Below are positions 1 through 64,000 of a stretch of 64,000 nucleotides of DNA, one piece after another. The DNA is from an uncultured Thermoplasmata archaeon (GTDB lineage: Archaea > Thermoplasmatota > Thermoplasmata > RBG-16-68-12). The first letter of the stretch is position 1, and the number at the start of each line of letters is the position of its first letter. The notes under the pieces are model-generated. The model saw only the letters and a list, made by a program, of their open reading frames with translations, was not told where the DNA came from and did no database searches. A program made the position numbers and the translations under genes. The stretch lies in contig CAVYJM010000006.1 of assembly GCA_963768855.1 (NCBI GenBank), positions 864,001 through 928,000 of the forward strand, given 5' to 3'.

Positions 1-1276
1 CGTGCCGGGGCCCGAAGACGTAGCAAAGGAACATGCCCCATGAGCCACGCGGGTCGTATGCGGGGAGCTCCATCCCGCACTGCTGGATCGCGAAGTCCGA
101 GGAGCCGCCGTTGAACACTTGGCTCGCCCGGAGGGTGCCCTCTCCGAGGATCTCGCCGACTCCGCGGCGGTGCGCGATCGCCTCGATGAGCTCGAAGATC
201 TTCTCGTTCGTCGTCCAGGTGTCCTTCGCGAGCCCGCGCTCGATGCACTCCCGGTAGAAGCCGAGGACGCTCCCCGTGGAGATCGTGTCGAGTCCGTACA
301 GATCGCAGAGCTTGTTGGCGTGGACGATCAGCTCGGGGTCGTCGTTGAGAATCTGGGGACCGAAGGCCCACGCCGTCTCGTACTCGGGCCCGCGGCCCTT
401 GTCCCCGTAGCGGGAGCTGTTCGTCCGGGTGCACCGGATCGCGCAGTCGAAGCAGGTCGTGTATCCGGTGAGGATGTTCTTCCACTTCGGGAAGTACAGG
501 CTCTCGCCCTTCGACCACGTGACCTCCTGCCAGTTGTGGGTCGGCCACAGGTTCCCGTCGTTCACCTTGGGCGGGATCTCCATCGTGCCCTGCTCGTGGA
601 AGTACCCGCTCCGCTCCTTGTTCCAGGCCTGGGTCTGCTTGTGGAATGCCTTCGTCGCGTCGGAGTCCAGGTTCGGGAGCTCCGCGGTCCCGAACACGGT
701 CACGGCCTTCAGCTGCTTCGAGCCGAGGACCGCCCCGAGCCCGCCCCGGGCGGCCATCCGGTCCTCGAGCGCGACGCCCGCGAGCCGCACGCGGTTCTCG
801 CCGGCCGGGCCGATGCACAAGGTCCGTCCGTGGTCCTTGAGGGCCTCCCGGGTCTCCTCCGTGTTCCGACCCCAGAGGTTCGACGCATCGAGGAGCTGCG
901 CCTTGCCGTTCCGGATCTCGAGGAACGCCGGCTTGTCGCTCCTTCCGACGAGACGCACGACATCGAACGACGCCTTGCGCAGGGTGATGCCCCAGAATCC
1001 GCCCGCCGCGGCGCAGGAGTAGTAGCCGGTCAGCGGGGAGATGCTAACGACCCAGGTGCGGTTGCACGAGGCGATCGTCCCCTCGAAGGGCGACGTCACG
1101 AGGAACACGGGCGTCCGGGGATCGTACGGATCGTGGCGGAAGTCTTCCTCGCTGAGCAGCTTCGCACCCACGCCCCGCCCGCCGATGTAGCGTTCCCAGT
1201 ACTCGGGTCCCCGCTCCTCGCTCTCGATCTCGCCAGAGGCCAGGTCGACGCTGAGCATCCTCAGGTTCGGCTCCAC
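1..1276 (-). CDS. aor: Aldehyde:ferredoxin oxidoreductase (W/Mo-bis-pterin AOR family), runs off the left edge
   Basis: Manual minus-strand translation from GTG at 1276 (GGAGG upstream): YIGGRGVG, SPLTG, IGPAGEN, AARGGLGAVLGSKQLKAV, CFDCAIRC, GPEYET, CDLYGLDTISTG, ELPAYDPRG. Absent from the ORF track because there is no stop in the window. Confidence 0.93.
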   Translation of the reverse strand, partial: MEPNLRMLSVDLASGEIESEERGPEYWERYIGGRGVGAKLLSEEDFRHDPYDPRTPVFLVTSPFEGTIASCNRTWVVSISPLTGYYSCAAAGGFWGITLRKASFDVVRLVGRSDKPAFLEIRNGKAQLLDASNLWGRNTEETREALKDHGRTLCIGPAGENRVRLAGVALEDRMAARGGLGAVLGSKQLKAVTVFGTAELPNLDSDATKAFHKQTQAWNKERSGYFHEQGTMEIPPKVNDGNLWPTHNWQEVTWSKGESLYFPKWKNILTGYTTCFDCAIRCTRTNSSRYGDKGRGPEYETAWAFGPQILNDDPELIVHANKLCDLYGLDTISTGSVLGFYRECIERGLAKDTWTTNEKIFELIEAIAHRRGVGEILGEGTLRASQVFNGGSSDFAIQQCGMELPAYDPRGSWGMFLCYVFGPRH

Positions 1277-1373
1277 GATACCGTTCCTCCCCTCCAGGAT
1301 GGCCGCGACCTTACATTACGATTTGGTACCTGCTTCCGGATGGTTTTTATGCCCCAGCGGGCTTCGAGCGGAC

Positions 1374-1652
1374 GTGCGCGTGTTCGTCCGGCTCATGGGC
1401 CCGTACAAACGTGCCGCGGGCGGGGTGGACGAGATCGCCCTGGATGTCGTCCGATCGGACCTGGGCGGGGTCCTGACCGCGATCCGCGCGCGTTTCCCCG
1501 AAGCGGGCCGGAAACTGGAGCCCAGCCCGGGCAAGATCGAGCCTGCGGTTCGCGTCGTGTTGAACGACGTGGTGCTCCAGGGGGCCACGACCTCCCAGGA
1601 GGTCCGCGAGGGCGACCGGGTCGCGTTCGTCCCCATCGTGGGCGGCGGCTGA
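1374..1652 (+). CDS. moaD: MoaD/ThiS/SAMP ubiquitin-like sulfur carrier
   Basis: ~92 aa ending GDRVAFVPIVGGG; divergent from aor; TTTTTAT ~25 nt upstream of the GTG. Confidence 0.85.
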   Translation: MRVFVRLMGPYKRAAGGVDEIALDVVRSDLGGVLTAIRARFPEAGRKLEPSPGKIEPAVRVVLNDVVLQGATTSQEVREGDRVAFVPIVGGG

Positions 1653-1706
1653 CCCGTTCCTCCCGTTCTCGCGGCTCGCGGGATTATGGGAAAGCTTCAA
1701 GTCAAA

Positions 1707-1726
1707 GTTACTATCTAAATAGTAAC
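1707..1726. promoter_or_regulatory. Perfect inverted repeat GTTACTAT-N4-ATAGTAAC, candidate operator
   Basis: 8-bp arms read directly; abuts the ATG at 1727. Confidence 0.6.
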
Positions 1727-2248
1727 ATGACCACCGCAACCAAAGTCGCGCTGGCGTTCGTGATCGGGGCGATGGCCCTGGGACTGGTGTCCCTGACCGC
1801 CGTCCCCGCGAAGGCCGCGAGCGTCCCGTACGACCTCTATGGATCGTTGACCAGCGGCTGGGGCCTCACCAGCACCTCCGAGACAAACCCGGGTCCCATG
1901 CTCTCCGCGAACGCAGGCGACACGGTGACGATCACCCTCCACTCCACGGACGGGTTCGCGCACAAGCTCCTCATCGACTACAACGGGAACGGCGTCGCCG
2001 ACCCCGGGGAGCCGTTGTCCTCGGAGTTCACGACGACGACCACGCTGACCTTCGTCGCGAACCAGGCCGGGACGTTCCAGTACCTCTGCACGATCCACGG
2101 CAGCGCCATGGTGGGCAGCTTCACGGTTCAGGGAACCGGAACTCCGGCCCCGTCCGGCAACTCCGGCACCCTGCTGATCGTCGGGATCGTCCTGGGAGTC
2201 GTCGTGGTCGCTGGGGTGTCGGTCCTCGTGCTGCGCTCCCGCAACTGA
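1727..2248 (+). CDS. Secreted, C-terminally membrane-anchored blue-copper (cupredoxin) protein
   Basis: Signal peptide ending AKA, NPGP motif, His (FAHK), C-x2-H-x3-M (CTIHGSAM), C-terminal TM helix followed by RSRN. Confidence 0.85.
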   Translation: MTTATKVALAFVIGAMALGLVSLTAVPAKAASVPYDLYGSLTSGWGLTSTSETNPGPMLSANAGDTVTITLHSTDGFAHKLLIDYNGNGVADPGEPLSSEFTTTTTLTFVANQAGTFQYLCTIHGSAMVGSFTVQGTGTPAPSGNSGTLLIVGIVLGVVVVAGVSVLVLRSRN

Positions 2249-2344
2249 TCCGGTTTCGCCCCCTTTGGCTGCGGGTCCAGACCCCGCGGCTCCCCTTTTT
2301 CCCTCCGGATCAGGTTCGGGGCCGCTGTCGAGTCCTCGGCGGGT

Positions 2345-3061
2345 TCAGCTTCGGTCCCTCACCTGGATCACGATCTCGCGGATGTCCGAGTTCGCGCCCT
2401 GATCGACGACGCTCTCCACGGCCTTCGCCACGTCGTCTGAGGTGAGAGCCCATTCCGCCTCGGGGGCTTTGAGGTCTTCCTCCCGCCCGCCGAACTCCGT
2501 GATCACGTAGCCGGGGGCGATGTACGCCACCTTGATCCCGAACGGATAGAGCTCCTCGCGCCAGCACTCGTTCATCCCCCGCAGGGCCCACTTCGTGCCG
2601 ACGTAGGCGGTGCCGCGGGCCACCCCCACCAGGCCGACCACGGACCCGATGTTCACGATCTGCCCCGACCTCTGCTTCTTCATCTGCGGGACGGCCGCCT
2701 TCGTGAACAGGAACGGCGCGAAGACGTTCGTGTCGAACTGCTCCTTGAACGAGTCCTCCGGGAACTCGTCCACCGGCGCGTACTTCCCGATTCCGGCGTT
2801 GTTCACGAGGACGTCCAGTCGATGCCAGGATGCCACGACCCCGTGCACCGCAGCGGATGAGAGCTTCGGGTCGCGGACGTCTCCGGCGAAGGTCATCGTC
2901 TCCCCGCCCTTCTCCTGGACTGCCTTGGCTACTTCCTCCAGCCGATCCGTTCGGCGCGCGACCAGACCGACTCGCATACCCTTCGCGCCAAGGCGCAGCG
3001 CGATCGCCCGTCCGATGCCGCTCGAAGCCCCCGTCACGAGCGCCGTGCGCGGTTCCGTCAT
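2345..3061 (-). CDS. Short-chain dehydrogenase/reductase
   Basis: TGASSGIG, NNAG, YVGTK. Confidence 0.92.
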   Translation of the reverse strand: MTEPRTALVTGASSGIGRAIALRLGAKGMRVGLVARRTDRLEEVAKAVQEKGGETMTFAGDVRDPKLSSAAVHGVVASWHRLDVLVNNAGIGKYAPVDEFPEDSFKEQFDTNVFAPFLFTKAAVPQMKKQRSGQIVNIGSVVGLVGVARGTAYVGTKWALRGMNECWREELYPFGIKVAYIAPGYVITEFGGREEDLKAPEAEWALTSDDVAKAVESVVDQGANSDIREIVIQVRDRS

Positions 3062-3147
3062 CGAGGCGGGCAAGGCGTTCCCGCTTTATTGACTCTCGGC
3101 CGGCGGAAAGCGAAAGGGGTAAGTTCGACCGGAAGATGGAGTGGGGG

Positions 3148-4158
3148 ATGCGCGTCGCAGTCCTCGGCGCGGGTGCTATCGGCGGCGCGGTCGGCGCCCT
3201 CCTTGCCGAGAACGGGCATGACGTGACCCTCGTCGGGAGGTCCGAGCAGGTTCGCGCGATCCGGACCTCCGGTCTCCAGATCGAAGGTTGCCTCGGATCC
3301 TTCGGGGCGAAGGTCCGCGCCACGGAGGCGCTGGACACGCGTCCCGATCTCGCCCTGCTCGCGGTCAAGACGCAGGACGTGGAGGCCGCCGTGATGCAGA
3401 GCGCTCCGTTCCTGCGCGGCGTGCCGCTCGTCACCCTCCAGAACGGCGTGCGGAGCGACGAGATCGTGGCCCGTCTCCTCCCGCCCGACTCCCTCCTGAG
3501 CGCCGTGGTCCTGGTGACCGCCACGTACCTCGCGCCGGGCCGCGTGACCCTCGTCGAACGAGGGCATCTCCTCCTCGGTCGCCCTCGCGCCCCACATGAT
3601 GCGCTGGTCGACGAGATCGCCCCGATCCTGAGCGCGGCCGTGCCGACCTCGATCTCGGACAACCTCGTCGGGGCGCACTGGCTCAAACTCATCATGAACC
3701 TGAACAACGCCCTGCCCGCGTTGACGAACCGGCCGCTTCGGGAGCTGTCCGCGGATCCGTTCCTGCGGACGCTCGCGGTGCGCCTCATGCGTGAGGGAGT
3801 CCGCGTCGCGGATCGCGGCGGCGTCGCGTTGGAGCCCCTCGACGGCGTCTCGATTAGGGCGGTACGCCTGCTCACGCGCCTCCCCGCGCCTTGGGCCGGG
3901 CGGATGTTCGGCTCGAGGGTGGCTCGGCTCGGAGGCGAGTGGCCCATCCTGGGCTCAACCCTCCAGAGCCTCCGGCGCGGCCGGCCCACGGAGATCGACT
4001 ACCTCAACGGGGAGGTCGTGCGTCTAGGCGCCCAGCTCGGGGTCCCGACTCCGAACAACGCGCTCGTGGTGGAGCTCGTGCACGAGACGGAGCGCAGCGG
4101 ACGCTTCCCGACGGCGGACCGCCTTCGCGAGGTGCTCGGGGGAGCGCCCGCGGGCTGA
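3148..4158 (+). CDS. panE: Ketopantoate reductase (PanE/ApbA family)
   Basis: GAGAIG, LAVK, LQNG, WLKLIMN, STLQS, TEIDYLNG. Confidence 0.88.
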   Translation: MRVAVLGAGAIGGAVGALLAENGHDVTLVGRSEQVRAIRTSGLQIEGCLGSFGAKVRATEALDTRPDLALLAVKTQDVEAAVMQSAPFLRGVPLVTLQNGVRSDEIVARLLPPDSLLSAVVLVTATYLAPGRVTLVERGHLLLGRPRAPHDALVDEIAPILSAAVPTSISDNLVGAHWLKLIMNLNNALPALTNRPLRELSADPFLRTLAVRLMREGVRVADRGGVALEPLDGVSIRAVRLLTRLPAPWAGRMFGSRVARLGGEWPILGSTLQSLRRGRPTEIDYLNGEVVRLGAQLGVPTPNNALVVELVHETERSGRFPTADRLREVLGGAPAG

Positions 4159-4182
4159 TCCACCCCTGCCGGAGTGGCCCGT

Positions 4183-5607
4183 TCAGCTAGGTGTCTCGTG
4201 CCTCGCGATCGCCCAGACCTCTTTTCGGACGTCGCGGTCCAGAGGCGTCGGCTCGTGCTGGGTCAAGATCTCCCGTACCCGGGCCCGTGCGCGCTCCCGG
4301 ACGCGTTCCTCGGCCGGGTGGCCTTCGACGAATCCATCCCGCAGGAGGATGTTCGAGGACCACAGCGCCTCGCGGAAATGGAGGAGCGTGTGCTTCTCCT
4401 TCAGGTAGTTGCCCGCGGGGCCCACGCGTTCGAGCATATCCAGATGAATGGAGTCCGCGTCCACGCGGAAGGCGCGCATCACGCGCTGGATGTAGTCCAC
4501 GATCTCCGCGTCGAGGACGAGCTGCTCCACGCTCATCGTGTTGTCCGTGTCGAGCCCGCCGATTCCAGACACCGTGTCAGGACCCGCGAGAAGGGAGGCC
4601 ATGCCCGTGCCCATCTTCTCCACGCCGGCCTGGAAGCCGGGAGTGTCCGCGTCGCAGCCCAGCGAGGCGATGAGGGATGGGAGGTGATAGTGCCGGGCGA
4701 GCTCCGTGCCCGCCGCGCTGAGGACCGCCATCTCGGGCGAGCCCGCTCCGAACGATCCCGAGCGCATGTCGATTGGACCCGAGGCGATGCTCCAGAACAT
4801 CGGTGCCCCCGGGTTCGCGACCTCGGCGACGACCACGGAGGCGAGGATCTCTGCGTTGCTGACAACCAGGGCGCTCGCCAGGTCGACCGGGCTGCTCCCG
4901 CCAAGGAGGACCATGGACATCGGGGCGACCGGCACGCCGGCGTGGCCGAAGCGCATCATCGCCTCCGTCGAGCCCTCTTCGAGGACGAGCGGGCTGACGG
5001 GGCACTGGATCGACGAGATGATCGGACGGCGATGCAGCTCCTCGCGCCCGCCCACGATCTCCGCGGCCATGGAAATCATTCCCTCCGCCTCTTGCGCGGA
5101 GAGGGCCTCGTGCTGGATGTGCTTCGTCGTGTTCTCGAGGGCGGTGGCGGCCTCGACGAGGCCGTGGATTTCATTTGGGACGTCCCCGGCGACGGACATG
5201 GGCCACTGGTAGTCCAAGGGCTCGAGCGCGTCGCCCACGCGGGTGAGGTCCGCGAGGTCCCTCGTCGTGCTCGCGCGCCGCTCGCCCGTCTCGAAGTCCA
5301 GGACGTTCACGCCGCACCCGTCCGTCGAGACGTACGTGTGACCATCGGGCACGCGGATGTCCCGCTTTCCGTCGCGGGAGGCGAGGAGGATCTCGCGTGG
5401 AGCCTTCCGCAGGCTCTCGGCTAGAACGGCCTCGGGGATGCGGACCCGAGCGGTGTTCCCGACCGCGTGGGCGCCCGCCATCTGAAGGACCTTCCGTGCG
5501 GCTGTGCTATGGACGTCGACGCCGGTCTGAGCGAGCAGCGTTCGGGTTGCCCCGTTGATGGCATCGATGTCCGCCGCGTCCAGGACGCGCAGGCGTGGGA
5601 AGGCGAT
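4183..5607 (-). CDS. mttB: Trimethylamine methyltransferase family protein, non-pyrrolysine (MttB/MtgB-like); start uncertain
   Basis: LPSLIASLGCDADTPGFQAGVEK aligns to the MttB region LPxxVAGT(O)SDAKxPDxQAGHEK, with Gly at the Pyl position; also SGAFGAGSPE-like and GPAGNYL motifs. Confidence 0.88.
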   Translation of the reverse strand: MAFPRLRVLDAADIDAINGATRTLLAQTGVDVHSTAARKVLQMAGAHAVGNTARVRIPEAVLAESLRKAPREILLASRDGKRDIRVPDGHTYVSTDGCGVNVLDFETGERRASTTRDLADLTRVGDALEPLDYQWPMSVAGDVPNEIHGLVEAATALENTTKHIQHEALSAQEAEGMISMAAEIVGGREELHRRPIISSIQCPVSPLVLEEGSTEAMMRFGHAGVPVAPMSMVLLGGSSPVDLASALVVSNAEILASVVVAEVANPGAPMFWSIASGPIDMRSGSFGAGSPEMAVLSAAGTELARHYHLPSLIASLGCDADTPGFQAGVEKMGTGMASLLAGPDTVSGIGGLDTDNTMSVEQLVLDAEIVDYIQRVMRAFRVDADSIHLDMLERVGPAGNYLKEKHTLLHFREALWSSNILLRDGFVEGHPAEERVRERARARVREILTQHEPTPLDRDVRKEVWAIARHETPS

Positions 5608-5856
5608 GAGATCACCCCGGACGGGAAGCCTTCGAGGGGGTTTCTCTTTTTCCGATATACCTCTCGGCGGAACGCAGGTCGGAACCGGGTCGTTAACCTG
5701 CCTATTCGCTCGATCGCCCGCCGGTTCAAGGTCGGCTGCCATGTCCCTGATCAGGATCGGGCCCAACGAGCTCAACGGGATTCCCGAGATGGATTGGTGG
5801 GACCGTCACTTTGAAAGAAGACACCGTCATCTGGGAGCGAGACGGTGGGGGACAAG

Positions 5857-6285
5857 ATGGCCAGCGCCAAGCGGACGACCGAATTGCTACGACTGTTCAG
5901 AGAGCGAGCGCCCATCGCTCGGTTGTTCGGAATGCAGCTCTCCTACAACGAGGATGGAGGCGCGGTTGTCGATCTTCCGTACAATCCGAACCTCGACCAT
6001 GCGCTCGGAGGCATCCACGGTGGCGTGTACGCGACGATGCTGGATACGGCCGGGTGGTTCACGGTGGCCGCGACGACGGACCGCTCCTGCTGGGTCGCCA
6101 CCTCTGAGTTCTCGGTCCATTTGCTCCAGCCCGTTCGGCGCAGCTCCCTCCGTTCCGTGGGTCGCCTCGTGAAGGTCGGAAAGCGACAGGCCATCGCAGA
6201 GATGCGCCTCGAAGACGGTGAAGGTCGCTTGGTCGGGCACGGGGTGGGCACGTTCATCATCCTACCGAACGTGCCGACGGCGTAG
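5857..6285 (+). CDS. PaaI-family hotdog-fold thioesterase
   Basis: HGGVYATMLDTAG, TSEFSVHLLQP. Confidence 0.9.
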   Translation: MASAKRTTELLRLFRERAPIARLFGMQLSYNEDGGAVVDLPYNPNLDHALGGIHGGVYATMLDTAGWFTVAATTDRSCWVATSEFSVHLLQPVRRSSLRSVGRLVKVGKRQAIAEMRLEDGEGRLVGHGVGTFIILPNVPTA

Positions 6286-6459
6286 ACCCCCGCGCCCAGC
6301 AGCTCGGGGTCAAGGAGATGTTCGCCTCTCGGGCGATCATCACCGGAAGGCGTACTTTCGACATCGCCAGCGGCTCGCGCGGGCTGCAGGGTGGTCACGG
6401 GAGTTTCGGCCGACCGAGTCCGCACACCGTCGGGAGAAGGGAGAAACGACTGGCGCGGT

Positions 6460-7121
6460 CTAGCGCCCGCGTTTCACGGCAATGACGACGCTTCCGTCCG
6501 CAGCCGTTTCGATCGAAAGCACCTCGTGACCCAGGAGGCGTGCGAGAGCGGGTAGGTCCTCCTTGGCCGAGGGATCTCGCGCCACGACTTCCAGCACGTG
6601 ACCAACGGGAATGGCACTGACCTGGCGGCGGAACTCCTGGGGCAATCCGCTTCCGCAGCCCAAGTCTCCAGCATCGTAGTGGTGCTGGGGAAGTTCGCCA
6701 ACAGCACCACCCCTTGCTTCAGGGAGGAGAGCTTCGGAGCAGACGAGATCCATCGACTCGATTAACCCGTCACGAACATCGCAGAACGCGTGTTGCTCGA
6801 TGACCTCCGTCTCGCCGTCGGAATAGTGTTCCCGAAAGCGGTAGCTGATATGGACGCGGTCTGCCACGAGATAGATTTCCTTTTGGAGGAGCTGCATTCG
6901 GGTCGGCTCCGAGAACCAGACTTGTAGCTGGGCTGTGGCGGCTGCCGCTTCGTTGCGCTCCTTTATCCCGGATGGCACCAGGGCGCGAAACCGCACCTGA
7001 GGGTGAAAGCGGGCCTCGACGTGCTCAAAGTCACGATTCGCCAGCGCGGCAACGAAGGTCTCGCCGGCTGATTTCGCGTCTCTTCCGTCGCTGTCACGGG
7101 AGTGTCTTGCCTGGCCTCCAT
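6460..7121 (-). CDS. SnoaL/NTF2-like domain fused to a TusA/SirA-like sulfurtransferase domain; frameshift near the 5' end
   Basis: The frame FVAALANRDFEHVEARFHPQVRFRALVPSG continues into DAGDLGCGSGLP...LEVVARDPSAKEDLPALARLLGH. The SD-preceded ATG at 7121 is in another frame. Confidence 0.7.
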
Positions 7122-7138
7122 GTTCCCGTCCCTCCTCT

Positions 7139-7504
7139 CTATCCCAGGTTCACCGAGCTGGCTCCCGCCGCGAGTTCCTCGACGAGCTTGGCCGCGCCGA
7201 CGATCGTTGCGCCCTCCGCCAACAGTTCGTCCGTGATGCCTCGGGGCTTCGTGCAGGCCCCGCAGAGCCACACCTTGCCTCCAGCCGCGACGAAGTCAGA
7301 ATAGATCTTGGACAGGGGCGCCAGTCCGTGGGATTCGATTCCCTGCTTTCCGTCCTTCGTCCCGAGCCACACTCCCTCAATCGTGCAAAACACGATCGCT
7401 TCCTTGCCCGCGGTGGCAGCGACGTTGGCTGCGACGAAGGGAAGCGACGCGCGTTCCGGGTTGTCCTTTCCGTGGTTGCACATAAAGATCAGTTTGCTGG
7501 TCAT
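7139..7504 (-). CDS. DsrE/DsrF-like protein
   Basis: GKDNPERASLPF, FCTIEGV, VWLCGAC, GATIVGA. Confidence 0.88.
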   Translation of the reverse strand: MTSKLIFMCNHGKDNPERASLPFVAANVAATAGKEAIVFCTIEGVWLGTKDGKQGIESHGLAPLSKIYSDFVAAGGKVWLCGACTKPRGITDELLAEGATIVGAAKLVEELAAGASSVNLG

Positions 7505-7568
7505 GCTCCTTGACACCTATTCGCGCCCATCCTCCGCTCGTGCTTAAGTCCTCGGACAACGGAGTGCA

Positions 7569-7588
7569 GGTTTCGGGTGGCCGAAACC
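7569..7588. promoter_or_regulatory. Inverted repeat GGTTTCGG-N4-CCGAAACC beside the TATA-like CTTAAAAA in the dsrE/regulator divergent region
   Basis: Read directly; the right arm may simply be the BRE. Confidence 0.35.
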
Positions 7589-7641
7589 CTTAAAAATCAC
7601 CGTTTCCGCTAAGCCATCACGGTTTTGGGGAGAAGGAGACC

Positions 7642-8574
7642 TTGGACCAGCTTGACTTCAGGATATTCAAATCCCTCGGCTACCAACCCTTCGGTCCAGA
7701 TGCCGGCGACCTATCGAGGCTGAACCCGTGGGTCATCGCCAAGAAGCTAGGAGCCGACGGAAACACGGTCAAGCTACGCCTGAACAAGATGAAGAAGAGC
7801 GGCTTCATCAAGTACTTCCAAATCTACCCTAACTACCGTGTGCTGGGGACCAACGGGGCTGCCTACCTCTTTCACGTGAGCGATGTCCTGGAGAAATACG
7901 ACACAATCGACAAGTGCGCGCTCGTCGACGGCGTCATGGAGATTCACAACTTCATCGGAACGGACATCTGCATCGACTTCACCTACGAGGACGGTAGGGA
8001 CGAGGAGCGAAGGCTGGAGCTGCTGCGCAGGCTGACCCGCTGCGATTCTCCGGAGAAGTTCTACGATCGCTTCATGCCACAAGTAGACGTGGAGCTGTCG
8101 AACGCGGACTGGCGGATCATCAAGGCCCTGAGGTACGATGCCTTCAAGCCATTGTCCAAGGTGGCCGAGGAGCTTGGGCTGACCGCACAGACCGTCCGCA
8201 AGCGATTCGAGAGGATGACTCAGCACAACGCGGTGTTCATCGTGCCCCTGGTGAACCCGGCCGAGATCGCTGACACAATCACCTACGTGATGTTGATGTA
8301 TCCATCGCCAGCCAAGCGCAAGGAGGCGATGGGTACGGCACTGAGGGAATTCGGGGACGCTTCCTTCCTGGTCAACGCGTCCTCGGAGGGGAACGCTATG
8401 CTGGCGCTCGCGGGGCGGACTCTTGCCGAGACGGAGGACAATCTGATCAAGGCAAGAAAGATCGAGGGCATGGACGACGTGAAGCTCCTCGTCCTCAGGG
8501 AGACGCGCGAGTACACGCAATGGATGGACTCCGCAATCGGCAAGAAAATCGCGGAGACTGCGAAAGCCCCGTAG
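7642..8574 (+). CDS. Tandem Lrp/AsnC-type winged-helix transcriptional regulator
   Basis: Two HTH modules (IAKKLGADGNTVKLRLNKM; LSKVAEELGLTAQTVRKRFERM). Confidence 0.8.
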   Translation: MDQLDFRIFKSLGYQPFGPDAGDLSRLNPWVIAKKLGADGNTVKLRLNKMKKSGFIKYFQIYPNYRVLGTNGAAYLFHVSDVLEKYDTIDKCALVDGVMEIHNFIGTDICIDFTYEDGRDEERRLELLRRLTRCDSPEKFYDRFMPQVDVELSNADWRIIKALRYDAFKPLSKVAEELGLTAQTVRKRFERMTQHNAVFIVPLVNPAEIADTITYVMLMYPSPAKRKEAMGTALREFGDASFLVNASSEGNAMLALAGRTLAETEDNLIKARKIEGMDDVKLLVLRETREYTQWMDSAIGKKIAETAKAP

Positions 8575-8649
8575 CAACCCGGCGTGGAAGGACGCCGAGA
8601 CAGCAGACACCGCGCAAAAACGCCCCTGAAGGTCGATGTTCGGTAGACC

Positions 8650-8837
8650 ATGCCTTGCGTCGATTCCCCGGACCTCTCGATGGTTCGTGGCGCTCAGTCC
8701 GAGTTCTGCCGCACTGCTGCGGTTGACGTAGGTGGTCCCGGCCCCTGGGACTAAGGTGAACCGCAAGGCGCGAGGCCCATTCACGCGCACGGAGACGAAA
8801 ATGAGGTGGTCCTGCACATCCGGCGGGACTTCCGCCC
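8650..8837 (-). pseudogene. Decayed retropepsin-like aspartyl protease fragment
   Basis: DHLIFVSVRVNGPRALRFTLVPGAGTTYVNRSSAAELGL; catalytic DTG appears as VPG; no proper start or C-terminus. Confidence 0.6.
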
Positions 8838-8967
8838 GTTGCTTAGACTCGAACCGATCGCGCGTTGGCGTCGAGGACACGCCGCGGGGCTCCGGGGGCT
8901 CCAGGCATGCAGGCTCCAAGCCGCCTTGCCCGACCACGCCAAGGGCAGGCCCAGTCCTCGGCCGTGG

Positions 8968-9132
8968 CTAGCGTCCGAGCACGAGCGACCCGGAATGACA
9001 GCTGCAGTCGCAGGGCTGCATGACGCCGTTCTGCAGCACAAATCCGGAGCACTGGCGCGGGGATGTGGCCGTGTATCTCAACGAGGTCTCTTCGATGTCC
9101 TTGTGACCGCCCGCGCACCACGATGACATCAT
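8968..9132 (-). CDS. 54-aa Cys/His-rich small protein (putative zinc binding)
   Basis: MMSSWCAGGHK...QCSG...PCDCSCH; GTTATAAG upstream; below the ORF-track cutoff. Confidence 0.5.
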   Translation of the reverse strand: MMSSWCAGGHKDIEETSLRYTATSPRQCSGFVLQNGVMQPCDCSCHSGSLVLGR

Positions 9133-9613
9133 AGAGGGCCACCCTTATAACTGGACTCGACCTTGAAAGCTCTCATCCTTGGGAACGGACGGGGCGGGAG
9201 CCGCCATCCCGATGCCGTGCCAGAATTCAAGATGGGATCCGAAACCCAGGTCACGCCGCAGAGTGGCTTCTCAAGCAAGTATATCAAGGATGGCGAGACC
9301 GTTAGCGGATGGCCAAGGGGAGAGCGCCCTCGGTCCCGGCCGGCGGCAGCTCTCGCAGTGGGGCGGGCATCTTACTCCTCTTCCTCCGGTCGCTGGGCCG
9401 CGCCTCGCTCCCGGCCTCACAGGTCAGCCCGGCCGTCGAACCCAGCAGACTGCCATCAACATGCCACTGCCACGGAAAAGTCCGGATGTGGCCTGGAAGG
9501 TGCTGCCCGTTCGCGGCAATCGTCACGCTGAACATGTCCCTCTCCTTAGGCCCCAGCGATTGCGTTGCGAGAGCCCTCGCGGTCTGTGCGCTCCTCGTTC
9601 TTGCGTGACGCAA

Positions 9614-10941
9614 CTACTGAGTCTCGTGTCGACGTCGGTGACGAGGATCCGCCAAGACCCATACCACAACCCCGACAAGAATGAACTCTCCGAGCACATA
9701 CAGCATCGCCATGCCGAACACGTCGGCAATGTTCCACGATCCCCACGCGCTCCCCACAACCCGAAGAGAATACTGCGTTGATGAAGAGCCAATGCCCACG
9801 ACTTGTCCGTAGGCAATGACGACGCCTCCCGCAGGCTGAAGCCCTATCGAGGTGCCCGCGTCGAGGGATGCTTGCGTTGCGACGGCGCGTCGCGACCATG
9901 ACCCCCCGGCGTTCGTCGCATACATGACGAGTCCGCTCTGGTAGTCGATGTAACTGAGATGGACGTTCCCGCTTGTATCAAGGACCAGGGAACAGGCAAT
10001 AGCCCCCCCACCTGGGCCACGAGCTCCTGTGTCCAGGTTCCGCTCACGTTCGTGGCATGAACGACGTAGGTTGTGTTAGTGGACTCATTGTAGGAGGTAT
10101 GGGCCGTGTGGACGCGACCGCGGGAATCGAGTGCTATCGGTGCAGGACTGTACATCCCGCCGGAGGAAGGGATGTAGGACAACCACGAAGCGGTCCAGGT
10201 TCCGCCCGAATTCGTAATGTAACGGATGAAATACAGGCCGAACGCCAGCGAGATGTGGACGCCACCTGAGGGCGACGCCGCAATCGCTAGATAACTGCCA
10301 CCCGTCAGATCCCCGTTCGTGGAGAACACGGTCGTATTCATCCAGGCTCCCTGCGCGTTGGTTGCATATCGAACGTCCGTGACGGACCCGTTCGTCCAGA
10401 GGTATGCCACGTGGACATGATCGGACCTGTCGACGGTTATCGCGGGATCGAGCGCGTGGTCATCGAGGGTTGTCGCAGACCAGGATCCTCCTGCGTTGGT
10501 CAGGTACCGGATCAATGCGAGCTCGCCGATATCCCTGCGGGGCGGAACCGCAGCTTCCACAACATGGAGATGGTCTTTCGAATCCTTTGCGAGACCCGCC
10601 TGCGTGACCCAGTTGACTTGATCGAGCGGAGTTAGGGTCCAAGTTCCGCGCGAGTTGGTTGCGTACAGGACCGAACCATTCGTGATCACCATGTGGAAAT
10701 TACCACTCGAGTCTACGACCAAGTCTGTCGCCCGGGTCCACTGGCTGAACACGGTACTGCCGGGCCAAGATCCCGCGATGCCGAAGACTCCCAGCGTGCC
10801 GGCGAAGACCAAAACCACCGCAATTGCGAATGCGCCAAACGGGTGACGCCGGATGAACCGCAGAGTCCGCGTGCCCGCGCCCGTGCGGGGTTCTTTCGCC
10901 GGAATGGGTCTTGCTGCCTCCGACGTTGAAACCCCTACAGT
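9614..10941 (-). CDS. Membrane-anchored six-repeat beta-propeller surface protein; frameshift at a G7 tract (~10003-10009); start uncertain
   Basis: Six (Y/H)-(A/L/I)-TN-x2-G-x-W repeats across two frames; N- and C-terminal TM segments; several N-glycosylation sequons. Confidence 0.7.
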
Positions 10942-11226
10942 GGCGAGAGCCACCGGTCGTCTGCTTAACCTTTCGTATGTATCGCAGCGGGAGGGAGGAC
11001 CACGTTCACCCCAAACGGTGAATGACAAGTACGCCCCCTTCTGTTCGGCGTATGTTGTTCTACCTCGTTCCCCAACGCATGAGACCCCCGCGGCCGCGGG
11101 GGTCTCCCCTTACCACAGAGTCCTGCCGGTGTGATCGCGCCGCCGGCCGGCCGTGCGCCTCCCCGTTCTGACAGGCTGCCCGAATCACCTGATTCTGGCG
11201 CGTTCGCGCTCCATGATTTCGGGCTT

Positions 11227-11433
11227 CTACAGGCCGAAGAAGACGAAAACTGCAGCACAAAGACCGATGATGCTCCCGACGAGGATATCCATGGTTGTAG
11301 CAGCCGGGCTGGTCGGCCCAGATTTGGGGAGGACGACGTATCCGAGAATCATGCCTCCCCATATCCCAATAGCCATCGTGATGAGCAACAGCCTTTGTTC
11401 GTGCGGGGTGAGTATCATGCCGAAACCCCGCAT
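11227..11433 (-). CDS. Small two-TM membrane protein
   Basis: LLLITMAIGIWGGMILGYVVL and DILVGSIIGLCAAVFVFFGL. Confidence 0.6.
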   Translation of the reverse strand: MRGFGMILTPHEQRLLLITMAIGIWGGMILGYVVLPKSGPTSPAATTMDILVGSIIGLCAAVFVFFGL

Positions 11434-11522
11434 CCCCTCGTCCCGGCGTAGCCGTTCCGGCCGACTCGGGAACGACGGGGCGAGGCACCCCGCTCCGCTC
11501 TGGGGAGGCGTTTGCAGCCGTC

Positions 11523-11645
11523 TCACTTCACGCGCCGTTCAGTCGACCGAGCTCGATCCCGGCGTAGCCGTCCGCGCTTCCACTTTCGGCTCTTTTGTTG
11601 GCCACGCTCGGGGTTTCTGGAGCCTTTCCTTCCCTTTCCCGTCAT
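11523..11645 (-). CDS. 40-aa highly basic small protein
   Basis: MTGKGRKGSRNPERGQQKSRKWKRGRLRRDRARSTERRVK; CTTAAG box 26 nt upstream of the ATG. Confidence 0.5.
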   Translation of the reverse strand: MTGKGRKGSRNPERGQQKSRKWKRGRLRRDRARSTERRVK

Positions 11646-11730
11646 CGTTGGGTCAGCAGGTGACCTCGTCACTTAAGGGTATGGACGAGATCTTCGGGAC
11701 GAATCCAGTAATCGACGCGGCTTTCGCCGC

Positions 11731-12066
11731 TCACCAAAGGACCCCGCGCAGCCTCAGTCGCTCCACGAGATCCCGGAACCTCGCGCGATTGAACCGACGA
11801 TATCGCTCGCCCTCGTTGAACAGGACGGCCTTCACCTGCTCCGGGCTATGCGAGTCCAGGATCGTCCGCACCGATGTGTCGGCGTCCTGGCGACCTTGCA
11901 GGTACGCGACGACGGCCTCGTTCAAATGCCGATACGACCCCTCGAGCGGTGCTGGCTGTCGCGTCACAATCTCCCCGTTCCTGCCAGCGATTTGTGCCGA
12001 TAAGGCACCGTCCGGGAGGGGTGGGCGAAAGTGCACGAGCGCGAGCACCTTTCTCGCGATGGTCAT
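11731..12066 (-). CDS. Hypothetical protein
   Basis: Protein-like composition; starts 3 nt after the upstream gene's stop. Confidence 0.65.
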   Translation of the reverse strand: MTIARKVLALVHFRPPLPDGALSAQIAGRNGEIVTRQPAPLEGSYRHLNEAVVAYLQGRQDADTSVRTILDSHSPEQVKAVLFNEGERYRRFNRARFRDLVERLRLRGVLW

Positions 12067-12069
12067 GTG

Positions 12070-12711
12070 CTACCGCGAGGCCATCACTTTCGTAATTGCC
12101 TCGACGACATCGGTCGGGCGGGCAACGGCTCCGCAGTATTGACACTTGGTGAGGGCCTCCGGAGACATCGTTCCCGTGATCGCGGAAGGACTACGACAGA
12201 CGGGGCATGTGTAGCTCGCCGATACGCCCATGGTCCTGAGCTGCTCCAGAAGGTCGTTTACGTTGACATGGACCTGCGTACTGACTTGGCGACGTCCCGC
12301 CCGTCGGACCTCGCCAGCTTCCTTGTGCATCCCCAGGCTCTCGTAGATCTTGGCTGCGTCCTCGTGTCGCTCCGCGCTGATGTAGTTGATCGCAGAGGCG
12401 AGAGCCCACTTGCGTTTGTGGTCCGAGATCATCCGGCCGACCCGGTCCAGGAAGGCCGGTCCGAGCGCCACTCCTTCGAACATCCACGTCGAACCCCATG
12501 CGACGACCTGTGCGCCGCTCGAGACGCGGTATGATGCCCAGGCGTCGAAACATCCCGTTGAACAGCTCGCCCAGGGCTCCCACTTGCCCGTAGGCTGCAT
12601 GGTGTGACCGACGACGAGGAGGCAGTTCTTGCAGGCTGTCCTACCGCAGGTCCTGCATTGCTGGGGGCCGAGGAGGAGACCCGAAGCACCGCAACTGGGA
12701 CATGTCCCCAA
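12070..12711 (-). CDS. Multi-zinc-finger protein
   Basis: CPSC, CRTC, CKNC, CSTGC at the N-terminus; helical middle; CPVC...CQYC at the C-terminus. Confidence 0.75.
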   Translation of the reverse strand: MGTCPSCGASGLLLGPQQCRTCGRTACKNCLLVVGHTMQPTGKWEPWASCSTGCFDAWASYRVSSGAQVVAWGSTWMFEGVALGPAFLDRVGRMISDHKRKWALASAINYISAERHEDAAKIYESLGMHKEAGEVRRAGRRQVSTQVHVNVNDLLEQLRTMGVSASYTCPVCRSPSAITGTMSPEALTKCQYCGAVARPTDVVEAITKVMASR

Positions 12712-12946
12712 GCCCTTGTTCCCTCCAGAGAGTGAGACACCTGTGGGGATTCAATGGTTTCGGTTGAGTTCCCACCGAGGACGACCCAAAACCCCAAGCT
12801 TGCGACCAGGGGAACGGGCCGTCGCACCGCTCTCGCGCGGCGGGCGCATTGCGATGCCCACATCGGGCATGATCGACTCTCGCCGCGCGAGCGTCACAAT
12901 TCGGTGAACCGAAAGGATGAAAGCGCAAGGCGCAGTCCTAGCGGCG

Positions 12947-13921
12947 ATGCCTAGAGACAAAGTCCTCGATTGGCTCCTCGAACCGGACCAGCCGTCTGTT
13001 CGCTATCACACACTGATTGACCTACTGGGGCGCAAGCAAGACGACCCGGAAGTGAAAGCAGCGTACTCGACGATCCCTCGAGTTGGTTGGGCTCATGACC
13101 TTCTGAGAACCCAGAAGCCCAAGGGGTACTGGGAGGCCCATGAGCCGAGGACGGTCCGGGAGTGGGTCCGGTTCCTCCGCTTCCCCCTGTACGACTCGTC
13201 GATTTGGAAAGGGATCGTCCTCTCCGACCTCGGCCTCACGGCGACCGACCCGCGGATTCGAAGGCTCGCCGACCTCGTCTTCGAGTACAAGCTGCACCTC
13301 AGCTCAGAGGTGAACCTCTTCACGGAGGAGGTCTGCATCGTCGGGAACGTCGCGCGCATGCTGACACGGTTCGGGTACGGCGACGATCGCCGGGTCCGGA
13401 AGCTCTACGACTGGATGATCGAGGACCAGCGGGAGGACGGGGGCTGGAACTGCGCCGCCAGTAAGCCCGGGACCCTTGACTGCTGGGAGGCGTTGGCCGC
13501 GTTCGCGACGATTCCGAAGGCGAATCGGACCGCCGCGATGGAGCGGGCGATCTCGAGAGGGGCGGACTTCTATCTCGAGCGGAAGCTCTTCGAGGAGGGG
13601 CGACGGTACGCTCCTTGGTTCCGGTTCCATTACCCAACGCATTACTACTACGACGTCCTGGTAGGGCTCGACGTCCTCACGGGGCTCGGATACGCCAGGG
13701 ATCGTCGCCTCAAGCCCGCCCTCCAGATCCTTCGCGAGAAGCGACGGAGCGACGGGACCTGGGTCCTCGACCGGGTTCATCCCGACGAAGGGCCGGGAAG
13801 CGGTCACGGGGCCGCCGCGAGGAAAGTAAAACCGCTCGCGCTGGAGCGGGCGGGGGAACCGAGCAAGTGGATCACGCTCACGGCCCTTCGGGTCTTTAAG
13901 CGGGTGGAGGACGCGAGGTGA
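12947..13921 (+). CDS. Prenyltransferase/squalene-cyclase-repeat (alpha/alpha barrel) protein
   Basis: LDWLLE, QREDGGWNC, FHYPTHYYYDVL, DGTW repeats; paralog at 52336-53307. Confidence 0.75.
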   Translation: MPRDKVLDWLLEPDQPSVRYHTLIDLLGRKQDDPEVKAAYSTIPRVGWAHDLLRTQKPKGYWEAHEPRTVREWVRFLRFPLYDSSIWKGIVLSDLGLTATDPRIRRLADLVFEYKLHLSSEVNLFTEEVCIVGNVARMLTRFGYGDDRRVRKLYDWMIEDQREDGGWNCAASKPGTLDCWEALAAFATIPKANRTAAMERAISRGADFYLERKLFEEGRRYAPWFRFHYPTHYYYDVLVGLDVLTGLGYARDRRLKPALQILREKRRSDGTWVLDRVHPDEGPGSGHGAAARKVKPLALERAGEPSKWITLTALRVFKRVEDAR

Positions 13922-13942
13922 CGCGATGTCCCGCGGAAAGCT

Positions 13943-14647
13943 TCAGTCCGAGGAGAGGGCCATGAGATCCTTGGCCAGCTCGTCCGGCTTCGTGATCATC
14001 GGCCAGTGACCCGTGTCGATGACCTTGTGCGGACCTTCGAGCTTCCCCCACTTCCCCGCGATAATCTCGTCGACGGGATCCCCGCTGAGGCTGCAGAAGA
14101 TGTACGCCTCCTTCACGCCGTCGTAGTTCTTGGACAGCGTGATCGGGTCCGTTGCGAGTTTGAGCGGCCAAGGCGTCGCCAGGGACATCATCCGCTTCAG
14201 GTTCGTTCCCTGGACGTCGCTCCCGATGCGGGCCACAATCTCCTCGGTGAGGGGGATCCCGTAGGCGCCTGGAGGTGGCGGTCCGAACTCGCCGGAGGGG
14301 TCGAACCCGCCTTGTGGGGTCCTCACCCTCTCCGGGCGGAAGGCGTCCACGTAAATCACCTTGCGGACCTTGTCGTGCGCGCGATCCGCCATGGCCGCGG
14401 CCACCTTGCCCGCGAAGCTGTGTCCGACCAACACGAAGTCATCGAGCTCCTCGTAGTTGACCGCGTTCAGGACATCCTGGATCGCGATCTCAATGCCGAC
14501 GTCCCTCGAGGCCAGGTGCACCCGGTCGCCCATTCCGGTCAAGGTGATAGGATATACGGAGTGCCCCTTCTTCTCGAGGAAGGGTGTCACCTGCCGCCAC
14601 GCCCAAGCCCCCAACCATGCACCCGGAACCAAGACGAACCGCGCCAT
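13943..14647 (-). CDS. Alpha/beta hydrolase (methylesterase-like)
   Basis: VLVPGAWLGAWAW, LVGHSFAG, TGHWPMIT. Confidence 0.9.
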   Translation of the reverse strand: MARFVLVPGAWLGAWAWRQVTPFLEKKGHSVYPITLTGMGDRVHLASRDVGIEIAIQDVLNAVNYEELDDFVLVGHSFAGKVAAAMADRAHDKVRKVIYVDAFRPERVRTPQGGFDPSGEFGPPPPGAYGIPLTEEIVARIGSDVQGTNLKRMMSLATPWPLKLATDPITLSKNYDGVKEAYIFCSLSGDPVDEIIAGKWGKLEGPHKVIDTGHWPMITKPDELAKDLMALSSD

Positions 14648-14816
14648 ACGGGAGTGTCACCGCGGTTCTCTATTTAAGGCCGCCCTAGAGGAGGCAAAAC
14701 GCGGCCGAGGCTGATTCCCGACCTGGCCACCGAGTGCTGCGAGGGCCACGCCCGCGCGCGAAGAACGGGTGGATGTTAAGTACGGAATCCGTTTTCGCGG
14801 GCGTGAGGGCGTGACC

Positions 14817-15287
14817 ATGAAACCTTCGAAGAAGGACACGCAGAAGCCTGCCAAGAGTACCACCGGGACCGGCAACAAGTCCAAGGGATTCACGGAAGAG
14901 GAACGAGCCGCGATGCGGGAGCGCGCCCGAGAGCTGAAGGCGGGCGCGGGCGAGGTGGACGGGGAAAGCGCCGTGCTCGCGAAGATCGCCGCGATGCCGG
15001 CACCGGATCGCGCCCTGGGCGAGCGGCTCCATGCCATCGTCAGATCCAACGCACCCGTCCTCGTGCCGAGACTCTGGTACGGGATGCCCGCGTATGCCAA
15101 GGACGGCAAGGTCGTTTGCCACTACCAGAACGCGGCGAAGTTCAAGACGCGGTACGGGACGCTCGGCTTCAGCGACAAGGCGCACCTCGACGAGGGCCCC
15201 GTCTGGCCGGTGGCCTTCGCGTTGACGGAGTTGACGCCCGCCGACGAGGCGAGGATTGCCGCGCTCGTGAAGAAAGCGGTGAGCTGA
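14817..15287 (+). CDS. DUF1801/YdhG-like protein
   Basis: [24 protein letters not shown]. Confidence 0.8.
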
Positions 15288-15289
15288 GG

Positions 15290-15715
15290 ATGAAGGTAAG
15301 TACGAGTCGTCACCAGAGTGGCGAGTCTGCCTCCCACTTGACAGACGACAGAATCAGGGGGACGAGTGACTGGCGGGGCAAGACCCTATCGCATCTGCGA
15401 GATGTGATCCAGCGAGCAGACCCTGCCGTGGTCGAAGAAGTGAAGTGGAGGAAACCCAGCAACCCGGCGGGAGTCCCCGTCTGGTCCCACGACGGAATAA
15501 TCTGTATCGGAGACACGCTCAAGAAATCCGTGAGGCTGACGTTCCCAAAAGGCGCTCAGATTGAGGATCCAAAGACGCTTTTCAACGCGAGACTGGAAGG
15601 CAACACGGTTCGCGCCATCGACGTCCACGAAGGCGATACTATAGACGAGGCCGCGTTGGAGGCGCTCATTCTCGAAGCTGTTGGTCTGAACACATCGGAA
15701 GTTCGCGAGCGATAG
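15290..15715 (+). CDS. DUF1801/YdhG-like protein
   Basis: DWRGKTL, EEVKWRKPSNPAGVPVWSHDGIIC, LTFPKGA. Confidence 0.8.
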   Translation: MKVSTSRHQSGESASHLTDDRIRGTSDWRGKTLSHLRDVIQRADPAVVEEVKWRKPSNPAGVPVWSHDGIICIGDTLKKSVRLTFPKGAQIEDPKTLFNARLEGNTVRAIDVHEGDTIDEAALEALILEAVGLNTSEVRER

Positions 15716-15965
15716 GCTCACGTCGAGGCAGACTGTGCGGGAGCGCTCAGCTCTCTGGCCCGCCCGATGGTGCCTTTCACGGGTGTCCACATAAACTCCA
15801 TCTGCGAGTGGCGGGATCCCTCCCCGCGGCGCCACGGCTGAGCCGGCAATCCCTTCCTCCTTCGAAGATGAGAGCGCTCTGCGGCCCCAGGGCGTTTCTC
15901 CCGTAGATACGCGTTGACCTTTGAGCGCTGGATTCATCTGCACGCCCCGATCTTCCTCCAGTGGA

Positions 15966-16024
15966 ACGGACCCGGTGGGAGCCGGTGCCCAAATGCCGTG
16001 TTGATCTCTCAAATGGGATTCGAA
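15966..16024 (-). repeat. Interrupted copy of the tRNA-Arg(TCT) 3' end (att-like scar)
   Basis: 15966-15980 plus 16019-16024 equal 22913-22933 exactly; TGGGA is duplicated around the insert. Confidence 0.7.
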
Positions 16025-16304
16025 AGGCCTTCTCGGGAGAATGAGACTACTTGAGGACCTCCTTAAAGGAGGCGCGACGGACTGCCATTTTCGTATCACG
16101 CAGGGCATCACTCGCTTCCGTCACCTCACGGATCGGGCGCATTATCCAAACATCACAAATCGCACCGGTACGAACAGCCCGACGGCCCTCAGTTCCCGGT
16201 GAGAGAGCGCCCTTTTATATGCGAACAGTCTAGTCCCGTCTGGTGTCTGCGCGGGGGAGACCCCTGCCGGGAACCGCGCAGATCGTGCGCCGCGGTGATG
16301 TGTT

Positions 16305-17225
16305 TTGATTGAGACTGAATCCCTCACCAAGAAGTTCGACGGCCTGACTGCCGTGGACGGTTTGACCTTCCGGGTCCAAGATGGTGAGGTCTTCGGCCTC
16401 CTGGGGCCCAATGGAGCCGGCAAAACGACCACGGTCAGAATGCTCTGCTGCCTCATCTCGAAAACGAGCGGCGAGGCGAGGATTGGGGACTATGTCGTCG
16501 GGAGCGACGTCGACTCACCGAAGATCCGGAAGATGATCGGGCTCGTGCCCGACAACGTCGGCCTCTACGAGAACATGACAGCTTACGACAACCTGGATTT
16601 CTACGGCCAGCTGTACGACCTCGCGGAGGCGGATCGGAGAGCGAACATCCGGCGGTTCCTCACCATGCTCGGACTGTGGGAGAAGAGGGACGTCGCGGCT
16701 GGGACATTCTCAAAAGGGATGAAACAGAAGCTTGCAATCGCCCGTGCCTTAATCCATGAGCCCGAAGTGCTGTTCTTGGATGAGCCGACCGTCAACCTGG
16801 ACCCGGAGTCGGCGAAGACAGTCCGGGACTTCCTCCTGGAACTGAAGAAGCAGAAGAAGACCATCTTTCTGAACACGCACAACCTCGACGAGGCCCAGAG
16901 GGTCTGCGACCGGATCGCGATCCTGAACACGCGGCTCATGGCCCTGGGTTCTCCCGCGGAGCTCGAGCGGTCCGTGGGGGGCCGGAAGACGGTCGTCCAA
17001 CTGACACAGGTGACCGACGCGATTTTGGGCGCATTAAGGAAGCTATCGGTCGTGAATCTGGCCGTGGACGGCAGTCGTCTAGTCATCGACGTGGTGGATC
17101 CGGAGAAGGAGAACCCGGCAATCCTCCGCGCCATATTTGAGGCGGGGGGCGTCGTCCAGTCTGCATCTGTGTCGTCCTCAACCCTGGAGGACGCGTATCT
17201 GAAACTGGTGAGGGAGAAGACGTGA
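16305..17225 (+). CDS. ABC transporter ATP-binding protein (ABC-2 exporter)
   Basis: GPNGAGKTT, FSKGMKQK, LFLDEPT, NTH. Confidence 0.95.
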   Translation: MIETESLTKKFDGLTAVDGLTFRVQDGEVFGLLGPNGAGKTTTVRMLCCLISKTSGEARIGDYVVGSDVDSPKIRKMIGLVPDNVGLYENMTAYDNLDFYGQLYDLAEADRRANIRRFLTMLGLWEKRDVAAGTFSKGMKQKLAIARALIHEPEVLFLDEPTVNLDPESAKTVRDFLLELKKQKKTIFLNTHNLDEAQRVCDRIAILNTRLMALGSPAELERSVGGRKTVVQLTQVTDAILGALRKLSVVNLAVDGSRLVIDVVDPEKENPAILRAIFEAGGVVQSASVSSSTLEDAYLKLVREKT

Positions 17226-17959
17226 GCCTGAGGCATGCGTGGATCATCGCAAAGAAGGACCTTAAGTCAATCCTCCGGAGGAGGACGGTCCTCTACACGA
17301 CGGTGGCGTTTCCGCTCATCATCGCCGTCCTCCTTCCCCTGGTCATCGAGTTTAGCGGGAGGAGGTCAGGCGGCTTCCCCGCCGCAGCCTTGCCGGGGTA
17401 TTTGGACGCGTTCGCATTCTTATTTGTGATCATACCCGCGATTATCCCCACACCCATCGCGTCGTACAGCATCGTCGGCGAGAAGGTCGAGAAAAGCCTC
17501 GAACCACTTCTTGCGACCCCCGTAGCCGATGGAGATATCCTACTCGGGAAGAGCATCGCTGCGTTCCTCCCGGCGATGCTTGGCACGTTCGCAGGTGCGG
17601 CCGTCTTCATGACGCTCATGGACCTCGTTACCGCGGACAAGTTAGGCTACCTCTACTTCCCGAATTGGAGGATAGGCGTCATCCTGCTGATTCTTGCCCC
17701 GCTCGCTGCACTGCTCAGCATCGAGGTCAGCGTCCTCGCCTCGTCGAAGGTCAGCGACGTTCGGGCGGCCGCCCAGCTGGGCGGCCTAGCCTTCCTCCCT
17801 TTCATTGGTATCTACATCGCCGGCGAGATCGGTGCTATCACACTCGACACGAACGGTCTCCTGACCATTGCTGCCGTGATGGCGCCCCTGGGCTTAGTGC
17901 TCTTCTTCGTCAGCAAGGCCACGTTCCAGCGTGAGCAGATCCTCACGAGGTGGAAATGA
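17222..17959 (+). CDS. ABC-2 type permease
   Basis: SIVGEKVEKSLEPLLATP; about six TM helices; 4-nt overlap with the ATPase gene. Confidence 0.92.
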   Translation: MSLRHAWIIAKKDLKSILRRRTVLYTTVAFPLIIAVLLPLVIEFSGRRSGGFPAAALPGYLDAFAFLFVIIPAIIPTPIASYSIVGEKVEKSLEPLLATPVADGDILLGKSIAAFLPAMLGTFAGAAVFMTLMDLVTADKLGYLYFPNWRIGVILLILAPLAALLSIEVSVLASSKVSDVRAAAQLGGLAFLPFIGIYIAGEIGAITLDTNGLLTIAAVMAPLGLVLFFVSKATFQREQILTRWK

Positions 17960-18284
17960 GAAGGGTCGGCGTGGGCCACGACCGGTGGATCAGAAATCCG
18001 CAGTGCCGTCTTTGAACTCCGTCTCCCCTGGCCGGGCCACGACGAGTTTCAATTCTCGGGACCGGTGGGAGCTGATACCAGGAACCAGTGCCTGAACTCA
18101 GGATGGGATTCTAAATCCATGTCACACCGCAACGTAGGTTCTTAGGGCGGTACATCAAGGCTCGAGAGACCCTTAGCGGATAGCCAACTGGGCACCGCCC
18201 TCGTCCCCTGCTCACCGCCGCTTCGGAAGGCGTTGAAAGATTCAATATTCGAGGTCGGATGGGTGCCGCCCTGGTGGCAGCTCT

Positions 18285-18818
18285 TTGCACGCCCAAGTAA
18301 ACTTGCACAGTCCCGATGTCGGCAGGATGTTCGACTATTTCACGGACAGCCTCGGCTTTGCGCCGGAATTCCGGGTGCGCGGACCCGATGGCAGAGTGGT
18401 GTTCGCGGGCGCGTGGTGGGGCGCGGTGGGAAAAGGCACGCGGGTCGTCCTCGGGGACATCGAGGAAGCCCTGCACGACCATTACGACCATGGGGCGTTT
18501 GGCCAGCAGATGGAGGAGCATCCGCTCGGGACGGGCGTCGTCGTGTACTTCTACACCCAAGATGTCGACAGATTGTACGCGCGCATCACGAAGCACGGAG
18601 CCACCATCGACGAACCGCCCACAGACCAGTTCTGGGGCGAGCGGACCATCAGCGTGGTGACTCCTGACAGGTACTATCTGACCTTCGCTCAGCCCATCAA
18701 GGGCTTCCGCTTCTCACCCGCGTTCGCGGAGCGCATGGAATCCTTCCCCAAACCGGCGTCGCTAGCGCCGCGCGCGGGATCGAAGCGACGGCGACGGGAC
18801 GCGAGTCGATCCAGATAG
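18285..18818 (+). CDS. VOC/glyoxalase family protein
   Basis: YFTDSLGF, VVYFYTQDVD, PTDQFWGERTISVVTPDRY. Confidence 0.85.
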   Translation: MHAQVNLHSPDVGRMFDYFTDSLGFAPEFRVRGPDGRVVFAGAWWGAVGKGTRVVLGDIEEALHDHYDHGAFGQQMEEHPLGTGVVVYFYTQDVDRLYARITKHGATIDEPPTDQFWGERTISVVTPDRYYLTFAQPIKGFRFSPAFAERMESFPKPASLAPRAGSKRRRRDASRSR

Positions 18819-18868
18819 CCCCTTTGCCGAGGGCGAAGACGCAATCACCCCCTCCGGCGCGGTGTCTC

Positions 18869-19123
18869 TCACCCAGTCGGTTTTCTCCCAAGGAACCCCA
18901 CGATTAGCCCAATAACGATTAGAGCGACACCGACGACGAGGAACAGATCCTGAAGGAAGACTGCGGTCGCGGCTGGTATCTCGGCGCCTCCGATTTCAAT
19001 TATGGCCGCCTGGGAGTCTGCGGAGCGGAGCGCATTCAACGAGAGCGTGAAGTCAATCGCCACGGTGAAGAAGGCCACACCAGCCAGCACGATCGGTGCA
19101 CCGAGCAAACGGGTCGTCCTCAC
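18869..19123 (-). CDS. Small two-TM membrane protein
   Basis: Two hydrophobic helices; TATA-like GTTAAGTA ~26 nt upstream. Confidence 0.65.
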   Translation of the reverse strand: MRTTRLLGAPIVLAGVAFFTVAIDFTLSLNALRSADSQAAIIEIGGAEIPAATAVFLQDLFLVVGVALIVIGLIVGFLGRKPTG

Positions 19124-19403
19124 GGCAAGGAATTCAAGACGGTTGCCTTACTTAACGATGGCGAGGGGACTCCCGTAGCCAGGGCGGTTCGACCGTACCC
19201 CCTCGCACTCCTGGATCGGTTCTCGCACGCGGCAAGGAGTGGTGAAAGGATATACGCGACGCCCGCGTCACCATCAACACAAGCATCCCTTCACAACAGC
19301 CGCTCGGGCTTGTCAGCGGCGACTGCCTCTGCCGGTGGCCTCCACTATTTCTCACTGGTAACTAGGCCAGCAAGATTGTTCCAAATGGCGTGGACGAGTT
19401 CTC

Positions 19404-20393
19404 TTAGGCTCGGGCTTTCCGCACTTCCATGAGCTTCAGCAACTTCGTCCCATGATTGAGCAGTTCGGTGTAGGTGAGGATTTCCACGCGCGTCAGATGA
19501 CTCATCAGAAGTCTCCTTTCACGAGGATTGTCGGTCCGCTTGTTGCCGATGACGATAATAGCCTTCGGCTTGAACAGCCGCAATGAAGGACGCCGGTCGC
19601 ACTCGCTGAGGTATGTGAGAACTTGTCCCAGAGCCGTAGAGAGGGCGACGTTGAGTTTCGAGCGTCTTCTTGTTCTTCGGTCGAAAAGCGATTCGTCGGG
19701 ACCCTTGAGTTCGACAAGGTCCATGTAGCCATCCAGCCGTCGCAGCATGAAGTCAAACTCGAATTCCTTCGTATTGGGCGGGAATGCAACCTTACTCTCT
19801 AGGTCAACATACTCCAGTCCAAACAGCCAGAACGGCTTCTTCTCCTCGATGAAATGGTGGACAGTTGTCTCGTTGGCATCAGGGTCGTCTATCGCGGCTT
19901 GGAACTCGCGGAGTATCTTACGGTACGTCCCTACGTGGCGCTTCATGTCTCGGAGCCGTTGCTCCGCCCGGCGTCTCGCGGCCTTGTGATGCTTCTCGGC
20001 AGCGCGCGCTTCAAGCGCCTCGCCTTCAAGCCGCTCAATCTCCACATCGGGAACTCCTTCGTCGCCGAGGGTTGCTTCCAGCCGTACAAAGTCCGGGTCG
20101 GACAGCGAACTCTCCTCTTGGAAGTGCGCGTCTACGAGCGCGGATGCGCTCGCCCACTGCTCCGCTGACCGGATGTTGTAATTGCGGAATCTTTGCCAAT
20201 ATTTCGCGTTCGCCGCTTCCCTATCGACGCGCGCCCGCCACCGCACGAGTTGGACAAGCCGCTTCCCCGTCTCGTTCTCGGTAGCCACATCGACGGTGTA
20301 GAGCCACGCGCGGTTGGATGTGAGACCGGCCAGCGACCGGCTTACTACCTCATAACGTGGGCTCTCACGGAACTCGCGCTCGGCGTATCGCAT
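19404..20393 (-). CDS. sduA: Shedu-type (SduA/DUF4263) PD-(D/E)XK defence nuclease with an N-terminal extension
   Basis: NETTVHHFI, FDFML, DLVELK, LGQVLTY, AIIVIG, VEILTYTELL. Confidence 0.82.
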   Translation of the reverse strand: MRYAEREFRESPRYEVVSRSLAGLTSNRAWLYTVDVATENETGKRLVQLVRWRARVDREAANAKYWQRFRNYNIRSAEQWASASALVDAHFQEESSLSDPDFVRLEATLGDEGVPDVEIERLEGEALEARAAEKHHKAARRRAEQRLRDMKRHVGTYRKILREFQAAIDDPDANETTVHHFIEEKKPFWLFGLEYVDLESKVAFPPNTKEFEFDFMLRRLDGYMDLVELKGPDESLFDRRTRRRSKLNVALSTALGQVLTYLSECDRRPSLRLFKPKAIIVIGNKRTDNPRERRLLMSHLTRVEILTYTELLNHGTKLLKLMEVRKARA

Positions 20394-20399
20394 CCCAGA

Positions 20400-20579
20400 C
20401 TAACCCCCGCCATGCCCGGATAGCAGCGAGGCAAAGGAGATTATCTCGTCGAGCACTCCAGCCGCCCCAAAGAATAGGCTGACCAATGGGTCTGCGACTG
20501 TCACAACAAGCGCGACGTAGATGGATACAGCACCCAACGGGATGCTCACTATCTCGAATGACAAGCCGTCCCTACTCAC
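20400..20579 (-). CDS. 59-aa hydrophobic small protein directly upstream of the Shedu gene
   Basis: Manual translation GTG...TAG: (M)SRDGLSFEIVSIPLGAVSIYVALVVTVADPLVSLFFGAAGVLDEIISFASLLSGHGGG. Confidence 0.5.
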   Translation of the reverse strand: MSRDGLSFEIVSIPLGAVSIYVALVVTVADPLVSLFFGAAGVLDEIISFASLLSGHGGG

Positions 20580-20746
20580 GAGGAAGACGTTAGCCCTAGA
20601 CTACTTAAGACTTGCAGGGGGGTCCGCAATGCCCAGATGAAACGGAAAAATGGGCCGAGGCGGTGCCGCCCGCCTCAGGAATGGCCCTAGAATCGATTTC
20701 CAATATAGATTTCGCACGTTGACCGCTTGGGCGTGGATGTGGGCGG

Positions 20747-21535
20747 TCAGTCCTTCGCTTCCCCGACCGGTCTTCGTACCCTCCGCACTCGTGTTCTCCG
20801 TGTCGACCTTGACTGGCTCTCAACAAAGGAGAGGATGGCACCCGTCGCTATCGCGCCAACGCCTAGATAGACCCCAACGAAGGTGAGTGCGTACAGGGGA
20901 TACGCGGTTACCTGCACGCACAGCCCGTCAGCGCAGGTTGCCGGAGACGGAATCGGGATAAGGCCGGTCAGGGCAACTGCCCAGAGCACACCCCCCGCCA
21001 GTGTGACCTTCTTGGACAGAGAGTGGCCCAAATCAAGAGGCGGGCGCGGCTTTGCGTTCTGAAGCGGCTCCGGCCGCCCGAGAATCGGCCGGAGGATTCG
21101 ATAGAGATTCGTTGCATTCATGCCGACCAGACTTCCGACGACCCACGAGACTGGTACACCCTGAATGGTGATTGCGCCCGTTCCACCCGCGAACTCAAGG
21201 CTGGGAGGCGTCGTCATGAAGACGATGACCCAGTAGACCGCCACCCCAAAAGAGACCACAGACACGACATCGAACGAGGTTTGCAACGTTGGTCGCCGAC
21301 CCATCAGAACGAGCAGGGAGACGAAGAGCAACGCGGATACCAAGATGACATCGACTATGGGGGTAAGGTCGCTCCCCTGCGCCCAAAGTACTACCCCGAG
21401 GAGGATGCTGACCGTGGTGACCTTGACGGTCCATCCGCCCCACGGCATGACCCGGAATAGCGCACGGAACTCGAGCACGAGAATCGGTGCGAATGCCACG
21501 AGAAAGAGCCCCGCCGTCTGGAGTTGCGAGTCCAT
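20747..21535 (-). CDS. Polytopic membrane protein, unknown function
   Basis: About seven hydrophobic segments. Confidence 0.7.
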   Translation of the reverse strand: MDSQLQTAGLFLVAFAPILVLEFRALFRVMPWGGWTVKVTTVSILLGVVLWAQGSDLTPIVDVILVSALLFVSLLVLMGRRPTLQTSFDVVSVVSFGVAVYWVIVFMTTPPSLEFAGGTGAITIQGVPVSWVVGSLVGMNATNLYRILRPILGRPEPLQNAKPRPPLDLGHSLSKKVTLAGGVLWAVALTGLIPIPSPATCADGLCVQVTAYPLYALTFVGVYLGVGAIATGAILSFVESQSRSTRRTRVRRVRRPVGEAKD

Positions 21536-21689
21536 TCACTTCGCCTCAGAAGTAGAAGGGGTACCACCTCCATTAGCGAGACGGGGGAGATAGGCGAAAG
21601 TGGCATTCCTCACGTCTCCCTGCTCCATCGCCGAAGAAAGGCCGGAAGGGCTATCCTCCAGGTGACGGATGCGGCTGAGAGACCGCTCG

Positions 21690-22109
21690 ATGACAGGAAG
21701 CTCCCAGCCCCGCCGAGAAAGTCAACTGCGGAGGATTCTGGGAAGCCGATGGCTGATAGTCGCGGTCATCGTGATTGTAGTCATCGCAATTGTCATCGCA
21801 GGAGAAGTGCGGCCTGGACCCGTCTTCTCCCTTAGCGGTCTCGGTTACAAGCGGAACTGCTTCTACAACACGACCCAGGGCAACTACTCCTTCTGGAGTG
21901 TGTACTTCAACATTACGAATCGCGGTGCCAGTGCGTCCGCAGCGGTCGCCATCTCGGTGGACGAGACAGTGGTTTCCTACCAGCAGGTCTACGTCGCGTC
22001 GAGTGCGACGGCGCTTGTTCATGAAAACGTTACAGATTCGGCCATCTCCACCGACCCAGGTTGCCAGCAGAACAACGTCACGGTCGGTATTTGGGGATGG
22101 GTCTTCTAG
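21690..22109 (+). CDS. N-terminally anchored extracellular protein
   Basis: TM anchor; five N-x-S/T sequons; Cys pair. Confidence 0.65.
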   Translation: MTGSSQPRRESQLRRILGSRWLIVAVIVIVVIAIVIAGEVRPGPVFSLSGLGYKRNCFYNTTQGNYSFWSVYFNITNRGASASAAVAISVDETVVSYQQVYVASSATALVHENVTDSAISTDPGCQQNNVTVGIWGWVF

Positions 22110-22192
22110 CTAGTCTGCCTGAGCCCTTCGCCCCCGACTCGGCCGGAAGGGCTATGCCGGGACTGGTCGATGTAGGTGTTGGGAGTGGAGAG

Positions 22193-22705
22193 ATGCAACC
22201 GAATGTGTCGCCGTCACCGACGCCTGTGCCGACGCCTGAAACTAGAAGCCGTGGTTGGGGCTATTGGGTCGTCATCTTAGGCGGACTCGCCGTGGCCCTC
22301 GGGACGGTTGTTACGCAGCAGACCTCTTTTGACATCCTAAACTTGTCCGGCGCCCCGCCCAGCCTTCCGTTGGGGACCTATCAAGAATGGGCGATTCTCT
22401 CAGGCACCGGAACCTTGCTGTCTGCGGTAGGCTTTCTGTTGGTCTTCGTCGGGGCCTCCGTGGCGTTCCGGGGTTCACGGTCGGTTCCGGTTGGACCGAC
22501 CCGCCGGACGTTCGTGACCCTCCTTCTCGGCGGTTCGCTCGTAGCTGTTGGGCTCGTGGCATTGAGCGTGCTCGGGTTCTACTCCTACACGCCGTTCCCT
22601 CCCGGTCTCACCGTGTACTATTCCATCGACCTAGGTGGACGGATTGTCGAAGCCGTCGGGTTCTTCGTCGCGTTTGTCGGGGTCGCCGGCGCTCTTCGCC
22701 GTTGA
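22193..22705 (+). CDS. Four-TM membrane protein, unknown function
   Basis: Four hydrophobic helices after a Pro/Thr-rich N-terminus. Confidence 0.65.
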   Translation: MQPNVSPSPTPVPTPETRSRGWGYWVVILGGLAVALGTVVTQQTSFDILNLSGAPPSLPLGTYQEWAILSGTGTLLSAVGFLLVFVGASVAFRGSRSVPVGPTRRTFVTLLLGGSLVAVGLVALSVLGFYSYTPFPPGLTVYYSIDLGGRIVEAVGFFVAFVGVAGALRR

Positions 22706-22913
22706 CCTCGGAAAGGGAGAGTGCCCCCGCCTCGTCGCCCCCGAGCGGCCGGAAAACGGAAAGGGAGGGCGGTACGACCGCCCTCGTGGGTGGGGACGAG
22801 GCAGCGTCGAAGAAAGTAGAGCGTTGTCAACAAACCGCTATCCGGCCCATCGTTCCGCTAAAGCGACAACATTCAATCCGAGTTGATTTAGGCTTTCCTA
22901 CTCCATAGGGGTA

Positions 22914-22988
22914 CGGACCCGGTGGGATTCGAACCCACGAGAGCCGGATTAGAAATCCGGAGCCCTATCCGTGCTAGGCGACGGGTCC
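22914..22988 (-). tRNA. tRNA-Arg(TCT)
   Basis: Acceptor GGACCCG/CGGGTCC, anticodon arm CCGGA-TTTCTAA-TCCGG, T arm GTGGG-TTCGAAT-CCCAC; TATA-like box ~25 nt upstream. Confidence 0.97.
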
Positions 22989-23125
22989 GTAACGCGGGAC
23001 GGTCGGGGTCTCATAAGTATCCATCGTCGTCGTGCGTCACCGGTGTCCCGGAGGCCATGCGCCTCCCCACCTGGGAAGTCTCCACGATACGACCCGTTTC
23101 TTTAAGATGTGCTCGAAGCCTGCCG

Positions 23126-23249
23126 TTGGCTGAGGGGCGAGCCCTGAGGCCGAGGCGATGAAGGCCCAGCCAAGGAACATCGCGAACGCCCGGCGCGAAC
23201 CGCGCCTCGGGCGCCGGGTGCGAAAGCCCGCTCGCCCCACACCCAGCCA
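23126..23249 (+). ncRNA. Candidate structured RNA leader of the formate dehydrogenase operon
   Basis: Several 6-9 bp stems with alternative pairings; begins ~22-25 nt after TTTAAG (23101-23106). Confidence 0.5.
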
Positions 23250-23295
23250 GGTCCCGGACCAGATTCGCATCACTTCCGTCGCCGGCGGGGCGGTG

Positions 23296-24907
23296 ATGGG
23301 GCGGGGCTCCCAGCTCCGTCCGCCCAGGAGACTCTCCTCGCCGCGATCGCGGAGGCCGTCGAGAAGGAAGCGCTCACCGAGGAACGGATGGCGGAGTCTC
23401 GCCCGCGCGCACCGCGCGCCTCTTGTCCACCGTACTGAGCCTCTACACGTTTACTTCCCCCCGGACAGCTGGAAGACGGTGAAGCGTCTGCAACGGCCTT
23501 CCGTGCGCCCTTCGGGCCGACGGGGCTATCCATGGGCAATTCGGCGCCACCGAGTCCGACGTGGGCACCGCGTCCTGCCTCGGGTACTGCGCGAGCGCGC
23601 CGGTGGCCTGGAAGGAGGGCCGTTACTACACCACCGCGTCCGGTCGTCCCAAGGAGATTCAGGAGAGCACTGCGGCGTGGGTCGATGCACACACGCAGGG
23701 ATTGCGGGCCTATCGAACCACCGGCGGGTACACGGCCTTCAAACGGGTGCTCGACGCGAAGGACCGGGACTCCCTCCTGGGCGTGATTGAGACTGCCGTC
23801 CTACGGGGGATGGGCGGTGCCGGGTTCCCCGTGTACCTCAAGTGGAAGGCGGTGATGGGCAGCACCCGGACGGATCGCGTCGTTGTCGTGAACGCGCACG
23901 AGGGGGAGCCCGGGACGTTCAAGGACCGGCTCATCCTGGAGAGGGAACCTCACCGGCTCGTCGAGGGGGTCCTCATCGCCGCGTCCGTCGTCGGAGCGGC
24001 GGTCGTGGTCATCGCTCTCAAGGCGGAATACGCGAACGCCCGCCGCGTGCTGGAGCGCAGCCTCCGCGAGCTCGCGCAGGCCGCCGGAGACATGGGCTTC
24101 GAAGGGCGGCTCCCTAACCTGGAGCTCCGCTCGCTCGTCGGATCCTACGTCACAGGCGAGGAGACCGCGCTTCTTGAGGCCCTCGAAGGGCGGCGGAGCG
24201 AGCCCCGCTCGCGCCCTCCATTCCCCGCCGAGGCCGGCCTGTACGGGAGGCCGACGCTTGTGCAGAACGTGGAGACGCTTGCCGCGATCCCTCCCTTGCT
24301 CCTGCCTTCGTCCGACGAGGCGGATCGGCAAAAGATCGCGAAGTTCTTCTGCCTGACCGGCGACGTGCGCACGCCCGGAGCCTACCGTGAACCCCTTGGC
24401 ATCCGGGCGGACTCACTGGTCGAGAAGGATGGAGGGTCTTCCGCCGGGGAACTGAAGGCCTTCTTCCCCGGCGGGCTGTCCGGCGGCCTCCTCCCCACGT
24501 CCAAGCTGGACGTGGAGCTGAACTTCGAGGCGGTCCGGAAGCACGGCTGCGGTCTGGGCACCGGCGCGGTCGTGGCGATCAGGGACGGACCGGTGCATCG
24601 TGGACGTCCTCTCGACCGCTCGGCGAGTTCTTCCGGTCGGAGTCGTGCGGGAAGTGCGTCCCCTGCCGGCTCGGGACCACCCAGCTCTCCGCGCTCTATG
24701 GGTCGCCTGCGCGACGGGACGGCGACGGAGGCGGACCTGCAGGAAGGCGGAGCCGTCGCGAGGCTCATGCAGGAGACCTCCCTCTGCGCCCTCGGCCAGG
24801 TGGCGGGCAAGCCCTTCCTCGATGCGATGAGCGGCCTGCGGGACGAGATGCTCGCCCACGCCCGCGGTGAGTGTCCCGCGCACGTTGGTCGTCACGGCGG
24901 TGGTTGA
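23296..24907 (+). CDS. nuoF: NuoE-NuoF-like fused diaphorase subunit (FdsG/FdsB-like), multiple frameshifts
   Basis: VCNGLPC...CLGYC [2Fe-2S]; LRGMGGAGFP, EGEPGTFKDR, YVTGEETAL, NVETLA; ESCGKCVPCRLG (shifted frame); SLCALG. Confidence 0.85.
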
Positions 24908-24908
24908 T

Positions 24909-27602
24909 GTGTCCGCCCGCCTCACCCTGAACGGCGCCGAGCTGACGGTGGACGGGACTCCGACGATCTTGGAGATCGCGAGGGCGCAGGGTGCGGACAT
25001 CCCGACGCTGTGCGAGCTACGACGGTCGCGCGAACGGGGTGTGCCGGCTCTGCATGGTGGAGCTCGAGGGGAGCGGCCGCGTCGTCCCCGCCTGTTCGAC
25101 GCCCGTGCGGGATGGAATGTCCATCCGAACCGATTCGCCGCACCTCCGGGAGATGCGTCGAGGCCTCGTCTCCCTCCTCCTGGCCGAGCATGCCCACCAC
25201 GCAGGGAGCCATCGCTGCTCCCTAGAGCGGCTTGCGGGCGATCTGGGGGTCCGTTCGAACGGATGTAACGGTGGAACCGTCACCGCGGACGTCTCGCATC
25301 CCGCAATCCGGTTCGACGCTTCACTCTGCATCTTGTGCCGGCGGTGCCTCCTCGCCTGCGACGAGGACCAGCTGAACGAGGTCATCGCGCTCGCGGGGCG
25401 AGGCCATGAGACCCGGGTTGCGTTCGACCTCGGCGCCCCGCTCGGCGAGTCCACCTGCGCGAGCTGCGGCGCATGCGTCGACGTCTGCCCGACGGGCGCC
25501 CTCCAGGAGATCGGGTGGCAGCCCGCCGACCGCACGGTGGTCACGACCTGCCCGTACTGCGCGGTCGGCTGCCGCGTCGAGTACGGCCTCGCCGGCGACA
25601 CGGTCGTGTGGGCGAGGGGTGCGAAGGACGGCGTGAACCGCGGCAAGCTCTGCGTCAAGGGCAAGTTCGCGTTCCAGCACGAGGCGAGCCGGGACCGGCT
25701 CCTCACGCCGTTGGTCCGCAAGGAGGGCGTCTCGCGCGGTCCGCTCGGGGATCGGGATCCGCGGGACGTGTTCCGGACGGCGACCTGGGAGGAGGCGCTC
25801 GACCTTGTGGCGGAGAGGATCCGGAGGACGCGCGACGACCATGGGCCCGAGGCCATCGGCGGCATCGCGAGCGACCGGTCGACGAACGAGGACATCTTCG
25901 CCTTCCAGAAGTTCATGCGGGTCGCCGTCGGCACGGACAACGTCGACCAGAGCGCCACCCTGTGCCACTCCCCCTCCGCCGCGATGCTCTCCTGGGCGCT
26001 GGGGGCCGGCGCCGCGACGAACCCCATCGCGGACCTCGAGAACGCGAGGACGATCCTCCTCGTCGGCTCGAGCACGGAGGCGGCGCACCCCGTCCTGGCC
26101 GGGCGGATCAAGAGAGCCGCGAAGGACGGCGCGCACCTCCTCCTCGTGGACCCGCGGACGCTCGGGATGTCCCGGTTCGCGGAGCTCAACCTGAACCTGC
26201 GGCCCGGGACCGACGTCGCGCTCTTCTCCGCGATGGCGAGGTACATCCTCGACCAGGGCTGGGAGGATCGGCCCTTCATCGAGGCACGGACGGAGGGCTT
26301 CGAGGCATGGAGGAACAGCCTCGGGCCCTTCACGATCGAATTCGCCGTCAAGGTCACGGGCCTGTCCGCGGAGACGATCCGGACGGCGGCGAGGGTGTAC
26401 GCCACGCAGACGCCCTCCGTGATCCTGTGGACGCTCGGGATCACCGAGCACGCGAATGGCTCCGACAACGTCTCCTCGCTCGTCAACCTCGCCTTGCTCA
26501 CGGGAAACGTGGGCAAACCGGGGTCGGGCCTGAACCCGATCCGGGGCCAGAACAACGTGCAGGGAGGCGCGGACATGGGGAGCACCCCCGGCTCTCTCCC
26601 CGGGTATCAGGACCTCTTCGATCCCGCAATTAGGGCGCGGTTCGAAAGCAAGTGGGATGCGAAGCTGCCGGAGACGAAGGGCTGGAAGAGCACGGAGATG
26701 ATCCAGCTCGCCCGCGGCGGCGTCCTCCGTCTCCTGTACATCTCCGGGGAGAACTCGGTCCGGTCGCATCCCGACTCCCAGAGCGTCGCCGAGGCATTCC
26801 AGAAGCTTGACTTCCTCGTCGTCCAGGACCTCTTCCTCACGGAAACCGCCGAGTTCGCCGACGTCGTCCTCCCCGCGGCCTCTTCGTTCGAGAAGGCGGG
26901 GACCTTCACGAACACGGAGCGCCGGGTCCAGCCCGTCCGCCCGCTTTCCCATCCCACGGGGCAGGCGAGCCGACTGGGAGGTCTACACGGCATTGGCCGC
27001 GAAGCTCGGGTGCCCGATGGATTACGAGGACAGCGATGAGATCTTGGAGGAGATCTCCGGGCTGGTTCCGTCGTACGCGGGCGTCTCCCACTCCTCGCTC
27101 GCGCGCGGCGGCGTCCAGTGGCCCGTCGCGGCAGGGTCGAGCGAGGGTACGCCCATCCTTCACGTGGGCGCAGTTTTCTCGGGGCAAGGGACGGTTCAGA
27201 CCCCTCGAATGGAGAGACCGTACAACGCTCGAGGAGGGCGATTTCCCTTATGCGCTCATCACGGGACGGCAGAGGGAACAGTATCACACGGGAACGATGA
27301 CGCGTCGCTCGCCGGTGGTGAACGCGATCACACGAGGCCCCGAGATCGAGATGAACGGGGAGGACATGGAGAGGGAGGGCCTCGTGGACGGTGCCCGCGT
27401 GACGGCTCGTCTCGAGGCAAGGCTCGGTGGAGGCGAAGGTCCGCGCGAGCCCGACCCTGCCACGCGGCGTCCTCTTCACCACGTTCCACTACGCGGAGCT
27501 CCCCGTCAACGTGCTGACGCCCCCGACCCTGGACCCGACAGACGCGCACCCCCGCGTACAAGGATACGGGTGAGGGTCCGGCTCGGAGGCACGGCCCGAT
27601 GA
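24909..27602 (+). CDS. fdhF: Formate dehydrogenase alpha subunit (FdsA/FdhF type, Cys ligand), multiple frameshifts
   Basis: CRLCMVE, CILCRRC, CASCGACVDVCPTG, CPYCAVGC, KLCVKG, ATLCHSPS, RGQNNVQG, VVQDLFLTETA, GTFTNTERR. Confidence 0.92.
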
Positions 27603-27623
27603 CCCAACGGAGGTCGGACCTGA

Positions 27624-28230
27624 TTGGCGACGGACACGGGACTCATCCTGGCCGGTGCGGAGTCATCGCGCTTCGGCTCCTGGAAAGCAGGCCTCGCGCG
27701 GTTCCGGGGACGGCCCATGGTGCGATGGGTCGCGGATGTCGCTGTTATCCGTGTCCGACGAGCTCCTCGTGTCCGCGCGGTCCCGCGAGCAGGCGGCACG
27801 CCTCCGGGACGTCCTCCCCGAGGCTCGCGCGGTCCCCGACGATCGCCATGACCGTGGCCCCATCGAGGGCTTCGCCCGGGGGTTCGAGGCGGCCCGCGGA
27901 GACATCGTCCTCGTGGCGCCCTGCGACGCACCGCTCCTGGGGCCCGCGCTGTACCGTCTCCTCCTCGAGGTCCTGGAGTCCCACGAGGCAGCCGTGCCCC
28001 GTCTCGGTGCCATCGACCCCCTCCGGGCCGTGTACCGCACGGGCGCGGCCCGGCGCGGCATGGCGGAGCGGGCCCCGAGGTGCCCCGCGTCCCTGGTCGA
28101 CGCGCTCCGGCCGATCCTCGTCGAAGCGGACGAGCTCCGAGAAGCGGACCCCAGCCTTGTCGTCGTTCCTCGACGCGAATCGCGTGGAGGACCTCCGCCG
28201 GGCGGTTCGGGCGTCCGTCGCGTGGGAGGC
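27624..28230 (+). CDS. mobA: Molybdenum cofactor guanylyltransferase, frameshifted; end approximate
   Basis: GLILAGAESSRFGSWKA, GPIEG, VAPCDAP, PLRAVY, FLDAN across frames. Confidence 0.8.
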
Positions 28231-28340
28231 CAAGGGGTCCGGACGGGGGGTCAAAACCCCTACGGGGGCCTCCCCTACATACTGTCGCAACGGAGCCCTA
28301 TTGACCCCTCTTCCGGATGGGGCTTCCGAGGAGCCACAGA

Positions 28341-29576
28341 ATGAAGGTCATGGTCCTGGGAGCGGGTGCCATCGGTTCGCTGACCGCCACCCTGCTCGCG
28401 AGGAGCGAGCAGGTCGACGAGCTCGTCGTCGCGTCGCGGCGTCTGCCGCAGGCGCGCGGCCTCGCCAAGAAGATCGGGAAGAAGCACGTGAGGGGGAAGC
28501 AGCTCGACTGCGACAAGGTCGGGGACATGACGAAGGCGTTCAAGGGCTTCGACATGGTCGTCAACCTCGTCCTCCCGCGGTTCAACCTGAAGATCATGGA
28601 CGCGTGCGTCAAGGCCGGCGCCCACTACCTTGACACCGCGACGGACCTCGTCCTGACGAAGGACAAGAAGGGCGACGTGATCACGCGCACGCCGGAGCAG
28701 ATCCAGCTCGACCTAGACGACAAGTGGAAGGACCACGACCTGACCGCGATGCTCGGGTGGGGCTGCGACCCCGGCCTGTCGAACATCTTCGCCCGCCTTG
28801 GGGCGGACCGCCTCGACCGCGTGGACGAGATCCTCGTGCGGGATGGGGACAACTCGACGATCGAAGGGTACGAGTTCGCCACGCTCTGGTCCGCGGACAC
28901 CCTCATCGAGGAGGTTCAGATGGACGCGCTCGCTTTCTACAACAAGCGGTTCGTGCGCGTCGGCACGGCGGAGGGCGAAGAGGTCTTCAACTTCCCCGAG
29001 CCCGTGGGACCGCAGACCGTGTACAACGTCGACCATGAGGAGTCCAACACGCTTCCCCTCTTCATCACGAAGGGCCTGCGGAACCAGGACTTCAAGCTCT
29101 CCCTGCCGAAGGAGCTCGCGGAGTTCATCCGCCTCGCGAAGAAGTGGGGCATGACGAAGGCGGAGCCGATCCCGGTGCGGAGCAAGTTCTACAACACGAC
29201 GACGAAGGTCGCGCCCCGTGACGTGATGACGGCCCTGCTGCCCACGCCTGTGGACATGACGGCGAACGTCCACGGGTCCACCTGCGTCGGGAGCGTGGTC
29301 AAGGGCGAGAAGAACGGCCACCCGGCCGGCTGGTTCATCTACACGTTGATGAGCCACGACTACTGCTACAAGAAGTACGGGTACAACGCTGTGTCGTACA
29401 CGACCGGCGCGCCGCCCGTCGTTGGGCTCGAGATGTTCGCCCGCAAGGAGATCGCCCGCCGCGGCGTGTTCCCGCCCGAGGTCCTCGACCCGGTGCCGAT
29501 CGTGAAGCACCTGCCCGACTGGGACATCCCGTACGGGGAGCGACCCGAGGTCCACGAGGTCGAGCTCGCCGCATAG
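28341..29576 (+). CDS. Saccharopine dehydrogenase-like / carboxy(nor)spermidine dehydrogenase family oxidoreductase (paralog 1)
   Basis: GAGAIG, HYLDTA, GCDPGLSN, WSADTLIEE, DHEESNTLP, RGVFPPE. Confidence 0.88.
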   Translation: MKVMVLGAGAIGSLTATLLARSEQVDELVVASRRLPQARGLAKKIGKKHVRGKQLDCDKVGDMTKAFKGFDMVVNLVLPRFNLKIMDACVKAGAHYLDTATDLVLTKDKKGDVITRTPEQIQLDLDDKWKDHDLTAMLGWGCDPGLSNIFARLGADRLDRVDEILVRDGDNSTIEGYEFATLWSADTLIEEVQMDALAFYNKRFVRVGTAEGEEVFNFPEPVGPQTVYNVDHEESNTLPLFITKGLRNQDFKLSLPKELAEFIRLAKKWGMTKAEPIPVRSKFYNTTTKVAPRDVMTALLPTPVDMTANVHGSTCVGSVVKGEKNGHPAGWFIYTLMSHDYCYKKYGYNAVSYTTGAPPVVGLEMFARKEIARRGVFPPEVLDPVPIVKHLPDWDIPYGERPEVHEVELAA

Positions 29577-29600
29577 ATTCGAGAAACCCGCGGTCCCAGG

Positions 29601-29637
29601 AGGGCACAGTTACTCCTTTCCCGGGGCCGCGGGAACC
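29601..29637 (+). repeat. 37-nt direct repeat, copy A, containing a TTCCCG-N6-CGGGAA palindrome
   Basis: 32/37 identical to 30410-30446 by manual alignment. Confidence 0.75.
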
Positions 29638-29715
29638 TCTACTTTCGACGTTGGATCAACCGGGTGGACGTGAGAATCAGTGATCTCTGTGCAAGACAAT
29701 CAGCAAGTTCAAACC

Positions 29716-30381
29716 ATGCAAGGGAGATGCGGAGTCGTGGTGGAGTCCCTCACTCGCGAGGCGGTCCGAGAAGCGCGCCCTGGGAGATCATCTCCACCCT
29801 CCTGGGGCTTGGCTGTTGCTTGCGCGGTGGCCATGACGCCAGGTATCCTTGTCATGATCGCAGCTTTCGGTGCGTTCGCGCGGATCTATCAGTACGTGCC
29901 CGTCGTGGACGTGTCAGCACTGCTTGCCTTCTCGGTCTTCTTTGCAGCAACCCTTTTCATGGCGTCGCGGACGGATTCGCGTGGCAGAGGACCCGAGTTC
30001 CTGCTAGTTGCAATCTTCGCGGGGTTCGGTCTTGGCTATTTCGGCATGGGCGCCTGGAATCTTGCCTCCATGGGGTTTCTCATCTTCACGCCGGCATGCC
30101 TCCTTGCGTATCTTGGGGTCGTGAGGACAGCCGATGCCACTCTGCCCACGAAGAAGTGGTGGGCCGTCACTTCTGCCAGCTTGGCGGTGGGGCTTGGTCT
30201 CCTGCCGGCCGTCCTCGTAGCGTTGAGCCTCTCTGCGACGACAATCTACCTTCCTGAACTCAGGAGGCAGATCGTGGTTGCTAGTTTTCTTGCTCTCGTG
30301 AGTTCTGTCACCCTTCTTGGCCTGGTGCGCGCTGTGTGGCCCATGCGAGGCGTTTCGGCCCGGGGGGCGGCGACCTCCTAG
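29716..30381 (+). CDS. Polytopic membrane protein, unknown function
   Basis: About six TM helices; visibly more AT-rich than its neighbours. Confidence 0.7.
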   Translation: MQGRCGVVVESLTREAVREARPGRSSPPSWGLAVACAVAMTPGILVMIAAFGAFARIYQYVPVVDVSALLAFSVFFAATLFMASRTDSRGRGPEFLLVAIFAGFGLGYFGMGAWNLASMGFLIFTPACLLAYLGVVRTADATLPTKKWWAVTSASLAVGLGLLPAVLVALSLSATTIYLPELRRQIVVASFLALVSSVTLLGLVRAVWPMRGVSARGAATS

Positions 30382-30409
30382 TTCGAGACGGTCGGTGTTG
30401 CGGCCCCGG

Positions 30410-30446
30410 AGGGCATAAGTACCCCTTCCCCGGGGCCGCGGGAACC
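30410..30446 (+). repeat. 37-nt direct repeat, copy B, upstream of paralog 2
   Basis: Matches 29601-29637; includes a TATA-like ATAAGTA. Confidence 0.75.
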
Positions 30447-30500
30447 GTTATTACCCCCGTCTGGCTCGGGACGGCCCAAGGAACGAGAGGTTCCGAGCTG

Positions 30501-31716
30501 ATGAAAGTTGTCGTCTTGGGAGCGGGAGCCATTGGCTCCGTCTCCGCCACCCTGCTGTCGAAGAGCCCGGTCGTCGAACGCCTCGTCATCGCGGACCGCA
30601 GCCTCGAGGCCGCGAAGACCCTCGCCGAGAAGCTGGACCGCGGGCGGGTCGAGGCGATGCGGGTCGACGCGAACAAGGTCGAGTCGATGGTCGAGGCCTT
30701 CAAGGGCTTCGACGTCGTCCTGAACCTCGTCCTCCCGCGCTTCAACCTGAAGATCATGGACGCGTGCCTCAAGGCAGGCGTGCACTACATGGACGCGGCC
30801 ACGGACCTCGCCCTGGCCAAGGAGAAGCCGGGCGAGTTCGTGAAGGCGCCGCCCGAGGCCCTCCAGCTCGCGTACGACGATGCGTTCAAGCAGGCCGGCC
30901 TGACGGCCCTCCTCGGGATGGGCCAGGACCCCGGGATCTCGAACATCCTCGCCCGGCTCGGGGCCGACCGGCTGGACGAGGTCCAGAAGATCGAGGTCCG
31001 CGACGGGGACGCCGGAACGGTCGACGGCTACGAGTTCGCCTCGCTGTGGTCCGTCGACACGCTCATCGAGGAGGTGCTGATGCCCGCCCTCGCGTTCCGC
31101 GACGGGAAGCTCGATCCGCCTCGGCTCGCTCGAGGGGGAGGAGATCTTCGACTTCCCCGCGCCGGTGGGCCCGCTCACCGTGTACAACGTGGACCACGAG
31201 GAGACGAACACGCTCCCGCTGACGATCGGCAAGGGTCTCCAGGCGATGGACTTCAAGATCGCGATCCCGGAAGACCTGGCGCACGCGCTGAAGGTGTTCC
31301 AGCGGTTCGGCCTGCATCGCGGCCACCCGATCGAGGTCGAGGTCAAGTCGACCGGGGAGAAGGTCAAGGTCGCGCCCCGCGACATGCTCGCGGCCCTCAT
31401 GCCCGACCCGAAGACGCTCTCGGACAAGGCGAAGGGATGGGCCAGCCTCGCGGTGGTTGTCCGGGGCCTGAAGGATGCGGAGAAGGCGGGCTGGATGTTC
31501 TGGATGATCCTGGACCACCAGGAGTGCTATCGGAAGTACGGATTCAACGCGACGAGCTATCCGGTCGGCGCGCCGATGGCCATGGCGGCCGAGATGATCG
31601 GCCGTGGCGAGATCACCCGCCGCGGCGCATTTCCCCTCGAGATGCTCGACCCCGCTCCGTTCCTGAAGCACTTCCCGGAGTATGGGATCATCATCCAGGA
31701 GAAGCGGCTGACCTGA
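30501..31716 (+). CDS. Saccharopine dehydrogenase-like oxidoreductase (paralog 2), one frameshift at ~31112
   Basis: GAGAIG, GQDPGISN, WSVDTLIEE; then in the shifted frame EEIFDFPAPVG, DHEETNTLP, RGAFPLE. Confidence 0.88.
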
Positions 31717-31722
31717 TCCGGG

Positions 31723-32709
31723 TCAGCGCGGGTCGGCGAGGCCCGCGTAGCCGCCGAGGCCCGTCGCGGCGCGCACGGCGTTGACCGCGGCGCGGGCCAC
31801 CTCCCGCACGGCGAGGTGATGCAAGGCGTCGAAGGCGCGGTAGTCGATCCGCTTGGCTCGCCTTCTCCCGGTGCAGAAGCCCAGGATCGTGTCTCCGTCC
31901 GTCGACATATGCGCGGGTCGAATGGCCAGAGCGAGCCCATCGTGGGCCAGTTCGACGAGGCGGGCGAGCTGTTCATGGTCGAGCGGCGCATCCGTGCCGA
32001 GGGCTCCGATCGTCGTCCCGAAGCGGGTCGTCGAACGCGCGAGGTATTCGTCGAGGAGGTCGTCCATCTCCAAGAACTCCTCCGAACCCGCCCGGTGGGT
32101 CCCCGCGATCGTCTTCCGCCCCACCAGGTCGTAGACGTTGCCCACACAGTTCGTGACCACCACCGCGCCGAGGGTCCAGGAGCCGATTCTCGCGCTGCTG
32201 CTGCCGAGCCCACCCTTCGTCCCCTTCAGTCCGCGCGCGTCGAAGAACGGGCCCACCGTCGCGCCGGTGCCCGCGCCCACGGTCCCCTGCCGCACCGGCC
32301 TGGAGGTCGCCGCACGGCATGCGCGGTAGCCGAGGTCGACATAGTCCCGCCCCTCGAGCGGGCCGAAGTGGACGTCGTAGATGTTCGTGCCCATGATCGC
32401 GGGCATCTTCCCGCCGCCCCGAGGCTTCGCGAGCCCCTTCTCCAGGAGGTATCGGCGGATCCCGATCGAAGCGTCGTACCCGTAGATGTCCCCTCCCGTG
32501 AGGAAGAGGGCATGACGGTCGATGAACGTCTTCCCCAGGTCCGACGCCGCGGTGTCGAAGCTGCCGGGCCAGCCGCCGCGGGTGTCCGCGAAGGCCATCG
32601 CCGGAGGATCGATCAGGACGACCGTGGTCCCGCTTCGGACGGCGAGGTCCTGCGCATGCCCGACGCGAACACCTCGAAGGGCCGTGAGGGTGCGGTTCGT
32701 GGAAGGCAT
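31723..32709 (-). CDS. Peptidase S58/DmpA-family (P1) aminopeptidase-like Ntn hydrolase
   Basis: GVRVGHA, GTTVVL, GTVGAGTGA, GGLGSSS, TTIGALGTDA, HMSTDGDT. Confidence 0.88.
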   Translation of the reverse strand: MPSTNRTLTALRGVRVGHAQDLAVRSGTTVVLIDPPAMAFADTRGGWPGSFDTAASDLGKTFIDRHALFLTGGDIYGYDASIGIRRYLLEKGLAKPRGGGKMPAIMGTNIYDVHFGPLEGRDYVDLGYRACRAATSRPVRQGTVGAGTGATVGPFFDARGLKGTKGGLGSSSARIGSWTLGAVVVTNCVGNVYDLVGRKTIAGTHRAGSEEFLEMDDLLDEYLARSTTRFGTTIGALGTDAPLDHEQLARLVELAHDGLALAIRPAHMSTDGDTILGFCTGRRRAKRIDYRAFDALHHLAVREVARAAVNAVRAATGLGGYAGLADPR

Positions 32710-32770
32710 GAAGTTCAACCCCGGAGCGGCGCCGGAACGCCCTCGTCCCTTAAAGAACCGACGCGTGTCC

Positions 32771-33955
32771 CTAGGCGGGAGTCTCATCGATTTGGAAGGT
32801 CACGCCGCGGGCCTCGAGCTCCGGCAGGACGACGTCGAGGGGAAGTTCCTCCGCCGCGAGGACGCCCGTGCGCGGGATCTTCTTCCCAATCACGATCGCC
32901 GCCGCCGAGGCGACCGCGACGGCCGTGAGGAAGCGCTCCGCGGTCGTTCCGCGCCGCCGGTTCGCCTCGCGGTGGTCGATCACGATGGATGCCCGGATGC
33001 GCGCCCGGGAGCCGTCCGGCTTCACGCCGATCGCCTCGGCGACGATGGCCATGGATCCTGCGATGGGGTGGATCAGGGTCGAGGGCTCCGGGAACGTCGA
33101 GAGGAACGCGTCCCGGAAGGTGGTCTGGCCGCTCCCGATCTGGATGCGTTTCTCCTCGCGGAGCAGGCCGAGGGAGTCGAGCGAGACGATCGCCCGGATC
33201 AGCTCCGGGTTGATGTCGTGCTTGTAGACGACCTTCCCCACGGGCCGTCCGAGGCGGAACGGGAGGGTGAGGACCTCTTCATGATAGAACTGGTACAGAT
33301 GTCGCTTCCCGACCGGCGCGGGGAACTCGTAGTCCTCCTCGCCGCTGACGAAGGGTTGGGGCGTGATTTGGCCACCTTCCCACACCGAAGGCGGGGAGAG
33401 CGCATCGCGGAGGAACACGGCGCGGGAGTAGAGCGGATACCCTTCGACCTCGCCCGTCCCTGCGGCGGCCTTCAGGATTCGGATCTCCTCCACGGTCTGC
33501 AGGCGGTCCGCCGCGGCGCGCGCCATCACGTTGGAGAGGCCGGGGTCCGATCCCATCGAGACGACCGCGGTCCGCCCCTTCGCCCGCCAGGCGGCATCCT
33601 GGTCCAGCTGGGCGAGGACGCCGGGCCGTTCCCCCGGCGCCACGGGACTCAGCCCCCAGGAGTCGATGTAGGAGCATCCCGCCTCGAGGCACGCCGCCAT
33701 GACCGGGAGGTTGAAGTCCGGGAGGGTCGCGTTGACCGCGACATCGACGCCCGCCAGGGCGTCGCGGAGAGGGCCCGGTTGGGTCACATCGACCTGCAGG
33801 GGACGGACCGTCGTCGTGCGGCCGATGGACTTGAGCGCCTTCGAGCGGTCCCCGCGCTTGTCCGCAAGGACGAGCTCCGTGACGCGGGCGTCGGAGGCGA
33901 GCTCGAGCGCCAGAATCCGGCCCAGCCCCCCGATCCCGAGGACAGCGACCTTCAC
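32771..33955 (-). CDS. Saccharopine dehydrogenase-like oxidoreductase (paralog 3, divergent)
   Basis: GIGGLG, YIDSW, GSDPGLSN, YHEEVLTLP, GVLAAEEL. Confidence 0.85.
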   Translation of the reverse strand: MKVAVLGIGGLGRILALELASDARVTELVLADKRGDRSKALKSIGRTTTVRPLQVDVTQPGPLRDALAGVDVAVNATLPDFNLPVMAACLEAGCSYIDSWGLSPVAPGERPGVLAQLDQDAAWRAKGRTAVVSMGSDPGLSNVMARAAADRLQTVEEIRILKAAAGTGEVEGYPLYSRAVFLRDALSPPSVWEGGQITPQPFVSGEEDYEFPAPVGKRHLYQFYHEEVLTLPFRLGRPVGKVVYKHDINPELIRAIVSLDSLGLLREEKRIQIGSGQTTFRDAFLSTFPEPSTLIHPIAGSMAIVAEAIGVKPDGSRARIRASIVIDHREANRRRGTTAERFLTAVAVASAAAIVIGKKIPRTGVLAAEELPLDVVLPELEARGVTFQIDETPA

Positions 33956-34159
33956 GTCCGGTTCGAGGGGACGTGGCGCGGCTTCAATCTTTGCCCGCGA
34001 ATGTCCATTGGCGCGGGTCAGGGGAGCGGCCTGCCCCGCGCAGGAAGGCGGCTATGATTCTGCCGCATGCGAATGGCCTCGCAAGGACTTTATATCAACG
34101 AGACTCGATGAATCCCAAGGCCGGCATCCCCCCGCACCTCCGGCCGGAGTGAGGCTCGC

Positions 34160-36298
34160 ATGGTCGCGAAGGCGATCCCCGTCAATGGGAATGCGCATCC
34201 CCGCCTGGCCCGGGAGGTCCTCGTCATCGATGCGAACGAGGACCATCAGACCCTCAGCGCGCTCGCCCTGGGGCGTCGCGGGTTCAAGGTGACCGCGGTC
34301 GCGTCCGGGACGGAGGGGCTCCGGCTCGCGCTCTCCCAACCTTTCGATGCGATTGTCCTCGACCACAAGGTGCGCGATGTCGCGGCGTTCGAGGTCCTCC
34401 AGAGCCTCGTGCGGCGGCTGCCGCAGACGCCGAAGATCTTCGTGGTGGCCGCCGGGACCGAGGATCAGGCCGTCAAGGCGATGAGCGCGGGCGCGACCGG
34501 GTACCTCGTGAAGACCGCGCGGTACAACGAGGTCCTCGCGGTCGAGGTCGAGGACCAGATCGAGAAGGCGCGGACGAAGGCTCGCCTGGTCGAGCAGAGC
34601 CGGGCGCTCGAGCAGGGCGTGGCGGAACGCGAGAAGGCCGAGGAGGCGCTCCGGGCCTTCGAGGACCGCGTGGGCGTGATGAGCGAGCAGGCTCCCTTCA
34701 TCCTGTGGACTATGGACACGGACTTGCACTTCACCTCCTCGGTGGGCTCCGGACTCCAGAGCATCGGCCTGAGGCCGAACGAGGTCACGGGCCAGACCCT
34801 CCAGGAATTCGCGCGGAGCGACGATCCCGACCTCCCGCTCATCGCAGCGCACCGGCGCGCCTTGGCGGGAGAGACCGCGCGGTTCGAGCAGGAATGGGAG
34901 GGACGGGTCTTCGACGTTCATGTCGAACCGCTGCGGAAGAAGGGCGGCCCGATTCTCGGCGTATTCGGCGTCGCCCTGGATGTCACGGAGCGGGTGCGGG
35001 CGGAGCGGATCCAGTCCGCTCTCTTCCGGATCTCGCAGGCCGCGTCAAGCGCGGAGAGCCTGGAGGACGTCCTCCGTTCGATCCACGCGATCGTGGGCGA
35101 GCTCATGCCCGCAAGGAACTTCTACGTCGCCCTTCACAATCCTGATGCGAACACGCTCACCTTCCCATACTTCGTCGACGAGGCGGAGAACCCGCCGGGG
35201 CCCCAGCCGGTCGGGCGCGGCCTGACGGAGTATGTCCTGCGGACCGGGAAACCCCTCCTCGCGTCGCCCGATGTCTTCCAGAACCTCTTGGATACGGGCG
35301 AGGTGGAGCTGCTCGGTCCGCCCTCGATCGACTGGCTCGGCGTCCCGCTCATTGTGAAAGACCGCGTCTTCGGAGTCCTCGTCGTCCAGAGCTACACGGA
35401 AGGCGTCCGATACACGGAGGAAGAGCGGGACCTCCTGCGGTTCGTGTGCGCTCAGATCGCGATGGTGGTCGACCGCAAGCGCGCGGAGGACAGCGTCCGG
35501 CAGAGCGAACGCGCCCTGTCGACGATGCTGAGCCATCTCCCCGGCGTCGCGTACCGCACCCGGTACGACGAGGCCTGGACGAACGAGTTCGTGAGCGAGG
35601 GGTGCTTCGAGATCCTCGGATACCGTCCGGAGGACCTGCAGGGGAACCGGAAGGTCTCGGGGCGGGACCTGATCCACCCGGACGACCGTCGCTGGGTGCA
35701 ACAGGAGACGGAGGTCGCCGTCGAGGAGCATCGGCCCTACCGGATCCACTACCGCATCCGCACGGCGACCGGAGAGGAGAAGTGGGTCTGGGACCAGGGT
35801 CACGCGATCTACGGGCCGGACGGGAAGGTCGTGGCCCTCGAGGGCCTCGTGACCGACGTGACGGAGTGGAAGGCGGTCGTGGACGGCCTCCGGAACATGG
35901 GCATCTTCCGTGCACTCTTCGATTCCGCGAACGACCCGATTCTCCTCATCGATCGCAAAGGGTGCGTCTTCGACGCGAACCCCATGGCGGAGGCTCTCCT
36001 CGCGAAGGAACGGGGCCTCCTCCTCGGCAAGCCCGTCGAGGAGTTCGTGTGGTCCGAGCCCCTGGGGACGTTCCGCCGCCATCTCGAGGACCTGTTCGAG
36101 GATCGGATCCGGGAGGACTCGTGGGACGCGACGCTGCGCGGGCCGCCAAACACGCGCCGTCGGGTGCACCTCCACGCGCGCATGGTCCGCGAGGCCGGTG
36201 CGGACCCGCTCGCGGAGCTCAGCCTTCGGGACGCGGAGCCCGGAGCGGGTCCCGGGACCCGGGCCGCGGTGGGCCGGATCGGTCCGCCCAGGGCGTGA
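34160..36298 (+). CDS. REC-PAS-GAF-PAS-PAS signalling protein with no output domain
   Basis: Receiver (IVLDH, GYLVK); PAS (WTMDTDL...GVALDVTE); GAF (NFYVAL, GLTEYVL, WLGVPL); PAS (IHPDDR, WVWDQG); PAS. Confidence 0.88.
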   Translation: MVAKAIPVNGNAHPRLAREVLVIDANEDHQTLSALALGRRGFKVTAVASGTEGLRLALSQPFDAIVLDHKVRDVAAFEVLQSLVRRLPQTPKIFVVAAGTEDQAVKAMSAGATGYLVKTARYNEVLAVEVEDQIEKARTKARLVEQSRALEQGVAEREKAEEALRAFEDRVGVMSEQAPFILWTMDTDLHFTSSVGSGLQSIGLRPNEVTGQTLQEFARSDDPDLPLIAAHRRALAGETARFEQEWEGRVFDVHVEPLRKKGGPILGVFGVALDVTERVRAERIQSALFRISQAASSAESLEDVLRSIHAIVGELMPARNFYVALHNPDANTLTFPYFVDEAENPPGPQPVGRGLTEYVLRTGKPLLASPDVFQNLLDTGEVELLGPPSIDWLGVPLIVKDRVFGVLVVQSYTEGVRYTEEERDLLRFVCAQIAMVVDRKRAEDSVRQSERALSTMLSHLPGVAYRTRYDEAWTNEFVSEGCFEILGYRPEDLQGNRKVSGRDLIHPDDRRWVQQETEVAVEEHRPYRIHYRIRTATGEEKWVWDQGHAIYGPDGKVVALEGLVTDVTEWKAVVDGLRNMGIFRALFDSANDPILLIDRKGCVFDANPMAEALLAKERGLLLGKPVEEFVWSEPLGTFRRHLEDLFEDRIREDSWDATLRGPPNTRRRVHLHARMVREAGADPLAELSLRDAEPGAGPGTRAAVGRIGPPRA

Positions 36299-36332
36299 GG
36301 TTTATCAACCGGGGGCCATTCCGGCGCATCGG

Positions 36333-36518
36333 ATGAAGCCCAACCACCCCGAGCTGTGCCCGAAGTGCGGGAAGCCCACCTTCAACTGGTACTACCTCGC
36401 GGTCCGCATCTACATCCATTGCGAGCACTGCGGATACGAGGAGCGCGGGATCAGCAACACCCCGCTGTCCGGCGTCCAGGTGAGCAGCGACAGCCGCACC
36501 CCCGCCGCGAGGAGCTGA
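36333..36518 (+). CDS. Small zinc-ribbon protein
   Basis: CPKCG...CEHCG; TTTATC upstream. Confidence 0.6.
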   Translation: MKPNHPELCPKCGKPTFNWYYLAVRIYIHCEHCGYEERGISNTPLSGVQVSSDSRTPAARS

Positions 36519-36523
36519 GGTGG

Positions 36524-36964
36524 ATGCCCGAGGGGACTGTCGTCTTCGACGTGGCCGTGCCGGTCGACCGAGCCTGGACATTCTTGAGCGACATGAGGAA
36601 GGTCGGTACCTGCGTTCCCGGCGTCGAGGCCATCGAGGTCGTGGACGTGCGACACGCGAAGTGGACGCTGAAGGTCAAGATCGGGCCGCTCTCCCAGACG
36701 GTCCACGTCGACACGGAGACCCTCGAGCAGATCATCCCGTCGCGGGCCCGCTTCCGTGGGGTCGCGGACAACATGGAGATGCTCGGCACGATTGAGCTCG
36801 CCCCCGCGGGGGGTGCGACACACATCACCTACACGATGGTCGTGACCGCGAAGGGGCCGCTCGCGAGGATCATGGACAACTTCATGAAGTCGCGGCTCAA
36901 GCAGCAATCCGACGAGTTCGCGGCGAACGTGAAGAAAGCCCTGGAAGGCGGGGACGCGGCCTAA
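36524..36964 (+). CDS. CoxG/SRPBCC family protein
   Basis: AWTFLSD...GTCVPGVE, KVKIGPL. Confidence 0.85.
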   Translation: MPEGTVVFDVAVPVDRAWTFLSDMRKVGTCVPGVEAIEVVDVRHAKWTLKVKIGPLSQTVHVDTETLEQIIPSRARFRGVADNMEMLGTIELAPAGGATHITYTMVVTAKGPLARIMDNFMKSRLKQQSDEFAANVKKALEGGDAA

Positions 36965-37169
36965 CGGCATCCCTCCGCGCACAGCCCGACAGGACGAGCC
37001 GGTGGGGCGAAGGCCGTCGCGGGCTTGGTTCCTCGCCGCGCGCATGAGCGCGGGATGTCGGCCCGTTATCGACCTCGGCTCATTCTCTCGATTCCGTTCC
37101 ACAAGGCTTTTTGCCATCTCACGCCTACTTGTTGGAACCCCTGCACGGGTTGGGGAAGGAAGTCGGTTC

Positions 37170-38102
37170 ATGAAAGCCGTTCGAAGCCATTCGCGGGGAG
37201 GACCCGAGACGCTCGTGTACGAAGACGCCCCGGAGCCGCACGTCCAGACGGGCGATGCCCTCGTCCGGGTTCATGCGGCCGCCATCACGCCCACGGAGTT
37301 CACGTGGAACTCGACGTGGACGGGTGCAGACGGGAAGGACCGGCGTCCGATCGTGCCGAGCTTCGAGGTCTCCGGGACCGTGGAACGGGTGGCCGCTGGC
37401 GTGTCGGATGTGAAGAAAGGCGACGCGATCTACGGCTTGCTCAGTTTCTGGCGCGACGGTGCGGCGGCCGAGTACGTGGCGGTCCGCGCCGCCGACCTGG
37501 CTCCCAAGCCCGCGTCCCTCGATCATGTCCACGCGGCGGCCGTGCCGTTGTCGGGGCTCACCGCGTGGCAGGCCCTGTTCGACCATGCCCGGGTGGCGAA
37601 GGGAGACCGCGTCTTGGTTCACGGCGCGGCCGGCGGCGTCGGAACCTTCGCGATCCAGTTCGCGCACTGGCACGGGGCGCACGTGATCGGGACGGCTTCG
37701 AAGCGCAACGCGGAATTCCTCACGGACCTCGGAGCGGACGAGGTGCTCGACTATGCCTCGGTTCGCTTCGAGGATGCGGGCCGCGGCGTGGACGCGGTGA
37801 TCGACACGGTCGGTGGCGAGACCCTGGATCGCTCCTGGGGCGTGCCGCGCCCGGGCGGTGTCGTGGTCACGGTCGCGGGGGATGTTGCGGAAGCCGTTGC
37901 CGCGAAGCACGGTGTGCGCGGGGTGTCCATGCTCGTGCAACCGAACCGGTCCCAGCTCACTCAGATCGCCGGCCTGATTGACGCCGGGACGATTCGGCCG
38001 ATCGTCGAGGCGGTCCTTCCTCTGCCGCGGGCCCGCGAGGCGTACGAGCGCGGCCTCCGGGGGCACAACCGGGGAAAGCTTGTGTTGCAGGTCGTTCGTT
38101 GA
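37170..38102 (+). CDS. NADP-dependent quinone oxidoreductase-like (MDR family)
   Basis: AAAVPLSGLTAWQAL, HGAAGGVG, RGKLVL. Confidence 0.92.
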   Translation: MKAVRSHSRGGPETLVYEDAPEPHVQTGDALVRVHAAAITPTEFTWNSTWTGADGKDRRPIVPSFEVSGTVERVAAGVSDVKKGDAIYGLLSFWRDGAAAEYVAVRAADLAPKPASLDHVHAAAVPLSGLTAWQALFDHARVAKGDRVLVHGAAGGVGTFAIQFAHWHGAHVIGTASKRNAEFLTDLGADEVLDYASVRFEDAGRGVDAVIDTVGGETLDRSWGVPRPGGVVVTVAGDVAEAVAAKHGVRGVSMLVQPNRSQLTQIAGLIDAGTIRPIVEAVLPLPRAREAYERGLRGHNRGKLVLQVVR

Positions 38103-38241
38103 TCCAGGTCCGATGAGGGAGGCCGTCCCCAGGGAGATGGGTCCCGTGGCCAAGGGATTTGAGGGGGAACGAGTTGGGGTGGCCGCCGTCGCCCTGTGTC
38201 GATCGGACGGCCGGTGACCGGACGCGGTGAGGCGTGTCGCA

Positions 38242-39078
38242 ATGGCGAACCAGGCAGAGAAGGCCGAGGAATTCCGCAGGCTCCACCGGGGAAAGAAGCT
38301 GCTCATCCTTCCGAACGCATGGGACGTCCCGAGCGCCCGCGTGTTTGAGGAAGCGGGCTTCCCGGCCGTCGCGACCTCGAGCGCCGGGATGATGGTCTCG
38401 CTCGGCTACCCAGACGGGGAGGCCATCGACCGGAAGGAGTTCGCGTCGGCCATCAAGCGGATTGCCGGCGCCCTTTCCGTGCCGCTCAGCGCCGACGTCG
38501 TCTCCGGGTTCGGACCGACGCCTCGAGAGGTCGTCGCCACCGTGAAGGACGTGCTCCGGGCGGGCGCCATCGGGATCAACATCGAGGATTTCGACCACCG
38601 AACGGATCAGCTCGTTCCTGTCGAAACGCAGGTCGAGAAGCTCAAGGCTCTCCAGGCTCTGAGGGACTCGCAGGACGTCCATTTCGTGATCAACGCGCGC
38701 ACGGACGCGCTCCGGCAAGCGCCGGGAGACACGGCGGCGCGCCTGGAGGAAGCGATCCGCCGGGGAATCGCGTACCGGGATGTCGGAGTCGACTGCGTCT
38801 ATCCGATGGGCCTGACCGACGCGCCGTCCATCGCGACCTACGTGAGGGCATTGGACTTCCCGGTCAACGTGATGGTCCGGAGCGGACTGCCCCCCGTGCC
38901 GGAACTCGAGCGACTCGGGGTCGCGAGGCTCAGCCTCGGACCGACTCCCTCCTATGCGGCCCTGGGGCTGCTCCAGCGCGCATCTCGAGAGCTGCTTCAC
39001 CAGGGAACGTACGCGAGCTTGCTCGATGGGGCGATCACGTTCGAGGAGTTGAACCGGCTTGCGTCCCCGAGACGCTGA
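38242..39078 (+). CDS. Isocitrate lyase/PEP mutase family protein
   Basis: LPNAWDVPSA, ATSSAG, GINIED, INARTD. Confidence 0.9.
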   Translation: MANQAEKAEEFRRLHRGKKLLILPNAWDVPSARVFEEAGFPAVATSSAGMMVSLGYPDGEAIDRKEFASAIKRIAGALSVPLSADVVSGFGPTPREVVATVKDVLRAGAIGINIEDFDHRTDQLVPVETQVEKLKALQALRDSQDVHFVINARTDALRQAPGDTAARLEEAIRRGIAYRDVGVDCVYPMGLTDAPSIATYVRALDFPVNVMVRSGLPPVPELERLGVARLSLGPTPSYAALGLLQRASRELLHQGTYASLLDGAITFEELNRLASPRR

Positions 39079-39144
39079 CGATCTGCGGGAACCGTGCGTG
39101 CGTCGGGAGCGGGGAAACGCCCGAGGCCTCGGGGTCCCGCTGAC

Positions 39145-40131
39145 TCACGCGGCCGCGGGGAATTCGACCGGCTTGGCTTGGTCCGGATGCCGCATGGGGA
39201 ACTCCTTGATGTGGGCACCGTAGTAGGGAACGCGGTTCGCGACGACCCGGCGGAACGCGTCCCGCAGGCCGTCCAGGTCCAGACCGCGCGTCGGGATCAG
39301 GTCGTCGTTGCGGTTCAGGCAGCCCTTGAGCTCCCCCTTGTGCGTCACCCGGATGCGGTGGCAGTTCATGCAGAATTCCGCGTTGTACACGGGGTCGACC
39401 ACCTCGACCTCCGCGCCGTTGAAGAGGTAGATGTGACGGTGGTGCATCTCCCGCACGAGGACTTCGTCCGCGCGGGCCTCGAGCCACTTCTTCACGCCGT
39501 CGATGTCGACCATCCAGTCGTTGTGGTCCACGAGCTCGGGCATGAACTGGATGAGCTGGAGCTTGAGCCCCTCGCCGTGACCGATGTAGTCGATCATCGC
39601 GGGGATGTAGGGCAGGGTCTGGCGGAAGACGACCATGTTGAGCTTCACGGGCTTCAGGCCGACGCGGAGGGCCTCCTGGATTCCCAGCAGGACGGGGTGG
39701 AGGTCTCCTTTGCGGATCTCCTTGAATGCCTGTGGATCGAGCGAGTCCACCGAGACGTTCACCCGCTTGAGACCCGCGTCGCGCAACGCCTCCGCGCGCT
39801 TCGCCAGCATCGAGCCGTTCGTCGTCATTGAGACGTCGTCGATCTGCCGCACGGTGCGATCGACGATTTCCTCCATATCCAGGCGGACAAGCGGCTCACC
39901 GCCGGTGAACTTCACGGACCGGATGTCGGACTCGCGGGCCACGCGGACGATGCGCTCGACCTCGTCAGGGGTCATCTCCTCGTCGTGGGGGACGCGAGGC
40001 CGCAGGACCGGTCCGAGGCCCTCGTCATGGCAGTAGATGCAGCCGAAGTTGCAGCGCTTCGTGACGCTGATGCGTATGTCCGTGACCTCGCGTCCGAAAG
40101 CGTCGACGAGCATGTCGGTCGGAAGAGGCAT
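39145..40131 (-). CDS. moaA: GTP 3',8-cyclase
   Basis: RISVTKRCNFGCIYC, FTGGEPL, TTNG, FCMNCHRIRVTHKGELKGCL. Confidence 0.95.
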   Translation of the reverse strand: MPLPTDMLVDAFGREVTDIRISVTKRCNFGCIYCHDEGLGPVLRPRVPHDEEMTPDEVERIVRVARESDIRSVKFTGGEPLVRLDMEEIVDRTVRQIDDVSMTTNGSMLAKRAEALRDAGLKRVNVSVDSLDPQAFKEIRKGDLHPVLLGIQEALRVGLKPVKLNMVVFRQTLPYIPAMIDYIGHGEGLKLQLIQFMPELVDHNDWMVDIDGVKKWLEARADEVLVREMHHRHIYLFNGAEVEVVDPVYNAEFCMNCHRIRVTHKGELKGCLNRNDDLIPTRGLDLDGLRDAFRRVVANRVPYYGAHIKEFPMRHPDQAKPVEFPAAA

Positions 40132-40345
40132 TGTCCCGCCTTATAGTTGCGCGACCCTCGGAGCAGGCGTCTGGCGTCGTCATAGCTGCGCTGGCAGAAT
40201 TGGCTCGAGTCCTTCCCCCTGTCACGGTACACCACCCTTCGGCTGTCGTCGCACGGGTTCACAGGCAGGGACCCTGACCCCTCGCTTTGTGCTCCGGGTC
40301 GGACACGAATGTGGTAACCGTCGACCCTCGCGTCGGGCGAAGCAC

Positions 40346-40741
40346 TCAAGCTGTGAGCGGAGCTTCGACCCGGCGCTTCAGGTCATGCCGCGCGGCCCAC
40401 TCCGTGAGGCTCCGGAAGACGGGGGCGAGGGCGAGCGCCTTCTCCGTCGCGGCGTAGTCGACCCGGGGCGGGATCTCGTTGTACGCCGTACGGGTCACGA
40501 GTCCCGCATCGACAAGGTCGCGCAGGCGTTCGGAGAGTGTATTGGGGGAAATGCGGAGGCGCTCTTGGATGTCTACGAAGCGGTGGGGCGTCGGATCGGC
40601 GTGGAAGATGTGCAGGATGTCCAGCATATGCGCCTTTCCGAGGATCTGGAAAATCTCGGTGACTTGACATCCGCCCTGCCCGCCACTCGACGTCGTGCGG
40701 CGCTTGCGCGGCCGTCCCCCGTGCGGATGCTCGCTGGCCAC
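40346..40741 (-). CDS. HxlR/DUF24 winged-helix regulator
   Basis: GCQV, RF.DIQ, ISPNTLSERLRDL, PPRVDY. Confidence 0.9.
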   Translation of the reverse strand: MASEHPHGGRPRKRRTTSSGGQGGCQVTEIFQILGKAHMLDILHIFHADPTPHRFVDIQERLRISPNTLSERLRDLVDAGLVTRTAYNEIPPRVDYAATEKALALAPVFRSLTEWAARHDLKRRVEAPLTA

Positions 40742-40746
40742 GCGCC

Positions 40747-40822
40747 TACTACGGAATCCGTAGTATAAATGCTTGCCACTCCGGAGTCCAGGAGTCGCTT
40801 CAATACTACGGAGTGGGAAGTA
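40747..40822. promoter_or_regulatory. Two TACTACGGA-N-TCCGTAGTA type boxes in the hxlR-like/yceI divergent promoter
   Basis: Perfect at 40747-40765; perfect left arm plus 6/9 right arm at 40804-40822. Confidence 0.7.
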
Positions 40823-40850
40823 TATCACTATCGAATGAATAGCGAGGCGC

Positions 40851-41438
40851 ATGGTGACTCAAACCTTCACCCCGAACGAACGCACTCCAGCCGAGACACC
40901 CACGACCACGGTGTGGCAGATCGACCCCGCCCATTCCTCCGCGGAGTTCGCGGTCCGCCACATGATGGTCTCCACCGTGAAGGGCTCCTTCAAAGTCCTC
41001 TCCGGCACTCTGACCGTTGACGAGTCGAACCCGGAGAACTCGAAGGTCGATGCGGAGATCGAGGCCTCGTCGATCGACACTGGCGTGCCGGACCGTGACG
41101 CCCACCTGCGCTCTCCGGACTTCTTCGATGTCGCTGCCCATCCGAGGCTCACGTTCCACAGCCAAGCGGTCCGAGCTCAGGGCAACGACAGCGGAACGCT
41201 CCACGGAGACCTCACGATCCATGGAGTGACGAGGCCCATCGCGTTCGACGTGAGCTACATCGGCGAGATCCGCGACCCGTGGGGCAAGCGCCGCCGCGGC
41301 TACTCCGCGGAGACGAGCTTGAACCGCAAGGACTTCGGGATGACCTGGAACCAAGTGCTCGACGCGGGCGGCGTCTTGGTCGGCGACAAGGTCAAGGTGA
41401 CCCTGAACATCGAGGCGGTCGAGAAGGCGAAGGCCTGA
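40851..41438 (+). CDS. yceI: YceI family lipid/polyisoprenoid-binding protein
   Basis: WQIDPAHSS, VRHMMVS, RDAHLRSPDFFD, DPWG, LNRKDFG. Confidence 0.93.
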   Translation: MVTQTFTPNERTPAETPTTTVWQIDPAHSSAEFAVRHMMVSTVKGSFKVLSGTLTVDESNPENSKVDAEIEASSIDTGVPDRDAHLRSPDFFDVAAHPRLTFHSQAVRAQGNDSGTLHGDLTIHGVTRPIAFDVSYIGEIRDPWGKRRRGYSAETSLNRKDFGMTWNQVLDAGGVLVGDKVKVTLNIEAVEKAKA

Positions 41439-41475
41439 CCCGAACCGCCTCTCCTCTCTTTCTTCCGAACCCGTC

Positions 41476-42444
41476 TCAGAACGGCCTGGTGGCCAGGGCG
41501 ACCCGGATCTTCTTGGGCCCTTGGCGTTCGTAGCCGATCTCCACGGTGTCCCCGATCCGCTTCCCGCGCAGCGCCTCCACGAGGTCCGAGACGTCGGCCA
41601 AGGGGCGACCGTCGAGCGAAGTGAGAACGTCCCCGACCTGGAGTCCCGCGGCCCCCGCGGGTCCGCCCTCGGACAGTTCCACGAGGAAGACGCCCTGGGA
41701 GACGGGCAGCTGGTAGTAGTGGGCGATCCGCCGGTCGACGTCGTAGCCCACGACACCCAGCCAGGCCCTCTGCGCCTTCCCTTGGGCGATGATCTGCGCC
41801 GCAACATCCCGGGCCACGTTGATGGGCACCGCGAAGCCAATGCCCTCCGCGTAGGGGATCGTCGCCGCGTTGAGGGCAATGACCCGCCCCCGCAGGTCGA
41901 CGAGCGGGCCTCCGCTGTTCCCCGGGTTCACGGCGGCATCCGTCTGGATGACCTGGAGGCCGTCCCCCTCCCCGAGCTGGATGCTCCGGTGGAGGGAGCT
42001 CACGACCCCGGAGGTCACGGTCGGTCCGCCGGGCAGCCCGAGGGGGTTGCCGATCGCGAGGACGGGCTGGCCCACCTTGAGCCGGTCCGAGTCGCCGAAC
42101 TCCGCGGGCGTGAGGTGGTCTCCGTCCACCTTGACGACCGCGACATCCGTGTCCTCATCCGCACCGAGTACCCTCCCGCCGAGGACCCGACCGTCCCCGA
42201 GTCCGACGAGGATCCGCTCCGCCCCGTCGACCGTGTGGGCGTTCGTCAGGATGCGTCCCTCCGTGTCCATCACGACCCCGGAACCGATGCCCCGCCGCGG
42301 GTACGGCCGGAAGGGCGGGTTGTGAAAGGCACCCGCGACGCTGATGCTCACCGTGCTGGCCCCTGCGCGCTCCACGGCCTGCGTGTAGGCCGTCTCGAGG
42401 TCCGCGATCATGGTCTCGGGCTGGACAAGGCGGGCCCGGGTCAT
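41476..42444 (-). CDS. htrA: HtrA/DegP-like serine protease with a PDZ domain
   Basis: LTNAH, DTDVAVV, QTDAAVNPGNSGGPL, PDZ tail. Confidence 0.93.
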   Translation of the reverse strand: MTRARLVQPETMIADLETAYTQAVERAGASTVSISVAGAFHNPPFRPYPRRGIGSGVVMDTEGRILTNAHTVDGAERILVGLGDGRVLGGRVLGADEDTDVAVVKVDGDHLTPAEFGDSDRLKVGQPVLAIGNPLGLPGGPTVTSGVVSSLHRSIQLGEGDGLQVIQTDAAVNPGNSGGPLVDLRGRVIALNAATIPYAEGIGFAVPINVARDVAAQIIAQGKAQRAWLGVVGYDVDRRIAHYYQLPVSQGVFLVELSEGGPAGAAGLQVGDVLTSLDGRPLADVSDLVEALRGKRIGDTVEIGYERQGPKKIRVALATRPF

Positions 42445-42469
42445 GTTGACTAGACGCGGGGCGCCCCGG

Positions 42470-44467
42470 TCACGCGACGGCAATCGGGCAGTAGTACGCG
42501 CAGGATGGCGCAGCCGCGTACACCACGGAGGCGATCTCCGAGAGGTCTGCGGGGGAGCTCGCGAGGACCTCCGTCTCGGACACCGTGTACAGGACCTCCC
42601 CGATGTACAGGGACCGCCGGATCTGTTGCGCGGAGTTGTACCAGCCGTACGTCGCGTTCACCGTGCCATTCCCGTGCGCGATTCGCCCGACGTACTCGAA
42701 CCCGGTCGTCTCGTTGACGCGGTACACGTAGGCGCCCTGCCAGACGACGTTGCCCCAGGCGTACGGGGGGACGCCGTCCGGATACTGGGTCGGGTCGACG
42801 ATCGCGAGGTCGACCGGGAGGACGATGTACTGCCAGCCGGGCACGTAGAGGAAGGCGTGGGGGTCGCTCAGGACCTCGGACTGCGTGCCGCGGTCCCCGA
42901 TCGTCACGTTGGCCGTTTCGCTCGGGGCCGTCGCGTTCGTGACGTCGTACAGCCCGAGCTTGAGACCCTGGTACCACGAGAAGTTCCCCTGATCCGCAGG
43001 GAGAGCGTCCTTCCCGACTCCCACCAGGTGGCCCGCGTCGAGCGGGTAGAGGTATTCGGAGAAGCCGGGCATCTCCAGGAAGCCGCTGACCTTCGGGGTG
43101 GCCGGATCGGACAGGTCGATCACGAAGAGCGGGTCGATCTTGCGGAACGTGACCACGTACGCGCGGTCCTCGAGGAACCGCACCGCGAAGATGCTCTCGC
43201 CCGGCGCCAGCCCGGTCACCGAGCCCAACAGGTTCAGGGATGGGTCGAAGGCGTAGACGTTGTTCGTCACGGACGTCCCGTTCACGGTGAACGAGCGGTC
43301 GGTCGTCGCGACGCGCAATCCGCCGTGCCACTCGTCCATGGAGTACTGGCTGAGGAGGGAACCCGCGACGTTCGCCGAGGCCACGGCCTCGATGTCCAGC
43401 CCGTCCGCGGTCAGCTTGTAGATCGTGGTCCAGGTCGCGCCCGCCTGGAACGGCAGGATCATGGGCGCGAGGGCCACGGAGGGCACGGCCCACTTGTAGA
43501 ACGCGAGGTACAGCGCCGTCGGCGACATGTAGAGGACCGAGGACCCGCCCGTCACGACCGACATGGGCTTCGCTTCGCCCGTGCCGAGGTCGATGGCGAG
43601 GAGGTTCGTGTAGTCCCAGGCGTCCTGGGACTGGGGATCGCGGTAGATCTCCCCCGGCGCGAGATCGCGGCACGGTCCGTCCGCGCACACCTGCGGCGGA
43701 AGGTACGTCCCGTTGACCTGGGGGATCCACTCGTCCGCGACCAGGTAGACGGTGGACCCGACCATCCTGCCGGTCGAGGCCGATCCGCCGATCGCGATCG
43801 TGTGCTCCAGGACGGGCGAGCTCGGGTCAGAAACGTCGAAGAGGAAAGCGAACGTCTGTTGTGGGGAGACGAGCGGGGCCATCGGCAGGGGGGTCGGGGC
43901 CGCGAGCATGGGCCCGGGCGCCCCGCCCCCCACTGCACCCCCCCACGAGTAGGCGTAGGAATCGGCGACGACGAGGAGCTTCGCCCCGTCCAGGAAGAGT
44001 CCGACGGAGGAGGTCGCGTTACTTCCCGTCAGCGGGAAGGTCAGGTTCCCGAGAGCGACTCGACTGACGACATGCATGTCCGCCGCGGGGTGCGCGAGCA
44101 GGATGACGAGTTCGCTTTGGGACGCCAGGTACAGGTACGTCCCGTCCGTTTTGACCATGTCGAGTTCATCGACACCCGCCACCTGGACGTTCGTCCCCGA
44201 GTACGAAGGCCCGGAGGAGCCCGGCGGAACGCCCGCCGTGGGGGAGCCATTCGGCGACGCGGCGGGTCCTGAGATGAGGCCGGAGCCCCACCCGCTCGTC
44301 TCCTGGGCGGAGTGGGCGCCGCTCACGAAGCTCGTGAGCTCGGAGTAGCTCGCGAACGGGAGGAGCCCGGAGGCGGGCGGCGCGGCCGCGATGAGCAACG
44401 CCGCGGACGCGGATACGGTCAGGGTGACCAGCACGAGGAGCACGCCAATCTGTTTCCGGGCCCACAT
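42470..44467 (-). CDS. Secreted beta-propeller domain protein (Beta_propel-type)
   Basis: YSGTNVQVAGVDELDMVKTDG, SQYSMDEW..LRVAT, GESIFAVRF, VTFRKIDPLFVIDL, PGFSEYL. Confidence 0.88.
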   Translation of the reverse strand: MWARKQIGVLLVLVTLTVSASAALLIAAAPPASGLLPFASYSELTSFVSGAHSAQETSGWGSGLISGPAASPNGSPTAGVPPGSSGPSYSGTNVQVAGVDELDMVKTDGTYLYLASQSELVILLAHPAADMHVVSRVALGNLTFPLTGSNATSSVGLFLDGAKLLVVADSYAYSWGGAVGGGAPGPMLAAPTPLPMAPLVSPQQTFAFLFDVSDPSSPVLEHTIAIGGSASTGRMVGSTVYLVADEWIPQVNGTYLPPQVCADGPCRDLAPGEIYRDPQSQDAWDYTNLLAIDLGTGEAKPMSVVTGGSSVLYMSPTALYLAFYKWAVPSVALAPMILPFQAGATWTTIYKLTADGLDIEAVASANVAGSLLSQYSMDEWHGGLRVATTDRSFTVNGTSVTNNVYAFDPSLNLLGSVTGLAPGESIFAVRFLEDRAYVVTFRKIDPLFVIDLSDPATPKVSGFLEMPGFSEYLYPLDAGHLVGVGKDALPADQGNFSWYQGLKLGLYDVTNATAPSETANVTIGDRGTQSEVLSDPHAFLYVPGWQYIVLPVDLAIVDPTQYPDGVPPYAWGNVVWQGAYVYRVNETTGFEYVGRIAHGNGTVNATYGWYNSAQQIRRSLYIGEVLYTVSETEVLASSPADLSEIASVVYAAAPSCAYYCPIAVA

Positions 44468-44556
44468 CAGGGTCCGAGAGGTCCGGGGGGATACTTCAAA
44501 CGCCGTTGTTTGTGAGGTGTCCACCTAACGTTGCATGCGTGCAACCCAATCCAAGG

Positions 44557-45444
44557 TCAGGCGGCGTGCGCCTCATCGAGGTTCGGGTCATGCCGCGCGG
44601 GCTCGACATGGACCACGAGCTCCGACACGCTCGGCACGGCCTGCTGCACGGCCCGCTCCACGCCGTGGGCGAGCCCGTGCGCCGACTCGAGCGTCGACCC
44701 CCGGGTGACGTGGACCACCAGATCGATCAGGATGGTCCGGCCGGACATGCGTCCGCGGAGGCTGTGGACCTCGGAGACTCCCGGGACATGGGTCACGGCG
44801 TCCCGGACCTGCTCCAGGACTTCCGCGGGTGGCGCCGCGTCCACGAGGACTTCCAGGTTCCGACGTCCCATCCGAAACGCGGTGGCCAGGAACACGATCG
44901 CGATCGCGACCGCGCCCACGAGGTCCATCACAGGATAGCCCAGATAGGCCATGCCAACTCCGAAGAGGACGCCGACTTTGCCGATTGCGTCCGTCCCGAA
45001 ATGGTAGGCGTCCGCCTGGAGCGCGGAGCTGCCGAGCACGTCCCCGCGGCGCGAGATGTACCGGTACAGCCCGATGTCCAAGGCCATCGTGCCGAGGACC
45101 GCGGCGAGCGCGATCGCGCTGATGTGGATCGTGAAGCCGGTGAAGAGCCTCCGCACCGCTTCCTCGATGACCGTGACGCCGATGATTGCGATCAGCACCA
45201 TCTGGATGAGGGCTGCCGCGTTCTCGTACCGGGAGTACCCGTAACCGTGGCGCGAATCTGCATGCCGCAGAGCCATCACGATCCCGGAGACCGCGACGAG
45301 CGATCCAGCAAGGTCCACGCCGGAGTGGAACGCATCAGCGAGGATGGCAAGGCTGCCGGTGTACCACGCGATCGTGAGCTCGACCACGGTGAGCCCCGCG
45401 TTCGAGCCGATGGAAAGGCCCGCCACGCGCAGCTTCGGGTGCAC
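44557..45444 (-). CDS. Cation diffusion facilitator family transporter
   Basis: LADAFHSGVD, HGYGYSRYE, ADAYHFGTD, VVHVEP. Confidence 0.93.
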   Translation of the reverse strand: MHPKLRVAGLSIGSNAGLTVVELTIAWYTGSLAILADAFHSGVDLAGSLVAVSGIVMALRHADSRHGYGYSRYENAAALIQMVLIAIIGVTVIEEAVRRLFTGFTIHISAIALAAVLGTMALDIGLYRYISRRGDVLGSSALQADAYHFGTDAIGKVGVLFGVGMAYLGYPVMDLVGAVAIAIVFLATAFRMGRRNLEVLVDAAPPAEVLEQVRDAVTHVPGVSEVHSLRGRMSGRTILIDLVVHVTRGSTLESAHGLAHGVERAVQQAVPSVSELVVHVEPARHDPNLDEAHAA

Positions 45445-45554
45445 GCCGCGGCGAGTTAGGAGGGCCTATTTCCCCGTTTGGTCCATATCTCACGACACCG
45501 GTGGGGTCGGTGGTAGGGCGATGGGTTAAGAGGGGGAGGGACATGCAGCGGGCC

Positions 45555-46010
45555 ATGAGCCAGGTCATCCTCCGAACGACCATGGGCGACATCCGCGTTG
45601 AGCTCTTCGAAGACTCGATGCCGATTACGGCGGGCAATTTCCGGAAGCTCGTCGAGAAGGGGTTCTTCAATGGGGTCATCTTCCACCGCGTGATTCCAGG
45701 ATTCATGATTCAAGGAGGAGACCCCACGGGCACGGGGATGGGCGGCCCCGGGTACACGATCAAGGACGAGTTCACGGGGAGCAACCGGAACGCCCGCGGG
45801 ACCCTGTCCATGGCGAACGCAGGACCCAATACGGGCGGGAGCCAGTTCTTCATCAACGTGGTCGACAACAACAGCCTCGATCGGAAGCATCCCGTCTTCG
45901 GTAAGGTCACCTTAGGCATGGAGGTCGTGGACGCGATCAGCAAGGTCCCGCGGAATCGCCAGGACCGCCCGACGACCAACGTGGTCATCAAGACCGCGAC
46001 CCTCGCCTAG
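45555..46010 (+). CDS. Cyclophilin-type peptidyl-prolyl isomerase
   Basis: FHRVIPGFMIQGGDPTG, SMANAGPNTGGSQFF. Confidence 0.96.
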   Translation: MSQVILRTTMGDIRVELFEDSMPITAGNFRKLVEKGFFNGVIFHRVIPGFMIQGGDPTGTGMGGPGYTIKDEFTGSNRNARGTLSMANAGPNTGGSQFFINVVDNNSLDRKHPVFGKVTLGMEVVDAISKVPRNRQDRPTTNVVIKTATLA

Positions 46011-46064
46011 GCTCCCGACCGGTCCCACGGGCTACGGCGCCCCCGCAAGGCGCGGCCCGGACCG

Positions 46065-46142
46065 TTAGGCATGCCTAAACTCGAACAATACGTACCATGC
46101 CACCCGCCCGTTGATATTCCTCCTGGCTTTAGGTCGACCTAA
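46065..46142. promoter_or_regulatory. Two perfect TTAGG-N4-CCTAA palindromes (DtxR/MntR-like boxes)
   Basis: TTAGGCATGCCTAA at 46065-46078; TTAGGTCGACCTAA at 46129-46142. Confidence 0.75.
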
Positions 46143-46153
46143 GAGGCATCGGT

Positions 46154-46786
46154 ATGGCAGCGAACGAGAATGGAACAACGTCCCGGGCAGGCGTGCTTGA
46201 GCGGCGGATGAAGGGCCCGCGGCCGGCGAGGTCCGGCACGATTGTGATGATTGGGGCCGTGGTGCTGGTGGTCGGTCTTCTCGTCGGCGGGATCCTGGGG
46301 CACGTAGCGGCCCCGCCCGTCGTGACGAGCTCGGGGACGGATCACCTGTATCTTTCCGTCGCCTACGACCCCTACACCGGGCTCGACAAGTACTTCCCCG
46401 CGAACTTCACGGTACCCGCGAACGTGCCCGTCCTGATCACGATCACGAACTATGACAACGGGACAAACGTCGTTCCGGCCACCTTCTCGCAGGTCCTCGG
46501 GACCGTCGGCGGCACGGAGACGGTCACGAACGCGACGGCGAGCGGCGTGGCACTGACCTCGGTCCCCGCGGACCAGATCGCCCACACGTTCACGATGGAC
46601 GCCGCTTCCGTCAGCATTAACGTCCCGATCCCCGCGGCCCAGGACACGACGCCGACCGTGGTGACCTTCACGGTCGTCTTCACGACCACCGGACAGTTCA
46701 TCTGGCACTGCATGGCCCCGTGCGACATGGACGCAATGAAGACCCCCGGGTTCATGATGGGGACCGTCACAGTCGTGAGCGCCTAG
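46154..46786 (+). CDS. Membrane-anchored cupredoxin with a CuA-like C-x3-C motif
   Basis: N-terminal TM; PANFTVP; AHTF; WHCMAPCDMDAMKTPGFMMG. Confidence 0.75.
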   Translation: MAANENGTTSRAGVLERRMKGPRPARSGTIVMIGAVVLVVGLLVGGILGHVAAPPVVTSSGTDHLYLSVAYDPYTGLDKYFPANFTVPANVPVLITITNYDNGTNVVPATFSQVLGTVGGTETVTNATASGVALTSVPADQIAHTFTMDAASVSINVPIPAAQDTTPTVVTFTVVFTTTGQFIWHCMAPCDMDAMKTPGFMMGTVTVVSA

Positions 46787-46818
46787 AGGTGCGGGATTCG
46801 AGACGCAGTGATACTCAC

Positions 46819-46873
46819 GGGAGCGGGGCGACCGATGCCTCGAGGATGACCCCCGCTCCCCTCTCTTCTTTTT
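46819..46873 (+). terminator. GC stem followed by a pyrimidine/T tract, candidate terminator
   Basis: GGGAGCGGGG/CCCCGCTCCC then CTCTCTTCTTTTT. Confidence 0.5.
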
Positions 46874-46923
46874 GCAGGACCACTCAGACGGGAGTCCTTA
46901 TCCCCGTCGGCAGATGACGGTCC

Positions 46924-47739
46924 GTGGCGCGGATCCGCTACGACCTTCCGGGAGACCTGCGTCCCTCCTCGCTCGCGGAGCGGCGGACGTTCTACGCCCG
47001 CCTCATGGACTACGATGCCGCGGAGCGCTGGTTCTCCGGCTTCCCGGGCGAACACGTCTTCGCGCTGATCCTCGGCCGGCACTCGGGAATCTATCCGCGC
47101 CGGTTCCGGTCGCTGAAGAACATCTCCCTGCTCGTCGAGGACGCCCGAACCGTGCGGGACCTTCGGCCGTACCTCCTGAAGTACCTCCCGGAGGGCGTTT
47201 ACTATGACCGCAACGCCTACGCGTCCGTGCGCGAGGCCCAGGCTGCTCGACTAGATTACGCCCATTCGTGGCGGAGCCGGCTCTTCCTCGGGCAGGAGCT
47301 CGCCTTCGACCTGGATCCTGAGAACCTCTACTGCCCGATCCACGGGGACATCGTCGCGAAGATGCGCCGCCACCAGGGCCTCTCCTTCTGCGACTGGGAG
47401 TTCGAGGAGACGCGGCGCCAGGCCGGGGAGCTCCACGACCTGCTGGCCCGGGAATGGTCACGCCTGTCGGTCGTCTACTCCGGGCGCGGGTTCCACATCC
47501 ACGTCTTCGACGCGGACGCCTACTGCCTGACCAAGACGGAACGCACGCGGATCGCCCGGCGCTACGGCCAACGCTTCGCCCTCGACGAGTGGGTCACCTC
47601 GGGGGAGATGCGGCTCATCCGCCTGCCGCATTCCCTGCACGGCATGGTCTCGAGGGTCGTCGTTCCCGTACCGCGCAAGGCGCTGCCGGACTTCCGTTAC
47701 GACGATCCCCGCACGACCCCGAGGTTTGCGCGGCGCTGA
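46924..47739 (+). CDS. Compact archaeo-eukaryotic primase (PriS-like) protein
   Basis: GQELAFDLD, YSGRGFHIH, LDEWVT, RLIRLPHSLH, CPIH...C. Confidence 0.8.
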   Translation: MARIRYDLPGDLRPSSLAERRTFYARLMDYDAAERWFSGFPGEHVFALILGRHSGIYPRRFRSLKNISLLVEDARTVRDLRPYLLKYLPEGVYYDRNAYASVREAQAARLDYAHSWRSRLFLGQELAFDLDPENLYCPIHGDIVAKMRRHQGLSFCDWEFEETRRQAGELHDLLAREWSRLSVVYSGRGFHIHVFDADAYCLTKTERTRIARRYGQRFALDEWVTSGEMRLIRLPHSLHGMVSRVVVPVPRKALPDFRYDDPRTTPRFARR

Positions 47740-47829
47740 TCACTTCTTCGCGCGCTTTTCCTTGCGCCCGGAGTAGTACGCCTTCTTCTTGGCGGCCTTC
47801 TTGCCGCCCTTCTTGGCCTTCTTCGGCAT
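47740..47829 (-). CDS. 29-aa lysine-rich peptide
   Basis: MPKKAKKGGKKAAKKKAYYSGRKEKRAKK; all 13 Lys codons are AAG; TTGAA-like box ~25 nt upstream. Confidence 0.65.
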   Translation of the reverse strand: MPKKAKKGGKKAAKKKAYYSGRKEKRAKK

Positions 47830-47956
47830 CGCGGCGAGATAGGCCGGACGGGGGTTCAACCCTTCGGCGGAGGGCGGGAGGGCGTCCTCCGAGGAGATCC
47901 GGTCGGCAAAAGGAGATGGGGTGGGCGCCGACCTCGGCGCGGGTCGGTCGGTCCAC

Positions 47957-48355
47957 CTAGTGTTCGCACGTGCAGGCTTCGTCGGAGACGGGTTGGTTGG
48001 GCTGGACCGTCAGGATCAAGGCGGAAGTCGCCAGGACCTCGCAGGGATGATCCAGGTCCGCATGGGGGTGCTCCCTTGCCCGCCCGTTGAGGCCCTCTTC
48101 GTCGAAGTGGACGGCGGCAAGCCCCGGACGTAGCGAGGCGGACGGCGCACCCGAAGCGGCCGAGCGCGGAAGGCGTAGACGCGAGGCCAGCCACGCGCGG
48201 ACTCCGTTCCCCCACGGCGTGCGGGCTGGCATGGCGGAGAGGGCCCAGGCGAGGTTCGTTGAGGCGTGCTCCGTGCGGGCGTAGCGCAGGAGCTCCTCAG
48301 ACACCGACGGAGCGATGTAGGGCGGGACCCGATACAAATCCGACGGGGGGATCAT
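47957..48355 (-). CDS. Hypothetical protein
   Basis: Only plausible ORF in the interval; no recognisable motif. Confidence 0.45.
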   Translation of the reverse strand: MIPPSDLYRVPPYIAPSVSEELLRYARTEHASTNLAWALSAMPARTPWGNGVRAWLASRLRLPRSAASGAPSASLRPGLAAVHFDEEGLNGRAREHPHADLDHPCEVLATSALILTVQPNQPVSDEACTCEH

Positions 48356-48531
48356 CGCATCGACCTCCGGAGAGCCGTGATCTCCAGGGAGATCCGCTTC
48401 GTTCCACTCAGCTCACGATTCACGCGGTCTTTTGCGCCGATGTTACGCATGTTTTTGCCACCCCAATGGCTGTTTGGCCAATACACACACCCACTATTAA
48501 AACTACCGATTGTCCGACCCAAACACTTATA

Positions 48532-48543
48532 TGTAGGCCTACA
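48532..48543. promoter_or_regulatory. Palindrome TGTAGGCCTACA directly after TTATA, candidate autoregulatory operator
   Basis: Perfect 12-bp palindrome ~27 nt before the regulator ATG. Confidence 0.55.
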
Positions 48544-48569
48544 ATATCTATTGATTCGGTAGGTTCGGC

Positions 48570-49178
48570 ATGAAGTCTTTCAAGGTGATCAGCGACCCGG
48601 CGGCCTTCCAGCTTCTGGCGGACGAGACGCGGCGCCGGGTCATCTACCTCCTGCGGGCGAAGGAAATGACCGTGGCGCAGATCGCCGAGGAACTCAAGCT
48701 GACCCCCCAGGCCATCTACCACCACATCCGCAAGCTGAAGGACGCGGAGATGGTCGAGGTTGCGCGCGAGGAGCGCGTAGACCACTTCATCGAGACGTAC
48801 TACCGCGCGACGGCCGAGATGTTCAACCTCGCCCATGGCGAGGCGGGGAGCGCCAAGGTGATGGAGGAGGAGGTCCGCGAGGCGCTCGGAGCCCTGGTCA
48901 AGCTCGAGCTCTCCGCCAAGGTGGACGACGGCACGGTCACGAAGGTCGTCGAGCTCATCAAGCGCATGAAGGAGCCGGACGCAGGGTCGCCGTGGACAGA
49001 GAAGGTCAACGAGCTCGAGGACGTGAGCTACCTCGCCAAGCAGGAGCTGCTCGAGTTCACCTACCTCATGACAATCAGCGACCACGAGTTCGAGAGCTTC
49101 CTGAAATGCTACCGGGACCTCCGGAAGGCCCTCCGTTCGACGGTTAAACAGCCCGTGGCAGCTCCCTCCAAGCGGTGA
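48570..49178 (+). CDS. ArsR-family winged-helix regulator with a C-terminal helical extension
   Basis: LADETRRRVIYLL, MTVAQIAEEL, IYHHIRKL. Confidence 0.88.
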   Translation: MKSFKVISDPAAFQLLADETRRRVIYLLRAKEMTVAQIAEELKLTPQAIYHHIRKLKDAEMVEVAREERVDHFIETYYRATAEMFNLAHGEAGSAKVMEEEVREALGALVKLELSAKVDDGTVTKVVELIKRMKEPDAGSPWTEKVNELEDVSYLAKQELLEFTYLMTISDHEFESFLKCYRDLRKALRSTVKQPVAAPSKR

Positions 49179-49239
49179 GGACGCCCTCCCGTCGTGTGGC
49201 GGGACCATCTCTATCGGGTCCCACGCTCCTCGCCCGTGC

Positions 49240-49617
49240 ATGCGAGCGCGGTTCCGATACACGGGCATCCGGGTGCGCGACTTGGACCGTTCCCTGACAT
49301 TCTACACGAACGTCCTGGGCATGCGGGTCATCGGCGGGGGAACGATGCCCCATGGTGGCCGCTACGTGCATCTCCGAACCCCCGGATCCCAGCAGCGACT
49401 CGAACTCAACTGGTACCCCAAGGGGAGCCGCTTCTATGCTCCGTACCGCGCTGGGGAGGAGATGGACCATCTCGCGTTCGTCGTGGACGACGTGCGCAAG
49501 GCCTACCGCGAGCTCGTGCGGAAAGGAGCTCAGCCGGCGGTGGATCCGGCCCACTCCAAAGGCACCGAGGTCTACGTAAAGGACCCCGATGGCGTCTGGA
49601 TCGAGCTCCTCCAGTAA
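49240..49617 (+). CDS. VOC/glyoxalase family protein
   Basis: YTGIRVRDLDRSLTFY, DHLAFVVDD, KDPDGVWIEL. Confidence 0.92.
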   Translation: MRARFRYTGIRVRDLDRSLTFYTNVLGMRVIGGGTMPHGGRYVHLRTPGSQQRLELNWYPKGSRFYAPYRAGEEMDHLAFVVDDVRKAYRELVRKGAQPAVDPAHSKGTEVYVKDPDGVWIELLQ

Positions 49618-49748
49618 CGGTCCGGGGAACCCGAGACCCTCGCCCCTTCGGCGGGAGATTTAGGTCCACCAAAAATCCGAACCCTGCGAGCCATTGCTCC
49701 GCGCTTTCGTAGAAGGCTCTTATATACGGCCGCGCCGTGAGAGGACCG

Positions 49749-50633
49749 ATGTCGGATTCCCAATCCCACCCAACGCGCGCGATCGAGGCCGTACTCCCCA
49801 GCCGCGAGACGATCGAGGGCGCGGGCGTGCACCTGCGGCGGGCCTTCGGCTACTACGAGGTCCCCAAGCTCGACCCGTTCCTCCTCCTGGACGACTTCCG
49901 CTCCCAGAATCCCGCCGACTTCGTCGCGGGGTTCCCGTGGCATCCCCACCGCGGGATCGAGACGGTCACCTACATGCTCGACGGCTTCGTCCAGCACGAG
50001 GACAGCCTCGGGAACAAGGGCGTCATCCGGTCGGGCGACGTGCAGTGGATGACCGCGGGGAACGGGATCATCCACCAGGAGATGCCGAAGCACCTCGACG
50101 ACGGGAAGATGGGCGGGTTCCAGCTGTGGGTCAACCTCCCTGCGAACCACAAGATGATGGACCCCCGCTACCAGGAGGTCCAGAGCGCGGGCATCCCGCA
50201 GTTCGAGGCCTCAAAGGGCGTGACCGTGCGGGTCATCGCGGGCCAGGTCGGTGACGTGCGCGGTCCGGTCCGGGACATCGTTGTCGAGCCCGAGTACCTG
50301 GACGTCCAGATCGCCCCGCACGCGGTCTTCGACCACCCGGTGAAGAAGGGTCACCGGGCCTTCGCCTACGTGCTCGGGGGCCGGGGCCGCTTCGACGACG
50401 ACAGCGGTGAGGTCGTCGACTCCGAGAACCTCGTCCTTTTCCGGGATGGGGAGCGCGTGCGAGTCGAGGCGATGGACCGCCCGCTGCGGTTCCTCCTGGT
50501 CTCCGGCAAGCCGCTCCACGAGCCCGTGGCGTGGTGGGGTCCGATCGTGATGAACAACCGGCGGGAACTGGAGACCGCGGTCCAGGAGTTCCAAGACGGC
50601 ACGTTCGTCAAGCACCGCGCCGCAACGGTCTGA
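49749..50633 (+). CDS. Pirin family protein
   Basis: DPFLLLDD, GFPWHPHRGIETVTY, WMTAGNGIIHQE, GPIVMN. Confidence 0.95.
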   Translation: MSDSQSHPTRAIEAVLPSRETIEGAGVHLRRAFGYYEVPKLDPFLLLDDFRSQNPADFVAGFPWHPHRGIETVTYMLDGFVQHEDSLGNKGVIRSGDVQWMTAGNGIIHQEMPKHLDDGKMGGFQLWVNLPANHKMMDPRYQEVQSAGIPQFEASKGVTVRVIAGQVGDVRGPVRDIVVEPEYLDVQIAPHAVFDHPVKKGHRAFAYVLGGRGRFDDDSGEVVDSENLVLFRDGERVRVEAMDRPLRFLLVSGKPLHEPVAWWGPIVMNNRRELETAVQEFQDGTFVKHRAATV

Positions 50634-50660
50634 TCGGCCCCTCTCCGGGGGCCCGGACGC

Positions 50661-51866
50661 TCACGCCGCGTCGCCCGTGCTCGGGCGCTCGTGGCCCCGG
50701 GCGATTCCATAGGCCCATGCGAACAGGATTCCCGCGACGAGCGTCACCCCGCCGGGAATGAGCGCGAGGGCCCATGGCAGGGCCCAGGTGGAGGCGAGGA
50801 ACCCGATGAGCGCCGCCCCGGTCGCGTCCCCCGCGAGGAACATGTTCTCCAGGAGTCCGAGCTCCGTGCGCTGAGCCCCGGCCCCGAGGCGCTGGCCGAG
50901 GAATGTCATCGGGATCTGGCCGCCCGCGGGCCACAGAAACGCGTACACGATCAGGAACGCGATCGTGGCCGGGAGTGAGTCCCAGAGGAGGAAGGTCATG
51001 TACGCCAGGCCCGTTCCGAGGCCGCCGAACACGATGAGCGGCCGGGCCCATCCTCGGTCCGCCATCCGCCCGAACCAGACCCCGCTGATGCCCCACGTCG
51101 CCGAGGCGGCCACGAAGATCAGGACGGCGGGCCGCAGCTCGAGGGACCGGTCCTCCACCAGGAAGAGGGGAAGCCAGGAGAACCCCGCCCCGCCGAGTCC
51201 GATCAGGTATTGGAGTCCCGCGACCCGGAGCACGTCGCGGTGCTTCAATGCGGCGCGGATGTCCTTCTGGATCAGGGGCCTTCCGATCTGACGGGGAAGG
51301 AGGATCCAGAGGGCCGCGGCCGGGACAAGCGCGAGGACCGCGGCGAAGAGGTAATAGTCCCGCCAGGAGGACACGAAGGGAAGGAAGAACGCCACGGCGA
51401 GCCCCGCGAGCACGCATCCCGCGACGATGCCCGTGACGTAGATGCCCAGGAACGCCCCCTTGCGCTCCCCGAGCACCTCGTTCACCCAGGCGTACGCCAT
51501 CACATTGTACATGCTGAACCCGGCCCCGAGCAGGAACTCCCCCAGCACGAGGACCCAGGGCGCGGGGCTGAGGCCCGCCAGGAGCGCGCCCGCGGCGGCG
51601 CACCCCAGCCCTGCGAGGCTGATCGGCCGGGGTCCGGCGCGGTCCGCGAAGATGCCCGCGATGAACGGGCTCGCGAAGCCTCCGATGCTCAGGCTCGCGA
51701 AGGCGATCCCGAGGCCCGCGTCGCCGAGGCCCAGGGTGTCCGTGACGAGCAGGGAGAGGATCGTGAGGAGGAATACGCCGAACCCTACGACCACGCAGCC
51801 GGCGTAGAGCCAGGTGAAGACGAGCCGCGGCGGCGGATTCCGGCTCGGCGCGGGACGGGCCACCAT
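50661..51866 (-). CDS. MFS transporter
   Basis: About 12 TM; GIFADRAGPR and GRMADRGWAR loop motifs. Confidence 0.9.
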   Translation of the reverse strand: MVARPAPSRNPPPRLVFTWLYAGCVVVGFGVFLLTILSLLVTDTLGLGDAGLGIAFASLSIGGFASPFIAGIFADRAGPRPISLAGLGCAAAGALLAGLSPAPWVLVLGEFLLGAGFSMYNVMAYAWVNEVLGERKGAFLGIYVTGIVAGCVLAGLAVAFFLPFVSSWRDYYLFAAVLALVPAAALWILLPRQIGRPLIQKDIRAALKHRDVLRVAGLQYLIGLGGAGFSWLPLFLVEDRSLELRPAVLIFVAASATWGISGVWFGRMADRGWARPLIVFGGLGTGLAYMTFLLWDSLPATIAFLIVYAFLWPAGGQIPMTFLGQRLGAGAQRTELGLLENMFLAGDATGAALIGFLASTWALPWALALIPGGVTLVAGILFAWAYGIARGHERPSTGDAA

Positions 51867-51963
51867 GGACGGATACCTCCCACCCGGGGAGGCCGGGGAC
51901 GCCCAAAACCCTTCCGCCGGTCGCGACGAGGTTTTTATGGAGCGGACGGCTGGGCGTCCGCAC

Positions 51964-52320
51964 ATGCCGCAGCGTTCCGCAACCCCCGCACCCGATGGGT
52001 TCGATCCTCTGGCCCCGTTCGCGGACAAGGGCGTCCTGGATGAGGTCGTCGGCGCGCTCGCCTCGTTCCGCTGGAAGCTCTATGGTTCCATCCCGGTCCG
52101 CTTCCACCGAGGCGAGCCGACGCCGTACGAGTTCGACCTGAACCTTGGAGTCGTCCACGTCACGGAGCAGGACGCGAAGGGGCTCAGCGAGATCTTCCGT
52201 GCTGTGAACGAGCAATGGAGGACGCGTATGACCTACTGTATCTATCCCTCCAAAGAGACGCCCCGCGAGATGATTCTGAACATCCGCGGCTCGCCCCGCG
52301 CCCCGTCCGAACTTGACTGA
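51964..52320 (+). CDS. Hypothetical protein
   Basis: TTTTTAT ~26 nt upstream of the ATG; protein-like composition. Confidence 0.65.
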   Translation: MPQRSATPAPDGFDPLAPFADKGVLDEVVGALASFRWKLYGSIPVRFHRGEPTPYEFDLNLGVVHVTEQDAKGLSEIFRAVNEQWRTRMTYCIYPSKETPREMILNIRGSPRAPSELD

Positions 52321-52335
52321 TCCGGCGTTGTCCGC

Positions 52336-53307
52336 TCAGCCGGAGCTGGATTCTTCGACCCGCTTGAGGACCCGAAGGGCCGTCAGGGTGATCCACTTGC
52401 TCGGCTGACCCTCCGTCTCGAGCGCGAATCGCTTTGGCTTCTTGTGGAAGCGGTATCCCGCGCCGGCCCCCAGGTCCGGATGTATCTTGTCGAGCCGCCA
52501 CGTGCCATCGGCTCCTCGCTTCTTGCGCAGGATGTCGAGGGCGGCACGGAGGCGGCGGTCCCCGCCGTATCCGAGGGCCGTCAGCATATCCAGGCCCACA
52601 AGCACGTCGTAGTAATAGTGGACCGGGTAGTGGAAGCGGACCCAAGGGACATACCGGCGGCCCTGACGGAAGAGCTCGCGATCGAGGAAGAACTCTGCGC
52701 CCGCCTCCGCGGAACGCTTGATGCGGGGGGTCCAGTGTGCACGCGGGAGCGCGGAGTAGGCGTAGAGCCCCTCCCAGGCATCGAGCGTCCCGTGGCCGAA
52801 CGCCGTTTGGTAGAAGCAGTGCCAGCCGCCGTCCTCCATCTGATGCTCGACCAGCCAGTCGAACGCGGAGCGGACGCGCGGGTCGTCCGCGAACCCGCAC
52901 CGCGCGAGGGTCCTCGCGAGGTTCCCTGTGAGGCAGAGCTCGCTCCGCCTGCTCTCGACGTCGTCGAACCCTCCGTCCTTCCGGGCGTAGTCCGTCAGGA
53001 AGAGCTCGCAGGTCTTCCGGACCCGCGGGTCCTCCGCAGTCAGGCCCAGGTCCGCGAGGACGATGAACCGCCAGATCGTCGCGGTGTACTTGGGACGGTA
53101 CAGGTCCTTCCGGGATTCCCACTGACCCTCAGGCCGTTGCGTTTCCAGGATGGTCTTGGCCCAGCCCTGCTTCGGGATGGCTCTCCGAGCTTCGGCCACT
53201 TCGGCATCCTGGGGGCCCCGGTCAAGTAGACCTGTCAGGGTCCCGTAGCGAGCGGCGGGTTGGGACGGTTCGAGGAGCCAGTCGAGGACGGTCGGTCTCG
53301 GTCGCAT
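52336..53307 (-). CDS. Prenyltransferase/squalene-cyclase-repeat protein (paralog of 12947-13921)
   Basis: VLDWLLEP, QMEDGGWHC, RFHYPVHYYYDVL, DGTW. Confidence 0.78.
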   Translation of the reverse strand: MRPRPTVLDWLLEPSQPAARYGTLTGLLDRGPQDAEVAEARRAIPKQGWAKTILETQRPEGQWESRKDLYRPKYTATIWRFIVLADLGLTAEDPRVRKTCELFLTDYARKDGGFDDVESRRSELCLTGNLARTLARCGFADDPRVRSAFDWLVEHQMEDGGWHCFYQTAFGHGTLDAWEGLYAYSALPRAHWTPRIKRSAEAGAEFFLDRELFRQGRRYVPWVRFHYPVHYYYDVLVGLDMLTALGYGGDRRLRAALDILRKKRGADGTWRLDKIHPDLGAGAGYRFHKKPKRFALETEGQPSKWITLTALRVLKRVEESSSG

Positions 53308-53528
53308 CTGCGACAGGCGAGTCGTTGCGATTATATCCGCCTTGTGCCCTCGGTTGCGGGGGCCTCCAAGGCGGCGGCCGAAGACGATTGGGAGCAATCT
53401 CGATGTCCTGCCCCAGGCTTCCCGCACGACCTTCCGGATCCCGTCGCAGAACACCCTCATATCGGTTCTCCGGGAACGAAGCCGATACCGATATATAGTT
53501 CCGGCCATCTATCGGATGTCTGAGAAAC

Positions 53529-54458
53529 GTGCCCATACCGATATCCATATCTGACCTTCCCCCGCTGTTCTGGGGAAGGATTCAACGCAATTTCCGTATT
53601 CTCGACTCGCATCGTCCGTTGCCCAAGGACACGGTCCAGGCTCTCCAGAACCAGATTCGCATTCTGCACACCTACCACAGCAATGCCATTGAAGGGAACT
53701 CCCTCACTTTGAACGAGACCCGGCTCGTCGTCCAAGAGGGCGTCACTATTGGCGGCAAGAGCCTTCAGGACCATCTGGAAGCGACGAACAACGCGAAGGC
53801 TTTCGATTGGATCGTGAGTCTTGGGAAACCAGGTCTCCGAATCGATCATGCATTGACGCGGCGCCTGCACGAGGTGGTCACGCGTGGAATCCTTGACTCC
53901 GCGGGCAGGTATCGGACGGAACAGGTTTGGATCGGGGGGGCCAAGCTCACCCCGCCGCAGCCCGCCAAGATCATGCCCCTCCTGGATACACTCTTCGGCG
54001 AACTGCCCAGGATCCGGGAAGTCGTTCTCCGAAGCATCTACCTGCATCACCGGCTCGTCTACGTCCACCCCTTCCTCGATGGGAACGGACGGGTCGCCCG
54101 GCTCGCGGCCAACCTGGCCCTGATGAGCGGGGGCTATCCTCCGATCGTGTTGCGGGTCTCCGATCGGTTGCGCTATTACCGCCACCTTCAGGCGGCAGAC
54201 GCGGGGGATCTCCGACCGTTCGCCGGGTTCGTCCTTCGCGCGCTCGACGAGGCGATTGTCACCTATCTTGCGGCATTGGAACCGGAGCGGGCCCTCATCC
54301 CCCTGAAGATGCTCGCCCGCCGGTCCCCGTACTCCCAGGAATACTTGTCTCTGCGGGCGCGGCAGGGGGTTCTCGAAGCGGTGAAGATCGACGGGGCGTG
54401 GTACGCGAGCAGGAAGGGCCTTGCGGACTACGAGGAGAGCGTCGGCCGCAAGGGTTGA
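53529..54458 (+). CDS. Fic-family AMPylase, class II, with a C-terminal HTH-like extension
   Basis: SNAIEGN inhibitory motif; HPFLDGNGRVAR catalytic motif; YSQEYLSLRARQG...GAWY tail. Confidence 0.92.
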   Translation: MPIPISISDLPPLFWGRIQRNFRILDSHRPLPKDTVQALQNQIRILHTYHSNAIEGNSLTLNETRLVVQEGVTIGGKSLQDHLEATNNAKAFDWIVSLGKPGLRIDHALTRRLHEVVTRGILDSAGRYRTEQVWIGGAKLTPPQPAKIMPLLDTLFGELPRIREVVLRSIYLHHRLVYVHPFLDGNGRVARLAANLALMSGGYPPIVLRVSDRLRYYRHLQAADAGDLRPFAGFVLRALDEAIVTYLAALEPERALIPLKMLARRSPYSQEYLSLRARQGVLEAVKIDGAWYASRKGLADYEESVGRKG

Positions 54459-54462
54459 AAAG

Positions 54463-54535
54463 TGGACCGGGTGGGATTTGAACCCACGGCCTCTACCATG
54501 CCAAGATAGCGATCTTCCAGCTGATCTACCGGCCC
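54463..54535 (-). tRNA. tRNA-Ala(GGC)
   Basis: Acceptor GGGCCGG/CCGGTCC with G3:U70; anticodon arm CTATC-TTGGCAT-GGTAG; T arm GTGGG-TTCAAAT-CCCAC; discriminator A73. Confidence 0.97.
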
Positions 54536-54598
54536 GCGGAACCGCTGTAAGATAGGGTCCGGTATTAAGGTTTCTCGGACCGGGGCGCCTCGGATCCG

Positions 54599-55189
54599 TC
54601 ACCCAACGCGGCCCGCCACGGTCCAGATATGCAGGAGCGTGAACAGGAAGAACAGGCCCGTCTCGACGACGTGCATCGGCTTCCACACGCTGAAGGCGCG
54701 CTTCATCGCGGGGAGGTGCCGGTACAGGTAGCGGCCAAAGACGCCGCTGATCGTCGTGAGGATGAGCAGCCAGGTCGCGATCCCCGCGTATCCGAAGATT
54801 GTCAGGCTCCGATAGGGGAACTGGAACGGAAAGCCCGCGTGGATGAGGATCCCGATCAGCCCTCCGAGGCTGAGGCCGATGTGGGCCGTGAGCCATGCGC
54901 CGGAGCCGCCGAGCTTGCGGATGTACTGGGGCACCCCGACCCGCTTCACGAGCGTGTAGCCTTGGGCCGCCACGACGAGCGTGAGCCCGACGTACGCGAT
55001 CGTCGGATCCGTGTCTTCCCCGCCTCGGTAGGGGCGAAGCATGTTCGAGATGCTCCGCGCGGTTGTCGCGGGCACGTACATGTAGAACAGGAGGATCGCG
55101 ATTGTGAACAGCAATACGAGGATCGTGCCTCCGTACCGCTTCCAGAACCGCCGGACGTCGAAGGTCCGAACGGTGGCCGTCCCTTCCAT
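54599..55189 (-). CDS. Membrane protein with paired His helices (ferric-reductase-like cytochrome b candidate)
   Basis: AHIGLSLGGLIGILIHAG and MHVVETGLFFLFTLLH (both H-x13-H); SGVFGRYLY. Confidence 0.7.
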   Translation of the reverse strand: MEGTATVRTFDVRRFWKRYGGTILVLLFTIAILLFYMYVPATTARSISNMLRPYRGGEDTDPTIAYVGLTLVVAAQGYTLVKRVGVPQYIRKLGGSGAWLTAHIGLSLGGLIGILIHAGFPFQFPYRSLTIFGYAGIATWLLILTTISGVFGRYLYRHLPAMKRAFSVWKPMHVVETGLFFLFTLLHIWTVAGRVG

Positions 55190-55476
55190 CAGGCCCTCGG
55201 CGGGGCGGGAGTGGGCTTCTTCGCGTTCTTCGCGCGCATCGAACGCCGGTGGATGAAGTCTCGGATCGCGAAGCCGAAGATGAACGCGAGGATGATGGAG
55301 ATGACCGAGACGTAGTTGTACGCGAAGCTCGCGCCCCCGGCTCCGAGCCCACCGTCCTCCGCGGCCGCGACGCTCGCGATCGGCGCGACGCGGGACAACG
55401 GCGATATGAGATAGGCTCCGAGGGCGGTCCAGAACGCTAGCACGAGGCGGTGGAGTCGGGTGGAGGCGGGCGCCAT
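55189..55476 (-). CDS. Small membrane protein, translationally coupled (TGATG overlap)
   Basis: Signal-like N-terminus, one TM, basic tail. Confidence 0.65.
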   Translation of the reverse strand: MAPASTRLHRLVLAFWTALGAYLISPLSRVAPIASVAAAEDGGLGAGGASFAYNYVSVISIILAFIFGFAIRDFIHRRSMRAKNAKKPTPAPPRA

Positions 55477-55607
55477 TGTTCGCTTCCCCTTCGCTCCCGC
55501 GCTTCGCGGGGAGCCGCGCCCGCACTCGATTTAGGACACTTGAAACTTATGGCACAAATACCGACCCGTGAAGGTCATGAACGAGATCCGTCGAGGTGCG
55601 TGGCAGC

Positions 55608-57090
55608 TCAGGCCGAGGACCGCGGCCGCTTCGCGGCCTTCTTTGAGGTCGTTTCGGCGTACATCTCGAGCGGCTTCTCCCGGCGCATCTTCTCGCCCGG
55701 GATCGCGATTGGGTACTCGCCGGTCAGGCACCCGAGGCACAGAGTCGTCGCGCGGGTGCTTGAGTGCCGTCATGAGACCGCGCATGGAGAGGTAGCCCAG
55801 GGAGTCGGCGGTGATGAACTCCGCGATTTCCGGGACGGTCTTCTGGTTTGCGATGAACTGCTCGCGCGTCTTCATGTCGATGCCCAGGAAGCAGGGGGAT
55901 CGGATGGGCGGGCAGCCGACTCGCACGTGGACCTCCTTGGCGCCCGCCTGGCGGACGATTTGGACGATCTTGCGAAGCGTTGTGCCGCGGATGATCGAGT
56001 CGTCGACCAGCACCACCCGCTTGTTCTTCACCGCGGAGCGGATGGGGTTCAGCTTGAGCATCACGCCCACCTCCCGTTCCGATTGCTCCGGCATGATGAA
56101 GGTCCGCTCGATGTAGCGGTTCTTGATCAGGCCCTCGACGACGGGCAGGCCCGTCTCACTCGCGTAGCCCTGAGCCTGCGCCCTCCCGGATTCCGGGACC
56201 GGGACCACGATGTCCGCCGTGACCGGATGCTCCCGCGCCAGTTCCTGGCCGATCTTCACGCGCGCGTCGTACACGAGGCGTCCGTCCAGGACGCTGTCGG
56301 GCCGGGCGAAGTACACCCACTCGAACATGCAGTGCGCGGTGTGCGTGGGATGAGGCAGCCGGAACGATTCGAACCCTCCGGGGCGCAGCTCGACGATCTC
56401 GCCCGCCTTGAGGTCGCGGATGAAGCGATAACCGAGCGCGTCGAACACGACACTCTCCGAGGAGATCATCATCGTGCCGTCCCGCTCGCCGAGGCAGAGG
56501 GGCCGGATCGCGAGCGGGTCCCGCACCGCGTACACCGTGCCGTTGATCAGGAGGGCGAGGCTGTAGGCGCCCTGGAGGCGGTTCGTGAACTCCTTCAGAG
56601 CGCGCTTCGGGTCTCCCGAGGTCACGAGCTCGTTCGCGAGGAGGCGGATGATCACCTCGCTGTCCGAGGTCGTCATGAAGGCCCACCCCTTCCGGCTCAG
56701 GTCCTCACGAATCTCGGGGGCGTTCACGATCTCCCCGTTGTGCGCGAGGGCGATGTCCCCGTAGGACGTCCGGACGACGATGGGCTGGGCGTTGTCGAGC
56801 ACGCTCGAGCCGGCCGTGGAGTAGCGGACATGGCCGATGCCCGACTGACCGCGGAAGCCCATGAGGTCGTCCTTCGTGAAGACCTCGTGGACGAGCCCCA
56901 TGCCGCGCTTCGACTTCACCTCGCCGTCGAAGACCGCGAGCCCCGCGGACTCCTGGCCGCGGTGCTGGAGGATCCGGAGCCCATAGTACAGCTCCGTGGC
57001 CACCGGCATCTCGCTCGCGCAACCAATGATGCCGCATTTTTCGCGCGGGCGGAGGTCGGAGTATTCCGACGCAGCGCCGTCGCCGGACAT
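55608..57090 (-). CDS. purF: Amidophosphoribosyltransferase; frameshift at ~55745
   Basis: EKCGIIG, LQHRGQES, GHVRYST, AHNG, CMFEWVYFARPDS, VDDSIIRGTT; CLGCLTGEYP in the shifted frame. Confidence 0.95.
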
Positions 57091-57092
57091 CC

Positions 57093-57260
57093 TCAGTGCC
57101 TCTTCGCCCAGGAAAAATTCCTCAACTTCTTGGTGCTCCCGTACCCGCAGGAAGAACAGTATCCCTTGCGCTTGTGGTACGAATGGCGGCCGCAGCGCCG
57201 GCACCGGATGTGGACGGATTTGACGCCCATCTTCCCGAGCGATGCGGTTCCCTTTGTCAT
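57093..57260 (-). CDS. rpl37e: 50S ribosomal protein L37e
   Basis: Manual translation MTKGTASLGKMGVKSVHIRCRRCGRHSYHKRKGYCSSCGYG...; sits between Sm and purF. Confidence 0.96.
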   Translation of the reverse strand: MTKGTASLGKMGVKSVHIRCRRCGRHSYHKRKGYCSSCGYGSTKKLRNFSWAKRH

Positions 57261-57279
57261 CTACGCCACCTCGGCGCCG

Positions 57280-57495
57280 TCAGGGGGAGATGTAGATCAC
57301 GTTGTCCCCGCGAACGATCGCGAGGTCCATCTTCCGCTGCGACTGGTTGTCCTGGGTTTCCTCCGCGTTGCGGAGCACGAGGTTCATGTGCGGGTCGAAC
57401 CCGTCCAGGATGCCTCGATATCCCCGGCCTCCCTTGAGCTCGACCATCACGTTGGACGAGATCTTCTGGTTGAGGAGGGAGAGTGGCTTAATCAT
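57280..57495 (-). CDS. Sm-like (LSm/SmAP1) RNA-binding protein
   Basis: GILDGFDPHMNLVL, IVRGDNVIYISP; conserved archaeal Sm-L37e linkage. Confidence 0.95.
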   Translation of the reverse strand: MIKPLSLLNQKISSNVMVELKGGRGYRGILDGFDPHMNLVLRNAEETQDNQSQRKMDLAIVRGDNVIYISP

Positions 57496-57576
57496 GGGAC
57501 CACGTCCGAAGGAGAGGAGGAGCAGTACTTAAAGGTCTCGGCGAAGCGGAAGCGACTTCCGCCTCCCTGGGCGCGC

Positions 57577-57720
57577 TCACGACTCCGACTTGACCACGGG
57601 CCGTCCCTCGCCCAGACCCGCGCCCTTTCTCGGACTGATGCGGAAGCTGGAGTGACGCAGCACGTCCATCCCGACGATCAGGTGGCACCGCATGTTCTTG
57701 CGGTCCGTGATGGCGACCTG
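57577..57720 (-). pseudogene. C-terminal fragment of a RimK-associated putative protease
   Basis: QVAITDRKNMRCHLIVGMDVL...FRISP resembles the DR-x2-M-x3-L-x-G-x-D-x-L C-terminus; N-terminal DTG part is absent. Confidence 0.5.
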
Positions 57721-57721
57721 C

Positions 57722-57910
57722 GCCTCGAAGGCGGTCAGCGTCGAGATCAGCGGCGGGGCCATGATCTTCCGCGGGGAAGTGCCCGTGGTCCTCGAGGTGA
57801 ACGCGTCCCTCGGGTTTCGCGGCCTTCGGGAGGCGACCATGGCGAGCTCGGTGGACGCGATTGTCGACTACGCGATCGAGAAGGCCGACTCCGGAGCGAA
57901 ACCCACATGA
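57722..57910 (+). pseudogene. C-terminal fragment of a RimK/LysX ATP-grasp ligase
   Basis: ASKAVSVEISGGAMI...PVVLEVNASLGFRGLREAT...AIVDYAIEK; in-frame stop shortly upstream. Confidence 0.6.
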
Positions 57911-57934
57911 TGGGTGGAACACCTGCCGGAAAGC

Positions 57935-58375
57935 ATGCCGGAGGAACCGATTCCGGGCTCCCGCGTCCGAGCGACCACGAAGCAGGGCACCCTGACGGTC
58001 GATGAGATCGCCGCGATGCAGCCCGGCGGCGCGCGGCTCATGGACGAGGTCGCGCACCGGGTCTGGGTGCTCTACTATGCCGCGAAGGCGGGGAACTGGG
58101 AGCTCGCGCACTACATGGAGAGAGAGTCGGAGAAGACCCTCGAGTTCCTCGCGAAGACCCGACCGAAGTACGCTGCGGACCTCGAGACGTTCGTGCGCGA
58201 GGAGCTCGGCCCGATCGTGCGGGCCGTCGACGCGAAGGACTGGGGCGCCTTCGAGGCAGCCTTCCGACACATGGTGGACGTGTCCGATGTCTATCATGCG
58301 AAGTACAACAAGGGCTTCCTGCGTTTCCGCCTCCCCGACCGTCCGCCCGAATGGTTTGACCTGAGCCCGCGATAG
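57935..58375 (+). CDS. Four-helix-bundle protein resembling cytochrome c'-like proteins but lacking CxxCH
   Basis: QPG..RLM, YYAAKAGNWELAHY, KDWGAFEAAF, SDVYH, FLRFRLP. Confidence 0.65.
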   Translation: MPEEPIPGSRVRATTKQGTLTVDEIAAMQPGGARLMDEVAHRVWVLYYAAKAGNWELAHYMERESEKTLEFLAKTRPKYAADLETFVREELGPIVRAVDAKDWGAFEAAFRHMVDVSDVYHAKYNKGFLRFRLPDRPPEWFDLSPR

Positions 58376-58421
58376 CCTTTTGCGCCGGTCCCGCTTACGA
58401 GCCGCGAGCGAGGCAGAACCG

Positions 58422-59366
58422 ATGAAGCGCGTGTCACTCGGGAAGAAGGGGCCGAAGGTCTCCGAGATCGGGGTCGGGATGTGGCAGGCCGGCGGCAAGG
58501 CCTGGGGCAGCGACGTCCGGGACCTCGACTGCCAGAAGGCGATGGAGCGCGCAATCGAGCTCGGCATCGATCTCGTCGACACGGCGGAGGCCTACGGCGA
58601 CGGGCACTCCGAGGAAGTGGTCGGCAAGGCCGTCAAAGCGGTCGGCCGGGACAATGTGTTCATCGCCACGAAGGTCGGAGGCGAACACCTCCGCGGTCGG
58701 GACGTGGAGCGCGCCTGCCAAGAGAGTCTGAAGCGACTCGGGGTACGGGAGATCGACCTGTACCAGGTCCACTGGCCGAACCCCTGGAGCCTGACGCCCA
58801 TTCCCGAGACGATGAGCGCCCTGGAGCGCCTCGAACGCCAGGGCAAGATCCGCCACATCGGCGTCAGCAACTTCGCGGTCCGGGACCTCGAGGAGGCGCG
58901 CGCCTCGCTGTCGCGCACGGATATCGTCTCGGACCAGGTCCAGTACAGCCTGCTCCACCGCGAGCCCGAGGCGGGCCTCGTCTCCTACGCGAGGCGGGAG
59001 GGCATTGCTCTCCTGGCGTGGAGCCCGATCGCGAAGGGGATCCTAGCCGGGAAGTTCGATGCGAAGAAGCGACCCCGGGATCCGATTCGCTCGGACAGCG
59101 ACCTGTTCAAGCCGCAGAACCTGAAAGCGGCCGCCCCGCTCGTCTCCAGCCTTCGGAAGATCGGGAAGGCGCACCGCAAGACGTCCGCTCAGGTGGCCCT
59201 GCGCTGGGTCGCAGACCACCCCGGCGTGATCCCGATTCCCGGCATGAAGCGCCCCGCGCAGGCGGAGGAAAATGCGGGGGCCGCAGGCTGGTCCCTGTCC
59301 CATGCGGAGCGGGTCGTCCTCGATCGGGTGTCGTCGGCGGTCTTGGCCCGGCTCGACACGTTCTGA
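58422..59366 (+). CDS. Aldo/keto reductase
   Basis: DTAEAYG, ATKV, DLYQVHWP, GVSNF, WSPIAKG, IPIPG. Confidence 0.95.
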   Translation: MKRVSLGKKGPKVSEIGVGMWQAGGKAWGSDVRDLDCQKAMERAIELGIDLVDTAEAYGDGHSEEVVGKAVKAVGRDNVFIATKVGGEHLRGRDVERACQESLKRLGVREIDLYQVHWPNPWSLTPIPETMSALERLERQGKIRHIGVSNFAVRDLEEARASLSRTDIVSDQVQYSLLHREPEAGLVSYARREGIALLAWSPIAKGILAGKFDAKKRPRDPIRSDSDLFKPQNLKAAAPLVSSLRKIGKAHRKTSAQVALRWVADHPGVIPIPGMKRPAQAEENAGAAGWSLSHAERVVLDRVSSAVLARLDTF

Positions 59367-59375
59367 GGCGGACGC

Positions 59376-60290
59376 CTACTGCGGCGGCTGGGTCGGCGGC
59401 ATCCTGGGCTTGCGCCGGATGACGACCATCGCCGCGACCGCGATGACCACGATGACGATGATGGCCGCCGCATACAGCGTGTAATCAGGGGTCGAGGGCG
59501 CCGCGCCTCCGCCCGTGCTCAGCACTTGGAACGGTCCTTCCATCGCGGAGCCGTGGAAGCCGCAGTAGTAGGTGTAGTTCCCCGGGGCCGCCGCGACCGT
59601 GTACGACCAGCCCGTGACCGGGAACGCGCTTCCACCGAACGAAGGGGACTGGGGGTCGCTGGCATCCGGGCTCGCGCCGCTGTGGTCCACGTCGATGAAG
59701 AACGAGTGCTCCGCGCCGTCCGCGGAGACGAGCTCGAAGGTCACCACGTCTCCCTGGTGGGCCGAGAGGAGCGGCCCGGGGTTCTGGATGGCCGAGCTTG
59801 ACGTCCCCCATCCCGCGGTGGCGGACCCGTAGAGGACGAAGGTCGGCGCCGCAACGATCGTGATCGGGCCGTGCATGGATCCGGGGTGGATGTTGCAGTA
59901 GTAGGTGTACGTCCCTGGGCTGTCCGGCACGGTGAACGTGAACGTGAGCGGAGCCGTCGGGGACGAGAAGCTCGCAGAGCTGATATCGCCCGTGTTGTTC
60001 GTGCCGTCCTTGGTCAGGTCGATGAACCACGTGTGGGTCGCGCTGTCGTTCGAGTAAAGATGGACCGTCACGCTGTCGCCGACAAACATCGTCAGGCTCG
60101 GCCCGGGTTCCGAGATAGATGTCGCCGTCAGACCCCATCCGCCGGTCACGGAGCCGTAGAGGTTGATCGAGTAAGCCGCGGCGACAGCGGGCGTCGGGCT
60201 CGATCCGCTCGCGGAGGGCAGGCTCAGCACGAAGGCGGAACTCACCAGGAGGAGCCCGAGCACCAGGATGCCAAAACCAGTCGTCTTCAT
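59376..60290 (-). CDS. Secreted, membrane-anchored tandem two-domain blue-copper protein
   Basis: Signal peptide; two domains with His and CNIHPGSM / CGFHGSAM; C-terminal TM plus a Pro-rich tail. Confidence 0.85.
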   Translation of the reverse strand: MKTTGFGILVLGLLLVSSAFVLSLPSASGSSPTPAVAAAYSINLYGSVTGGWGLTATSISEPGPSLTMFVGDSVTVHLYSNDSATHTWFIDLTKDGTNNTGDISSASFSSPTAPLTFTFTVPDSPGTYTYYCNIHPGSMHGPITIVAAPTFVLYGSATAGWGTSSSAIQNPGPLLSAHQGDVVTFELVSADGAEHSFFIDVDHSGASPDASDPQSPSFGGSAFPVTGWSYTVAAAPGNYTYYCGFHGSAMEGPFQVLSTGGGAAPSTPDYTLYAAAIIVIVVIAVAAMVVIRRKPRMPPTQPPQ

Positions 60291-60363
60291 GTTCCTCTTC
60301 CTCGTTCGGACGGCCGAAGTGGCGCGGTTCCTTAAAGGTTGGCCGAAAAACCACCCAAGGGTA

Positions 60364-60479
60364 TGCGGGGGATGGGATTTTCCGCCCGGCGCCTCTGGAC
60401 GCGGGGCCTTTGAACCCATGAACTCCTTCGAGACGGGATTTTAAGTCCCGCGCCGTTGTTCTAGCTTGGCTACCCCCGC
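60364..60479 (-). tRNA. tRNA-Leu(TAA) with a 31-nt non-canonical T-loop intron (59/60; 60378-60408)
   Basis: Acceptor GCGGGGG/CCCCCGC plus A73; anticodon arm CGGGA-CTTAAAA-TCCCG; long variable arm; T stem ATGGG/CCCAT enclosing 38 nt instead of 7; CATTATAC box ~25 nt upstream. Confidence 0.88.
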
Positions 60480-60628
60480 GCGCCGCGCATCGGACCTGCC
60501 GTATAATGCCTTTGGGGTGACCGTGTCCGGGGACGGGCGGGAGCAGCAACTACCGTACGGGGGTGACTCCTGTCCGGAAGGCGGAGGCTCCGCGAGCCTT
60601 TATTACGCGCCGGAGGGGTGCCCCGCTC

Positions 60629-61393
60629 ATGGGGCGACTCGCCGGCAGGACAGCGATCGTGACCGGCGGGAGCGGAGGAATCGGCCGGGCCACGGCTCTC
60701 GCATTCGCGCAGGAAGGCGCCGACGTGGTGGTTCAGTATCGCGGCGGCCAGAAGAGCGCCGAGGAGACCGCCAGAGCCATCCAGGCACTCGGCCGGAAGG
60801 GCCTTCCGCTCTCTGCGGACGTCTCCGATCCTGCATCCTGTCGACGGCTGGTCGAGGAGGTCCTGAAGCAGCTCCCTGCGATCGACATCCTCGTGTGCAC
60901 CGCGGGCCACCCGTTCCGTCGCGAGGAATGGTTCAAGGAGTTCACATCCCTGAGCCCGGAGGAGATCCGCCGTCCGCTCGACGTGGACCTCCTCGGGTCC
61001 GTCTTCATGGCCCAGGCGGTCCTCCCCGGCATGACTCGACAACGCCGCGGCAGCCTCGTCCTCATCGGTTCGACACCCGCGCTCACCGGCGATGTCGTCG
61101 GCATTCCTTACCTCATCGCGAAGGCAGGCCTCCTGGCCTTGACGAGGGCACTCGCCCAGAAGTACGGCCCGGACGGCATCCGCGTGAATGCCCTCGCGCT
61201 CGGGAGCATCGACACGGAGGCGATGGCGGGCCTCTCCGACGCGGACCGGGCGGCGCTCGCCGAGGAGCCCGCCTTGAAGCGGCGGGGGACGCCTGAGGAG
61301 GTCGCGCACGCGATCGCCTTCCTGGCCTCGGACGACGCATCCTACGTCACGGGCCAGACGCTGGTCGTGGACGGCGGCTACGCACTCCGGTGA
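60629..61393 (+). CDS. SDR, FabG-like
   Basis: TGGSGGIG, YLIAK, IRVNALALG, VTGQTLVVDGG. Confidence 0.92.
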   Translation: MGRLAGRTAIVTGGSGGIGRATALAFAQEGADVVVQYRGGQKSAEETARAIQALGRKGLPLSADVSDPASCRRLVEEVLKQLPAIDILVCTAGHPFRREEWFKEFTSLSPEEIRRPLDVDLLGSVFMAQAVLPGMTRQRRGSLVLIGSTPALTGDVVGIPYLIAKAGLLALTRALAQKYGPDGIRVNALALGSIDTEAMAGLSDADRAALAEEPALKRRGTPEEVAHAIAFLASDDASYVTGQTLVVDGGYALR

Positions 61394-61402
61394 CCGCGGA
61401 CG

Positions 61403-61663
61403 TCAACGGGCCGTGGTCTCGCCGCCCTCGAGGGCGTAGGTCATCTGCTCGTTACACGCATGGCAGGTGACGACGAGCTTCGGCCCGCCGCCCCGGAACT
61501 GCTCGTGAACGATCCAGTGACAGCGGCCGCAGCGGGAGACGAGGCGGATCTCCTCCTGATGGCCCCGAACCCGGAGGAACAATCCTTCGTCCGTGCTGCG
61601 CCAGCCTTTGACCACGAAGCCCAGGGACTCGTCAAACGGGACGTCGCGCACCACGGCCGTCAC
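61403..61663 (-). CDS. Small zinc-finger-like protein
   Basis: CGRCH...CHAC; start uncertain. Confidence 0.6.
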   Translation of the reverse strand: MTAVVRDVPFDESLGFVVKGWRSTDEGLFLRVRGHQEEIRLVSRCGRCHWIVHEQFRGGGPKLVVTCHACNEQMTYALEGGETTAR

Positions 61664-61691
61664 GACCGTGTCGCCATGGATGCCGCGCCAC

Positions 61692-62237
61692 TTACGCTTT
61701 GCCCCGCGCTGCTGGGTAAGTGATGCGTCCCCCGCGGACCTTCGCGAACGGCGCGAGCTCGTGTTCCTGCGTCTTCCCCGGCGATAAGATGTGGAGGACG
61801 CGCACGCGCCGGACGACGAGGGCATCGGAGAGGAGCCCGCGGTGGCATCGCCAGGGCACCGCCTCGGCGCACATGATCGCGGTCCTCCGCTCCTTCGCGA
61901 GGGCAACCAGGCGGTCCAGGGCCGTCCGGAAGGCATCCGTCTCCATGTAGTCCGCGTAGCCACGGAACCCCGTGTTCCTCCATCCTGTGTTCGGGGAATC
62001 AGGCCGGGGCTTGCGGTATCCTCCGAGGTCTACGAGGTGCTCGTAGGCGAGGCCCGCCTCTCGCAGGTTCGCGGCGAGGACGGGCTGGTTCGTCCACGGC
62101 ACACGGGCCGAGGCCGGGTAGTGGCGCACGTCGACGAGGAGGGCGATCTCGTGCTCCCGCAGGAGGGCGAGGAAGTCCTCCCATGTGCGAGTCGAGTGGC
62201 CCAGGGTCCAGAGAGTAGCTTCCGCAGGGACGAGCAT
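61692..62237 (-). CDS. DUF488 family protein
   Basis: WTLGHSTR, LVDVRHYP, LGGYR, FRGYADYM, MCAEAVPWRCHRGLLSD. Confidence 0.92.
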   Translation of the reverse strand: MLVPAEATLWTLGHSTRTWEDFLALLREHEIALLVDVRHYPASARVPWTNQPVLAANLREAGLAYEHLVDLGGYRKPRPDSPNTGWRNTGFRGYADYMETDAFRTALDRLVALAKERRTAIMCAEAVPWRCHRGLLSDALVVRRVRVLHILSPGKTQEHELAPFAKVRGGRITYPAARGKA

Positions 62238-62283
62238 GGCGCGGGCGCACGGAACGCGCGTCGGCCGGATGAAGGTGCGCGCG

Positions 62284-62631
62284 TCAGCGGTACGTCTGGC
62301 ACCGCGAGCAATACCAGCGTCCGTACTGGGGCACCCAGGAGAGCGGCGAGCTGCAGACCGGGCAGAGGGGCTGGCTGTACTGGGCCTGGCCCGGCGGCGC
62401 GGGCATGCCCGCCGCGGGCGGCTCGGGCGGATACGCGTACGGCGGGCTCGAGGGATACCCGTAGCCCGGGGCCGCGTATTGGTGCGACCTCGACTGGGCC
62501 GTCGCCACGAAGACAATCCCGATGATGAGAAGGAGAATGCCGATGCCGCAGATCGGCCAGAAGAGGAAGCCGACGGCCATGAGGACCACCCCGAGCACGA
62601 CGAACACGATCCCGATTTCCTCGTCCGGCAT
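62284..62631 (-). CDS. Two-TM, proline-rich protein with a C-terminal zinc ribbon
   Basis: CPVCSSPLSWVPQYGRWYCSRC. Confidence 0.8.
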   Translation of the reverse strand: MPDEEIGIVFVVLGVVLMAVGFLFWPICGIGILLLIIGIVFVATAQSRSHQYAAPGYGYPSSPPYAYPPEPPAAGMPAPPGQAQYSQPLCPVCSSPLSWVPQYGRWYCSRCQTYR

Positions 62632-62703
62632 GAAACCCCTGCCGCGTCGGCATCGCCCGGGAGCCATAAATACGTGGGGAGGCGGAGCCTCGGAGTATCC
62701 GCC

Positions 62704-62940
62704 CTACGCGACGTTCACCGGCCGGACGGTCGAGCCCAACAGGGAACGGCGGCAGGTGCACTCCCGAGCGGCCCCGCATCCGATGCAGAAGAACTCATGC
62801 TTCTCGATGTCGAACGCGACCGAAGACCCGCAGCCGCAGGCCGTGGGCTTCAGGATGCGCCGTGCACGGACTTCGCGGTGGCGGACCGCGGGGACCGACA
62901 CCGCAGCGGAACCGGACGATCTCAGGCTCTCCTCGACCAT
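62704..62940 (-). CDS. Small cysteine-rich protein
   Basis: CGCG...FFCIGCG...CTC. Confidence 0.6.
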   Translation of the reverse strand: MVEESLRSSGSAAVSVPAVRHREVRARRILKPTACGCGSSVAFDIEKHEFFCIGCGAARECTCRRSLLGSTVRPVNVA

Positions 62941-63049
62941 GTGGATCACCGGGCTGGTTGCCTGCTATTATTTTCCACGAGCTCCTATAAAAACCTGACG
63001 CGGGTTGCCCCCAGCCGACGGGTTCGCCCCCGCTCGGAAGCCAGGGATC

Positions 63050-64000
63050 CTATGTCTTCCGGACCTCTTCGTAGAAGTACTCGTCCGGTCCCTTCTCGAG
63101 ACCCGAGCGGGCCTCGACCTCCTTCGACCGCAACTCGATTCGGCGGATTTTGCCGCTGATCGTCTTCGGCAGCTCCGTCACGAACTCGATGATCTTCGGG
63201 GCCTTGTACGGCGCCAGGTTCGTCCGGGTGAACTGGAAGAGGTCGTCCGCCAGGGCGCGCGACCCCGCGTGTCCCGGACGCAGGACCACGAAGGCCTTCA
63301 CGACATTCCCGCGGATGGGGTGGGGGCTGCCCACGACGGCGGCTTCGGCCACCGCCGGATGCTCGAGCAGAGCGCTCTCGACCTCGAACGGCCCGATCCG
63401 GTAGTCGGACGCCTTGATCACATCGTCCGTCCGGCCGACGAACCAGAGGCGTCCCTCCGGGTCGCGGAAGGCCCGGTCCCCGGTCCGGTAGAGGTTGTTC
63501 GCGAACACCTGCGCATACCGGTCCGCGTCTGGGCCCACGTACCTTGCGAACAGGCCGATGGGGCGCGGGTCGAGGCGGACGGCGATGTCGCCCTCCTCGT
63601 CTGTGGGGACCTCGGTTCCGTGCTCGTCCACGAGCAGGACGTCGTACAGGAACGACGGGCGACCCATGGAGCCCAGCTTCACCTCGTCCCCCGGGAGGTT
63701 GCCGACCATGAGGGTGCTCTCCGTCTGCCCGTAGCCGTCGCGGATTGTGAGGCCGGTAGCCAGGCGCCACGCCACGATGACCTCCGGGTTGAGCGGCTCT
63801 CCCGCGCTCACGACCTCTCGCAGGCTGAACCGGTATTTCGGCAGGTCCTCGAGGACGAACATCCGCCACACCGTCGGCGCCGAGCAGAAGGTCGTGACCT
63901 TGTGGTCTTGGATCGCCGCGAGGTGCTTCGACGCAACGAAGCGGCCGGCGTAGCCGTACGCAAAGACGGTGGCCCCGACCGTGAGCGGGGCGAAGAAGGA
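63050..64000 (-). CDS. Acyl-CoA synthetase (AMP-forming), N-terminus beyond the window
   Basis: AGEPLNP, DGYGQTE, YRTGD, GRTDDVIKASDYRIGPFEVES, LPKTISGKIRR. Confidence 0.94.
   Translation of the reverse strand, partial: SFFAPLTVGATVFAYGYAGRFVASKHLAAIQDHKVTTFCSAPTVWRMFVLEDLPKYRFSLREVVSAGEPLNPEVIVAWRLATGLTIRDGYGQTESTLMVGNLPGDEVKLGSMGRPSFLYDVLLVDEHGTEVPTDEEGDIAVRLDPRPIGLFARYVGPDADRYAQVFANNLYRTGDRAFRDPEGRLWFVGRTDDVIKASDYRIGPFEVESALLEHPAVAEAAVVGSPHPIRGNVVKAFVVLRPGHAGSRALADDLFQFTRTNLAPYKAPKIIEFVTELPKTISGKIRRIELRSKEVEARSGLEKGPDEYFYEEVRKT

Follow-up and report, generated by a model that had tools for sequence, protein, structure and literature searches.

A tRNA-Leu(UAA) gene interrupted in its T-loop

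The window, that is, the whole analysed stretch of 64 000 nucleotides from the genome of an uncultured Thermoplasmata archaeon, carries on its minus strand a complete tRNA-Leu(UAA) gene with a 31-nt intron between tRNA positions 59 and 60. The parts of the gene, all on the minus strand and in window coordinates, were assigned as follows.

60364..60479, minus strand: tRNA-Leu(UAA) gene with its intron, complete, 116 nt, no CCA encoded (sequence; ARAGORN after excision)
60409..60479, minus strand: exon 1 (tRNA positions 1-59), 71 nt, with the acceptor 5' strand, D arm (A at 19), anticodon arm, long variable arm, T stem 5' strand and T-loop TTCAAA
60443..60441, minus strand: anticodon TAA, in exon 1
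60419..60415, minus strand: T stem 5' strand ATGGG, in exon 1
60378..60408, minus strand: intron at 59/60, 31 nt (excision, bulge-helix-bulge layout and alignment of relatives)
60364..60377, minus strand: exon 2 (positions 60-73), 14 nt, with T60, T stem 3' strand, acceptor 3' strand CCCCCGC and A73
60376..60372, minus strand: T stem 3' strand CCCAT, in exon 2
60364, minus strand: discriminator A73, in exon 2

Read on the minus strand, the acceptor stem is a perfect helix of 7 bp (GCGGGGG...CCCCCGC), the anticodon loop is CTTAAAA, and the two halves of the T stem are separated by 38 nt instead of 7. When 60408..60378 was removed in silico, ARAGORN called an 85-nt tRNA-Leu(taa) having a 7-bp acceptor stem, A73 and the T-loop TTCAAAT, and its cloverleaf included the long variable arm, the A73 discriminator and the leucine anticodon that characterize a class II tRNA-Leu. 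The unspliced gene was missed by ARAGORN, both with and without the -i option, and by Rfam RF00005 when a 351-nt slice was searched at the gathering threshold and at E<=10. A preliminary description of this DNA had proposed a tRNA-Leu(UAA) with a bulge-helix-bulge (BHB) intron at 59/60 of the T-loop, at these coordinates and with these sequences, which was borne out by the ARAGORN call on the spliced form. Its assignment of the DNA to a Thermoplasmata-type organism agreed with our pattern scans, which retrieved near-identical loci from assemblies of Thermoplasmata and Methanomassiliicoccales archaea.

The G18 G19 typical of a class II tRNA-Leu was lacking, because the D-loop (window 60441-60462, minus strand) reads G18 A19. 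G19 is near-universal in the D-loop and normally pairs with C56. The A at position 19, for which a caveat had been entered at the outset, proved to be real, being common to this genome (G000) and its two closest relatives (L004 and L007) only, with GG in the other orthologues. Since it is present also in these two relatives, we consider it to be a lineage substitution and not a sequencing error.

Anatomy of the exon-intron junction

The junction has the layout of a bulge-helix-bulge of 3-4-3 nt, in which the T stem, ATGGG/CCCAT, serves as the 5-bp outer helix. The other elements are listed below.

60411..60414, minus strand: central BHB helix, 5' strand TTCA (T54 T55 C56 A57) (layout and 37 orthologues)
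60380..60383, minus strand: central BHB helix, 3' strand GGAA, in the intron (layout and 37 orthologues)
60408..60410, minus strand: 5' bulge AA/G (A58, A59 and the first intron base), with the predicted cut after A59 (layout)
60377..60379, minus strand: 3' bulge AA/T (the last two intron bases and T60), with the predicted cut before T60 (layout)
60384..60407, minus strand: inner helix and loop, GCCC-C-GCGTC / CAGA / GGCGC-C-GGGC, 4+5 bp (RNAfold, -14.7 kcal/mol)

The position of the cut within each bulge follows from what is established for BHB motifs in general. Within the central helix, T54-A, T55-A and C56-G are standard pairs and an A57.G mismatch is found at the inner end, beside the 5' bulge; among relatives, the 3' strand of this helix reads GGAA, GGGA, GGAG, TGGA or TGAA. 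With the A.G stacked in the helix, both bulges have 3 nt; with the A.G open, a 4x1 internal loop results on the 5' side. A kink-turn reading of this A.G was also considered, and was rejected because it would require the mismatch on the opposite side of the bulge. The minimum free energy (MFE) fold of the precursor formed the T stem and the intron hairpin and was devoid of the 3-bp central helix, and it is usual for BHB motifs that the short central helix is missing from such folds.

Because of the runs of A at the junction, four cut registers yield an identical mature RNA. The 59/60 register could nevertheless be fixed by the BHB rule together with the varying last intron bases of the relatives. 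All 37 orthologues have A at 59 and T at 60, with AA, AC, AG, AT or GA as the last two bases of the intron, and this register alone gives one invariant T-loop. Six introns at 37/38 in the same genome (in the genes for Gln-CTG, Ser-GGA, Tyr, Met, Trp and Lys-CTT) have a geometry identical to that of the Leu(UAA) intron at 59/60, in that a 5-bp stem closes a 7-nt loop, four bases of this loop pair with the 3' end of the intron and the cut follows its sixth base. They differ in being located in the anticodon loop and in having a fully paired central helix in five of the six cases, that of Tyr having one mismatch. With a layout equal to theirs, the Leu(UAA) motif should be regarded as strict 3-4-3 save for one purine-purine opposition. 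The term 'relaxed BHB', as first applied to this intron, is accordingly apt for the single non-Watson-Crick A57.G opposition and not for the remainder of the motif, which is a strict 3-4-3 with both flanking helices present.

Conservation and covariation of the intron structure

Structure counts were taken from alignment A1, which contains the T arm and intron of 37 distinct orthologues. The T stem was paired in 100% of these and pairs 54, 55 and 56 were standard in 37/37, with pair 55 changed from U-A to U-G in 14 of the 37. The opposition at A57 was A.G, and thus unpaired, in 32/37 and A-U in 5/37. Of the ten pairs of the inner helix, nine showed compensatory changes. Altogether 88% of the cells were paired as observed, compared with 39-53% when the partners were slid, and not one of 500 shuffles matched the observed score on any of five measures. 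The exons were almost invariant, with the intron changing only in ways that preserved pairing. The Leu(UAA) locus was also found independently by a blind scan of the whole 2.87-Mb genome for BHB-like geometry, in which every candidate was spliced in silico and then submitted to ARAGORN; a loosened version of that scan was noisy, and only its hits matching missing anticodons were kept. The BHB structure at the Leu(UAA) locus is not a product of chance.

A sole gene for reading UUA, with its probable flanking signals

No second tRNA-Leu(UAA) was found in the genome by ARAGORN, by Infernal (whole genome) or by BLAST, and hence none of the intron-less copies that the preliminary description had named as evidence that would speak against it. 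In a set of 419 open frames that are long and of high GC3, TTA is the rarest leucine codon (0.4% of Leu codons); its 121 occurrences are spread such that 108 of these frames, or about a quarter, contain at least one. The gene is flanked by the following elements.

60501..60513, minus strand: promoter-like element AAAGGCATTATAC, about 22 nt upstream of position 1 (spacing conserved in nearly every orthologue from the genus)
60507..60502, minus strand: TATA-like ATTATA inside the AAAGGCATTATAC element (sequence)
60346..60350, minus strand: T5 run, 13 nt downstream of A73 (sequence; position not conserved among relatives)

The AAAGGCATTATAC box may be an archaeal BRE/TATA promoter, and the T5 run is likely to be an archaeal terminator. 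Just downstream of the tRNA, at window 60325-60345 on the minus strand, is a AACCTTTAAGG box, and similar boxes, AACCTTTAA or AACGTTTAA, follow the gene in many relatives. The AACCTTTAAGG box probably serves as promoter for the minus-strand gene that comes after, which is likely to start at the ATG at 60291 (MKTTGFGILVLGLL..., signal-peptide-like).

The intron was present in DNA contigs of two independent studies, with 0 differences in X1 and with 1 difference, located in the hairpin loop, in X6 record 9; the possibility that the insertion would be missing from reads, raised together with the original proposal, was thereby answered at the level of contigs. Among RNA datasets, no run was found to contain this DNA, and the Nanopore metatranscriptome of one study yielded no match to it. 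Another record, X6 record 8 (depth 142), seemed to skip exactly the intron. The loose end of that record has the anticodon loop TTCAGGG, so that it is neither a spliced nor an intron-less allele of the gene; it is the tRNA-Leu(CAG) of another, more abundant organism having the same T arm. The genome studied here is a metagenome-assembled genome (MAG), 93.6% complete and with 7.7% contamination, and a second copy of this tRNA gene or of the gene for the splicing endonuclease (EndA) could for that reason be unassembled.

Distribution of the intron within the order

Using BLAST against 60 relatives, we found the complete 116-nt precursor in 25/36 same-genus genomes, in 4/6 genomes of family f3 and in 2/2 of family f4, with the gene found in neither form in 11/36 same-genus genomes (53-94% complete; BLAST). 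The 59/60 intron was also found, together with further introns, in f2, f5 and f7, giving a total of six of the seven sampled families. The number of introns in tRNA-Leu(UAA) varies between these families: f6 has none, and a different T arm; f1, f3 and f4 have the 59/60 intron alone; f5, f7 and part of f2 have introns at both 37/38 and 59/60; and two f2 genomes have three, located in the D-loop, at 37/38 and at 59/60. These order-wide intron numbers are those of rows L092-L104, from the same-order genomes G037-G058. The one-contig same-order genome G059 gave only a spurious 22-nt match to the gene. A presence in six of seven families indicates that the 59/60 intron is old and vertically inherited, and argues against a recent insertion. 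Acquisition by transposition, the second of two readings first put forward for this intron, was consequently not borne out as a recent event. Having zero, one, two or three introns in one and the same gene among sister families, the order also provides a compact series on intron gain and loss.

Distribution among other archaea

Two pattern scans, covering one genome per GTDB species, yielded at least well over a hundred tRNA loci that end in CCCCCGCA and have an insert at 59/60. Among the matches listed, those that ARAGORN could name were mostly tRNA-Leu isoacceptors, and the hosts were Thermoplasmata MAGs together with members of the Asgard, DPANN and TACK lineages. No cultured Thermoplasmata were found among the matches listed from these scans, where that class was represented by MAGs only. 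The intron base facing A57 was G, giving a mismatch, in 67 loci and T, giving a pair, in 24 loci among the matches listed (L033-L215); again among the matches listed, Thermoplasmata loci mostly have G opposite A57, and those of Asgard, DPANN and TACK mostly have full pairing. One Thermoplasmatales MAG has G57 facing A at two loci (L164 and L178). A purine-purine opposition beside the 5' bulge is a recurrent feature of these introns. The regularity of G opposite A57 could be due either to common descent of the introns or to an enzyme that is indifferent to this pair.

Further non-canonical introns in the same genome

Two more tRNA genes of the genome contain 59/60 introns, and a tRNA-Pro gene contains an intron in its D-loop.

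C6:1074410-1074515 (outside the window), plus strand: tRNA(CAU), elongator Met or Ile2, with a 32-nt intron at 59/60 (C6:1074470-1074501); TTCA/GGGA with the same A57.G
C6:475178-475210 (outside the window), plus strand: T-arm with a 33-nt intron at 59/60; TTCG/CGAA, fully paired
C6:930237-930348 (about 2.3 kb past the window end), minus strand: tRNA-Pro(GGG) with a D-loop intron of about 41 nt; exons AGCTTGGT...ATCC by comparison with the tRNA-Pro(CGG) of the genome

Only the 5' part of the tRNA(CAU) gene was seen by Infernal (31 bits), and a near-identical copy at C16:1434-1540, on a contig of 4 kb, seems to reflect redundancy in the assembly. The intron of tRNA-Pro(GGG) has a perfect central helix (CTTG/CAAG) and an outer helix that is weak or offset. 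Whole-genome analysis using ARAGORN -i resulted in many false calls with kilobase-long 'introns', and these were left out.

The splicing enzymes

EndA is encoded by one gene, on contig 17 (L001:1468-2592, minus strand), in which PF01974 matches twice in one frame. The protein has 374 aa, and as PF02778 and PF01974 each match twice it is composed of two N-terminal-plus-catalytic repeats. It is colinear with the EndA of A. fulgidus (1r0v) over 51-359 and exceeds it in length chiefly through the structural repeat at the N-terminal end. The alignment of its C-terminal repeat to the alpha4 subunit of M. jannaschii (1a79) is nearly gap-free. The Tyr/His/Lys triad is aligned, with RAY, HHAK and VKKQ opposite RLY, EHS and VRKK of M. 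jannaschii and with matching residues in 5x89. To judge from its sequence, the enzyme is thus of the ordinary alpha'2 type, with two tandem repeats. The same single two-repeat EndA gene was found in 59/61 genomes of the order, including those of the intron-less family f6, and every genome of the series with zero to three introns in tRNA-Leu(UAA) has it. The ligase RtcB is also present in the genome (PF01139, 573 bits).

Broad specificity of EndA has been linked to inserted loops (PMC5829648), of which L1 and L2 are situated close to the N-terminal part of the catalytic unit, and L3 close to the C-terminus. In comparison with M. jannaschii 1a79 and A. fulgidus 1r0v, the EndA of this genome has no insertion either at the L1/L2 site or at the C-terminal L3 site, and in the alignment Lys161 of the ARMAN-2 enzyme falls in an insertion that this EndA lacks. 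Classifying the EndA, as had been recommended with the original proposal, therefore placed it in the alpha'2 type without specificity loops. The accompanying notion that the organism needs an EndA of broader specificity found no support, as the sole EndA is a plain alpha'2 enzyme lacking L1, L2 and L3 insertions, and the same single two-repeat gene recurs in those 59 genomes. The motif of the tRNA-Pro(GGG) intron is more relaxed than that of Leu(UAA), and yet the EndA of the genome has no specificity loop.

Relation to known introns

Position 59/60 is listed among the non-canonical intron sites (PMC4090602), and introns at 59/60 have been cleaved in vitro in the case of ARMAN-2 (PMC3239211). 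The latter are those of pre-tRNA-Pro(GGG), with a strict hBHBh' 3-4-3 motif, and also pre-tRNA-Cys(GCA), whose motif is a relaxed hBH, both in Candidatus Micrarchaeum acidiphilum ARMAN-2 (Fujishima et al. 2011, PMC3239211). They resemble the intron described here in their T-loop site, in having the T stem for an outer helix, in their short length and in splicing by proteins, which is here predicted. ARMAN-2 is however of a different phylum and has a three-unit epsilon2 EndA with an ASL loop (Lys161), in contrast to the two-repeat alpha'2 enzyme without that insertion, and the conserved A.G of the central helix is a feature of the Leu(UAA) intron. The Thermoproteales and other Crenarchaeota, as far as their introns are summarized in PMC4090602 (citing Marck and Grosjean 2003 and Sugahara et al. 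2008), are similar in having BHB motifs outside 37/38, including at 59/60, with several introns per gene and with varying numbers. The crenarchaeal EndA is an (alpha-beta)2 enzyme with the crenarchaeal loop L1, whereas the present lineage is without L1.

A tRNAscan-SE 2.0 census lists 25 non-canonical introns in 144 euryarchaeal genomes, of which 6 were in 3 Methanomassiliicoccales genomes and 1 in 5 Thermoplasmatales genomes (PMC8450103, Supplementary Table S7). The Methanomassiliicoccales of the census are of the same class and probably of the same order as the present genome, the table giving counts only, with no positions, tRNA identities or motifs. Non-canonical introns in Thermoplasmata with alpha'2-type enzymes are thus already on record in that census, and a full-text literature search found no paper discussing such introns of the Methanomassiliicoccales/Thermoplasmata group. 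A BHB intron at 59/60 is also an already known kind of intron and not a new kind of element.

Discussion

Considering all of these findings, we estimate at roughly 80% the probability that the locus is the single functional tRNA-Leu(UAA) gene of this genome, split by a 31-nt intron at 59/60 that would be spliced by proteins, is old and has been vertically inherited in most families, with the alpha'2 EndA and RtcB as the presumed processing enzymes. In the precursor, the T stem would then form the outer helix and T54-T55-C56(-A57) would pair with the 3' GGAA of the intron into a central helix of four positions, with the two 3-nt bulges holding the scissile bonds and the GC-rich hairpin of the intron serving as inner helix. 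That would be the geometry of a canonical 37/38 intron, shifted to the other 7-nt loop that is closed by a 5-bp stem. The alpha'2 EndA, as sole splicing endonuclease, should cut in both bulges, whereupon ligation of the exons by RtcB would bring back the T-loop TTCAAAT. Modification of the T-loop, formation of the elbow and addition of CCA would presumably occur only after the exons have been joined. What speaks against this model is the A57.G opposition beside the 5' bulge, as a strict motif has been described as a requirement of alpha'2 enzymes (PMC3239211, PMC5829648), together with the A19 in place of G19, the usual partner of C56.

The same A57.G could instead suggest that a BHB of this kind, at a non-canonical site, is processed only by an EndA of broadened specificity, and that the lineage should have an atypical EndA. 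Reviews tie alpha4 and alpha'2 enzymes to strict 3-4-3 motifs and confine Euryarchaeota having them to single strict introns at 37/38 (PMC3239211, PMC4090602, PMC5829648), and A57.G is the majority state in the 59/60 introns of Thermoplasmata (67 of 94 TTCA-type loci among the matches listed, and 32/37 orthologues); the weak outer helix of the tRNA-Pro(GGG) D-loop intron in the same genome points in that direction as well. We nevertheless find this unlikely, because the only EndA is a plain alpha'2 enzyme with neither an L1/L2 insertion nor a C-terminal L3-type insert, because 59/61 relatives have one such gene whatever the intron content of their tRNA-Leu, and because bulge lengths and both flanking helices are canonical. 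Somewhat more plausible, although still improbable in our view, is an origin of the Leu(UAA) intron by copying, through transposition or gene conversion, from the 59/60 intron of another tRNA gene, which would then have been an ancient event preceding the split of the families. Such copying has been proposed for Thermoproteales (PMC4090602), the three 59/60 introns of this genome share site and design, with a GC-rich hairpin followed by (C/G)G(A/G)AAA, and the 59/60 introns of Thermoplasmata Leu isoacceptors have in common the non-ideal GGAA/GGGA rather than the fully pairing TGAA (among the matches listed). The three introns of the genome, however, appear to have no clear sequence likeness beyond the demands of BHB and GC content, and the Leu(UAA) intron is orthologous and has diverged with its host gene across six families, so that any transfer cannot have been recent.

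That the locus would instead be a dead gene, i.e. a tRNA pseudogene disrupted by an insertion and never spliced, with UUA being read in some other way, we regard as very improbable. The failure of standard finders to see the gene, the rarity of TTA (0.4% of Leu codons) and the unusual A19 might be taken in its favor, but the exons are near-invariant, the variation of the intron keeps its pairing, no other Leu(UAA) gene was found, the promoter-like box has been kept upstream and TTA occurs in about a quarter of the long frames. The intron is very probably spliced. Least probable of all is that the 31 nt stem from mis-assembly, as might be suspected of a MAG with 7.7% contamination, for two independent studies have contigs with the same insert, as do dozens of other assemblies.

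For the functional, vertically inherited and spliced tRNA-Leu(UAA) that we favor, one consequence is practical, in that tRNA finders lacking a step for non-canonical introns make this genome and many Thermoplasmata MAGs seem unable to read UUA. The case is also a further indication that textbooks tie alpha'2 or alpha4 EndA too rigidly to one strict 37/38 intron. From the sequences compared here, it appears that the position of the intron as such is immaterial to the enzyme and that the conserved A.G in the central helix is tolerated. We consider it possible, although with odds somewhat below even, that a loop-less alpha'2 enzyme, as the sole splicing enzyme of the order, efficiently cuts precursors with a mismatched 59/60 motif, with a weak D-loop motif and with up to three introns. 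If that is true, the rule that a broad range requires L1, L2 or L3, with alpha'2 enzymes restricted to strict motifs, would need revision, and the order, with its zero to three introns in this gene, would then offer a natural system in which to study how introns are gained and lost.
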